This document shows positions 1 to 53,618 of a stretch of 53,618 nt of DNA, piece after piece. The position numbers were made by a program, and so were the translations under genes. Numbering within the stretch: position 1 is the stretch's first letter; each line of letters starts with the position of its first letter. The notes under the pieces are model-generated. The model did no database searches. It was not told the origin of the DNA and worked only from the letters and a program-made list of their open reading frames with translations. Source of the DNA: a virus. Its lineage: Duplodnaviria; Heunggongvirae; Uroviricota; Caudoviricetes. The DNA lies in IMG/VR virus record IMGVR_UViG_2563366968_000008; one strand, written 5' to 3'.

Positions 1-36
1 ATGCATAAAATGTGTGTACCAAATAGTGACCAAATT

Positions 37-1236
37 ATGCTTACAGATACCAAATTACGAAACATCCACGGCAAGCCATATGACGGCCCGGAAGAAGTCC
101 CGGACGCGGGCGGATTGTCTGCCAGGATAAGCCCGCGCGGCGTTATATCTTTTCAGTATCGCTACCGATTCAACGGCAAGCCGCGACGGATGAAGATTGG
201 CACTTACGGAGAAATAACACTCAAAGAAGCCCGCGCGGCGGTGGCGGAGCATAAGGAGGTATTAAACTCAGGGCGAGATCCATCGATCGTAAAAAGAATG
301 CACTTGTCCCGCGTTACTACACGGGCAACGATTGAAGATATTGTTAGGGAGTACATGGAATCACCGCAGGCAAGAAACATGGTCAACTATAAGCAAGTCG
401 AGGCGATGCTAAGTAAGCATATTGTCAGACCATGCGGTAGCTATATCGTCGATGATATGGACGCCATAATGTGGGAGGGGATTTTTAGAAAGGTTGCTAA
501 TGGTGGCGCACCCGTTCAGGCCGGAATAGTCTTAAACAGGATGAAGGCGGTTATAAAATATGCCATGCGCCGCCGCCGCGTGGAGCGTGACGACATATCG
601 TTGCTACGCGTGAAGGATGTAGGGAAAAACCCGGCGCAAAGGAAGCGAGTTTTATCAATACAAGAAATTCACCATCTAATCAGCATTATAGACAGTTCAA
701 AAATGGCGCGGCTAAATCAGATATTGATGAAGCTGATTATATTCACCGGATGCAGAACAAGCGAACTAACAAACGCAAAACGCGAGCATTTTGATCTTGA
801 TAATTGTGTGTGGACCGTTCCTGGCGCATTGAGTAAGAACAGAAACGAGTTTAAACGCGGTTTATCCGCAGTTAGCGTTGATTTATTGCGTGAGGCTATG
901 GATTTGCACGGCTTTAATTTTATCTTCGTTCCCGTGCTTTCTGGAAGGAATGAAGCGGTAGACAGGAGCGTGCCGAAAACAGCTGCAAGGGATTTAATGC
1001 TAAGGATGGGCGGCGAGCCGTGGTCATGTCACGATCTGCGCCGCACTGTAAGGACAAACCTTTCAGCGCTTGGCATTGCGCCACACGTAGCCGAAAAGGT
1101 TTTAGGTCATAAACTGGCGGGAATGATGGCTATATATGATCAGTATGACTATGTGAGGGAACAAATCGAGGCGATGAATAAACTGGCTGATTACTACATG
1201 AAGCCCATTGATTTACAAAATGAAATAACGTCCTGA
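37..1236 (+). CDS. int: Tyrosine integrase, P4-type (ORF opens at 1; conserved N-terminus suggests ATG 37)
   Basis: N-terminal arm-binding motif (GVISFQYRYRFNGKPRRMKIGTYGEITLKEARAAV) and C-terminal HDLRRT...LGH...Y catalytic motifs typical of phage integrases. Confidence 0.9.
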   Translation: MLTDTKLRNIHGKPYDGPEEVPDAGGLSARISPRGVISFQYRYRFNGKPRRMKIGTYGEITLKEARAAVAEHKEVLNSGRDPSIVKRMHLSRVTTRATIEDIVREYMESPQARNMVNYKQVEAMLSKHIVRPCGSYIVDDMDAIMWEGIFRKVANGGAPVQAGIVLNRMKAVIKYAMRRRRVERDDISLLRVKDVGKNPAQRKRVLSIQEIHHLISIIDSSKMARLNQILMKLIIFTGCRTSELTNAKREHFDLDNCVWTVPGALSKNRNEFKRGLSAVSVDLLREAMDLHGFNFIFVPVLSGRNEAVDRSVPKTAARDLMLRMGGEPWSCHDLRRTVRTNLSALGIAPHVAEKVLGHKLAGMMAIYDQYDYVREQIEAMNKLADYYMKPIDLQNEITS

Positions 1237-1412
1237 TAACGGTAAAGAGATCCGCCGCGCTTTAATGCTGGCATCCCCTTAACAGGTTCAGGAAAAGGAG
1301 TTCCAGAATCTTTCCATTTTTTAACGAGCTTAAAAAAGGCGGACTTACTAAGCCCGCCTAACATTTTTTGCACTTGCTCACGATTAATAAGTATTGTCCC
1401 GATCTTATCCAT
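1194..1412 (-). CDS. Excisionase/AlpA-like small HTH protein
   Basis: 72 aa; LSKSAFFKLVKK...FPEPVK...YRYQDVISF pattern resembles AlpA/Xis family; convergent with and overlapping int 3' end. Confidence 0.45.
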   Translation of the reverse strand: MDKIGTILINREQVQKMLGGLSKSAFFKLVKKWKDSGTPFPEPVKGMPALKRGGSLYRYQDVISFCKSMGFM

Positions 1413-2068
1413 TATTCACCACCCGTATATTCAACGTGTCCTATACATCCGTCTATAATAGCTTGCGCCATATTGCGATAATCGCACGAAAATTCGTTGT
1501 CGCGGTTAAAATCAATTTCTTTTGCAGCATCTTCGCCGATAACCTTAGTAGCAAGTGCAAACGCAATTTCAGCCAGTGTTTTTTCTTTCGGATCTACATA
1601 CAACTTATGAGCGAAATGCTTCCATTCCCCGGCTTGTTCAAAATCAGGCGCATCCATTTCTACAAAAAGAGCAAGGCGATCACTTATATACTTGTATTTC
1701 AGAATAACATATTTCCGACCATCGACAGGATCTAGAAGCTCAAGCCATACTCCGCATGGAGGCTTTTCTCCTGCCATCCATTCCGTAACTTCTGGCGTAT
1801 CGCAATCATGCCGCTCATCTTCGATTAATTCGTCAATGATTTCACTTTCTTTATTCATGCCATCATCATCTTTATTAGATAAATTGGCATATTTATCAAA
1901 CTTCCAGCTTGCCGCCATAACAGAATAAGTGTCGCGATCAGCGCGAACACCAACCAAATAACATGATCCAAAATTATATTCTTCCCTGCATGTCGATACT
2001 TCAAACGATGGGTAGCATTCAGGGTTAGTGCGATGGCTAATCACGCCAATTGCTTTAGATTCACTCAT
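1412..2068 (-). CDS. Hypothetical protein (218 aa)
   Basis: Long ORF with ATG and GAGGA Shine-Dalgarno; acidic; no motif recognised. Confidence 0.5.
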   Translation of the reverse strand: MSESKAIGVISHRTNPECYPSFEVSTCREEYNFGSCYLVGVRADRDTYSVMAASWKFDKYANLSNKDDDGMNKESEIIDELIEDERHDCDTPEVTEWMAGEKPPCGVWLELLDPVDGRKYVILKYKYISDRLALFVEMDAPDFEQAGEWKHFAHKLYVDPKEKTLAEIAFALATKVIGEDAAKEIDFNRDNEFSCDYRNMAQAIIDGCIGHVEYTGGE

Positions 2069-2082
2069 TTATTTATCCTCAA

Positions 2083-2259
2083 TTACGCCACGGTTACATT
2101 GTCAACCTTAATGTAATATTCATGGTTGTTTTCTATTTCAGATTTAAACTTAGAAAAACATTCCCGCCATTCATTCGCTTGATTATTGAAGTAGTACACC
2201 GTATGGCGATCTATTTTGTACAAAATCCCCGTTGATCTAGCCATGTAATAACTAACCAT
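2083..2259 (-). CDS. Hypothetical small protein (58 aa), not in ORF track
   Basis: ATG overlaps NinB-like stop (TAATG), GGGGG SD upstream; fills the gap between two minus-strand genes. Confidence 0.35.
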   Translation of the reverse strand: MVSYYMARSTGILYKIDRHTVYYFNNQANEWRECFSKFKSEIENNHEYYIKVDNVTVA

Positions 2260-2690
2260 TATTGCCCCCAGCGTTTTATGAATTCATCATTTAATTTCGT
2301 ATCACCCGACCATTGAACATCATGTTCCGCGCCGAACGAGTAGATCAGTTCTATTAGTTCACTGAATTCTGATTTACTCATCCGGCTGGTTGACGTTCCC
2401 AGCACAACAAAGCCTGATTTATCCAAATTAGGGACGACGCCATATTTTTTAAGCCCGGCAGTGAATACCGATTTCCAGTCTTCCGGCGATAGCTTTTTAC
2501 CGTACCAATTAACCTGATCGCTAATGTCGGTTAACAGCGCCCAAAGCAACGCATTTTGACTCAGCGAGCGGGTTTTCTCCTGGATGGTAATTATCAGCGG
2601 GCTTTTGCTATCAGGCTGTATTTCCCTTATCTGCCTGATAGCATTTTCTTTCACAGCGTCATTAACTATTTCAAATCTAATTTGTTTCAT
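2259..2690 (-). CDS. ninB: NinB-like recombination protein
   Basis: 143 aa; SQNALLWALLTDISDQVNWYGKK motif resembles lambda NinB family; start overlaps upstream stop (ATGA). Confidence 0.55.
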   Translation of the reverse strand: MKQIRFEIVNDAVKENAIRQIREIQPDSKSPLIITIQEKTRSLSQNALLWALLTDISDQVNWYGKKLSPEDWKSVFTAGLKKYGVVPNLDKSGFVVLGTSTSRMSKSEFSELIELIYSFGAEHDVQWSGDTKLNDEFIKRWGQ

Positions 2691-2884
2691 GATACACCGT
2701 TACTATTTTCACGCGGTGCACGCGCATACATGATCGCCCATAAAGAAATGAGCCTTGAACTAGCCATATGGTCGTTTTTTAGTTTTTTCATATCAACGAC
2801 GACAGGACGATCAGGATCATCGCCGCGCATGTATTCCGCAATCGTGCTCAGGTCTTCAACTGTTAAATCTAATTCCTTATCCAT
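2687..2884 (-). CDS. Hypothetical small protein (65 aa)
   Basis: ATG with GAGGTGG SD; translationally coupled to downstream gene. Confidence 0.4.
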   Translation of the reverse strand: MDKELDLTVEDLSTIAEYMRGDDPDRPVVVDMKKLKNDHMASSRLISLWAIMYARAPRENSNGVS

Positions 2885-2893
2885 AACGCCACC

Positions 2894-3100
2894 TCACACA
2901 ATACGCATTGTGTTTCGTAATTCACCGCGCAGCGCGCGCAGTGCATCACGCATTGGTACAAAAAACCGGTTAAATTTTACGTGTTTATATTTCCGCATTA
3001 GTGGCGGTGTATAAACCATCGCGCCGCAAGAATTGCATGGGAAACGGAAATGTGATTCATCAATGAATGTTTCAACTGAATAAAAGATTACACGTCTCAT
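2894..3100 (-). CDS. Hypothetical small protein (68 aa), Cys-containing
   Basis: ATG overlapping upstream stop; in operon context. Confidence 0.35.
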   Translation of the reverse strand: MRRVIFYSVETFIDESHFRFPCNSCGAMVYTPPLMRKYKHVKFNRFFVPMRDALRALRGELRNTMRIV

Positions 3101-3654
3101 AATTCCAATCCAGTTTCACCATTAAGTTTTTCGATCTCAAATACTGGTTTATCCGGCAGCAGGCCGTTATTTTTCCGGTATTCATTCAGGCGGCTGTCAA
3201 AATCAAATGCAAGATCATTAGCGTGACCGAAGCGCCCAGGTTTAAACAGTGAATAAAAATTAAGGCCATGTTTATTTGTATCAATGCAAAGTGTCTCATC
3301 AAGCACCATTAAACGCAGCGTGCGCGACAGGTAATTCCACGGAATACCAGTTTCCGCGCTAATGTCACGCATACGCTTTTTAACGCTGTAGTCACTAAAT
3401 AACGCCGCCACACGATCGCGCCGTTGAGCATACAAATATTTAATTCGATACCCCAGCAAGCGGCGGCGCGGTCCAAAATATGTATACACACGCTCAACAA
3501 TACCGGTGTCTATCAGGTGTTTAATTGTCTCAGGCAAACATCCAGCTTCGTCATATTCCGCTGATAATCCTGTTTTCTGGCGTAGCTGGTGCATTGTGTC
3601 GATGCCATCAAGTTCAAGGATATTGATAATTTTTGTTTCAAGTTCAACGCTCAT
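3097..3654 (-). CDS. Hypothetical protein (185 aa)
   Basis: ATG with SD; first gene downstream of helicase in the leftward operon. Confidence 0.5.
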   Translation of the reverse strand: MSVELETKIINILELDGIDTMHQLRQKTGLSAEYDEAGCLPETIKHLIDTGIVERVYTYFGPRRRLLGYRIKYLYAQRRDRVAALFSDYSVKKRMRDISAETGIPWNYLSRTLRLMVLDETLCIDTNKHGLNFYSLFKPGRFGHANDLAFDFDSRLNEYRKNNGLLPDKPVFEIEKLNGETGLEL

Positions 3655-3730
3655 TTTTTAGCCTCGATTTAAGCGCGAAAACAGCCACCAGAAAGCGGTA
3701 AACTTTCCGGTAAGCCGTTTCTCAAGTTAA

Positions 3731-5152
3731 TTAAAAAGATGAGTTTGTCTGGTTATTTCGCTGGGAGAATCGGCTTATCGCCTGACGTTGTTGCATTGAC
3801 TGGATACACGCGGACGCCGCGCGGGCCTGGTCGCATGGTAAAATGTTGCCGTTATCATCAAACAGCTGGTAAACAGTACCCGTTTTCCCGTGACGGTTTT
3901 TTGAAACGATGATCTCCATGTACTCGCGGGCAACTGATTGTTCGTTGTAGTAGCCGTCGCGGTAGACCATGATGATCCTGTCTGCGTCTTGTTCCAGATT
4001 GCCGGAATCACGCAGATCAGAATTGTTAGGGCGCTTGTTCGGTCGTTCCTCAACGCGGCGGGATAACTGAGCCAGCGCAGCTACTGGCACGCGCAACTCT
4101 TTCGCCATCATTTTCAATGACCACGACAATTGCCCTACAGCGAGATCGTGACGTTCTGCCTTAGCCAGCTTCATTAACCCGATGTAGTCAATCATTACCA
4201 TACCCAGGTTGGGATGATCCTGCTTCATTCGTTCAGTTGTGGCGCGTATTTCCTCGACCGTTAACTGTGATGCGTCAACAATCCACACGTCGAGATCGGC
4301 AAGTGCGCTCATCCCCTGGGCAACGTGCGCCCACCCTTCGTCATCAAGTTTTACCGGATTACGCAGGCAATCCGTTGACAAGTTCCCTGCGCCAGCGATA
4401 GCGCGTTCAGTCATCTGATCGAGCGACATTTCAAGCGTGAACAGCAAAACGCCTACCCGCTGACCTTCTCCGCCAGGGTATTGGCGTTCAGCCGCCGCGC
4501 GGGCAATTGCCAACGCCAACGCCGATTTACCAGACCCTGGGCGTCCGGCGATAAGCACCAGATCAGTAGCGTTAATGCCGCCTAACATTTCGTCGAGTGG
4601 GTCAATCCCTGTTTTGATGTTGTCAGAGTTCACGCCACACTCCATGCGTTTACTTAACACTTCCGTGTATTCCTGGACCGCATCGCGCAACAGCACCGGG
4701 ATAATTTGATCTTTTGTTACCTTTAATTTTGAATACCGGGAATCAAAATCTTTCATCGTCTCCCTGACGACTTCAAGCGTCCCTGTTTCCAGCTTGTAGC
4801 GAATGTCTTCCATTAGTTCCAGCATTTGCCGCCGCTGGTGTTCTTCCTGTAGTAGTTGCGCATATCCTTTCAGGTTGGCAGCAGAAGGACACGATCGCGC
4901 CGTTTGCATCAGAGGTACAAAATTTTCGTTGCCAATCTCATCACCAACCAGCAAGGCGTCGATAAGATTTCTGTTTCTGGCTTGCGTCCGGATAATTTCA
5001 AAAGCCCGCTTATACAGCGGAATAGTGAACACTTCAGGATCTAGAGTAGCGAGAACGTCTTGCGCGTTAGGAGTAAGCCCACCTAACAGCAGGCCACCGA
5101 TAACCGCAGATTCTCTTTCTTGCCGCAATGAGTTTACTTGTTCGGTTATCAT
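3731..5152 (-). CDS. Replicative DNA helicase, DnaB family
   Basis: 473 aa; Walker A GRPGSGKSALAL, DnaB-like N-terminal domain and RecA-like core motifs. Confidence 0.9.
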   Translation of the reverse strand: MITEQVNSLRQERESAVIGGLLLGGLTPNAQDVLATLDPEVFTIPLYKRAFEIIRTQARNRNLIDALLVGDEIGNENFVPLMQTARSCPSAANLKGYAQLLQEEHQRRQMLELMEDIRYKLETGTLEVVRETMKDFDSRYSKLKVTKDQIIPVLLRDAVQEYTEVLSKRMECGVNSDNIKTGIDPLDEMLGGINATDLVLIAGRPGSGKSALALAIARAAAERQYPGGEGQRVGVLLFTLEMSLDQMTERAIAGAGNLSTDCLRNPVKLDDEGWAHVAQGMSALADLDVWIVDASQLTVEEIRATTERMKQDHPNLGMVMIDYIGLMKLAKAERHDLAVGQLSWSLKMMAKELRVPVAALAQLSRRVEERPNKRPNNSDLRDSGNLEQDADRIIMVYRDGYYNEQSVAREYMEIIVSKNRHGKTGTVYQLFDDNGNILPCDQARAASACIQSMQQRQAISRFSQRNNQTNSSF

Positions 5153-5168
5153 TATGGCATCGCCTCTG

Positions 5169-5181
5169 GTTTACAAAATGG
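5169..5181 (+). repeat. 13-mer GTTTACAAAATGG copy 1
   Basis: Exact copy, overlaps stop of 5171..6289 gene and lies 17 bp upstream of DnaB start. Confidence 0.8.
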
Positions 5182-6289
5182 AATATTCAGGGTAATAAAC
5201 AAAGCGCCCGATTTCCCCATGATCAGGACTGTAAATTATTACCGCAGCCAGCCGACGCGACCGCCATCCGCCATTTGTTGAATAAGCGTCTTTGCCAGCT
5301 AACGTGCCGTGATACTCAACAACGCCTAACGATGATTCAATCAGCCGTTGGTGATGCCAGTGTCCGCAATGAGCGTAAACCGCCGACGACTTGCCGAAAT
5401 CCTCCCGCCAGTCAGAGACGCAGGCAGACAACAAATTTTCTGGTTTTTTGATGGTGTGTCCGTGGTGGTAAGCAAGGAATGTTTTGCCGTACTGTGTGTG
5501 GTGAACGATAGCAGGGGACACATCAACCGTTACGCGCGGTTCATCTTCGTAAAAAGCCGCCAGCGCCGCACGTAGCCAGATCATCCCTGATTGGTCGTGA
5601 TTACCGGATAATGTCTGGATCTCGACATACTTATGATTTAGTAACATCTTCCCGACCGCACGCCTGACCGACCGGATCGCCACGTAAACCAGTTTTGCGT
5701 AGCGTGAATCGCAATCCAGGACGTGATTGCTTGATGGCGTCACTGGTAACAGGCCGTCAGTGTGAAGAATATCACCTCCTAACAACAAAACAGCCTTTTC
5801 AGACATTGGTGCCGCGCCCACCGCGTAGTCGAAGAAGTCATTTAACACACGTTCGGCGATCCCGGTGTCGTAGCTCTCACCGCATTCAGCTTTATGAGCA
5901 AGCGCACCGATATGCAGATCAAATACCGGATAAAGGGCCAGGCTTTTTTGAAAATCAATTTCAGGCACTGGCACAGCCTCCGCGCGTGGCATGTCTTCCG
6001 TGAATGCGTCGCGGGCAGCTTCCATTAGCCTTTCCATTTCATCACGGTCACGGGCAGTTTTAATCCAGCGCATGACCGTATTACCAGCCTTATCGACAAG
6101 AACAGATTCACCAGTAACGCCAAAACCAGGCGCGCGACGCGTTGATATTAAACCGCGTTTCGCCAGTTTTGCGCCTAGCCGCTCGACGTTGCGTTTTGAC
6201 ATGCCATATTTTTCAGCGATCTGCTTGTACGTTAAACCGTTGTTATATTCAGCGATCAATTGTTCATCGCTGATCTTTCTTTGCGACAT
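5171..6289 (-). CDS. HTH domain fused to calcineurin-like metallophosphoesterase
   Basis: N-terminal LTYKQIAEKYGMSKRNVER HTH; C-terminal DLHIG, GGDILHTDG, GNHD, HHGH, GHWHH phosphoesterase motifs. Confidence 0.6.
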   Translation of the reverse strand: MSQRKISDEQLIAEYNNGLTYKQIAEKYGMSKRNVERLGAKLAKRGLISTRRAPGFGVTGESVLVDKAGNTVMRWIKTARDRDEMERLMEAARDAFTEDMPRAEAVPVPEIDFQKSLALYPVFDLHIGALAHKAECGESYDTGIAERVLNDFFDYAVGAAPMSEKAVLLLGGDILHTDGLLPVTPSSNHVLDCDSRYAKLVYVAIRSVRRAVGKMLLNHKYVEIQTLSGNHDQSGMIWLRAALAAFYEDEPRVTVDVSPAIVHHTQYGKTFLAYHHGHTIKKPENLLSACVSDWREDFGKSSAVYAHCGHWHHQRLIESSLGVVEYHGTLAGKDAYSTNGGWRSRRLAAVIIYSPDHGEIGRFVYYPEYSIL

Positions 6290-6322
6290 AATGTTATTCC
6301 CTCATGTTTACTATATGTATAC

Positions 6323-7039
6323 TCAATCACAAACAAATAATTTAGTGATCCATGCTTGTCCCTTAGCAGTGAATAACGCTTGTTCGTATCCATCAAAGGT
6401 TAATTTCATCTCTCCGTATCCTTTATCAATAAACCATTGACTAAATACACGACGACAACGAAGATCATAAACTCCGACAGATTCTAGTTTTCTGTTTAAT
6501 TTAATTGCAGACATTCCGAGCGCCTTTCCGACCTCCGAAGCCGTGCGGTGCATGTCGTTTTTGACAATCGCGTCACATACAGCCGCTTTTGGTGCAAGCT
6601 GTTTATTGACCAGCGCAAGCCGTTCTTTTTCCTCAGCAAGATCAGCAGCAAGGCGCAATGCTTCGCTTAATGTTTGAGGAATTGCAGGAGTGTTTTGCTG
6701 TACACGTTTTTCGAGTTCAAACCATCGATCGATTACCGCTGTTCTCCTTAGTATATCGTAACCAGTGATTAAGATTTCTGTGTGCCTTCTATCAAGTAGG
6801 TATTCCCAGCCGTTCGGGTTGTTTTTATCATATTGGTGGCACGTAACTGATTGATTTGTAACGTAACCCAAATTTGGGTTACGGATATAATCATCAGGTT
6901 TACCGCCGTACAATTCAGAAAGTATCACGCGAACATCACGGCAAACATGGTCATGACGCTTTCCTGTCAATTCCGCAATCTCACGCGATGACATTGTTAA
7001 TACTTCATTCGCGCAATTAAGCGCCATCAATTCAGACAT
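6323..7039 (-). CDS. Rha-family regulatory protein / antirepressor (KilAC-like C-terminus)
   Basis: N-terminal SSREIAELTGKRHDHVCRDVR typical of phage Rha proteins. Confidence 0.55.
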   Translation of the reverse strand: MSELMALNCANEVLTMSSREIAELTGKRHDHVCRDVRVILSELYGGKPDDYIRNPNLGYVTNQSVTCHQYDKNNPNGWEYLLDRRHTEILITGYDILRRTAVIDRWFELEKRVQQNTPAIPQTLSEALRLAADLAEEKERLALVNKQLAPKAAVCDAIVKNDMHRTASEVGKALGMSAIKLNRKLESVGVYDLRCRRVFSQWFIDKGYGEMKLTFDGYEQALFTAKGQAWITKLFVCD

Positions 7040-7169
7040 TTTATTTTCTCCGTAAACGCGCTACAACGCAAAAATCCCACCGCGTAACCCGTTTGCACAG
7101 GTTGCAGTGTCTTATTGCGTCAGAGGCGCTATCAGGTGGCTAATTTTCGATTTACAGGCTGGTAGGTAG

Positions 7170-7271
7170 GTTATGGATTAACTAGCAGATACAAACCGCC
7201 GAACAAGGCGACGTTAACAGCGATAGCCATCGCGATCGCGAAAGCCAGGGCGAACATGCGTTTACCGTCCA
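7170..7271 (-). CDS. Micro-ORF encoding 33-aa hydrophobic peptide (MDGKRMFALAFAIAMAIAVNVALFGGLYLLVNP)
   Basis: ATG with GAGAGGA SD 8 nt upstream; single predicted TM helix; not in ORF track (<60 aa). Confidence 0.3.
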
Positions 7272-7404
7272 TTTTAAAATCCTCTCTGTAACGCTCTCTA
7301 ACGAGCTAATCGCAAAAAGGCAAGCAAGTTAGCACCACATGCGATTTAGCTCGCCGGTGAGGTTGTTTTGTGGGTAATTTTGGATTTTTGCGGATCGTGA
7401 TTGG

Positions 7405-8457
7405 TCAAAGAACGCCAGCGCGCGTATCACGTAGCGTTTTTGGTTTAAGCAGAAAATCAAGTGTCGCAGTGAAGCCATTGCCAAAGTAAAAATCTGAAGC
7501 CGTGTTTTTGAACGTTTCGAAGTAGGCGACAAAGCCGTTAATGCTTTTGTCTTTCAGGTAGTCAGTGAACGCATAGATCTTGCGTTCAAGATCCCGATCC
7601 AGTTCGGCAGGTGGTAACAGGCCGTCAAACGTGCTGTTAAATGCTTCCACCACGTCGGCAGCGTTTACAGTAGCTGATAGCTTGCGCCATTGTTCAGCAT
7701 CAGCCAAATACCCATCAAACCTAGTTACCCGGCAAATGTTGATAGGCTTAGGTACTCCACCACGGCTACGCCATTGGGTTAAAGCCCACTCAATTACTAA
7801 CGTGATCTCATTCTCCGTATACGCTTTACGTGTTTTTGTTTCTGTCAGTAGTTCTACGAATGGCTTAGCATCACGACATTTGCATCCTGCCTTGTCGTTG
7901 TAGAAGGCAAGGCAACGCAATGCCGCTTCGTTTACGCCATCCTGATTGACCATTTTTTGTTCATTTTCGACAATACACGAAGTGTATATATCTTTTTCTC
8001 TTTCTTTTTCTACTTCTAATTCTAATTCATGACCCTTTCCTGACCCGGTCATGACCCTATCATGACCTTTTTGTGTTGGATTGATTAACTTTTCTAATTT
8101 TAATTGCTCCTTAGCTGTGTTTATGGCGGCCCTGTACGCGCTTTTAGAAGTCATTGATTGGTCAAGCCTTTTCAATAACTTTAAACAAGTTATGTGGCCT
8201 TGAGAACATTCAAACAAACCAATTTCGATGAAGTATTTCATCATTTCTTCTATACGTTTTTCAGTCGATCCGACGTTTCGCGCAATGATTCTCGCGTCAT
8301 GTCGTAGGTCAAAAGTCAGATTGTGCTGATCTACGTCATAAGTTATTAGTTCGAGGCAATACCAATAAAGCCCGTACCCTTCCAGGCCATAATCTAACAA
8401 AACGTTTTGAAGTTTTTCATCGCGGTTCGCATCGCTGTCATGCTTAAACCACTTCAT
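7405..8457 (-). CDS. Phage replication initiation / replisome-organizer-like protein
   Basis: 350 aa; N-terminus MKWFKHDSDANRDEKL...YGLEGYGLYWYCLELI resembles phage replisome organizer N-terminal domain; directly follows HTH gene. Confidence 0.5.
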   Translation of the reverse strand: MKWFKHDSDANRDEKLQNVLLDYGLEGYGLYWYCLELITYDVDQHNLTFDLRHDARIIARNVGSTEKRIEEMMKYFIEIGLFECSQGHITCLKLLKRLDQSMTSKSAYRAAINTAKEQLKLEKLINPTQKGHDRVMTGSGKGHELELEVEKEREKDIYTSCIVENEQKMVNQDGVNEAALRCLAFYNDKAGCKCRDAKPFVELLTETKTRKAYTENEITLVIEWALTQWRSRGGVPKPINICRVTRFDGYLADAEQWRKLSATVNAADVVEAFNSTFDGLLPPAELDRDLERKIYAFTDYLKDKSINGFVAYFETFKNTASDFYFGNGFTATLDFLLKPKTLRDTRAGVL

Positions 8458-8460
8458 AGA

Positions 8461-8718
8461 TCATCCCTCCGGCAACATCACTACATAGACATCACTGAAT
8501 GCATCAAGACGACAAACAAATCCTTTATCCATTAACGCGGCGAAGGCATCATGTACCGTATGAACAGGAAGTTCACACATTGCGGCTACTTCTTTGCGTG
8601 ATGCATCATGTACCCGTCCTTTGTTATCTGCCTTTTCAGCCAGAGCCATTAAGACAAGTTTTTGAATCGGGCTATTAAGTTTTACGTTCCATGCTTTACT
8701 AATCATGTTTATACTCAT
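8461..8718 (-). CDS. Small HTH/winged-helix DNA-binding protein, first gene of leftward operon (ORF track 8461..8796; ATG 8718 preferred)
   Basis: ATG 8718 has GGAG SD 8 nt upstream; KLVLMALAEKADNKGRVHDASRKEVAAMCELPVHTV HTH-like segment. Confidence 0.45.
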   Translation of the reverse strand: MSINMISKAWNVKLNSPIQKLVLMALAEKADNKGRVHDASRKEVAAMCELPVHTVHDAFAALMDKGFVCRLDAFSDVYVVMLPEG

Positions 8719-8932
8719 CGCATTTTCTCCTATGGTTAGAGTGAACGCGCGGGCGGGCATCCCATTAGCATTAGATAGCAGTGACTGACCGCTCAACAGA
8801 TCCCGCCGTTGCGTGATATTTGTTTTTCGCTTCGCAGCGACACCGGATTTTTAAAGAGCATAAGGTAAGTGCCTTTTTGTGCCTTCCGTTATCTTTTTCC
8901 TTGTGTCTTTGCAAGTATGGCCTTACCTTGTC

Positions 8933-8993
8933 TGCAAGTTTACAAAATGGAATTTTAAGATCAAGGCTTAAAATACACGTTTTGTGACTTGCA
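8933..8993. promoter_or_regulatory. Divergent operator/promoter region with imperfect inverted repeat (TGCAAGTTTACAAAATG ... CGTTTTGTGACTTGCA)
   Basis: Arms at 8933-8949 and 8978-8993 between the divergent leftward gene and the repressor gene. Confidence 0.4.
8938..8950 (+). repeat. 13-mer GTTTACAAAATGG copy 2
   Basis: Exact copy in divergent regulatory region. Confidence 0.8.
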
Positions 8994-9023
8994 TCAAACT
9001 TTTTGAGGTTATAGGGTAGCGAC

Positions 9024-9671
9024 ATGAAAACAAAATGGTATAACTTAGCAAAGCAGCTCATGCGGGCGCAGGGCATGAGCCAGGATTCGCTCGCGGATCG
9101 TATGGGGATAACTAAAGGCGGCCTGTCACACTGGCTGAACGGTCGCCGAGAGCCAAATCTTGAAGATATTGCGCGGATTATGCGCGAGCTTGGTCGTCGG
9201 CAGTTTACTGTTACACATGATGGCATGGTCATTGATGATTCTGTTTCTAATACACTTCAGGCCGTGCCGCCGCGTGATTTAGGTAGTTACCCGGTTATTG
9301 ACTGGAAGGACACAGTAAACAATATGGATGACGCAAGGCGTTCAGCATTACGACACGTTACGACTAGCGTTATTTGTTCAGATGACAGTTACTGGCTGGT
9401 TGCCAAAGGTGAATCAATGAACGCGCCGCAGGGGTTGAGCATCCCGGCGGGGACGATGATACTTGTGGACCCGCACGCGCCAGCTATTGACGGCAAACTG
9501 GTTATAGCCCAGCTTGAGGAAGGGCAGATACCGACGTTTAAACAGTTGATTATTGATGGAGGTCAAAGGCTTTTACGTTCGCTCAATCCGCTGTATCCGC
9601 CAATCCCTATGAATCCAGAATCAAAAATTATAGGCGTGGTGGTTGATGCGAAGATCGTAAACCTGCCATAA
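9024..9671 (+). CDS. CI/LexA-like repressor (HTH_XRE + S24 peptidase domain)
   Basis: N-terminal HTH (QDSLADRMGITKGGLSHWLNGRR), C-terminal S24 peptidase-like domain with GESM motif. Confidence 0.85.
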   Translation: MKTKWYNLAKQLMRAQGMSQDSLADRMGITKGGLSHWLNGRREPNLEDIARIMRELGRRQFTVTHDGMVIDDSVSNTLQAVPPRDLGSYPVIDWKDTVNNMDDARRSALRHVTTSVICSDDSYWLVAKGESMNAPQGLSIPAGTMILVDPHAPAIDGKLVIAQLEEGQIPTFKQLIIDGGQRLLRSLNPLYPPIPMNPESKIIGVVVDAKIVNLP

Positions 9672-9676
9672 ACATT

Positions 9677-9701
9677 AGCCGCCGAATGGCGGCTTTTCTT
9701 T
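9677..9701 (+). terminator. Intrinsic terminator after repressor gene
   Basis: Hairpin AGCCGCC-GAAT-GGCGGCT followed by TTTCTTT. Confidence 0.6.
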
Positions 9702-9794
9702 GCCTGGAAAACACCAAAACGTAAACAGAAAACGTTATTTATTATTTAAATATCAATGGCATATAAAATATTTTAAAAAAGTATACAAAATGGA

Positions 9795-9823
9795 TTGACT
9801 CGATGTTTTACGGGGCGTATATT
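9795..9823 (+). promoter_or_regulatory. Sigma70-like promoter (TTGACT, 17 bp spacer, TATATT), candidate rightward early promoter
   Basis: Near-consensus -35/-10 with 17-bp spacing; 13-mer-like motif GTATACAAAATGG immediately upstream. Confidence 0.5.
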
Positions 9824-10077
9824 GCGAGTCAAAGGAAGGGCGCAGGTAACAAAAGCAACTTCCTGGCACTTTAAAAATCAGGCTTAACACCTTGTCAACC
9901 GTGGAGTAACTCCCCGATGGGGGACCGAAAGCGGCACTGATAACAAGGCGCATGGGGTGTTTAAAGCGTTACATCCCCCACGAAACCGCACGCAAGGCGA
10001 CGAGTCAGCTTGCTTGGAGTGAGCAAGGTCACGCCGGGAACGGCGATGATTGCGGGATTAGTTGAAAGATGTTAAGC

Positions 10078-10115
10078 CGCTCATTAACAATCTGGTCAGC
10101 CGCTGGAAGTGCGGC
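10078..10115 (+). promoter_or_regulatory. nut-like site: boxA-like CGCTCATTAACAA plus boxB-like hairpin GCCGC-TGGAAGT-GCGGC
   Basis: boxA resembles GCTCTTTAACAA; 5-bp stem hairpin 8 nt downstream; lies in leader upstream of the N-like gene. Confidence 0.35.
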
Positions 10116-10171
10116 AATTAACGAAGATGATTTTTTATTAAGTATCATCAAGGATATACGGAGATCAGATT

Positions 10172-10462
10172 ATGAGCGTTACAATTATATATGGTAAATG
10201 TGATAGCAAAATGAATGCCAGGGAACGCAGAAGGATAAAAAGAGAAAACGAAAGAAAATCATCACCTGCAATCAATAAAACAGACAATGTGGATAAAGCT
10301 ATTCGATTTGCAAACGAGGAAAGATGCAAACCAAATAGCATTAAAGAACGTCGCAAAGGATCAGTAAAATGGTATACGGAAAATGAAAGCGGCAGCTACT
10401 ACCACGCAACGCAACCACGCCATTTAGGGGAAAAACCCCTGGATAAAGTCCGCTACCATTAA
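10172..10462 (+). CDS. N-like transcription antiterminator candidate (arginine-rich motif)
   Basis: 96 aa basic protein; NARERRRIKRENERK resembles the arginine-rich RNA-binding motif of lambdoid N proteins; first gene after the promoter/nut-like leader. Confidence 0.4.
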   Translation: MSVTIIYGKCDSKMNARERRRIKRENERKSSPAINKTDNVDKAIRFANEERCKPNSIKERRKGSVKWYTENESGSYYHATQPRHLGEKPLDKVRYH

Positions 10463-10492
10463 TACAAAATGTAAACATCCGGAGATGACATT

Positions 10493-10615
10493 ATGGTTAT
10501 TCAGGCGCTTCAATTCAAACTGGCAGTAGCGGAAATGCTTCACGATGCCGAAATGTGGAGCGCCGCGAATAAAGCCTTATACATAGTGTTAACAGCACGG
10601 GAGATTAAATGGTGA
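10493..10615 (+). CDS. Micro-ORF (40 aa) translationally coupled to erf-like gene
   Basis: ATG with GGAG SD at 8 nt; stop overlaps downstream start. Confidence 0.3.
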   Translation: MVIQALQFKLAVAEMLHDAEMWSAANKALYIVLTAREIKW

Positions 10616-11253
10616 AAACAGAGTTACATAAAAAGCTATGGACGATTCAGCAAACGCTGAACGCGCCGAAAAATCAGCGTAATAATTTTGGTGGATATAA
10701 TTACAGGTCGGCGGAGGATATTTTAGAGGCGGTTAAACCACTGCTTCAAAATATCACGCTGACTGTTAGTGATGAAATTGTCCTGATCGGCAATCGCTAT
10801 TATGTGAAAGCAACGGCGACGCTAAGCGACGGTGAAGACGTAATAGCGGTAACTGCTTATGCCAGGGAGGAAGAAAACAAGAAGGGTATGGACGCCAGCC
10901 AGCTAACAGGAGCAACATCAAGTTACGCGCGTAAATATGCTTTGAACGGTTTATTCTGTATAGATGATGCTCGCGATCCTGATACTGATGCTTACGCGAA
11001 GCAGACAGGCCAGCAGCCGCGACAACAGAAAAACCCACCAAAACAACAACCGCAGCAGAAGAAAGCGCCGCCAAATCCTGATGAAGTATTAGCACGTTTC
11101 TGTGATGCAGCAGCGAAAGCGCAGGACGCTAACAAGCTGCGTGAAATATTTGGCAAATGCTGGAAATTACTACCGGAAGGATCGGAACATCGAATCAAGG
11201 CAAAAGATGTTTATGACATCCGGGTCGCAGAGCTTAACGGGGAGATGGGTTAA
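10609..11253 (+). CDS. ERF-family single-strand annealing protein candidate
   Basis: 214 aa; FGGYNYRSAEDILEAVKP segment and Q/P-rich linker; sits immediately upstream of ssb. Confidence 0.5.
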   Translation: MVKTELHKKLWTIQQTLNAPKNQRNNFGGYNYRSAEDILEAVKPLLQNITLTVSDEIVLIGNRYYVKATATLSDGEDVIAVTAYAREEENKKGMDASQLTGATSSYARKYALNGLFCIDDARDPDTDAYAKQTGQQPRQQKNPPKQQPQQKKAPPNPDEVLARFCDAAAKAQDANKLREIFGKCWKLLPEGSEHRIKAKDVYDIRVAELNGEMG

Positions 11254-11672
11254 TGAGTTTGAATTCAATTACGCTGGGCGGGAATATCGGAAACGACATG
11301 GAAGTTCGCTACACGCAAAACGGTAAAGCGATTGGTAGTTTTCCGTTAGCTGTAACGAATGGCTACGGTGATAACAAGCGGACAATGTGGATCACTTGCC
11401 TGGTATTTGGTGAGCGTGCGGAAAAATTAGCGCCACATATCCGCAAGGGTGGAAAAATAGTGGTAAGCGGTCGCCTGGATGTTCGGCAATATGACCGGAA
11501 CGACGGCACGAAGGGGACTGCGGTAGAAGTGGCGGTTAATGAATTTGAATTCATGAATGTTAACCAACAAGGCCAGCAGCAAGGACAGCAGCAGAAAGCG
11601 CCGCCGCAGCAGCAGAATAATAACGGGAATAATCCGCCTCCGATGGACTTCGACGACGATATTCCTTTTTAG
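11253..11672 (+). CDS. ssb: Single-stranded DNA-binding protein
   Basis: OB-fold region, Gln/Gly-rich linker and acidic tail DFDDDIPF. Confidence 0.85.
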   Translation: MSLNSITLGGNIGNDMEVRYTQNGKAIGSFPLAVTNGYGDNKRTMWITCLVFGERAEKLAPHIRKGGKIVVSGRLDVRQYDRNDGTKGTAVEVAVNEFEFMNVNQQGQQQGQQQKAPPQQQNNNGNNPPPMDFDDDIPF

Positions 11673-11688
11673 AATCAATGTGTTAGCG

Positions 11689-11967
11689 ATGAGTGATTAT
11701 CTAAAACCGCCACCGCAACCACGAACAAAAGAGCAAGTATTAAAAGAAGCCCGCGATCAAATCGATCGCGGGCTTTTTTTATGCGGCACGGCAGCGGATC
11801 GAATGGCGAAAAGATTTAGTGACCTGTACGCGAAGCAAATCTGGTTTGACAACTGGCGAGCGAGTTCTTACCCGCTACAGAAAACTGATGATATGCAGTG
11901 GCCTGAATATGTTGATCCACGAATGCGCAAATATCGCGGGCGTATGGGCAAGGTTATTAACGATTAA
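11689..11967 (+). CDS. Hypothetical protein (92 aa)
   Basis: ATG in frame within ORF 11557..11967; follows ssb. Confidence 0.4.
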   Translation: MSDYLKPPPQPRTKEQVLKEARDQIDRGLFLCGTAADRMAKRFSDLYAKQIWFDNWRASSYPLQKTDDMQWPEYVDPRMRKYRGRMGKVIND

Positions 11968-11979
11968 TGAGGTATTACC

Positions 11980-12231
11980 ATGACAGCTACAACATTAAGC
12001 GAAAATAACGGGCGCGGTTTTCAGGGGACTGCGGAAACCTCAGACGATGGTGATGTATTTGTCGAATTCGGTGGCGGTAACTATGAATTCGAAACGTCGG
12101 CGGGCTGGCACGATAAATGGCCTTTCCCGACGCGCAAGGAATTAAGCGAACGTAAATCATTTGGCGAAGATGCCGAACGGCTGGCTAATAACAAATGGCT
12201 TGATAAGTTCATTGCGGAGGGTGGCAAATGA
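11980..12231 (+). CDS. Hypothetical protein (83 aa)
   Basis: ATG with GAGGT SD. Confidence 0.5.
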   Translation: MTATTLSENNGRGFQGTAETSDDGDVFVEFGGGNYEFETSAGWHDKWPFPTRKELSERKSFGEDAERLANNKWLDKFIAEGGK

Positions 12232-12335
12232 AAAAGATTGCAATGTTATCCGCCGCCGTTGCTGTGGCGGCTGTTTACCTTAGTGCGTCACTCTATATCA
12301 CTGTGGCGATTGTTAAGCTGATTACTGACATGTGA
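12228..12335 (+). CDS. Micro-ORF encoding 35-aa hydrophobic peptide
   Basis: ATGA overlap with upstream stop; single TM-like segment; not in ORF track. Confidence 0.35.
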   Translation: MKKIAMLSAAVAVAAVYLSASLYITVAIVKLITDM

Positions 12336-12342
12336 GGTTTAT

Positions 12343-12459
12343 ATGCGAGTCGACAAAAATACTGTCAAGGCTGTTTTCTGTGTGGTCGCTTTCGTCTTCA
12401 TGGTGGTAATAGCTGGCGCGACTGCGGCAATTATTAGCTATATCGGCGGGGTGATGTGA
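12343..12459 (+). CDS. Micro-ORF encoding 38-aa hydrophobic peptide
   Basis: ATG; stop overlaps next gene start; single TM-like segment. Confidence 0.35.
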   Translation: MRVDKNTVKAVFCVVAFVFMVVIAGATAAIISYIGGVM

Positions 12460-12731
12460 TGCCATTCATGAATATCAAAACGGGTGATCTGGTCGTGCTC
12501 CCGGAATACCGTAAAGACCCTGGTCTGGTTGTGCTGAATAAGACATATAACGATCTTGAGCGTCCGATCCTGGTTAAATATCTGGACGGAACAATTATAG
12601 AGCCGCGCTTCTTTGACAAGATCGAACTGAAGGCCCGTAACGTTCGCGTTAAGCCGTTCCGGGCTTATGTTGAAGACCACTGGCGGAAATTGTTCGCCGG
12701 ACTGAATGGGATGTTCGGCGTATGGCTATAA
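12456..12731 (+). CDS. Hypothetical protein
   Basis: ORF with GTG/ATG start overlapping upstream stop. Confidence 0.45.
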   Translation: MMPFMNIKTGDLVVLPEYRKDPGLVVLNKTYNDLERPILVKYLDGTIIEPRFFDKIELKARNVRVKPFRAYVEDHWRKLFAGLNGMFGVWL

Positions 12732-12913
12732 AATTGGTAAAAGTTAAAGATTTAAAAGGCGGCGAAAAGATCCGTACGTGGTATGGGTATAAATTTATCA
12801 TAGCTGCCTTTTCTTTTGGGCCTGGTGGTCAGGTAACATTATTTGACGAGGAAGATGATGAGGTGGGTCAATGGCATCTTGAACAATATGTTGAGGTGTT
12901 AAATGAAAATTAA
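12722..12913 (+). CDS. Hypothetical protein (63 aa)
   Basis: ATG start, overlapping operon neighbours. Confidence 0.4.
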   Translation: MAIKLVKVKDLKGGEKIRTWYGYKFIIAAFSFGPGGQVTLFDEEDDEVGQWHLEQYVEVLNEN

Positions 12914-13235
12914 ATTCCATAAAGCATATGATAGCGAAACAAACAAGCTATCACTATTTATCGAATTCGAACGCCGGATCGTGGTTGTGCCCTGGGCGCG
13001 GCGCTTCAATGACGCTGGCGGACGTAGACAATTCGCGGTCGATATGCTGTTACGCGGCTGCGGCCTTATGCGTCCGCTATCTGATTTAAAACGAATGATG
13101 CCGGGATCGTTCGGTCAGATTGATGAAATAGAAATAAGCCCGGAAGAACTGAAACGGGAGCGTGATTTATTCCTTTCAAGCGAAGGAAACCCGTTTAATT
13201 CAGAAACTGAAATGAAATGGCATCACCCACTATAA
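12903..13235 (+). CDS. Hypothetical protein (110 aa)
   Basis: ATG start overlapping upstream stop. Confidence 0.45.
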   Translation: MKIKFHKAYDSETNKLSLFIEFERRIVVVPWARRFNDAGGRRQFAVDMLLRGCGLMRPLSDLKRMMPGSFGQIDEIEISPEELKRERDLFLSSEGNPFNSETEMKWHHPL

Positions 13236-13248
13236 AAGGATAAATATC

Positions 13249-13869
13249 ATGAACGACATCAAAACAGCTTACTCTCTCGGTAATGAAGGTATGTTGATCA
13301 CTCGCTATACAGATGATGCAAACTTTCACGAAGTGGAAATTAAAGATTATCACGAAGTATTGAAAGATATGGAAGCTGGCGCGTATGACGCTGATTTGAA
13401 TCTGGCGCTACAGGTTGTTGATATTGTGATGGGTGCGTCAATCCGCGATTACGTGTCTTTAAGTATGGAAGAAAAAACATCGGTAGCGCGTTATGTATTC
13501 TCTCTTACTTTTGTGAAGCGCATGGAGGAAGAATTCGGACGCGTACCAGTGCCGGAAGAGGTTGATCCGCTCGCGTTCGGAAGTGCTGTCATTTTCCCGT
13601 TGAACAAGGAACAGCTTGGTAGTGTTTCACTGCATTCTATGCGCGTCCTGATGAAAAATATCTTTGAGGTTAAGATGTTGCAGAAATGCATTGAGGAAGG
13701 CCACAAAGAGGAAGAAGTAAAAGCGCTCATGCCATTGTTTTACGGTGAAATGGTTGGCAATGATATGCGTGCAAATGATTTCGGCGTACAGGCGGCTATC
13801 GCTGTGCTTAATTACGCACGGAAAAACGCACAGCCGACGCCTGAACAGGGAAAACGTGTACTGCATTAA
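13249..13869 (+). CDS. Hypothetical protein (206 aa)
   Basis: Long ORF with ATG; no motif recognised. Confidence 0.55.
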   Translation: MNDIKTAYSLGNEGMLITRYTDDANFHEVEIKDYHEVLKDMEAGAYDADLNLALQVVDIVMGASIRDYVSLSMEEKTSVARYVFSLTFVKRMEEEFGRVPVPEEVDPLAFGSAVIFPLNKEQLGSVSLHSMRVLMKNIFEVKMLQKCIEEGHKEEEVKALMPLFYGEMVGNDMRANDFGVQAAIAVLNYARKNAQPTPEQGKRVLH

Positions 13870-13968
13870 CCGAGTAATTCCGATCACATAAATATACATT
13901 TTGTATTGTGATTGTATATCCGTTTTGTAAGCCGAAATCAAAAGGTTTACGGTGCGGAGGAAGCAAAA

Positions 13969-14187
13969 ATGGAACGCGAATTGATGCTTTATTGCGTAGA
14001 AGGTGGCGTAGGTCACGATGCCTACGTCGCCGGGAAAGACTATCCAGCCGATGAAGTGCTTTCTAATATGCACTTCAGAGAAAATGAAAGCCAGGTGTCT
14101 GTGTGGAAACGGTGTATTGATGGTATTGAGGTTGTAAGTATCGAACGGTATTTAGGCACGTTTGATTACGGTGTTATTGAGGCTTAA
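13969..14187 (+). CDS. Hypothetical protein (72 aa)
   Basis: ATG with GAGGAAG SD, in frame within ORF 13912..14187. Confidence 0.4.
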   Translation: MERELMLYCVEGGVGHDAYVAGKDYPADEVLSNMHFRENESQVSVWKRCIDGIEVVSIERYLGTFDYGVIEA

Positions 14188-14285
14188 TTATGGACGATAC
14201 ATTGTTTTATATGTGCTGTTTCTGGGGTTTTATTGCCTTATGCCTGTTTATCAGGTGGTTTATTGAATACCATATGAGGTAATGT

Positions 14286-14480
14286 ATGGAACAAGAAACT
14301 GATTATCGAATACCTGATAGCCTAAAATTAGTTGGCATTGGTTTCGGGTGTAGATTTGTATCTGACGCAAAAGGAGCGATTTATTTAATACGTCTTATTG
14401 ATGGCGTTCAACATATAAGGAGATTAGGAATTTACATCAAAGCATTCAGAAGAGGTTATTTAAAAACTCATGAAATTTAA
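14286..14480 (+). CDS. Hypothetical protein (64 aa)
   Basis: ATG start; operon context. Confidence 0.4.
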   Translation: MEQETDYRIPDSLKLVGIGFGCRFVSDAKGAIYLIRLIDGVQHIRRLGIYIKAFRRGYLKTHEI

Positions 14481-14673
14481 ACATTACATGGAATGGAAAA
14501 TTCCAGAAGCAGCAACAAAGGCAGCGCCAGAAAATTTTTCTGGCGTTTATTTTTATATGGATGGCAAATGGTATTTCGGCAGCAGGCCGGATCACTACTA
14601 TCAAGAAATATGCAAGCCTCACGTATGGGATATTAAAGAGCGCGTGAAAGGCGGGGTAATTGAGGACGTTTAA
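14470..14673 (+). CDS. Hypothetical protein (67 aa)
   Basis: ATG start overlapping upstream stop. Confidence 0.4.
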   Translation: MKFKHYMEWKIPEAATKAAPENFSGVYFYMDGKWYFGSRPDHYYQEICKPHVWDIKERVKGGVIEDV

Positions 14674-14674
14674 A

Positions 14675-14911
14675 ATGCTTAAGAGCTTTTTTAACTGGTT
14701 GGGGGCGTGGCTTTTGGCTACGCTTTTTGTTTTCCTGGCGGCCCTGACTGTTATCGGTGTTATTATGCTGGGGGCTATGTTTATTACGTGGTCGCTTCCT
14801 GAATTTAACGACATTGGGAATATTCTTTTTGCAGCCCGCGCTTTATTGGCTGTTAGCGCATTCATTGGTTTTTGCTGGACTGCCGCGCCGGATTGGACTG
14901 ACACATGGTGA
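14675..14911 (+). CDS. Small membrane protein (two hydrophobic segments)
   Basis: ATG with GAGGA SD; in frame within ORF 14660..14911. Confidence 0.4.
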   Translation: MLKSFFNWLGAWLLATLFVFLAALTVIGVIMLGAMFITWSLPEFNDIGNILFAARALLAVSAFIGFCWTAAPDWTDTW

Positions 14912-14915
14912 TCCT

Positions 14916-15149
14916 ATGGCCTTATTCAATATGTCAGAGCCGCAATTTAACGCCGTAAAGACTGCCGCCCGCGCCGCGCTTTCGGCCTGCAAAGCGGAGG
15001 TAGAGAAGAACGGCTACAGCGATAAAGCCACGCGGCTGATACTCGACAAGCATTATCGCAAGGTCGCCCCGCTAATCAGCATTGAGCGTTTTGTGTGGTT
15101 GGTGGGGTATCTGAATAACCGCTGGGGGACGGAGCAGGATTATTTCTAA
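14916..15149 (+). CDS. Hypothetical protein (77 aa)
   Basis: ATG with GGTGA SD, in frame within ORF 14757..15149. Confidence 0.4.
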   Translation: MALFNMSEPQFNAVKTAARAALSACKAEVEKNGYSDKATRLILDKHYRKVAPLISIERFVWLVGYLNNRWGTEQDYF

Positions 15150-15159
15150 GGGGGACGCA

Positions 15160-15699
15160 ATGAAAAATGATTACGGCGGCAGTCATACGCCGAAAGAAAT
15201 AAAAGACCTATGGCAGACGCCGAAACCTGTTTTTAGAGGAATGGATCGGGAATTCGAATTCGTCGCGGACGTGGCGGCAAACAAGGCAAATGCATTAGTT
15301 CCGCGATATATAACCGAAGAAATGAACACGCTTAATTACCCGTGGGGAGCGGTGGCGATGCCTGGTGAATATGTCTGGATGAATCCACCATATTCTAATC
15401 CGGGACCATTCGTTGATAAGGCGGCGTTTGAACACCACCGAAATCATATTGGCTGTGTAATGTTATTGCCAGCCGACACTTCTGTTAGTTGGTTTATGAA
15501 CGGCGTGGAGACGGCAAATGAATGCCGATTAATCACGCGCGGGCGGCTGGCGTTTATTAATGCCGCGACGGGTAAACCAGCAAGCGGAAACAATAAGGGG
15601 AGCTTGTTCTTGATCTGGCATCCACGGTGCAGACATGAATGTATTTTCACGCAGATAACACGTAAAGAGCTATATGCAAGAGGTGCAGATAATGACTAA
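15160..15699 (+). CDS. Phage DNA N6-adenine methyltransferase (Dam-like)
   Basis: WQTPKPVF, NPPYS (DPPY-type catalytic motif) and FEFVADVAANK segments typical of phage Dam family. Confidence 0.7.
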   Translation: MKNDYGGSHTPKEIKDLWQTPKPVFRGMDREFEFVADVAANKANALVPRYITEEMNTLNYPWGAVAMPGEYVWMNPPYSNPGPFVDKAAFEHHRNHIGCVMLLPADTSVSWFMNGVETANECRLITRGRLAFINAATGKPASGNNKGSLFLIWHPRCRHECIFTQITRKELYARGADND

Positions 15700-16024
15700 G
15701 GCAGCAGATTTATTGAGACTTGCAGCGGAAACCATAGAGCAAAGAGGTAAACAAAACGGCTACGACAAAAAAGAGGAAAAATCAGCGCCAAAAATAGCCA
15801 CTATTTACAACGCTAAGAAGGGAGCAGATTTAACCCCGCTTGATGTATGGGATCTGCTAATTTGTCTCAAGGAGGCGCGTTTAGAGGCCATTTTAAGCAA
15901 TAAATCAGATCCGACAGACACGCTAATTGATTTGATTAGCTATAACGCGCTAAAAGCGGAGCAAATATTAACGGAGCGGGAGGAAGCCCAAAGAAAGAAA
16001 CGGGCTGTTTTGATATACCGTTAA
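15692..16024 (+). CDS. Hypothetical protein (110 aa)
   Basis: ATG with GAGGTG SD overlapping Dam stop. Confidence 0.45.
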   Translation: MTKAADLLRLAAETIEQRGKQNGYDKKEEKSAPKIATIYNAKKGADLTPLDVWDLLICLKEARLEAILSNKSDPTDTLIDLISYNALKAEQILTEREEAQRKKRAVLIYR

Positions 16025-16162
16025 ATTGCGGCTGTAAGAATGCCTCAATACCAGGCGACTTAATCGCCAGCAGCAAGGTAACGCTAAATAGTGTCCTTGC
16101 AAACAGGCTTGATGGTAAGTGTGATAACGAATCACTACTACGCGCGGCGGGGTATCATAAAA

Positions 16163-16666
16163 ATGGAAAGGGTGACAATTGACAGGTTATTGGCCTGCAT
16201 TTATGTCGCCGTTTTCGTGATCATTAACCTTATTGTTAACCACTGCGGCCCGTGGGTAATTCCGATCACCACGGTAGCCGCCGTGTGCGTCAATATGATG
16301 ATCCGTGACTTCCTGTTATATGACGGCGGCCTGAAATGGTCGGCTACAACATGCGCCGCCGCTGGCGCAATCACGGTGCTGATAAACTACGATGCCGGGA
16401 TGGTGGCGATCGCGTCATTCGTCGCGGTTGTTTCCGGTGCGCTTATTTCTGGCGGTGTTTACCGGATTTTACCTGGCGATTTCGATTCAAAACGCTGGCC
16501 TGCGAATATAGCGTCCGCCATTGGTGATGCGTTAATTTTTCCCACGCTATCGTTTATGGCATTTATGCCGGAAATATCAGCTATGCAATTCATCTCAAAA
16601 ATGGCGGCTGTAACGGTGATCACTATCATCATTCGTCGCTATTTTACGTTCGAGGGTAGGAAATGA
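16163..16666 (+). CDS. Polytopic membrane protein (start uncertain; ORF opens at 16091)
   Basis: 4-5 hydrophobic segments; stop overlaps start of downstream methyltransferase-like gene (ATGA). Confidence 0.5.
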   Translation: MERVTIDRLLACIYVAVFVIINLIVNHCGPWVIPITTVAAVCVNMMIRDFLLYDGGLKWSATTCAAAGAITVLINYDAGMVAIASFVAVVSGALISGGVYRILPGDFDSKRWPANIASAIGDALIFPTLSFMAFMPEISAMQFISKMAAVTVITIIIRRYFTFEGRK

Positions 16667-17427
16667 GTGGGCTTAGAAATTGGGTGGTGTGGTCGCTGTA
16701 CGACGGCAGCGGGTACGCCGTTAAAGATTGGGCCGACGCTGGCTATAAGTGTTATTGTTTCAATTATGACGGCGCTAATCATGGCGATTATGAAGGCGTC
16801 AAGATCATTCATCCTAACATTGAATATGTCAACGTATGGATTGACAGCCATTTCCTGGTAATGTTCTCCCCTGAATTGTCTGTTTATCCAGATCCTGACA
16901 TTATCCTGGGCTTTCCTCCGTGCGACGATCTTGCGGTGTCCGGCGCTCGTTGGTTTTCAAGCAAGCGTGAAAAAGATCCTTACTTCCAGCAGAAGGCGGC
17001 ATACAACGCAAAACTGGTAGAAACGCTTGCTGACATGTACCACGTCCCGTGGATGGTGGAAAACCCGGTTGGAGCACTGTCAACGTTATGGCGTAAGCCG
17101 GATTTCATTTTTAATCCGTGCGCTTACGGTGGCTACCTGCCGGAAGATGATAAGCATCCAGCTTTCCCGGAATACATCGCCGACCGCGACGCCTACACGA
17201 AGAAAACTTGTATCTGGTGCGGCAACGGATTTAAACAGCCGCTATTTCGGCCTGTACCAATGCCTGATGAGTGGGAAGATAGTAAGCAGCACGCGAAGTT
17301 AGGCGGGAAGTCGAAGCGCACTAAGATGATCCGCTCACTCACGCCGCGAGGATTCGCCCGTGCTGTATTCCTGGCTAATGACCGGGCAATCACGCGGACT
17401 ACTCTTAACCGCGTTTTACCGGATTGA
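16663..17427 (+). CDS. DNA C5-cytosine methyltransferase-like protein (divergent, short)
   Basis: Motif I-like SLYDGSGY, motif IV-like GFPPCDDLAVSGA (PC with D replacing Q), motif VI-like VENPVGAL; 254 aa lacks an obvious target-recognition domain. Confidence 0.5.
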   Translation: MSGLRNWVVWSLYDGSGYAVKDWADAGYKCYCFNYDGANHGDYEGVKIIHPNIEYVNVWIDSHFLVMFSPELSVYPDPDIILGFPPCDDLAVSGARWFSSKREKDPYFQQKAAYNAKLVETLADMYHVPWMVENPVGALSTLWRKPDFIFNPCAYGGYLPEDDKHPAFPEYIADRDAYTKKTCIWCGNGFKQPLFRPVPMPDEWEDSKQHAKLGGKSKRTKMIRSLTPRGFARAVFLANDRAITRTTLNRVLPD

Positions 17428-17428
17428 T

Positions 17429-17441
17429 GTTTACAAAATGG
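17429..17441 (+). repeat. 13-mer GTTTACAAAATGG copy 3
   Basis: Exact copy 2 bp after methyltransferase-like gene stop. Confidence 0.8.
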
Positions 17442-17587
17442 CGTCATTGTGTGATGTGGATCACATAATGGCGCTTTATTGTTTGTTCGCATGTATCCGT
17501 TTTGTATACTTCAAACAAACAAAATGCTCTTTAAAAATCCGGTAACGCTGAAATGCGTAAAAATCACCTGAAAAAGGAGAGAGCATT

Positions 17588-17764
17588 ATGTCTTTTGAGA
17601 ATTACCAATGGCATGACGACTATGAACGGGAAAGTGTCATGCGTGCAATGTGCAGTGTATGCAGCACGAAGAAGGGAGAATGTAACGAGTGCAACGAATG
17701 CGTAGATCGCTTGCTAAGGGCTGGACACGCCGAAAGGCTGAACGAAACAGAGAATCAAGAATAA
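17588..17764 (+). CDS. NinF-like small Cys-rich protein (58 aa), not in ORF track
   Basis: AAGGAG SD 8 nt upstream; YERESVMRAMCSVCS...CNECNEC pattern resembles lambda NinF. Confidence 0.45.
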   Translation: MSFENYQWHDDYERESVMRAMCSVCSTKKGECNECNECVDRLLRAGHAERLNETENQE

Positions 17765-17778
17765 TCGGGGTGGTTTTT

Positions 17779-18384
17779 ATGCAAAACCCTAAGAAACCAA
17801 TAAGACGCCGTTGCAAATGCTGCGGCGTTTTTTTTGAGCCTAAATATCACAACCAGACGTGGTGCAGTGAAGAATGTCTGGAAGAACTGAAATTTGATCA
17901 GCTATGCCGCGACCGTGAAAAGGCAATGAAGGCGATGGAACGGAAGAAACGCCGTGACAGCCAGCGCGAGGAACGAAACCGGAAGCGGAAACAGTTAAAT
18001 CCGCGCAGCTACTGGATCAAGCAAGTTCAAAATGTATTTAACGCCTATATCCGCGAACGTGACGCGCGGTTGCCGTGCATATCCTGCGGGACTTACTACG
18101 GTGAGCAATGCGGGTGGGATGCCGGACACTATAGGACGGTTGCCGCTGCCGGACACCTTCGCTTTAACGAAGATAATTGCCATAAACAATGTAGACACTG
18201 CAACCAGACGTTAGACGGCAACATCGGAGGTTATCGCCCGGCACTGATTAGAAAAATCGGCCTCGCCAGGGTGGTAGCACTGGAGAACAACAACGATACG
18301 CACAAATGGACGATCGCAGAATGTAAGGAGCTAATAAACATCTACCAGGCGAAATTGGACGCCTTAAGGAGAAAGGCAGCATGA
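17779..18384 (+). CDS. ninG: NinG/Rap-like recombination protein (ORF opens at 17689; ATG 17779 preferred)
   Basis: RRCKCCGVFFEP...CSEEC zinc-binding N-terminus and basic C-terminal region typical of NinG. Confidence 0.6.
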   Translation: MQNPKKPIRRRCKCCGVFFEPKYHNQTWCSEECLEELKFDQLCRDREKAMKAMERKKRRDSQREERNRKRKQLNPRSYWIKQVQNVFNAYIRERDARLPCISCGTYYGEQCGWDAGHYRTVAAAGHLRFNEDNCHKQCRHCNQTLDGNIGGYRPALIRKIGLARVVALENNNDTHKWTIAECKELINIYQAKLDALRRKAA

Positions 18385-18782
18385 ATGAATATACTTTTAG
18401 CCTGCCTTACCCGCCATCGAATAACCGCTATTACCGACATTCGCGTGGTTTTCACTATATCAGCAAGGTAGGGAAAGAATACCGTGAACGAGTAAGAGAC
18501 ATCATCGAATTATTAAATTTAAACATCAACATATCTTGCCGACTGGCAATCATCATTTATGCCGCACCGCCGGATAACAGGACCAGGGATCTCGATAATA
18601 TCCCAAAATGCCTATTTGACAGCCTTACATATTCCGAATTCTGGAAAGACGACGGTCAGATCGATTCTATAAAAATTGTTCGCTGCCGTAAGGTAAAAGG
18701 CGGGCGATTGTTTATCAAGGTGCGCGAACGCGGAGACCTGCTACCTGATATTAACGAATACGCAACTAATATGTGGTGGTAA
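18381..18782 (+). CDS. rusA: RusA-like Holliday junction resolvase
   Basis: LPYPPSNNRYYRH...RDLDNIPKCLFDSL...DDGQI motifs typical of RusA. Confidence 0.75.
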   Translation: MNEYTFSLPYPPSNNRYYRHSRGFHYISKVGKEYRERVRDIIELLNLNINISCRLAIIIYAAPPDNRTRDLDNIPKCLFDSLTYSEFWKDDGQIDSIKIVRCRKVKGGRLFIKVRERGDLLPDINEYATNMWW

Positions 18783-18966
18783 CAATGAAAAACGAAATTA
18801 AAGATCTGCAAATAGACATTCAGCGCGACGAGCGTGATTTAGCCACAGTTCGACAAATTCAGGCTTTTCACATGTGAGAATTACTTGCACTGAAAGAGTT
18901 TGAGAGAAAGCTGGTGCAATCAATTTCTGATCGTAAACGCCTTATTGCTCGTTACGGGGGCAAATA

Positions 18967-19695
18967 ATGAATTTAGAATCCATTCTAAAATTCCACTTTC
19001 CCAAATCACCGCGATTGTCAGACGAAAGCAGGGGAACATCACCTGATGCACTTAATACGACGGATGCGCTTACCGCCGCTGGTATGGCGCAATCGCGCGT
19101 AGCGCTTGGTTACAGCGCTTTTTTGGGGAAGATGGAACTATCGCAAACTGAAAAACACAGGGCCGTAGTTTTGCTTACAGAGCGTTTAAGAGCTATGGCA
19201 AAAGATTACGAATACGTTATGGAGTTGGACGATGAGCGACGCAATGATCTTATTATTCTTGTTGCCGTTTTCGCGTTTCGGGATTACTGCCAGAGTGCGG
19301 CGACCGAAAAGGTTTGCCCTAAATGCGGTGGAAACGGGCTTTTACCGCATCCATGCTGCGAATACACATCAACGGTTTGTTCGCGGTGCAACGGGAAAGG
19401 CTACGTTAAAAACCATTGCCAGCGGTGCAAAGGGCGCGGCGAGATACCGGATAAAGCAGCCAGTGAAGCAGCGGAAATGCCAGTTTTCAAAACGTGCCAG
19501 CATTGTGGCGGGCGCGGGTACTCGCGTTTCCCGGTAGATCTTGTCCGACAGGCGGTTAATCAGCTTGTTTTCCCGGTAAGCCGATCAACATGGTGGAAGA
19601 AATACAGGGTTTTCTATGAGGACGCCATAGCGGAGCTATTTAAAGAAGAAGCCCGCGCGGAAAGCGAAATTAAACGAGTGACACGGGGTGAATAA
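18967..19695 (+). CDS. Q-like late antiterminator candidate with DnaJ-type zinc finger
   Basis: Four CxxCxGxG repeats (CPKCGGNG, CSRCNGKG, CQRCKGRG, CQHCGGRG); position after ninG/rusA and before lysis genes matches lambdoid Q. Confidence 0.45.
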   Translation: MNLESILKFHFPKSPRLSDESRGTSPDALNTTDALTAAGMAQSRVALGYSAFLGKMELSQTEKHRAVVLLTERLRAMAKDYEYVMELDDERRNDLIILVAVFAFRDYCQSAATEKVCPKCGGNGLLPHPCCEYTSTVCSRCNGKGYVKNHCQRCKGRGEIPDKAASEAAEMPVFKTCQHCGGRGYSRFPVDLVRQAVNQLVFPVSRSTWWKKYRVFYEDAIAELFKEEARAESEIKRVTRGE

Positions 19696-19880
19696 TGACA
19701 AGTTAGAAATAAACGATCAGTTTGCCGTTATATTGTTCGAAGATAAAACTGGCGGCGCATGGTGTAAGAGAGTCACTGGTGCAGAAGCGCGTTTAATATT
19801 AGGTATGGCAAGCGCGTTAAACGAAGGAGAATTACCCGCCATCCCTGTTAAACCAGTCCACATCTATAAACGGGGCGACG

Positions 19881-20231
19881 ATGATGAAAATAATTAATAT
19901 TGGGTGGCTGTATTGCGAAAACTGCGACGACGACGGCATGGTTGTTAAAACTGAAAAAGGCTGCGGCTTCATACTGTATCAAGATGATAAATTTGTTTGC
20001 CCGCGATGCGGTGGTCGTGGTGAGATAGAGATCGTTGATGATATTGCTACCGCACCCAAGCCATCGCGCATTGTCCTTGATGAAAAAATAAAAATTCATC
20101 CTGATTTATTACAGCAAATTATCGATCACGTATCGGCAGCCGCAATCTATAGCGATAACAATTATCAGCGTGAAATGAACGTCAAACGTGCGCTTAATCA
20201 GTATTTTAAGGGTGACGATGATGAAGCCTAA
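19881..20231 (+). CDS. Small zinc-ribbon protein (116 aa)
   Basis: CENC...CPRCGGRG motifs; ATG start. Confidence 0.45.
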   Translation: MMKIINIGWLYCENCDDDGMVVKTEKGCGFILYQDDKFVCPRCGGRGEIEIVDDIATAPKPSRIVLDEKIKIHPDLLQQIIDHVSAAAIYSDNNYQREMNVKRALNQYFKGDDDEA

Positions 20232-20493
20232 ATTAAAAGAACATGTTTACCGCCAGTTGGTTAACGAGTTGGCTGACACGGCCCGCCATTACGCCGGAAC
20301 ACAACAGCTACGCGGTCGGCTATCTTCGGTTGTTAACCGTTATATTGATGCTGGATGCCATCGCAAAGGTGAAATTACGATGGACGAGGCAATCAAGCGC
20401 CGGACGGCTGAATGGTCAGTGAGTAATACCGGATTAACCGGATACATTGAAGGCTATAACGACTGTTTACAGGATCATGGCGATGGCAAGTAA
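20218..20493 (+). CDS. Hypothetical protein (about 91 aa)
   Basis: ATG with AAGGGTGA SD, in frame within ORF 20188..20493. Confidence 0.4.
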   Translation: MMKPKLKEHVYRQLVNELADTARHYAGTQQLRGRLSSVVNRYIDAGCHRKGEITMDEAIKRRTAEWSVSNTGLTGYIEGYNDCLQDHGDGK

Positions 20494-20736
20494 AGATCTA
20501 CATTTAAACCTGAAAGGAGAATACTTTTACGCCATCCGGGCGGGAAAGAAGGTGGAGGAATACCGACTTTATAATGACTATTGGCGTAAACGCCTGAAAG
20601 GGCGGGAATATGAACGCCTGATAATCAAGCTGGGGTATCCAGCCAGCCACGAAACACACCGGATCATAAACCTGCCTTATTTCGGGTATGAAGTGAAAAC
20701 TATCACACATCCATTGTTCGGCCCTGATCCTGTTAA

Positions 20737-21931
<1,195 letters not shown>

Positions 21932-21986
21932 TTAAGGTATTCGCAATTAAATGTGATGTGAATTGGATGTTAAGGTGGGGTGAGCA

Positions 21987-22202
21987 ATGAAAAAAGCTGG
22001 CCTATCAATTAGCCGTGTATTGTGCGGTGACGAAAACGAGATCCGCATAGAAATTAAATTTAGCACAGGTAAAGAGATAATCCTTTACACGACACCTGAA
22101 AACCTGACGCTGGCGCTTACTGGTAAATCTGAAACGCCGTGCGACGTCCGGTTGCGCAATATTGAAATTAAGGAATTAAGGAAGGTGAAAGATGAAAAGT
22201 AG
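21987..22202 (+). CDS. Hypothetical small protein (cargo array)
   Basis: ATG with AAGGTGGGGTGAG SD; ATGA overlap with restored ASCH gene stop. Confidence 0.45.
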   Translation: MKKAGLSISRVLCGDENEIRIEIKFSTGKEIILYTTPENLTLALTGKSETPCDVRLRNIEIKELRKVKDEK

Positions 22203-22392
22203 AATGAAACGCATGGTAAGAGCTTACGATAAGGCTTTAATGGTTTTTGATGATTTGCGACGCAATAAGCGTGAGCGTCGTAAATGGGCGCGTTTATTCG
22301 CGAAAGAATGGCACGAAGACGATGCGACAATCGACTGTCAAAAAGACGCTGACGAATTAGCTGACGATAACGTTTATTATATGATGTGGTGA
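22192..22392 (+). CDS. Hypothetical small protein (cargo array)
   Basis: ATG overlapping upstream gene; basic N-terminus. Confidence 0.4.
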   Translation: MKSRMKRMVRAYDKALMVFDDLRRNKRERRKWARLFAKEWHEDDATIDCQKDADELADDNVYYMMW

Positions 22393-22396
22393 CAAC

Positions 22397-22762
22397 ATGC
22401 AAATAATCATTGATTACCTTTGCCATGCAGCAAATACACTTTTCGGTTTTTATCAACAACCTTTCCTTAAAGAGTGGGATTCGATGTTAAACGATATCCT
22501 CGACAAAGGATTAATAATGGAGGTTGACGAGCTTACAATCAAAATTAATTATGAAGGTGAAGAATATCAAATTTGGGTGGGTAATAGATGGTATTCATAC
22601 GGTCATATTTATTCAATTGGTGGTAAGTTCATTAAAAGAAACCAGGAATTCAGACCGCGCTTCCGCACAATGCGCCGACTACATAACCTGCATATGAATC
22701 TATTTGAAGACCAGGAAGCACGGGAACTATTCAAGATCTACGGAGATAAATCATGGAGCTAA
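22397..22762 (+). CDS. Hypothetical protein (121 aa)
   Basis: ATG start; operon packing. Confidence 0.45.
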   Translation: MQIIIDYLCHAANTLFGFYQQPFLKEWDSMLNDILDKGLIMEVDELTIKINYEGEEYQIWVGNRWYSYGHIYSIGGKFIKRNQEFRPRFRTMRRLHNLHMNLFEDQEARELFKIYGDKSWS

Positions 22763-22983
22763 AAATCTGGAAGGCTATCGACGTAGTTGATAATGAGTTA
22801 AGTATGTTTGCCACTGACGGAAAGCGCGCGGTGATCGCCACATGGACGCGTAACCATGATGATATCGCTTTTCGTCGCAAGGCTGCGGAGTGGCTTTTCT
22901 CTGATGGCGGCTACACGATGAACATCGCCCAGCTTGCCAGAATGAAGGATGAAAAGCTGGTAGACAGCTACACAACTGCATAG
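22753..22983 (+). CDS. Hypothetical small protein
   Basis: ATG overlapping upstream stop. Confidence 0.4.
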   Translation: MELKIWKAIDVVDNELSMFATDGKRAVIATWTRNHDDIAFRRKAAEWLFSDGGYTMNIAQLARMKDEKLVDSYTTA

Positions 22984-22993
22984 CGGGGTAAAT

Positions 22994-23227
22994 ATGCGTA
23001 TCTATGAGCACAAGCGGGATAAAACCCGCTTTTTTGTTCGTGCTGGCGTTGCATACCAGTATCACGAATGCGGATACATTGAGGCGCTTGCTTACGATCT
23101 GGATTTCGAGCAGGAAAAAGAATGGTTCGATTTCAAAATATACCGCAAGCGTAAACCAACGCGCTACGAGCGCCACGCTATCCGGGACTTTTTAATCAGC
23201 ATTGAGCGCTGGGGGACAGAAGAATGA
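22994..23227 (+). CDS. Hypothetical small protein
   Basis: ATG start. Confidence 0.4.
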   Translation: MRIYEHKRDKTRFFVRAGVAYQYHECGYIEALAYDLDFEQEKEWFDFKIYRKRKPTRYERHAIRDFLISIERWGTEE

Positions 23228-23502
23228 GAACAAAGAAAACAGCAGATCAGAAAGCGTTAGTTATCGCTACAACGGATGTATCGTTATTCACGAAGGGTGA
23301 AGAGATAGATCTTAAATTGCTTTTTGGAATGTTTGAGCCACACGAAAAGCCGTGGTTCGTACATGAAGATAAACAAGGCAATATGCGCGTAGTAGTGCCT
23401 GACAGTAAAAGCGATATATTTTTTGGTATTCCAGATCCGTTACATGACGGTGAGATGTTGGCGGTGTTGTTGATCTCTGATGCTGTTACTTATAAGGGGT
23501 AA
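23224..23502 (+). CDS. Hypothetical small protein
   Basis: ATGA overlap. Confidence 0.4.
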   Translation: MRTKKTADQKALVIATTDVSLFTKGEEIDLKLLFGMFEPHEKPWFVHEDKQGNMRVVVPDSKSDIFFGIPDPLHDGEMLAVLLISDAVTYKG

Positions 23503-23504
23503 AG

Positions 23505-23732
23505 ATGAAAGTCAAATTCTTGCACGATCACGGTTATCCGTCATTGAAACAGGTTGTTGGTAAGGTCGTTAATGTCGTTCATAGCGATGATGTCACTTGC
23601 ATGATTAACGGTGCTGATTTAATCGCCGCTGGCGCTGATGATCATTACATCAATCCGGCGTGGTCGTATACGTTCAGCCTGGGTGACTTCGTTGGCGACA
23701 AGGGGCGCGGGCTGCAAGTGGTCGAGGGTTAA
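23505..23732 (+). CDS. Hypothetical small protein
   Basis: ATG start. Confidence 0.4.
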   Translation: MKVKFLHDHGYPSLKQVVGKVVNVVHSDDVTCMINGADLIAAGADDHYINPAWSYTFSLGDFVGDKGRGLQVVEG

Positions 23733-23736
23733 TATC

Positions 23737-23985
23737 ATGGACGTTTACGAAGATCTATACCTTCAGACGAATACCCACACTTTTTATTTTTTGAAAAACG
23801 GCGTTGTATATCGCAGCGACGACGGGATGGTAATGAAGGAGTGGTTATTTAAGCGTAAAGACCTACTCGACGATCTGGTTTTTGCCGGGATATTTCGTAA
23901 ACGTCCGGCTAACCTGGAAGAAGAAATGTTGATTGAGGTAATTAAAAATGAAAATCAGGGTAAGTTATTTCCGGGCGAAAGATAA
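23737..23985 (+). CDS. Hypothetical small protein
   Basis: ATG in frame within ORF 23638..23985 with GAGGG SD. Confidence 0.4.
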   Translation: MDVYEDLYLQTNTHTFYFLKNGVVYRSDDGMVMKEWLFKRKDLLDDLVFAGIFRKRPANLEEEMLIEVIKNENQGKLFPGER

Positions 23986-24199
23986 GGCAACAGGAAAGCA
24001 GATGGCGATCCTGGTTAACGAGGCCAATTATATGTTTGTACTTCGGCCGTGGTGCATAGCTGACTATAACGATGATTATCGTCGTCACGGTGCGCGGAGT
24101 GCGGTAGGCATGAAAGGCTGGCAACCGCGCGACATGGAAAACTATTGTGAATGGAAATTAGTAGCAAAATACACTGTCGATTATAAAGGTGTTTTCTGA
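23948..24199 (+). CDS. Hypothetical small protein
   Basis: ATG start overlapping upstream gene. Confidence 0.4.
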   Translation: MKIRVSYFRAKDKATGKQMAILVNEANYMFVLRPWCIADYNDDYRRHGARSAVGMKGWQPRDMENYCEWKLVAKYTVDYKGVF

Positions 24200-24202
24200 T
24201 TA

Positions 24203-24571
24203 ATGTTACTTTCACGGAAGATATGCGAACCAGTGGGGCAAATGACCCCATCAAGCCAGAAGGGTTTAATCATGAAAAGCGATAAATTCATTGCGTGCTG
24301 TTTTGTTGAAGTGCCTAAAGGTGATGCCTTCTGCGATTATGAATTTAAAGACAGTTGGGGAAAATCTCATGTTGTAGTTGGCAAGCGCGGAGACTGGTTA
24401 TACATAACAGACGACGACATGATTTTTACTGCAAACCAGTTATTCAAAATTAAGTCAGAAAATAGTGAAACGCCACTTTGCAGCATGTTTAACATGCATT
24501 ATCACTCACTATTATTGTTAAAACAAGATGTTATAAATAAAGCGCGTAGCTTACCTGGTGCGGAGTTTTAA
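24203..24571 (+). CDS. Hypothetical protein (122 aa)
   Basis: ATG start. Confidence 0.4.
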   Translation: MLLSRKICEPVGQMTPSSQKGLIMKSDKFIACCFVEVPKGDAFCDYEFKDSWGKSHVVVGKRGDWLYITDDDMIFTANQLFKIKSENSETPLCSMFNMHYHSLLLLKQDVINKARSLPGAEF

Positions 24572-24594
24572 TTTATTACGAAGGGGAATAATAA

Positions 24595-24918
24595 ATGTCT
24601 AAATTTATCAGCGTTAAGGTTTTTCGTGGCAATTTTCCAGAAGATAAAGAAATTGGACAATTCGCAGGTGAACGTGGCGTATGTTTCCGTGTAGCTACTG
24701 AAGACGATGCGCACGTTAAATGCTTTCACGTATCTGAACCGCCTTTTAATGCAGACCATCTTGAAGACCTGAATAGAATTAAAAGCCTTATTTTTGCCTA
24801 TCTGGCGTTCCCTGGCATAGCTAATGCTGATGTGGGATTGGTTGGAGCTGAACTAGTGGCAGAATATAAAATGACTGAAGGAGAAGAAGGGGGAATTAAA
24901 ATTGAGCGCATCAAATAA
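24595..24918 (+). CDS. Hypothetical protein (107 aa)
   Basis: ATG with GAAGGGGAA SD. Confidence 0.45.
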   Translation: MSKFISVKVFRGNFPEDKEIGQFAGERGVCFRVATEDDAHVKCFHVSEPPFNADHLEDLNRIKSLIFAYLAFPGIANADVGLVGAELVAEYKMTEGEEGGIKIERIK

Positions 24919-25156
24919 GGTATACAAAATCAGGTGTAAAGGTGAATACCCTGGCTTTACGACTGGTTGCGAATACCTGGGCCACATTGGATACGGTCCT
25001 TTCGGTGAGTTAGGGATGAATACGATTGATGACGATGGCGACAGCAGGACGCTTGGTCTTGATTCTGATGATTTCGAATACATCCCGCCGATAACTTACC
25101 GCGACGTTGATGATTTCATGGCTGAACATGACGACGAGGACGATGATTATGATTGA
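24902..25156 (+). CDS. Hypothetical acidic small protein
   Basis: ATG overlapping upstream stop; Asp-rich C-terminus. Confidence 0.4.
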   Translation: MSASNKVYKIRCKGEYPGFTTGCEYLGHIGYGPFGELGMNTIDDDGDSRTLGLDSDDFEYIPPITYRDVDDFMAEHDDEDDDYD

Positions 25157-25349
25157 ATGCCTTATTGCTGTGACTGTTTTGCTTTATATCGCTGGCGCGA
25201 TCCTGATGTCATGTTTTATTAAGTTTAGCGGTGCCGAACATGGTGGACTTGAGATTCCTTTTTGGCCTGTGACTGTGTTTATCGCTTTCTTCGACGCTAC
25301 GGCAGAGCAAATCAGGCGAGCCATTAAGGAGCGTAAAAATGGGAAATAG
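25107..25349 (+). CDS. Small membrane protein
   Basis: Two hydrophobic segments; overlaps neighbours. Confidence 0.4.
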   Translation: MMISWLNMTTRTMIMIECLIAVTVLLYIAGAILMSCFIKFSGAEHGGLEIPFWPVTVFIAFFDATAEQIRRAIKERKNGK

Positions 25350-25536
25350 CGACCATGAATATGATGGCGTTTATCAGTCATTGGCTACGCGAGCTTATTA
25401 CCGCCTCGAAGGTGAGCACGTTTTGATGCGCCTCGGTAGTCTTGATCGGTGGCATGAGCCATTTTTACCTATGACAGCGAAAGAAGTTATCACGATGGTT
25501 AATCATAGATACTGGCGCAAGGTTGGTGATTTGTAA
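25339..25536 (+). CDS. Hypothetical small protein
   Basis: ATG overlapping upstream stop. Confidence 0.4.
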   Translation: MGNSDHEYDGVYQSLATRAYYRLEGEHVLMRLGSLDRWHEPFLPMTAKEVITMVNHRYWRKVGDL

Positions 25537-25598
25537 CCATAATCGCGCATAAAAAACAAATAGATTAAAATATTTCCTAACAATGCGAAATTGTAATT

Positions 25599-25621
25599 GC
25601 CCGGCCACGCGCCGGGTTTTT
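25599..25621 (+). terminator. Intrinsic terminator immediately upstream of holin (possible tR'-like)
   Basis: Hairpin CCCGGC-CACGC-GCCGGG followed by TTTTT. Confidence 0.5.
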
Positions 25622-25641
25622 GCTTTGTTGGAGGTAAATCT

Positions 25642-25842
25642 ATGTTCGACAGAATACGGGAGGCGTGCGCGTATGTGACTGGGGCCGTAACTGCTTTTTT
25701 CGGCGCGATAACCATCAATGACATTGCCGTCTTTGTGGGTATCTTATCAACCGTAGGCACATTTGCCGTCAATTATTACTTCAAATCACAGGAGAACAAG
25801 CGAGCGCAAGAGGAACACGACGCGCGAATGGGGAATAAGTAA
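25642..25842 (+). CDS. Holin (class II-like)
   Basis: 67 aa with two hydrophobic segments and charged C-terminus; GGAGG SD; immediately upstream of endolysin. Confidence 0.7.
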
Positions 25843-25843
25843 C

Positions 25844-26335
25844 ATGATTAGCCAATCGCTGAAGAATAAGATTATTGCTGCGGCGGCTGGTGGGGCGATC
25901 GCTATTGCGGCGGTGATGGTTAAACCATTAGAGGGCGTGGAGTACGATCCCTATCGTGATGTTATCGGCGTATGGACCGTTTGCTATGGTCACACCGGAA
26001 AAGACATCATGCTTGGTAAGACTTACACGCAATCAGAATGCGATGCTTTGTTAAACAAGGATCTCCACAAAACCGCAAAAGCGATTGACCCCTATATTAA
26101 AGTCGAAATATCAGATTTTACCCGCGCGGCGCTTTATTCATTCGCCTATAACGTAGGTGCAACCAATTTCAAAACATCAACCTTATTAAAACTACTCAAT
26201 GACGGCAAGAAATCAGAAGCGTGCGCACAGCTTAAACGCTGGGTATACGCTGGCGGTAAGAAGTGGCAAGGCCTGGTAAACCGCCGCGAGGTTGAATATG
26301 CCGTTTGCGAATGGGGGGAAACGTGGACAAGGTGA
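25844..26335 (+). CDS. Endolysin, lysozyme family with N-terminal SAR signal-anchor
   Basis: N-terminal Gly/Ala-rich weak TM ([17 protein letters not shown]) followed by lysozyme-like domain (EG...D...T catalytic pattern). Confidence 0.8.
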
Positions 26336-26793
26336 AGGCGTTAATTATCGCCGCTGTTGTTTGCATTATTGCCGGACTGACCGCCGTAACATGTTATTAC
26401 CAGGGTGAGGCGGCAAGGTTACAGGAAGAAGTCACGGTAACGAAAGGCGCACTGAAAACGGCAAGTAACACTATTCAGCAGATGAAGGAGCGAAACGCCG
26501 AACTGTCAAAACTTGATAAGAGGTATCACGATGAGATTAAAGCTATCAGATCTGACATTGCCGATCTGCGCACTGGCATTGATAACGGTACTATCCGGTT
26601 GCGCGTCAACGCAATACCCGTGCGAGTGTCCGACCCCGCCGCGACCGCCAGCCGCATTGATGGAGCCACCTGCGAGCTTGATGCCACTGCTAGACAATCT
26701 TATCTATCCCTCAGAGAACAACTAAAAGAGAAAGACGCACAGATCACTGGCCTACAGGACTACATCAAAACTCAGTGTTTACGCAAAGAATAG
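26311..26793 (+). CDS. i-spanin (Rz-like); start uncertain
   Basis: N-terminal TM segment, coiled-coil-like periplasmic region; overlaps endolysin 3' end; contains embedded Rz1. Confidence 0.6.
26531..26725 (+). CDS. o-spanin (Rz1-like lipoprotein) embedded in +1 frame of Rz
   Basis: Signal peptide with lipobox LSGC, Pro-rich mature region; fully embedded in the Rz gene. Confidence 0.65.
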   Translation: MRLKLSDLTLPICALALITVLSGCASTQYPCECPTPPRPPAALMEPPASLMPLLDNLIYPSENN

Positions 26794-27072
26794 CAGCGCG
26801 TTGACGTGTCGCCGTTTCTGTCAGCCAGCCATAACCTGGCCAATCCTTCCCGCGAGCGACGGCGGAATAGTCAAAAACACGTAATACCGGATCAACAGTC
26901 CCATTAACAGGTCAGGCGCTACCTGGGTAGAAGAAAGCGCCATTCACCAATTTTATAAAATTCTGGAAACGGTACTGATGAAGCGCCGTTTTCAGTGTTT
27001 TATAACTGTTTTCACTCCCTGCGGTGTCGAGTTTTGCGGGGGTTATATTTTTCAGAATAGGAGATTATTCTG

Positions 27073-27615
27073 ATGGCTAAGGCTAAAGGCATTAAATTGC
27101 CTCAATTTAAGATCCCACTCTTTGAGCATACAACCGTTTTCTTTTGCCCGACCCGCGAGATGTTCTATGAATTTTGCGAAAAGGCAGGAATTCCGATTGA
27201 ACCTGATTTCGAGTTGGCTGGAGGATTAACGCTTACTTGCACTGGCGAGAATGGTGGTAACTTCTACGTGATCGCAGTATTCAACAATGAGTTGGGAACG
27301 CTGGTCCATGAATGCGCCCACACTACATTCCACGTTTTAAGTGATGTAGGCGTCGTGGCTACCACGGATCCTACCCATCCGGCGAATGAGACTTACGCTT
27401 ACATGGTAGGCCGTATCTTCGATGCGTTTTTCCCTATCCTAGCAGAATCAAACGAAGCACAGGTTGCAGCAATGCAGGCGGCAGAAGTCGTCGATCAGGC
27501 GCTGGAACAGGCAGAACAGCCGAAGGAAGAAGAAAAGCCAGCGAAGAAAGGTAAACGTAAGCCTAAGCAAAAAGATGCGTTAGTCCAGCGTGTAATGAGC
27601 TTTAAACGAGGCTGA
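27073..27615 (+). CDS. Hypothetical protein with HExxH motif (possible zincin-like metallopeptidase)
   Basis: LVHECAHTTFHVL (HExxH...H) and Lys-rich C-terminal tail; AGGAG SD. Confidence 0.5.
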   Translation: MAKAKGIKLPQFKIPLFEHTTVFFCPTREMFYEFCEKAGIPIEPDFELAGGLTLTCTGENGGNFYVIAVFNNELGTLVHECAHTTFHVLSDVGVVATTDPTHPANETYAYMVGRIFDAFFPILAESNEAQVAAMQAAEVVDQALEQAEQPKEEEKPAKKGKRKPKQKDALVQRVMSFKRG

Positions 27616-27617
27616 TT

Positions 27618-27707
27618 ATGATTGCATCAATATTAACGTTTATAGGCGGTATGGCGGCTGGATTCATTCTTTGCATGTTTCTGGTGGTTATGTCTAAGCA
27701 GGATTGA
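27618..27707 (+). CDS. Micro-ORF 1 of array: 29-aa hydrophobic peptide MIASILTFIGGMAAGFILCMFLVVMSKQD
   Basis: ATG with GAGG SD 7 nt upstream; single TM-like segment. Confidence 0.4.
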   Translation: MIASILTFIGGMAAGFILCMFLVVMSKQD

Positions 27708-27709
27708 TT

Positions 27710-27817
27710 ATGGATGATTACATTATCGCCGGATTAATCGGTATCTCTGTGTTTCTGGTGGGTTCTATTATAGTTGCGCTGATAAACGTATATATCAAGT
27801 ATTTGGTGGAGGGGTAA
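27710..27817 (+). CDS. Micro-ORF 2: 35-aa hydrophobic peptide MDDYIIAGLIGISVFLVGSIIVALINVYIKYLVEG
   Basis: ATG with AGGA SD; 2-nt gap from previous stop. Confidence 0.4.
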   Translation: MDDYIIAGLIGISVFLVGSIIVALINVYIKYLVEG

Positions 27818-27818
27818 G

Positions 27819-27893
27819 ATGATTGACCCGCTCATTATCCTTTCTGCCTGCGTCGCTGTATGGCTGGCGATCATGATATTCATTGAAAGCTGA
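27819..27893 (+). CDS. Micro-ORF 3: 24-aa hydrophobic peptide MIDPLIILSACVAVWLAIMIFIES
   Basis: ATG with GGAGGGG SD. Confidence 0.4.
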   Translation: MIDPLIILSACVAVWLAIMIFIES

Positions 27894-27904
27894 AGGTATT
27901 CACC

Positions 27905-27985
27905 ATGAACGCATATGAAATGCTATTGCTGGTGGCTGTGGTTGTAGTCATTGCCGTAGATGTTTATCGGGAGTTTAAAAAATGA
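27905..27985 (+). CDS. Micro-ORF 4: 26-aa hydrophobic peptide MNAYEMLLLVAVVVVIAVDVYREFKK
   Basis: ATG with AAGG upstream. Confidence 0.35.
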   Translation: MNAYEMLLLVAVVVVIAVDVYREFKK

Positions 27986-28050
27986 AATGGCTTGATTTCC
28001 TTTTCCTGATTGTTGCGATTGTTCTTACCATGACCGCGCTGACTCAATAG
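27982..28050 (+). CDS. Micro-ORF 5: 22-aa hydrophobic peptide MKWLDFLFLIVAIVLTMTALTQ
   Basis: ATGA overlap with ORF 4 stop. Confidence 0.35.
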   Translation: MKWLDFLFLIVAIVLTMTALTQ

Positions 28051-28058
28051 GTGAGTAA

Positions 28059-37695: not shown

Positions 37696-38172
37696 ATGTC
37701 CGAAACCTGTAAATCCGGTGCGTTTACCGGGCGTGATGTTGCCGTGTTCTATGCCATTGCTTGTCCCAGCGCGAAACCGGAAGAGGGTGGCTACAAGCCG
37801 TTAGGTATGATGCGCGGCAAAACGCTTTCCGTAGAATGGGAATCCGCAGACGCTACCGCTGATAAATCCGCCGACTATACCAAAGAGTCGCTGGTTACTT
37901 ATAAATCAGTGAGCTTCTCTGGTGATGGTGTTTCACGTAGCGATGATACATACAACCAGAAAGCACTAAAACGGCATGTAATGTCGCCGGGCACTGCTAC
38001 CGGAAATCAACCATATGTGTGGCTGAAAATTGTCAGTGCCACCGATGTAACCGAGGGGCCATTCCTTTGCACCTCCTTCAAAGAAGAGGCTCCGTATGAT
38101 GATGTGACGACCTGGTCTATCGAGTGCGAAAGCGCTGGCCAGGTAACTGTAACCGATCCGGTTGCTGCGTAA
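37696..38172 (+). CDS. Major tail (tube) protein candidate
   Basis: 158 aa followed by terminator-like hairpin; position before chaperone and tape measure. Confidence 0.5.
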   Translation: MSETCKSGAFTGRDVAVFYAIACPSAKPEEGGYKPLGMMRGKTLSVEWESADATADKSADYTKESLVTYKSVSFSGDGVSRSDDTYNQKALKRHVMSPGTATGNQPYVWLKIVSATDVTEGPFLCTSFKEEAPYDDVTTWSIECESAGQVTVTDPVAA

Positions 38173-38218
38173 ACAATAAGGGGGCTATTTAGCCCCCCTT
38201 CCTTTTAGGGTGAAGACT

Positions 38219-38896
38219 ATGATTCATGTTCGTACCGGACAATTTGTGGCTATGGTGAACGGTAAGCGCTATGAATTTAACCCGTGTTTCGCTGCGATGG
38301 CTAAAATCGGTAATGACAGGGAGCTTGTGGAATATTTCGCAACCATCCACGGTAGCAAATACCCTTCACGATTACCTACAGATCCAGACCTCCGCAATCG
38401 CATTATGGCGCGGTGTTATGGTGGGATAGTGCAAACGTCAATGCACATCCTGAAATGTTGCTCAGACGACGAAACAGGCCCGTTATTGGGCGAATGCTGG
38501 TTTACTCCTTCGGGCAAATTAAGGTTAAAGCCCGGAATAATGCCAGTTGATGATGTTATTACGCTGGCGCAACACTGCATGTACCACGGTTTAATCGGTG
38601 ACGGGCCGGAAGAAAATACAAGCGAGATCCGGGAAGGTGAATACAAGCCGACATTTGATGTACTTGATTTCGTTTATTCTGCCGTTGCTCATCTGGGATT
38701 ATCTGAATCAGAAGCGTGGAACATGACAATGACCGGATACAGGGCCGCAGTGCGCGCTAAAACGCCGCCAGACGAAAGAAATGAAAGAAGTAGACCAAAT
38801 GTTCACATAAATAAACGTGCTTATGACGAGCAAATGGAGGCCGCTAAAAAGGCGCTAAAAAGAATGGAAAATCGCAAGCAAGAAAAAGCCCGGTAG
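38219..38896 (+). CDS. Tail assembly chaperone candidate
   Basis: Located between major tail and tape measure genes; AGGGTGA SD. Confidence 0.45.
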   Translation: MIHVRTGQFVAMVNGKRYEFNPCFAAMAKIGNDRELVEYFATIHGSKYPSRLPTDPDLRNRIMARCYGGIVQTSMHILKCCSDDETGPLLGECWFTPSGKLRLKPGIMPVDDVITLAQHCMYHGLIGDGPEENTSEIREGEYKPTFDVLDFVYSAVAHLGLSESEAWNMTMTGYRAAVRAKTPPDERNERSRPNVHINKRAYDEQMEAAKKALKRMENRKQEKAR

Positions 38897-38917
38897 ATCC
38901 GGGCGTTTGTCTTATTT
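38888..38917. terminator. Bidirectional hairpin terminator between chaperone and opposite-strand secreted-protein gene
   Basis: GCCCGG-TAGAT-CCGGGC with T-rich run downstream on plus strand and TTTTTCT on minus strand. Confidence 0.5.
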
Positions 38918-39325
38918 GATTCTAACAATATCAATAAAACCGTTACCTAAATCGACAATTGCGTGATTTTTTGCACCAGCGCCGCCTTTATTAAAAATTC
39001 TTTCAGCGAAAGCAACTTTATTTGCTTTGCACTCGTTAGCTATCCTGTTTTTTATTTCGCTGTTGTTTTCAAAGACTACGCCTACAGCAGCCTCGTTTAC
39101 AAGGCCATAATTAAACCAACGAGCATAAACTGGTTTACCTTCAAAATTTTTATCAATTGCCTTAAAAAGAATTGTGGGTGCGGCTGGTTCTTTTTTGATC
39201 ATGTCGTGATATGCGGCTACATGGTTTGCCACTTCTTCACAGTTAATGTTTATGGCCTCGTTAGCGTTAGCGTTAAATGCTAGTGCAGCAATCACAGCAA
39301 GCACCATTTTTGCTAACCGTTTCAT
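38912..39325 (-). CDS. Secreted (signal-peptide) protein of unknown function, opposite-strand insertion in tail module
   Basis: Signal peptide MKRLAKMVLAVIAALAFNANA with ANA-NE cleavage-like site; AGGGGG SD; AT-rich upstream region. Confidence 0.55.
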   Translation of the reverse strand: MKRLAKMVLAVIAALAFNANANEAININCEEVANHVAAYHDMIKKEPAAPTILFKAIDKNFEGKPVYARWFNYGLVNEAAVGVVFENNSEIKNRIANECKANKVAFAERIFNKGGAGAKNHAIVDLGNGFIDIVRIK

Positions 39326-39628
39326 AATCAACCCCCTGTAATTATTCTGATTTGCTAAATGCTTCCTTTAACTTAGTTATACACGCATATTGTTTATTTT
39401 TTAAGTGCTTTTAACATTTCTTCGATAAGGTCCGCATAGCGTTCATATTCGTTGGGACGGTAGTTTACGTTTCTCATTTTCTTATCCTCTTTCACTTCCT
39501 CCGGGACATCCGGCCTTCCTGCATCTCTTCTATCTTTCTCTACATCATATATACAAAACGGTATCGTTAAAATAAAGACATTTTGTATAAAATAGATACA
39601 TAGATCACATTTTGCATGAGGTTAAATC

Positions 39629-41971
39629 ATGGCTACCAGTGTAGGCACAATTTATTACGAAGTTGACGCAAAAACAGGACAACTTCTTGTAGCACAACGA
39701 CAGGCAGACCAGGCCTTTGACCGTATAGAGCGCGGTGCTAAACAGGCCGATCGCCAGGTAAACACACTGAAAACATCAATCAAAGCACTGACCAGGGTTA
39801 TCCATCTGCTAATTGCTGCCGAGGCCGTTAGACAGTTTATGGAAATGGCAGAGCAGGCCAAAATGCTACGCGTCAAAATCAAAATGCTTACAGGCGACGC
39901 GGAATCTGCCGGGCGGGTTTTTGATGGTCTGAAAGAAATATCCAGGGAGACGGGGCAGAGTCTGAAAGATACTGGCGAATTATGGCAAGGCCTGGCTATC
40001 TCACTAAAAAACACCTCCGCTACGGAAGGGCAATTGCTTAACCTGGTTGGCACTATTCAGAAAATGGGTGCATTAGGCGGCGCGTCAGCGGAACAGATGT
40101 CTAACTCAATGCGTCAATTCCGTCAGTCTATCGACGGCGGTGTTCTTCGTGCCGAAGAATTTAACAGCCTGCTTGAAAATACGCCGACCATCGTACAAAC
40201 AATGGCCCGCCATATGGGATTATCAATGGGCCAGTTCCGCGCCGAAATGCTGGACGGCAAGATCACGGCTGAAAGGATGGTTAACGCAATACAGGCGGCT
40301 ACGCAGGAAACAAACGATAAGTTTGCTCAGTTGCCGCGCACATCCGGCATGGCTATCAATGAGCTTAAAGTAGAAATTATGGGCCTTGTTGAGCAGTTGG
40401 ATGATCTTTTTGGCGTATCAGATGGCGTTGTTTCAGCTATCGACTTGATCACGAAAGGCGTTAAAGGGCTTGGCGATGGCGCTAAATTCGCTAAAACCTG
40501 CTTCGACACACTCAAAACGGCTGGTAGCGAATTTATCGACATGTTTGATGATGTGGCTGTTAAGGCTGGAGAGGTGGCAGAGAAGATCATCGCAATGGTG
40601 ACGCCAATCAAGGCGCTAATGGATGGCTATAAATGGATGAAGGAGGTAGTAGGGGAGCAAACCGACGAATATAACAGCAACTACGAGAAGAAATACGGGA
40701 AGACCGTTGGCAAGGTCATGCAACTACAGGATGATCTGACCGCAGCAATCCAGGCTACAGAAGAAGCAAGGAAAAATGAACAGAATGCTGCCAATGACGG
40801 AGCGATTACCGGATTCGACAAGCCAGTAGACAAGCCGAAAAAACAGAAAAAAGAGAAGAAATCGGAAGCTGATCGGCTTGGTGACAAAGGTATAAGCGTT
40901 TCTGATCAGTACAACAAAGACGCCGCCGCCATGCGCAAAGCGTTGGAGAACGGCAAGGCCATTGATGCTGCATTTGCCCAGGGTAAAATCACGCTCCTTG
41001 AGTACCGCGCCGCGCAAAAAGGGATCGGCAAGGAACTGAAAGAAGAATTAGCGCAGATCCCGGTAGATGAACTGCGTGATAAATGGTCGCAAATAGTTAG
41101 CCCGATGGACCAGCTAAAAGGCGAGGTTGACCCCATCCAGCAGGCACAAAATGAATGGGCCGTCCGTAAGCAAATGCTTATCGACCTGGGCGCTACAGAA
41201 GCACAACAGAAACAGGAATTGTTAGCCTATGAGCAGCAGATCCGCGATCTGAAGTGGGAGCAGTGGCAGGCGCAAAGCGACACTAACGGCCTTATCGGTG
41301 ATTGCGTTAATGGCCTTAAAGGTGGCATGAGCAATGCGCTTGTTGGCCTGCTTAACGGCACTCAATCATTGAGCGATGTTTTTGCTAACTTAGGGAGCAA
41401 TATACTAGGGAACATCGGCAACAGGCTTTCTGACATAGCCGCCAACTGGATAGCAGATCAAATCATGATGGAGACACAAAGCAAGGCAATGCAGGCCAGC
41501 ACAACGGCAAGTGCGGTAGCCGCTCAGGGTAGCATCGCTGCGGCAGCGGCCCCGGCAGCGGCGGCAACAGCAGCATCAACTGGCGGTAGCTGGGCGGCGG
41601 CTGGCTCTGCGGCACTCACTGCGATCATGTCTCTGGCAACATCCATCTTCGGTGGCAGGCGCTTTAATGGTGGTAGCGTCATTGGTGGCAACTTGTACCG
41701 TGTCGGGGAAAACAACAGGACGGAGCTATTCCAGACGCCTAACGGGAATCAATATATGATTCCTGGCGAGAACGGCAGAGTTATTCCGGGCCGTGATATT
41801 GGCGGCGGTGGCGGTATTAGTATGCCTGTCAGTATCAGCATTCAGACCACGAACGGATTCAGCGACGAAGACAGCCGCAGACTTGAATTAACAATGGAAC
41901 GTGTAGCCATGAAAATGATAACAAGGGAATCTCAAAGACCAGGCGGAATGTTGCAACCTCGCCGCAAATAA
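39629..41971 (+). CDS. Tail tape measure protein
   Basis: 780 aa, alpha-helical, Gly/Ala-rich segments near C-terminus; upstream of M/L/K/I/J homologues. Confidence 0.8.
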   Translation: MATSVGTIYYEVDAKTGQLLVAQRQADQAFDRIERGAKQADRQVNTLKTSIKALTRVIHLLIAAEAVRQFMEMAEQAKMLRVKIKMLTGDAESAGRVFDGLKEISRETGQSLKDTGELWQGLAISLKNTSATEGQLLNLVGTIQKMGALGGASAEQMSNSMRQFRQSIDGGVLRAEEFNSLLENTPTIVQTMARHMGLSMGQFRAEMLDGKITAERMVNAIQAATQETNDKFAQLPRTSGMAINELKVEIMGLVEQLDDLFGVSDGVVSAIDLITKGVKGLGDGAKFAKTCFDTLKTAGSEFIDMFDDVAVKAGEVAEKIIAMVTPIKALMDGYKWMKEVVGEQTDEYNSNYEKKYGKTVGKVMQLQDDLTAAIQATEEARKNEQNAANDGAITGFDKPVDKPKKQKKEKKSEADRLGDKGISVSDQYNKDAAAMRKALENGKAIDAAFAQGKITLLEYRAAQKGIGKELKEELAQIPVDELRDKWSQIVSPMDQLKGEVDPIQQAQNEWAVRKQMLIDLGATEAQQKQELLAYEQQIRDLKWEQWQAQSDTNGLIGDCVNGLKGGMSNALVGLLNGTQSLSDVFANLGSNILGNIGNRLSDIAANWIADQIMMETQSKAMQASTTASAVAAQGSIAAAAAPAAAATAASTGGSWAAAGSAALTAIMSLATSIFGGRRFNGGSVIGGNLYRVGENNRTELFQTPNGNQYMIPGENGRVIPGRDIGGGGGISMPVSISIQTTNGFSDEDSRRLELTMERVAMKMITRESQRPGGMLQPRRK

Positions 41972-41975
41972 ACTA

Positions 41976-42006
41976 AACCCCGGTGCAATGCCGGGGTTAT
42001 TTTTCG
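41976..42006 (+). terminator. Intrinsic terminator after tape measure gene
   Basis: AACCCCGG-TGCAATG-CCGGGGTT hairpin followed by ATTTTTCG. Confidence 0.55.
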
Positions 42007-42057
42007 TATTTATAAACGACCATTCCGCGCGATATATCCCCTTTCGAATATCTCGAC

Positions 42058-42312
42058 TCACTTATGAGTGCCTTTCACGCCACATAACTTGTTATAGGCA
42101 TGATGCTCAACAATTAACCAAACCTTCAAATCTTCGCTAAACAGCCTCCAATCAAGATTGATATCCATTTTGTATCCGTAACCGTCGCGTAACTTTTTGG
42201 GGTAAACTTCTTTTCTCAGAAAGGCTTTAAGTAATTCCTTACCTTTCTTGATGATCCGGTCCTGTGCGTTTTTCTGTGCTTTCAGATTTCTGTCAATCGC
42301 TACCAGTTTCAT
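42058..42312 (-). CDS. RelE/YafQ/HigB-superfamily toxin-like protein
   Basis: 84 aa; Lys-rich N-terminus and C-terminal DINLDWRLFSEDLKVWLIVEHH...GVKGTHK resembles YafQ/HigB C-termini; GGGGTGAG SD. Confidence 0.4.
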   Translation of the reverse strand: MKLVAIDRNLKAQKNAQDRIIKKGKELLKAFLRKEVYPKKLRDGYGYKMDINLDWRLFSEDLKVWLIVEHHAYNKLCGVKGTHK

Positions 42313-42329
42313 AACTCACCCCATCATCC

Positions 42330-42485
42330 TTAGTTAAGTGCCTTCAGGAAGAAGTCCCGGTATTCATCTTCTTTCGCATTCATCATGAATTGACCGTATT
42401 TGAATGCGTCGTCGAAACCCTTAACGATTGCTATTTCCACTTGTTCGAATGCGTTATTTAGCATTACTACTACATAGCGTTTCAT
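42330..42485 (-). CDS. Small ORF (51 aa) upstream of toxin-like gene, candidate antitoxin
   Basis: ATG with AGGAGG SD at 7 nt; 17-bp gap to toxin-like gene start. Confidence 0.3.
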   Translation of the reverse strand: MKRYVVVMLNNAFEQVEIAIVKGFDDAFKYGQFMMNAKEDEYRDFFLKALN

Positions 42486-42555
42486 TTTGGGCCTCCTTCG
42501 TTGGTACTACTTTCTTCTTGCTTTCTGCATACATCTTGTTGCGTGCTATGTGAAG

Positions 42556-42568
42556 CCATTTTGTAAAC
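42556..42568 (-). repeat. 13-mer GTTTACAAAATGG copy 4 (reverse orientation)
   Basis: CCATTTTGTAAAC on plus strand, followed 5 bp later by TATAAT. Confidence 0.8.
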
Positions 42569-42597
42569 TAGCTATAATCATTGTGACAATGATCTTA

Positions 42598-42620
42598 TTT
42601 TTCGCGTAGAAGCGCGTAAA
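42598..42620 (+). promoter_or_regulatory. 23-bp motif TTTTTCGCGTAGAAGCGCGTAAA upstream of M gene
   Basis: Second copy of the portal-upstream motif (2 mismatches). Confidence 0.4.
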
Positions 42621-42652
42621 GATATATACAAAATGTAACTTGTGGGGGGTTT

Positions 42653-43006
42653 ATGCCGGAAGTGTTCAGATGGACGCCGCAAAGAAGCTACAGCGTGACC
42701 AGGAAGCCAGACGTATCTGTTGTTAAGTTGGGCGATGGTTATGAGCAAAGACAGGTAAAAGGTATCAATCCATTGCTTGATAGCTACACCCTGGTGTTTA
42801 AAGGTAGTAGCGCCGGATGTGGTGATGGTGGAAACGTAGCAATCCAGGCGGAAGCATTCTTGAGGGCGCACGGCGCGGTCGAGGCTTTTTACTGGTCGCC
42901 GTCGATGGATAACGTGCAAAGGCTTTTTGTTTGCCGTAGCTGGAGCATGACTAAAGACGGTCCGCTATACACGCTAAATGCAACATTTGAGCAAGTTATT
43001 AATTAG
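42653..43006 (+). CDS. Minor tail protein M (lambda gpM-like)
   Basis: FRWTPQRSYSVTRKPDVSVVKLGDGYEQRQ and C-terminal FEQVIN resemble lambda M. Confidence 0.8.
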   Translation: MPEVFRWTPQRSYSVTRKPDVSVVKLGDGYEQRQVKGINPLLDSYTLVFKGSSAGCGDGGNVAIQAEAFLRAHGAVEAFYWSPSMDNVQRLFVCRSWSMTKDGPLYTLNATFEQVIN

Positions 43007-43017
43007 GGGGAGGGGAT

Positions 43018-43200
43018 ATGCCTTATTTTTGTGTAGTGGAGCGCACTGGCGCTTTTACATTGTTCGCCGACCATGAAATTAAAGATCTTACTGTCCGGGC
43101 TGATAACGGTGAGACGTGGTATCTTCATGATATGGGTGATGGATATATCGGCTGTACGACTTGGGATGGCAAAGAAGTCGCATTTCTATCCTACGATTAA
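43018..43200 (+). CDS. Hypothetical small protein (60 aa)
   Basis: GGGGGAGGGG SD; followed by terminator. Confidence 0.4.
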   Translation: MPYFCVVERTGAFTLFADHEIKDLTVRADNGETWYLHDMGDGYIGCTTWDGKEVAFLSYD

Positions 43201-43203
43201 AAA

Positions 43204-43230
43204 ACACCCCGCCACGGCGGGGTTATTATT
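43204..43230. terminator. Bidirectional hairpin terminator
   Basis: CCCCGC-CACG-GCGGGG; T-rich on plus, TGTTTTTT on minus. Confidence 0.5.
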
Positions 43231-43437
43231 ATCCCATTTCCATTAACGCTATATTTTCCGCTATCGTTTTCCAGTCCAGATCTACAGCGTGAACACCAAA
43301 TACTATCAATCCCATTGCGATTAGTGTTAAAACTTCGATTTTCACAATCAACCTCACTTAATTAAGAAAGGCATAAACGATGGCAATCGCGCCAGCCATT
43401 ACTAAAACATTTTCGATTACTTCGTTTACTTAATTGA

Positions 43438-43641
43438 TTAAGGTAACTCCACTTCGTTAAATGTAACAAGCACCCCTTGATTTTCTTTATTTATAATTAT
43501 TAAAGAATTAATTGAAGGCAGACATCTTTCCACGCGGTAAACGCCACCAATATCTAAACTGTAATATTCTGTTAATTCTCTATTGTTCCCTTTAGCAAAA
43601 CCCGTAAACCTAACCATTCTTTGACCGTCGTACTTTAACAT
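43438..43641 (-). CDS. Hypothetical protein (67 aa), opposite-strand operon gene 4
   Basis: ATG ORF; operon on minus strand between M and L. Confidence 0.4.
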   Translation of the reverse strand: MLKYDGQRMVRFTGFAKGNNRELTEYYSLDIGGVYRVERCLPSINSLIIINKENQGVLVTFNEVELP

Positions 43642-43649
43642 ATACAGTC

Positions 43650-43898
43650 CTATAAGTTATCACGCAGATAATTAACGCCCTTATCAGTGACGAATGAATG
43701 ATTAACCTGGTTTTCATCCGTCATGATGATGAATAACTTTTCCTGCAAGTATTTCGCTTTCGGGTACAGCGTTAAGCAGACCTGGTACAGTATCCCGCGC
43801 TCAATCAGCAAATCAATGAATTCATGTTCATGATAACCGATAAGGCGGGCGGCCTGTTTCAACGTGTACACATAATCACCGTGATTGCGCCGCGCCAT
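43650..43898 (-). CDS. HTH-like small protein (82 aa), opposite-strand operon gene 3
   Basis: YTLKQAARLIGYHEHEFIDLLIERGIL resembles an HTH. Confidence 0.4.
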   Translation of the reverse strand: MARRNHGDYVYTLKQAARLIGYHEHEFIDLLIERGILYQVCLTLYPKAKYLQEKLFIIMTDENQVNHSFVTDKGVNYLRDNL

Positions 43899-43907
43899 AT
43901 TGCCGCC

Positions 43908-44261
43908 TTATTTATTGAACGCGCCAAGTTTGTCGATACAGAAATCTTTCGCCGCTTTTTCGTATTCGCGTTTTGCTTCTGGATCGTCAGCCGGGAAACC
44001 TTTTGCGTGTATTTCACCAGGGCAAGACTGGTCCATAGAATCTGCATAATAAGCAGTGAAGCTACCATTAATATCTTTCGGGTTCATATCTTCCACCTTA
44101 TCCGGTATTTGTACTGGAGTAATTTTGAATTCTCTGGCGCGACCGAAGAATCGAACGAGTTTTTCTCCTTCCTCGACCGCCATTTCGTAACTGTCATGCA
44201 AACCGTAACCTTCCCAATCATCACTACCAGCCATCCAGACATCAAGACGATACTTTTGCAT
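43908..44261 (-). CDS. Hypothetical acidic protein (117 aa), opposite-strand operon gene 2
   Basis: ATG 44261 with GAGGGT SD; in frame within ORF 43908..44363. Confidence 0.45.
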   Translation of the reverse strand: MQKYRLDVWMAGSDDWEGYGLHDSYEMAVEEGEKLVRFFGRAREFKITPVQIPDKVEDMNPKDINGSFTAYYADSMDQSCPGEIHAKGFPADDPEAKREYEKAAKDFCIDKLGAFNK

Positions 44262-44265
44262 TTTG

Positions 44266-44430
44266 CTAACCCTCATATTTGACAGGTTCGATCTGGTATC
44301 CCAAAAGGCGGTCATCCTCAGCAAGTAAAAGCGCGTCAACCAATGCTTCACCCTCGTCGTCATACAGGGCGATAACCTTTTCCCTACCGTCTGTCATGAA
44401 TACCGTCAACTTCCATAGCTTTTCAGTCAT
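44266..44430 (-). CDS. Hypothetical acidic small protein (54 aa), opposite-strand operon gene 1
   Basis: ATG 44430 with GGAGGTG SD; 4-bp gap to next gene. Confidence 0.35.
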   Translation of the reverse strand: MTEKLWKLTVFMTDGREKVIALYDDEGEALVDALLLAEDDRLLGYQIEPVKYEG

Positions 44431-44559
44431 AACGCACCTCCGCGCCATTTTGTTAACTTCCCCTTCGTTTGAGTAAAATATACATATTGTAAAAACCACG
44501 ATCAATCCATTTTGGTGTGATTTAGCGTGGCGCAGATCACAAAATGACAAGGTGAGAAA

Positions 44560-45264
44560 ATGCGCAATATTCCGAGAGAGATGATTATTGATTCCGTCGA
44601 TGCCGGAGTTGGCGCGGTCATTGACTTATTTGAACTGGACCTTACTCCCCTGGGAGGCGAGGTTATCCGCTTCCATTCCGGCGCGAACGGCTATTACGGC
44701 CAGGTTATCTGGAAGGGAGTAGCTTACAACAGCTACCCGATCGAGGCGACGGGCTTCGAAATGAAAAATGAGGGTGTTTATTCACGGCCTCAAATGGTTG
44801 TAGCCAATATCGGCGGACTCATTACGGGGATGAACAACGATTTTAACGACCTTAGAGGAATGAAGGTTACGCGCCGCCAGGTGGAGGTGAAATATCTTGA
44901 CGCCGTTAACTTCCCTAACGGTAATCCAGACGCAGATCCATCTATTGAGGCTGTATCTTTTTACGTCGTTGAAGCAATGAGCGAAGAAACAGCGGATCAG
45001 GTGCAGTATGAACTGTCAACGCCAATTGATGCAGATAAAGCTGTCATCCCTGGGCGCACCATCCTTGCTGACGTTTGCCAGTGGCAATACAGAGGCGACG
45101 GGTGTATGTACGCTGGCGGACCAGTAGCAAACGATAAAGACGAGCCGACAAGCGATCCTAAAGCCGACAGATGTAGCCACCGTCTGAGCGGTTGTCGTTT
45201 ACGTTTCCCGCGTCCAAATCCGTTACCAATTTCCTGTTTCCCCGGTTCAAGTAAGGTGGGCTAA
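44560..45264 (+). CDS. Minor tail protein L (lambda gpL-like)
   Basis: RRQVEVKYLDAVNFPNGN...CQWQYRGDGC...CSHRLSGCRLRF resembles lambda L. Confidence 0.85.
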   Translation: MRNIPREMIIDSVDAGVGAVIDLFELDLTPLGGEVIRFHSGANGYYGQVIWKGVAYNSYPIEATGFEMKNEGVYSRPQMVVANIGGLITGMNNDFNDLRGMKVTRRQVEVKYLDAVNFPNGNPDADPSIEAVSFYVVEAMSEETADQVQYELSTPIDADKAVIPGRTILADVCQWQYRGDGCMYAGGPVANDKDEPTSDPKADRCSHRLSGCRLRFPRPNPLPISCFPGSSKVG

Positions 45265-45266
45265 TT

Positions 45267-45998
45267 ATGGCACTTGAAGACAAAATGGTTCGCTACGCCG
45301 CAGCTCACCCGCGTGAGGAAGTTTGCGGCCTGGTGATAAATAACGAATATTTTTACCCGTGCGCAAACGTATCTGAAACGCCATACAACAGCTTCAAAAT
45401 TTCTCCGGACGATTACATCAAAGCTGACGAATTAGGCGTTATAACCGCCGTTTTTCACTCTCACGTTGATGATATTCCGGTATTGTCTGCGCTGGATCGA
45501 CAACAACAGGTTATTTCCGGCCTCCCGTGGCTTTTATGCTCCGGTGGCAGGGTTAGAAAATTCCGCCCGGTAGCGCACCTGTTAGGCCGAAAATTTGAGC
45601 ACGGGAAAACAGACTGCTACGCGCTTTTCCGCGACGCATATCACCTTTGTGGCGTGGATCTACCGGACTTCGAGCGCCTTGATGGCTGGTGGCTTCGCGG
45701 TGAAAACCTGTATTTAAAAAACTTGCCGCGAAACGGGTTTTATCAGGTTGATGCGCAAAGCATCCAGCCAGGTGACGTAATAATCAGGCAGCCGTTCAAA
45801 GGCGCTGACCCATGCCACGCGATGATTTACCTGGGCGATAACACTGTTTTGCATCATGACAATGCCGGACTGTTAAGCCGCCGCGAGCAAATGCGGCCCG
45901 CTTATGTTCGACAAACGCATTCAATATGGAGATCTGATAAATGCTCAAATTTAGATTTACGGGCAATCTTCGAAGATATTACAGCAAAGTGTGTTTAA
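45267..45998 (+). CDS. Tail assembly protein K (lambda gpK-like, JAB/MPN + NlpC/P60)
   Basis: EVCGLVIN...HSHVDD JAB-like motif and C/H-containing C-terminal domain as in lambda K. Confidence 0.8.
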   Translation: MALEDKMVRYAAAHPREEVCGLVINNEYFYPCANVSETPYNSFKISPDDYIKADELGVITAVFHSHVDDIPVLSALDRQQQVISGLPWLLCSGGRVRKFRPVAHLLGRKFEHGKTDCYALFRDAYHLCGVDLPDFERLDGWWLRGENLYLKNLPRNGFYQVDAQSIQPGDVIIRQPFKGADPCHAMIYLGDNTVLHHDNAGLLSRREQMRPAYVRQTHSIWRSDKCSNLDLRAIFEDITAKCV

Positions 45999-46471
45999 AC
46001 GTTGAAACGCCAGCGCAAGGGCTTCGCTTATTGACCGCGCAGAATCAGGAATTCAAGAAGGTGTTTTTAAACACTCCTTTGCGCTTACGAATTGCCGGGA
46101 AAGATTACGACGAAAAGACCGCGCCAGCTGCGGTTAATAGCAAATATCCAGATGGAACTACTGTGATTATTGCGCCAATAGTGGAAGGTGGTATTGCAGG
46201 TATTGGTGTGATCGGCTGGATTATGATTGGGATATCAGTTGTCAGTGTCGCTTTTTCTATTTTTATGTCTCGCAACATGAAGGTAAAAACATCATCAGAA
46301 AGCGCACAGGATAACTCCATAACTAATAACACTTACACCAGCATAGAAAACAGGGTAGGCCAGGGTAGACCAGTGCCAATTTTATTAGGTGAAATGAAAG
46401 TTGGTTCAAACGTCGGATCGTTAGGTATAGACACTACAAACAATAAAGACGCCTTAGACGTTGTAAGTTAA
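45941..46471 (+). CDS. Tail assembly protein I (lambda gpI-like)
   Basis: Position between K and J; overlapping start; hydrophobic central segment. Confidence 0.65.
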   Translation: MLKFRFTGNLRRYYSKVCLNVETPAQGLRLLTAQNQEFKKVFLNTPLRLRIAGKDYDEKTAPAAVNSKYPDGTTVIIAPIVEGGIAGIGVIGWIMIGISVVSVAFSIFMSRNMKVKTSSESAQDNSITNNTYTSIENRVGQGRPVPILLGEMKVGSNVGSLGIDTTNNKDALDVVS

Positions 46472-46485
46472 CAGGAGAATTAACC

Positions 46486-53618: not shown

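Follow-up and report, generated by a model that had tools for sequence, protein, structure and literature searches.

Two small genes that run against the tail genes of a temperate coliphage raise the question of whether a toxin-antitoxin (TA) module is carried as cargo within the tail operon. The stretch of DNA analysed (the window; 53,618 nucleotides, IMG/VR record IMGVR_UViG_2563366968_000008) represents a mEp021-like (mEpimmI-group) phage, and an earlier note on it, made from the sequence alone, had described an opposite-strand gene for an 84-aa RelE/YafQ-like toxin and, upstream of it, a 51-aa ORF that could encode its antitoxin. On the basis of the list of open reading frames and the Pfam matches or annotation of the flanking genes, we located both ORFs as described, between the tape measure and M genes, together with the strong Shine-Dalgarno sequence ascribed to the 51-aa ORF (Table 1). 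The stop codon of the 51-aa gene and the ATG of the 84-aa gene are 17 nt apart, and the latter is preceded by the stretch GGGGTGAG, as read from the sequence.

Table 1. Features of the two-gene island and its surroundings in the window, and homologous loci in other records
Feature	Position	Strand	Remarks
780-aa protein	39629..41971	+	Tape measure by annotation in near-identical prophages
Low-GC island	41972..42652		Whole moron, between tape measure and M genes; GC 0.39-0.43, GC skew inverted
Intrinsic-terminator-like hairpin, bidirectional	41976..41998	both	10-bp and 8-bp stems, 6 GC pairs, T-rich tails
84-aa ORF	42058..42312	-	ATG start; RelE/ParE-superfamily fold (PF24732 ParE_like), toxin-like component
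51-aa ORF	42330..42485	-	ATG start; phrog_29810, candidate cognate antitoxin or partner
Shine-Dalgarno sequence	42492..42498	-	AAGGAGG (42498->42492), 6 nt before the 51-aa ATG; read from sequence, conserved in relatives
Candidate sigma-70 promoter	42526..42554	-	-35 TTCACA (42554->42549), 17-nt spacer, -10 TATGCA (42531->42526); manual reading
Lambda-M-like tail gene, 117 aa	42653..43006	+	Pfam Phage_min_tail PF05939, E 2.6e-28
Second island, terminator-like hairpin	43206-43223	both	Bidirectional
Second island, genes	44266..44550, 43908..44363, 43650..43898, 43438..43641	-
Toxin-only allele, E. coli UMNK88 (complete genome)	NC_017641.1 1659386-1659640		= L057 3668-3922
Toxin-only alleles, IMG/VR contigs	L022 and L025, 3001-3255
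Sortsnevirus gp07 homologues, 73 aa	L062 1989-2210, L063 1986-2207, L064 589-810		L062 is Sortsne gp07

The island is widespread among related coliphages. Its DNA shares 80-84% identity with that of five phages (mEp021, mEp554, mEp010, mEp044 and mEp013) and 99.4% with that of prophages in several E. coli genomes; phages mEp515 and MagusPhagus match only a part of it. Phage records, E. coli genomes, IMG/VR and Logan contigs together yielded 66 loci with a homologue of the 84-aa protein. Among the 58 loci analysed first, each of the 53 close copies of the 84-aa gene had its 84 codons intact, and the 51-aa gene was intact in all 50 of its copies. The 42 distinct sequences of the 84-aa gene in the full locus set gave a mean dN/dS (Nei-Gojobori) of 0.07, and 29 distinct sequences of the 51-aa gene gave one of 0.06. 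Both ORFs are real genes under purifying selection. Nothing other than their small size and lack of a curated function would suggest chance or decaying reading frames without function; this explanation is exceedingly improbable and is refuted by the conservation data, namely the dN/dS values and the intactness of the ORFs in more than 50 loci, and it is further opposed by the strong Shine-Dalgarno sequence, by matches to Pfam and PHROG profiles and by a confident fold prediction for the 84-aa protein.

The 84-aa protein is basic and, as the earlier note had remarked, rich in lysine (15 K, pI 9.9, charge +10). The profile search against the RelE/ParE superfamily that the note had called for gave a match to Pfam family PF24732, 'ParE-like toxin domain' (E 9e-12, 45.3 bits against a gathering cutoff of 24.4), a family matched by all 27 aligned homologues; the protein also belongs to phrog_1525, which has no known function. 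No other Pfam family was matched at E<=10 by the protein or the 26 homologues searched, an NCBIfam scan of the 84-aa and 51-aa proteins gave no match, and neither protein gave more than noise when all PDB chains were searched by sequence and by profile, with no sequence match of the 84-aa protein to any solved ParE protein. An exhaustive HMMER search and two word-indexed searches retrieved a small phage-restricted family with no characterised relatives, and no relatives were found in a scan of GTDB species-representative genomes. In the prophage of E. coli M1/5, where the surrounding DNA is 99.4% identical, RefSeq lists a protein identical to that of the window (WP_000779577.1) under the RefSeq/PGAP name 'ParE family toxin-like protein', so that the toxin-like nature is already on record as annotation in PGAP and Pfam; this label rests on a computed profile, and the partner gene is a 'hypothetical protein' in PGAP. 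Our literature searches found no experimental work on any PF24732 member and, under mEp021, PF24732 and ParE-like prophage or moron topics, no study of this pair; the one paper found on this phage group, which deals with mEpimmI genomics, makes no mention of it (PMC11893012).

Structure prediction lent the RelE-like fold the support that the note had asked for. The AlphaFold2 (AF2) model of the 84-aa protein, built with 27 homologues (pLDDT 88.5, pTM 0.77), consists of a beta-hairpin (residues 3-13), a helix (18-32), three strands (47-50, 55-59 and 65-69) and a second helix (70-77), followed by a disordered tail (residues 80-84, pLDDT <50), and thus describes a small basic protein in which a 3-4-stranded antiparallel sheet packs on an N-terminal helix or helices, as in the superfamily. 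The best Foldseek matches of the model were YoeB (probability 0.94), YafQ, HigB and ParE2. The scores are modest and the list of matches is homogeneous, and we consider the assignment of the predicted structure to the RelE/ParE fold sound. The resemblance to YafQ and HigB proposed earlier was seen at the level of structure, where both proteins appear among the Foldseek matches, but not in family profiles, neither of these Pfam families being matched. The pattern 'DW..L...HH...GTH', which the note had pointed to, is literally present, but only R56, W65, H70 and N74 are invariant in this region whereas H71 and the GTH vary, the GTH tail being limited to the coliphage clade and falling within the low-confidence end of the model. 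In the alignment of homologues down to 31% identity, including Sortsnevirus gp07, the invariant residues are L28, K40, L41, G46, R56, W65, H70 and N74, with K23 and D61 nearly invariant; across the family, position 55 stays aromatic and position 73 is Y or F.

Members of this superfamily may act as ribosome-associated RNases or as gyrase poisons, and we weakly favour mRNA cleavage of the RelE/YoeB/YafQ type over ParE-like poisoning of gyrase, because the structural matches to the RNase branch are slightly better and because K40, R56, H70, N74 and Y/F73 are invariant in the family. In interferases the conserved catalytic residues, on the face of the sheet and at the C-terminus, are E46/R65/H83/Y84 in YoeB, K52/K54/R61/R81/Y87 in RelE and H50/H63/D67/H87/F91 in YafQ. 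When mapped by eye, the five residues seem to lie in topologically matching elements: R56 coincides with the catalytic arginine of both YoeB (R65) and RelE (R61), in a strand motif aromatic-R-L-hydrophobic, and H70 and Y73 lie near the C-terminal catalytic residues of the same two toxins. However, neither the 84-aa protein nor its homologues matched the RelE, YoeB, YafQ or HigB profiles of Pfam. YoeB, the toxin of the E. coli YefM-YoeB system (PDB 2a6q), resembles our protein in its length of 84 aa and in the upstream position of its antitoxin gene, and shares with it, besides the arginine aligned by eye, the helix motif RI(I/V)KKxxEL(L/I)K; in BLASTP and hhalign comparisons this helix alone was aligned (RIIKKGKELLK versus RIVKKINELIK), the hhalign match spanning only 16 columns. 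YoeB differs in that the 84-aa protein does not match its Pfam family (YoeB_toxin), starts with a beta-hairpin instead of helix alpha-1 and has no clear counterparts of E46 and H83, and the 51-aa partner is not of the YefM/Phd type. Compared with DinJ-YafQ and HigBA, there are again no Pfam matches, D54 is not conserved in the family, the 51-aa partner lacks the features of DinJ and HigA, and the gene order is opposite to that of HigBA; the GTH near the C-terminus recalls the TGTH87 of YafQ, in the coliphage clade and its low-confidence tail only.

A true ParE-type module, in which the 84-aa protein would poison DNA gyrase, with the 51-aa protein as a minimal helical antitoxin of the PaaA2 type that lacks a DNA-binding domain, agrees with the names given by Pfam and PGAP, with the invariant H70-x3-N74, which by eye resembles the LHQxM(N/D) end of ParE1 from Caulobacter and M. 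tuberculosis, and with the helical prediction for a partner that, like PaaA2, has no DNA-binding fold. Structures of the PaaA2-ParE2 complex are also among the structure-search matches. Against this stand the failure to match Pfam ParE_toxin (PF05016) at E<=10, hhalign probabilities of 0.07 versus Caulobacter ParE1 and of 0.1 for the 51-aa family versus a provisional PaaA2 sequence (those of YoeB and ParE1 being verified), a hydrophobic residue in ParE1 at the position of R56 (aligned by eye), and a length 10-20 residues below that of a typical ParE. Moreover, the gyrase-type ParE structures all ranked below the toxins of the RNase branch in both structure searches. We regard a gyrase-directed module as an unlikely sub-variant. 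The PaaA2-ParE2 system of an E. coli O157:H7 prophage (PDB 5cw7/5czf) is among the closest known systems, being prophage-borne and having in PaaA2 a very small, helical antitoxin devoid of a DNA-binding domain, features that the model suggests for the 51-aa protein as well; unlike in that system, the operon described here has no third, PaaR2-like regulator gene, neither protein is similar in sequence to its counterpart, and the toxin is shorter.

The 51-aa protein itself is mildly acidic (pI 5.1) and falls into phrog_29810 (E 9e-40), a family without known function; it has no match in Pfam, NCBIfam, PADLOC or PDB. All of its 57 database relatives share at least 76% identity with it and come from E. 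coli phages, and among sequenced phages it is present only in seven mEp021-like records. AF2 models the monomer as one helix of 49 residues (pTM 0.40), a result that is uninformative on the fold, and the protein is probably not a globular domain by itself. Searches of Pfam, NCBIfam, PHROG and PDB found no DNA-binding domain of the kinds used by antitoxins (RHH, HTH, AbrB, Phd/YefM); some accepted antitoxins, such as PaaA2, also lack one. A relationship by duplication to the first small ORF of a neighbouring island (44266..44550) was considered and rejected (BLASTP E 5.9).

The two genes are closely linked. Both are present in 54 of the 57 close loci, with the 51-aa gene upstream and a spacer of 17-21 nt (once 37 nt), and each 51-aa gene inspected in E. 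coli genomes was followed by the ParE-like gene. The locus thus consists of adjacent, co-oriented small genes with the candidate antitoxin first, conserved together as in type II TA systems, and the charges of the products are complementary (pI 9.9 versus 5.1). The linkage is broken, however, in E. coli UMNK88 and in the IMG/VR contigs L022 and L025, each of which has an intact 84-codon gene but cleanly lacks the 51-aa gene, whereas a type II toxin gene is not expected to be kept without its antitoxin. In these toxin-only loci the junction is clean, the toxin gene lying directly behind the conserved intergenic/promoter region. By blastn at 'distant' sensitivity, the 51-aa gene was found in 34 E. 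coli genomes, and no copy was found anywhere in that of UMNK88. The solo toxins differ from a paired toxin by 2-3 residues, and the two solo lineages differ from each other by 3 nonsynonymous versus 7 synonymous changes; therefore, the solo toxin gene is still constrained. Thus, of the proposal that the 51-aa ORF encodes the antitoxin, synteny and charge speak in favour, while homology gives no support and the toxin-only alleles speak against it.

We also found that the two proteins have not diverged in step. An identical 51-aa protein is paired with toxins ranging from 67% to 100% identity to that of the window. High conservation covers the intergenic region and the 51-aa gene but reaches only ~17 codons into the toxin gene. 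The fraction of majority codons is 0.81 at the 5' end of the toxin gene (42262-42312) and 0.76 in the 51-aa gene, and falls to 0.52-0.65 in the rest of the toxin gene, suggesting that the toxin gene is crossed by a mosaic or recombination boundary, or else that there is a constraint at the nucleotide level. Toxin variants of 47-61 aa recur in the protein database (Ecol_244 P0099, P0033-P0040 and P0107), most of them frameshifted within A-rich runs of Lys codons and one truncated only at the N-terminus. In E. coli Ecol_244 (L066 1459-1623), the only such locus examined, the 51-aa gene is intact beside the truncated toxin gene. Recurring frameshifts and truncations are as expected for a harmful gene; some of the short variants may be homopolymer sequencing errors.

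The island has the properties of a phage moron, in line with the opposite-strand cargo in the tail operon described by the earlier note: its genes lie on the opposite strand, its GC content is low, compared with ~0.47-0.59 in the flanking tail genes, and it has a bidirectional terminator-like hairpin of its own; its promoter is a candidate read manually. The hairpin lies 4 nt past the stop codon of the tape measure gene and 60 nt past that of the toxin gene and, judged from its sequence, would end both converging transcripts. The candidate promoter of a leftward two-gene operon is an inference from the sequence: a scan for consensus promoters reported none on the minus strand of the intergenic gap, the -10 hexamer reads TATACA or TATATA in most relatives, and both hexamers are kept in the solo-toxin variants, where the spacer differs. 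As in the morons of lambdoid phages, opposite orientation, an own terminator and lower GC are combined with extra cargo that varies among relatives; unlike those, which are sporadic insertions, the 51+84 pair almost always heads the island throughout the mEp021 group. Downstream of the toxin gene there is no cargo in the window; mEp021 has two genes there, one of them for a zinc-ribbon protein, mEp515 and strain E21845 have an HNH endonuclease gene and small ORFs, and MagusPhagus and STEC308 have other small ORFs. In mEp515 (mEp515_91; L004 1822-2328) and E. coli E21845 (L059 1922-2404), the last 13 nt of the ParE-like gene are shared with the HNH endonuclease gene, which extends the leftward operon in those relatives.

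Several further sequence elements were noted around the island. An inverted repeat, TTTTCGCG-tagaag-CGCGTAAA (42599-42620), lies in the gap before gene M and is nearly invariant among relatives, those with a solo toxin included; it might serve either of the divergent transcripts as an operator or a 5'-UTR element. A perfect TATAAT on the plus strand (42573-42578), pointing towards gene M, overlaps the palindrome ATCATTGTGACAATGAT. The perfect 17-bp palindrome at 42577-42593 is degenerate in relatives and is probably not a conserved operator. The island is bracketed by a 16-nt imperfect direct repeat (14/16 identical; CGCCGCAAATAAACTA at 41960-41975 and CGCCGCAAAGAAGCTA at 42675-42690), one copy at the end of the tape measure gene and the other inside the start of gene M, which could be a relic of insertion or simply due to chance. 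A plus-strand ORF of ~40 aa (42487..42609), called in MagusPhagus and mEp515 by Phanotate-based annotation, starts with TTG in the window, overlaps the candidate promoter and is probably spurious. A search of Rfam returned no family within 41800-44700.

Two other low-GC stretches were observed in the same region of the genome. A second opposite-strand island (43206-44550), with GC down to 0.33, separates gene L from the M-like gene and the 60-aa gene that follows it. This island encodes an 82-aa protein with a KilAC/ANT antirepressor domain (PF03374, E 7e-7) as well as three proteins without a Pfam match, ends at a bidirectional terminator-like hairpin and differs in content among relatives. 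Just upstream of the tape measure gene is a third stretch (GC 0.35-0.40) with a 139-aa minus-strand ORF (38912..39331) without a Pfam match; E. coli M1/5 has two minus-strand genes at this position, one of them annotated as 'type VI secretion system-associated protein TagO'.

The 'ParE-like' family is carried largely by phages, virulent ones among them, an observation that is new here. The distant PF24732 members have other upstream neighbours, and most of them are in virulent phages. For example, the Sortsnevirus gp07 gene, which lies immediately ahead of the lysis cassette, shares 4 nt with an unrelated gene of 115-125 aa on its upstream side; other homologues are present in contigs of ~140 kb (L054 and L056) and in arrays of small phage genes (L006-L008). 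In addition, proteins of Klebsiella phage RaK2 (H6X4G1) and Yersinia phage fHe-Yen9-04 (A0A2C9CWY5), annotated with a 'ParE-like toxin domain', gave TM-scores of 0.71-0.85 in BFVD against our model.

The reading that we consider best, at somewhat less than even chances, is that the pair is a type II-like toxin-antitoxin moron expressed from the prophage, consisting of a toxin with the RelE/ParE fold and a 51-aa helical partner that would be a new, domain-less antitoxin. It draws on the fold and family of the 84-aa protein, the TA-like gene order, spacing and charge, the linkage in 54 of 57 loci, the dN/dS values, the decay of the toxin gene and the moron features; it is weakened by the toxin-only alleles, the domain-less nature of the 51-aa protein, the pairing of an identical 51-aa protein with toxins only 67% identical to that of the window and the absence of a PADLOC match, and by the presence of PF24732 in virulent phages, with other upstream neighbours, where addiction makes little sense. 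The main rival, less probable but to be reckoned with, is that the 84-aa protein is a stand-alone phage effector with the RelE/ParE fold and not a self-poisoning toxin, the 51-aa protein being an accessory or independent protein encoded at the head of the same operon; such an effector might serve host takeover, modulate translation or DNA topology, or act as a counter-defence decoy. The intact solo genes under purifying selection in UMNK88, L022 and L025 fit this well, as do the occurrence of the family across virulent phages (Sortsnevirus gp07, RaK2, fHe-Yen9-04, L054 and L056) in arrays of small co-oriented genes, the lack of antitoxin homology in the 51-aa protein, and the suggested mosaic boundary within the toxin gene, by which the evolution of one protein is uncoupled from that of the other. 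However, linkage is almost perfect in the temperate group, with an order, spacing and charge typical of TA systems, the 4-nt overlap of the Sortsnevirus homologue with its upstream gene is itself TA-like, the toxin gene is recurrently frameshifted, and antitoxin partner swapping is common among RelE/ParE toxins.

A broader version, in which PF24732 would be a phage-specific branch of the RelE/ParE fold serving virulent and temperate phages alike as a host-directed effector or counter-defence factor, with the 51-aa protein as a new minimal modulator dispensable in some lysogens, seems doubtful to us; it would account for intact toxin genes that have no partner, for the occurrence of the family in RaK2-like, Sortsne-like and 140-kb lytic phages, and for the failure of the two proteins to co-evolve.

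The locus is best explained as a self-contained moron of a mEp021-like (mEpimmI-group) phage, organised as a leftward two-gene operon opposing the late tail operon. Transcription would start within the 167 nt that precede gene M, from a weak candidate sigma-70 promoter, and stop at the bidirectional terminator shared with the converging tail transcript past the tape measure gene. The proximal gene encodes a mildly acidic, probably helical 51-aa protein limited to this phage group, and the distal gene a basic 84-aa protein of the RelE/ParE superfamily. In the toxin-antitoxin reading, the 51-aa protein would bind and neutralise the 84-aa protein; once freed, for instance when the prophage is lost or host expression is shut off by an infecting phage, the 84-aa protein would stop growth. 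The selection on both genes, the fold class, the tight linkage and the moron features are shown by the analysis; in this scheme we infer the promoter, the toxicity, the neutralisation by the 51-aa protein, the molecular target and the biological role, be it prophage stabilisation or abortive infection. The defence or stabilisation function suggested in the earlier note is not established; no PADLOC defence model matched either protein at E<=1.

Toxin-antitoxin cargo is commonplace in prophages, and the pair is a plausible and fairly ordinary instance of it; what is new here is modest, namely a candidate family of 51-residue antitoxins and the natural toxin-only alleles. If the pair proves to be a working module, the known partners of RelE/ParE toxins would be joined by an antitoxin family of very small size (51 aa) and without a domain, and the gut-prevalent mEpimmI coliphages would gain a candidate function in prophage stabilisation or exclusion, encoded at a recombination hot spot in the tail operon; otherwise, it would be a routine example of prophage cargo. 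The toxin-only alleles, such as that of UMNK88, and the homologues in strictly lytic phages together provide a ready-made test of whether members of this Pfam family are toxic, and the toxicity of the family bears on how thousands of 'ParE family toxin-like' annotations are to be read.

What the first reader, a model, noticed from the sequence alone, without database searches (positions are those of the whole stretch)
43229..44430. Four-gene opposite-strand operon inserted between the M and L tail genes
Lambda has M and L adjacent; here about 1.35 kb carrying four reverse-strand genes (54, 117, 82 and 67 aa, each with its own SD) and a bidirectional terminator separates them. None has an obvious known domain apart from an HTH-like segment in the 82-aa protein, making this an uncharacterised cargo island and a candidate compact defence or anti-defence system.
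Basis: partly seen in the sequence, partly recalled or inferred. Interest (0 to 1): 0.6.

Follow-up and report, generated by a model that had tools for sequence, protein, structure and literature searches.

The report
Conserved antisense operon between tail genes
Between two tail genes of this mEp021-type (mEpimmI) coliphage sits a backward-facing, self-contained operon of small proteins that every known relative keeps; it looks like a phage "moron" cassette for regulation or phage-host conflict, but its function is still unknown.

Summary
Between tail genes M and L there is a minus-strand operon with the four stated genes (54, 117, 82 and 67 aa). It has its own conserved sigma-70-type promoter and ends at a bidirectional terminator.

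The window is an mEp021/mEpimmI-type coliphage. The 54-117-82 core is present in all 47 related viral contigs or phages and all 35 E. coli prophages with this tail module. It is under purifying selection. It is therefore fixed in the lineage, not strain-specific cargo.

More distant relatives show that the M-L junction is a moron slot. ES18 carries an unrelated gene there, and an Erwinia phage has M and L overlapping.

The 82-aa protein is a stand-alone KilAC/ANT domain and is highly conserved. The 54-aa protein and the N-half of the 117-aa protein share one small fold and evolve fast. The C-half of the 117-aa protein is a conserved Cys/His module.

The promoter cassette, including a CRP-like dyad, is shared with the superinfection-exclusion lipoprotein gene.

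No defence HMM, solved structure or characterised family matches. The best reading is a moron-type "noncontiguous operon" for regulation or conflict. The specific function is unproven.

The parts
44526..44541 (-). Dyad box TGTGAT-CTGC-GCCACG (TGTGA-N6-TCAC(G) in most relatives). It is a CRP-type consensus centred about 63.5 bp upstream of the predicted start (62.5 in relatives with a 1-nt shorter spacer).
   Evidence: The half-sites are invariant or near-invariant in 33 distinct intergenic sequences while the spacer varies. A near-identical box (CCATTTTGTGATCTG) lies upstream of the post-J lipoprotein gene in the window and in mEp021. Which protein binds it was not tested.
44477..44505 (-). 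Sigma-70-type promoter of the operon: -35 TTGATC (44505-44500), 17-nt spacer, -10 TATATT (44482-44477). Predicted start near 44470.
   Evidence: 9/12 match. TTGAT and the whole TACAATATGTATATT block are invariant across relatives. Activity not tested.
44474..44491 (.). 18-bp near-palindrome TACAATATGTATATTTTA overlapping the -10. It is TACAATATGTATATTGTA (16/18 symmetric) in about half of the relatives. Candidate operator.
   Evidence: the only such site in the window. Its core TACAWWWTGTATWT occurs 10 times against 0.5 expected. The exact copies sit upstream of all three antisense units of the tail region.
44444..44458 (-). Invariant 5'-leader motif AGTTAACAAAATGGC, just upstream of the SD of the first gene. 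It contains an upstream in-frame ATG (44448).
   Evidence: The same 15-mer lies upstream of the other antisense island (42555-42569). Meaning unknown.
44266..44430 (-). Gene 1: 54-aa acidic protein (pI 4.2) with a beta-beta-alpha-beta fold. It is a paralogue of the N-domain of gene 2. RefSeq calls it 'transporter', which nothing supports.
   Evidence: phrog_29559; AF2 pLDDT 84.6; E3-12, E17-23, H26-37, E42-52; hhalign against the p117 N-domain: probability 79%, E 1.5e-5. dN/dS 0.25.
43908..44261 (-). Gene 2: 117-aa acidic protein (pI 4.7). Residues 1-52 form a fast-evolving beta-beta-alpha-beta domain. Residues 59-117 form a conserved module with invariant C80 and C108 and near-invariant H85 (DSMDQxCPGEIHxKGFPxDDP...DFC). 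There is an SD-like AAGGTGGA before Met59 (about 44092-44099).
   Evidence: AF2: N-domain pLDDT >90, C-half low; exhaustive HMMER: only 15 representatives. Stand-alone C-modules exist (L048; P0089 and P0090). phrog_38567.
43650..43898 (-). Gene 3: 82-aa stand-alone KilAC/ANT domain protein, a predicted DNA binder. It is the most conserved gene of the island (90-100% identity).
   Evidence: searches (PF03374, 29.9 bits against a 25.3 cutoff, profile positions 23-105 of 108; phrog_5689), (pN 0.03). Outside the group it matches only the C-terminal domain of larger Ant/Rha proteins at 30-38%.
43438..43641 (-). Gene 4: 67-aa accessory ORFan, very A+T-rich (GC 0.34). Present in only 11 of 49 sources examined.
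   Evidence: only 9 close homologues in 5.8 billion proteins; no phage or PDB match. Weak phrog_14327 hit.
43358..43437 (-). Spacer holding the remnant of a 23-codon hydrophobic micro-ORF (M-D-E/K-VIENVLVVAGAIAIVYAFLN in relatives). Its start codon is lost in the window.
   Evidence: intact in several of the 12 sources that carry it; in the window and L004 it is preceded by a stop and GTA.
43229..43345 (-). GTG start with GAGG 6 nt upstream.
   Evidence: 33 of 49 sources; annotated as mEp013 gp96. A homologue follows the stand-alone C-module in L048.
43206..43223 (.). Bidirectional intrinsic terminator. It ends the antisense operon efficiently (UGUUUUUU tail). It looks weaker for plus-strand late transcription (UUAUUAUUAU tail).
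   Evidence: Annotated in mEp021 as TERM_11/12.
43018..43200 (+). 60-aa acidic plus-strand gene between M and the terminator. It belongs to the late-strand unit. ES18 has an unrelated 'possible moron' gene in the same position.
   Evidence: (phrog_3249).
42653..43006 (+). Tail gene M (left border).
   Evidence: PF05939, E 2.6e-28.
44560..45264 (+). Tail gene L (right border).
   Evidence: PF05100, E 1.8e-71.

Best explanation
The locus is a lineage-fixed, moron-type antisense operon embedded in the tail-gene part of the late operon of an mEp021/mEpimmI-type coliphage. This layout is called a 'noncontiguous operon'.

Shown from sequence and comparison:
- Five co-oriented genes are closely spaced, with gaps of 4-9 nt except about 90 nt before the last.
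- A conserved sigma-70-type promoter faces away from L.
- A terminator works best for the antisense strand.
- The 54-117-82 core is universally retained and under purifying selection. Accessory genes are swapped in and out behind it.

Inferred:
- Host RNA polymerase transcribes the operon independently of the late promoter, in the prophage and/or right after DNA entry.
- A dyad of CRP consensus type upstream may activate it.
- The 18-bp palindrome over the -10 is an operator, most simply for the operon's own KilAC DNA-binding protein (Aca-like autorepression).
- Antiterminated late transcription reading through from M collides with and silences the operon late in infection, as shown for taiEcA in phi80.

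The effectors would be the two paralogous small acidic proteins (54 aa and 117 aa). Their shared N-domain exists as deeply diverged alleles that recombine freely, as expected for binders of a variable partner. So I place the function in phage-host or phage-phage conflict or regulation (anti-defence, exclusion or antirepression), not in tail assembly. The exact target is unknown.
For: Architecture.

Retention: 47/47 related loci that span the region, 7/7 isolated phages and 35/35 E. coli genomes with this L+K module.

Selection: dN/dS is 0.12-0.25, against 0.04-0.09 for M, L and K.

Divergence and shuffling:
- Mean amino-acid distance is 0.40 for the p117 N-domain and 0.26 for p54, against 0.05 for L and 0.05 for p82.
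- Distances of p117N, p117C and p82 are essentially uncorrelated with each other and with the flanking genes (r <= 0.32); p54 tracks the adjacent L and K moderately (r about 0.55).

Proteins:
- KilAC/ANT domain in p82.
- Same fold in p54 and the p117 N-domain.
- Acidic pI.

Moron slot: ES18 has unrelated 'possible moron' genes at the H-M, post-M and M-L positions. The Erwinia phage has M and L overlapping.

Composition: GC is 0.34-0.47 in the island against 0.49-0.51 in the flanking tail genes.

Regulation:
- The dyad half-sites are conserved while the spacer varies.
- The same dyad box and the same -10 block precede the Lpp-type lipoprotein gene after J, in the window and in mEp021.
- In mEp021, that gene's product (Lpp021) excludes mEp021 and mEp515 (PMC11893012 section 3.7).
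- The dyad sits about 63.5 bp upstream where a -35 exists, and about 40.5 bp upstream where it does not. This is the geometry of class I and class II CRP promoters (established knowledge).

Precedent for silencing: phi80 taiEcA is antisense in the Q-dependent late operon, is made in the lysogen, and falls when Q is expressed (PMC11364771 section 13).

Use outside lysogeny: a stand-alone C-module followed by the TM peptide occurs in a contig of at least 121 kb from a virulent-type phage.
Against: - No transcription data exist, so the promoter, the CRP site, the operator and the late read-through are all predictions.
- The dyad in the window has one mismatch (CCACG). Such 15-mers with one mismatch are not rare (24 in the window).
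- Its distance from the predicted start (62.5-63.5 bp) is 1-2 bp off the canonical 61.5.
- The motif family around CATTTTGT also occurs at the immunity-region promoters. A phage regulator such as the CI-like repressor, rather than CRP or p82, may control the island. It could then be repressed in lysogens.
- No defence HMM, anti-defence relative or solved structure matches any protein.
- Universal retention is unusual for morons and could instead mean a role in the phage's own life cycle.
- That KilAC binds DNA is itself a prediction from the literature, cited from memory.
Confidence: 0.55

Rival explanations
1. Secondary-immunity or antirepressor module, like immI of P22, which also lies among late genes. 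One of the products (the KilAC protein, or the acidic 54/117-aa proteins) binds and inactivates CI-type repressors of this or of co-resident prophages. The operon is kept off by an operator-bound repressor and is turned on during induction or superinfection.
For: - p82 is a KilAC/ANT domain, the family named after phage antirepressors. GenBank calls mEp021 gp71 'putative antirepressor'.
- There is an operator-like palindrome over the -10.
- Motifs are shared with the immunity-region promoters.
- The conserved location among late genes recalls P22 immI (my own knowledge).
- Retention in all members fits a life-cycle function.
Against: - p82 lacks the N-terminal domain present in all larger Ant/Rha relatives found.
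- No Arc/Mnt-type RHH repressor is present. p54 is predicted beta-beta-alpha-beta, not RHH.
- The group's repressor has a lambda-CI-like cleavable architecture (ORF 9024-9671; PMC11893012), so an antirepressor is not required for induction.
- A stand-alone C-module occurs in a virulent-type phage.
- No LexA box is seen in the promoter (read by eye).
Confidence: 0.17
2. Prophage-expressed defence or superinfection-exclusion cassette, analogous to Tai or to HK97 gp15. The proteins, including the membrane peptide, block incoming phages. The phage avoids self-harm because late transcription silences the operon. The plus-strand 60-aa gene after M might act as a late-expressed antidote.
For: - It has the same antisense-in-late-operon layout as phi80 taiEcA/atiEcA.
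- Its promoter cassette is shared with the experimentally active Lpp exclusion gene.
- There are small membrane peptides at the operon end.
- The effector domains have diverged alleles.
- A ParE-like toxin pair sits in the neighbouring slot, so the region collects such genes.
Against: - No PADLOC match.
- None of the proteins resembles a known effector such as a nuclease, NTPase or pore former. The largest is 117 aa.
- The membrane peptide and the 67-aa gene are optional, while the invariant core is cytoplasmic and acidic.
- A virulent-type phage carries the C-module. That fits counter-defence or takeover at least as well as defence.
Confidence: 0.15
3. Cis-acting or assembly-related role. The antisense unit exists mainly to modulate tail-tip gene dosage by transcriptional interference or antisense RNA between M and L, or its small proteins are non-structural tail assembly helpers.
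For: - The position inside the tail module is fixed and universally retained.
- A second antisense unit sits between the tape-measure gene and M, so M is bracketed by convergent units.
Against: - All ORFs are under purifying selection at the protein level, so the proteins matter.
- There is no homology to tail chaperones or tail proteins.
- The closest outgroups assemble the same tail with unrelated genes or none at this junction.
- The C-module occurs in an unrelated large phage.
Confidence: 0.06
4. Toxin-antitoxin or addiction module. One small protein or the membrane peptide is toxic, and a neighbour neutralises it.
For: - The genes are small and tightly spaced with a DNA-binding member.
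- A hydrophobic peptide lies next to a terminator.
- The neighbouring slot holds a ParE-like pair.
Against: - No toxin or antitoxin domain is found in any island protein.
- There is no covariation between adjacent genes (r <= 0.29).
- The hydrophobic peptides are optional.
- No Rfam antisense RNA family matches.
Confidence: 0.05

Closest known systems
mEp021 gp74-gp73-(gp72)-gp71 and the equivalent genes of mEp010/013/044/515/554 and MagusPhagus (mEpimmI phage group; Negrete-Mendez et al. 2025, PMC11893012)
   Same: Orthologous locus. It has the same position between M(+60-aa gene) and L, the same strand, and the same promoter region and terminator. p82 is 93-100% identical, p117 about 68% and p54 about 70-73%. 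The RBSs and terminators are already annotated in MH706966.
   Different: The window has its own allele combination, closest to IMG/VR contigs L005 and L006 (p54 100%, p117 97%). It also carries the 67-aa gene, which none of the sequenced mEp phages has, and it lacks the gp72-type 77-aa gene. None of these genes has been studied experimentally.
Morons of lambdoid-type tail modules, specifically ES18 gp22, gp24 and gp25 ('possible moron; function unknown', NC_006949)
   Same: The tail module is the same (L 71% and M 68% identical). The slots are the same: a minus-strand gene between the tape-measure gene and M, a plus-strand extra gene after M, a terminator, then a minus-strand gene before L.
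   Different: ES18 has a single unrelated 95-aa gene at the M-L slot. Here there are five genes, three of them fixed in the whole lineage. There is no sequence similarity.
Noncontiguous operon taiEcA/atiEcA of phage phi80 (He et al. 2024, PMC11364771)
   Same: An antisense, prophage-expressed gene interrupts the antiterminator-dependent late operon, and late read-through lowers its expression. The layout of the present island is the same in silico.
   Different: TaiEcA is a 26-kDa protein located upstream of the packaging genes. No homology was tested (no sequence at hand), and the sizes do not fit. Expression and read-through here are untested.
Anti-CRISPR/anti-defence operons with an Aca regulator (acr-aca loci), cited from my own knowledge
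   Same: Small, acidic, fast-diverging proteins lie upstream of a highly conserved small DNA-binding protein. The operon sits inside a structural-gene cluster with its own strong promoter, overlapped by an inverted repeat.
   Different: The regulator is a KilAC domain, not one of the HTH Aca families as far as I recall. The upstream genes are allelic variants of one family rather than unrelated families. No anti-defence activity or homology is known.
P22 immI region (mnt-arc-ant), cited from my own knowledge, and the Pfam PF03374 ANT/KilAC family
   Same: A regulatory module carrying an ANT-family domain is embedded among late genes, with its own promoters and operators. p82 passes the PF03374 threshold.
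   Different: p82 is the KilAC domain alone (82 aa, against about 300 aa for Ant). No Arc- or Mnt-like RHH proteins are present. Antirepressor activity is unknown.

Membership tests
Moron (extra transcription unit between genes that are adjacent in related phages) | The flanking genes are adjacent in related phages. | tested here: met
   In Erwinia phage vB_EhrS_49, M and L overlap by 4 nt and L is 69% identical. Lambda M and L are adjacent (textbook knowledge).
Moron | Own promoter and own terminator. | tested here: met
   Met in silico only. TTGATC-17-TATATT is invariant in 33 distinct relatives. There is a hairpin plus U-tract at 43206-43223. Activity was not measured.
Moron | Base composition differs from the neighbours. 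| tested here: met
   GC is 0.34 (p67), 0.38 (p38) and 0.44-0.47 (core), against 0.49-0.51 for H, M, L and K. The core genes are close to the genome mean of 0.459, so the contrast is clear only for the accessory genes.
Moron | Expressed from the repressed prophage. | not testable with these tools
   No transcriptome was available.
Moron | Variable presence among close relatives (accessory gene). | tested here: not met
   The core is present in 47/47 loci and 35/35 E. coli genomes. Only p67 (11/49), the TM peptide (33/49), the gp72-type gene and an HNH insert vary.
Noncontiguous operon | Gene(s) transcribed in the opposite direction lie inside an operon. | tested here: met
   Gene order and strands.
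Noncontiguous operon | The operon transcript reads through the antisense gene(s), and expression is mutually dependent. | not testable with these tools
   The only hint is that the plus-strand side of the terminator has a poor U-tract.
KilAC/ANT domain family (PF03374) | Score above the Pfam gathering threshold over most of the model. | tested here: met
   29.9 bits against 25.3, profile positions 23-105 of 108.
Phage antirepressor (Ant/Rha-type proteins) | An N-terminal effector or regulatory domain preceding KilAC. | tested here: not met
   p82 is 82 aa and consists of KilAC only. All non-group matches align to the C-terminus of larger proteins.
Phage antirepressor | Binds and inactivates a phage repressor. 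| not testable with these tools
   Needs an experiment.
Known anti-phage defence systems (PADLOC-DB 2.0) | HMM match of at least one component. | tested here: not met
   No family at E <= 1 for any of the island proteins.
Type II toxin-antitoxin pair | A recognisable toxin or antitoxin domain, and cognate covariation. | tested here: not met
   No domain found. Distances of adjacent genes are uncorrelated (r <= 0.29). The neighbouring H-M island does have a ParE-like toxin.
acr-aca type anti-defence operon | Variable small proteins upstream of a conserved DNA-binding gene, with an inverted repeat at the promoter. | tested here: met
   The pattern is met.
acr-aca type anti-defence operon | Homology to a known Acr or Aca family, or inhibition of a defence system. 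| not tested
   No Acr/Aca library was available. PHROGs and Pfam give only 'unknown function'.
CRP-dependent promoter | TGTGA-N6-TCACA site centred near -61.5 (class I) or -41.5 (class II). | tested here: inconclusive
   Island: 9/10 core positions in most relatives and 8/10 in the window, centre about -62.5/-63.5. Lpp gene: centre about -40.5. The transcription starts are predicted, not mapped.

The most novel reading that the evidence does not exclude
The 54-aa and 117-aa proteins (a small beta-beta-alpha-beta domain, plus a Cys/His C-module that also circulates alone in a large virulent-type coliphage) are a new family of phage effectors. They would neutralise a host immune system or a competitor's regulator. 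A KilAC protein would keep them in check by acting as a new kind of Aca-like autorepressor. The whole unit would be wired to host cAMP-CRP together with the Lpp exclusion gene and switched off by late read-through. That would make it a physiologically tuned 'conflict regulon' built into the tail operon of a widespread gut coliphage family.
Probability: 0.2. Interest if true: 0.65.

Novelty: new member of a known kind. Interest (0 to 1): 0.4.

Why it matters
mEpimmI phages are reported to be as common as lambdoid phages in human-gut E. coli (PMC11893012). Every one of them keeps this backward operon inside its tail genes, so it is probably doing something important.

If the small acidic proteins are counter-defence or exclusion effectors, they would add a new protein family. 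They would also add the first KilAC-type regulator to the acr-aca paradigm.

If the shared CRP-type promoter cassette is real, it would show prophage accessory functions (this island and the Lpp exclusion gene) being tuned to host carbon status.

It is also a clean second candidate for the 'noncontiguous operon' logic described in phi80.

If it turns out to be a routine moron of unknown function, little changes.

Tried and rejected
Homology searches that led nowhere:
- Pfam, PHROGs, NCBIfam and PADLOC scans of all island proteins. Only KilAC (p82) and unnamed PHROGs came up.
- PDB sequence searches gave nothing. The p54 hits to designed armadillo repeats have no stretch that passes on its own, so I treat them as chance matches to repeat proteins.
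- The exhaustive HMMER search with the p117 profile found only 15 representatives. All are the same family or fragments of it.
- The homologue searches for p67 and p54 returned 9 and 19 close relatives only.

Structure searches that led nowhere:
- Foldseek of the p117 model against BFVD gave many 53-65-aa uncharacterised phage proteins, some labelled DUF7336, at E about 3e-3. None has a known function.
- Foldseek of the p54 model against PDB gave nothing below E 0.5. The weak hits to the phi29/VMY22 p56 UDG inhibitor (TM about 0.4) are not significant, and I do not use them.
- afdb50 was unavailable.

Ideas tested and rejected:
- The 51-aa partner of the ParE-like gene is related to p54 or p117N: rejected by hhalign (probability 0.2%).
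- The ES18 morons are homologous to the island genes: rejected.
- The dyad is the CI operator: not supported. The repeats I saw by eye around the cI gene (TTGCAAG-type) are different. It cannot be excluded.
- A LexA box at the promoter: none by eye.
- Plus-strand promoters for M and L at the GCCATTTTGTWAACT motifs: no credible -35, left unresolved.

Other:
- Rfam: no family.
- mEpimmI paper: no text on gp71-74 and no supplement hits.
Full report
**1. What is there**

The window is a phage of the mEp021/mEpimmI group. The region 42600-44600 matches mEp021, mEp013, mEp515, mEp554, mEp010, mEp044 and MagusPhagus at 82-86% nucleotide identity. It matches 35 E. coli prophages, the best at 93%.

Tail gene M (42653-43006; PF05939) and tail gene L (44560-45264; PF05100) are separated by 1,553 bp. 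After M come:
- a plus-strand 60-aa gene (43018-43200, phrog_3249);
- a G+C-rich hairpin at 43206-43223 that scores as a terminator on both strands;
- minus-strand genes of 38 aa (43229-43345, GTG start), 67 aa (43438-43641), 82 aa (43650-43898), 117 aa (43908-44261) and 54 aa (44266-44430).

Each gene has an SD-like sequence. The gaps are 4-9 nt, except about 90 nt before the last gene.

The 38-aa membrane peptide and the plus-strand 60-aa gene were missed.

The hairpin is followed by UGUUUUUU on the minus strand but by UUAUUAUUAU on the plus strand. It should stop the antisense operon well and the late transcript poorly.

**2. The genes are real and the core is fixed in the lineage**

A pattern search with the 117-aa family brought in 44 IMG/VR loci. 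Together with four annotated records, 47 loci span the region. All 47 carry 54 aa - 117 aa - 82 aa in this order between L and the 60-aa gene/M.

In complete E. coli genomes, 35 carry this L+K module and 35 carry the island.

NG86 estimates over 43 loci give dN/dS of 0.25 (p54), 0.25 (p117 residues 1-56), 0.15 (p117 residues 59-117) and 0.12 (p82). The values for K, L and M are 0.09, 0.04 and 0.07.

So all are protein-coding genes under purifying selection, and the core is not dispensable cargo.

What varies is everything around the core:
- a 77-93-aa gene (mEp021 gp72 type) or an HNH/AP2 homing endonuclease between p117 and p82;
- the 67-aa gene, present in 11 of the 49 sources examined (48 related loci plus the window);
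- a 23-codon hydrophobic micro-ORF in 12 sources, whose start is lost in the window;
- the TM peptide, in 33 sources.

The 67-aa gene and the peptide are markedly A+T-rich (GC 0.34 and 0.38). The flanking tail genes have GC 0.49-0.51.

**3. On a deeper time scale it is an insertion into a moron slot**

The nearest tail modules outside the group are ES18-like Salmonella phages (L 70-71% identical) and Erwinia phages (66-69%).

ES18 has:
- a minus-strand gene between the tape-measure gene and M;
- a plus-strand extra gene after M;
- a terminator;
- a minus-strand gene before L.

All three genes are annotated 'possible moron; function unknown'. None resembles the island proteins.

In Erwinia phage vB_EhrS_49, M and L overlap.

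The window also has a second antisense unit between the tape-measure gene and M. It holds a ParE-like toxin (PF24732, E 9e-12) and a 51-aa partner, and it ends at another bidirectional terminator. A third minus-strand unit lies after J.

**4. The proteins**

p82:
- It is a stand-alone KilAC/ANT domain (PF03374, above threshold, almost the full model).
- It is the most conserved protein of the locus, at 90-100% identity.
- Outside the group it aligns only to the C-terminal domain of larger Ant/Rha-type proteins, at 30-38%.

p117 has two parts:
- Residues 1-52 are predicted with pLDDT >90 as beta-beta-alpha-beta. They are extremely variable, with mean amino-acid distance 0.40 and many pairs saturated at synonymous sites.
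- Residues 59-117 are highly conserved (DSMDQxCPGEIHxKGFPxDDP...EYEKAAKDFC, with invariant C80 and C108 and near-invariant H85). AlphaFold2 does not fold this part confidently.

Met59 is nearly invariant and is preceded by AAGGTGGA. The C-module also exists as a separate 56-60-aa protein. So p117 is a fusion of two modules and may also be read from an internal start.

p54 has the same predicted topology as the p117 N-domain. It aligns to that domain end to end in a profile-profile comparison (probability 79%, E 1.5e-5). I take the two as paralogues.

Both proteins are acidic, with pI 4.2 and 4.7.

Pairwise distances of p117N, p117C and p82 are uncorrelated with each other and with the flanking genes (r <= 0.32); only p54 tracks the adjacent L and K moderately (r about 0.55). 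Alleles are therefore shuffled by recombination, and there is no cognate-pair covariation.

The families are tiny. An exhaustive HMMER scan of 1.84 billion representatives found 15 proteins. All named hits are from E. coli or its phages.

No defence HMM, NCBIfam model, PDB sequence or significant structural neighbour was found. BFVD shows only that this small fold is common among uncharacterised 53-65-aa phage proteins.

One context outside the group is informative. In a contig of at least 121 kb, whose neighbouring genes resemble those of rV5-like virulent phages, the stand-alone C-module is followed directly by a homologue of the TM peptide. At least these two parts are therefore useful outside lysogeny.

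**5. Regulation (inferred from conservation)**

The 129-bp L-p54 spacer is highly conserved. On the island strand it contains three elements:

(a) A dyad, TGTGAT-N4-GTCACG.
- Its half-sites are invariant or nearly so, while the spacer varies.
- It matches the CRP consensus core TGTGA-N6-TCACA at 9/10 positions in most relatives and 8/10 in the window.

(b) A promoter, -35 TTGATC, 17 nt, -10 TATATT.

(c) An 18-bp near-palindrome over the -10, TACAATATGTATATTGTA.
- It is 16/18 symmetric in half of the relatives.
- It is the only such site in the window.

An invariant leader motif, AGTTAACAAAATGGC, follows.

The same dyad box (CCATTTTGTGATCT...) and the same -10 block (TACAnAATGTAT) precede the minus-strand lipoprotein gene downstream of J. 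This holds both in the window and in mEp021 gp81, but there the two blocks lie 23 bp closer together and there is no -35.

With the predicted starts, the dyad is centred near -63 at the island and near -40.5 at the lipoprotein gene. This is roughly the class I and class II geometry of CRP-dependent promoters (established knowledge). The starts are not mapped, and the island value is 1-2 bp off.

In mEp021 and mEp010, the lipoproteins encoded at this position exclude superinfecting phages of this group when expressed from a plasmid (PMC11893012 section 3.7). So the island appears to be co-regulated with a proven exclusion function.

The -10 block motif TACAWWWTGTATWT occurs 10 times against 0.5 expected. 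Three of its four exact copies precede the three antisense units of the tail region.

A caveat: the octamer CATTTTGT is enriched five-fold (20 against 3.9). It also marks the promoters on both sides of the CI-like repressor gene. A phage-encoded regulator may therefore be involved, and I cannot say whether the island is on or off in a lysogen.

**6. Most likely mechanism**

I read the locus as a moron-type unit that has become fixed.
- Host RNA polymerase starts at about 44470, possibly helped by cAMP-CRP.
- It transcribes the five genes and stops at 43206-43223.
- The KilAC protein most simply acts as the operon's own DNA-binding regulator at the palindrome. This resembles Aca proteins in anti-defence operons (from memory).
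- The two paralogous acidic proteins are the effectors. Their variable N-domain would bind a variable partner.
- During late development, antiterminated transcription coming from M reads through the weak plus-strand side of the terminator and across the operon. This silences it by collision or antisense pairing.

The silencing step follows the 'noncontiguous operon' logic shown for taiEcA in phi80. There the antisense defence protein is made in the lysogen and drops when Q is expressed (PMC11364771).

Steps shown here:
- gene structure;
- conservation;
- selection;
- domain content;
- shared promoter cassette;
- slot homology with ES18.

Steps inferred:
- promoter activity;
- CRP and p82 binding;
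- read-through silencing;
- the conflict function.

The rivals cannot be excluded without experiments. They are an antirepressor or secondary-immunity module, prophage defence or exclusion with the 60-aa plus-strand gene as antidote, dosage control of tail-tip genes, and toxin-antitoxin. Their pros and cons are listed in the Rival explanations section.

**7. Comparison with the known, and verdict**

- The locus is orthologous to mEp021 gp71-gp74, which are already annotated but unstudied. The group's description lists the KilAC-like protein among the gene products found in all genomes by manual analysis.
- In kind, it is a moron or noncontiguous-operon cassette in a recognised moron slot. It differs in being multi-gene and universally retained.
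- It is not a member of any known defence, TA or antirepressor family by the tests I could run. p82 is a member of the KilAC domain family only.
- The 'cargo island' reading is only partly right.
- 'Defence or anti-defence' remains an untested but reasonable guess.
- Interest is moderate. The locus is a well-defined, experimentally tractable unknown in a common gut phage family. Nothing in the evidence shows a categorically new mechanism.

Noticed in passing
window 41976-42652: There is a second antisense island between the tape-measure gene and M. It holds an 84-aa ParE-like toxin (42058-42312, PF24732, E 9e-12) preceded by a 51-aa protein (42330-42485, phrog_29810), and it ends at a bidirectional terminator (41976-41998). 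It is conserved in nearly all related loci (ParE-like gene in 47 of 48, partner in 46). The ParE-like gene is variable (67-100%) and the partner is conserved. This is a likely toxin-antitoxin pair. A 25-codon upstream ORF (about 42487-42564) ends in ATGA, overlapping the start of the 51-aa gene (read by eye).
   Followed up: partly
window 43018-43200 (+): A 60-aa acidic plus-strand gene (phrog_3249) lies between M and the terminator. It occurs in three allele groups (about 95-100%, 70% and 55-57% identity). ES18 has an unrelated DUF1327 'possible moron' gene in the same place. It could be a late-expressed partner of the antisense operon.
   Followed up: partly
window 50964-51516 (-); L051 6777-7095 (mEp021 gp81): A third antisense unit lies after J. 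It is a minus-strand ORF with a signal peptide and lipobox-like start (MKKLIVAC..., ATG at 51353). It is preceded by the same dyad box (51490-51505, TGTGATCTGTGTTACA) and -10 block (51465-51478) as the M-L island, but they are 23 bp closer together. A hairpin plus T-run at about 51070-51096 lies inside the ORF as called, so the true 3' end is unclear.
   Followed up: partly
window-wide, e.g. 5168, 8937, 9780, 17428, 17496, 42555, 44444: The motif (G/T)CCATTTTGT(A/T)(A/T)AC(T) occurs 16 times with up to 3 mismatches against 4.9 expected. Its core CATTTTGT occurs 20 times against 3.9. The copies sit at the promoters flanking the CI-like repressor gene (9024-9671), near 17.4-17.5 kb and at all three antisense tail-region units. 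This could be a binding site for an unidentified regulator or a shared promoter element. It is unexplained.
   Followed up: partly
window 17450-17465 and 17525-17600: There is a perfect CRP-core palindrome TGTGATGTGGATCACA, flanked by direct repeats ACA(A/T)AATGGCG. Downstream lie a boxA-like TGCTCTTTAAAAA and a lambda boxB-like CCTGAAAAAGG hairpin. This is probably one of the nut sites of this Nus-dependent phage group (read by eye).
   Followed up: no
window 13892-13908: An exact copy of the -10-block motif TACAAAATGTATAT (palindromic here) lies in a short gap between two plus-strand genes. There may be another antisense promoter or regulatory site in the early region.
   Followed up: no
L048 3977-4307 (IMGVR_UViG_3300045988_157310, 121 kb): A stand-alone 60-aa version of the p117 C-module is followed directly by a homologue of the 38/45-aa membrane peptide. 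The contig's neighbouring genes resemble those of rV5-like virulent coliphages (60% identity). This suggests the two are a functional pair that moves between temperate and virulent phages.
   Followed up: partly
L012 4357-4842 (IMGVR_UViG_3300029816_000005): An HNH_3 endonuclease (PF13392, E 1.6e-15), apparently split from a following AP2-like ORF, is inserted between the 117-aa and 82-aa genes in one relative. mEp021 has another HNH gene between tail genes I and J (gp78).
   Followed up: partly
window 44448 and relatives: The invariant leader ATG (in AACAAAATGGCG) is in frame with the 54-aa gene in most relatives and would add MARRC(V/E). In the divergent allele group it opens a 7-codon upstream ORF that ends in ATGA, overlapping the start codon. 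This hints at translational coupling or leader control.
   Followed up: no
window 10172-10462 (+): A 96-aa protein with an arginine-rich motif (NARERRRIKRENERK) lies downstream of a strong promoter (TTGACT-17-TATATT at 9796-9824) and a long structured leader. This is probably the N-like antiterminator (Gp17 of mEp021).
   Followed up: no
RefSeq annotation of L004 (WP_085654716.1) and P0070-P0077: Homologues of the 54-aa protein are named 'transporter' in NCBI records. Nothing in sequence, size or predicted fold supports this. It is a likely propagated misannotation.
   Followed up: yes
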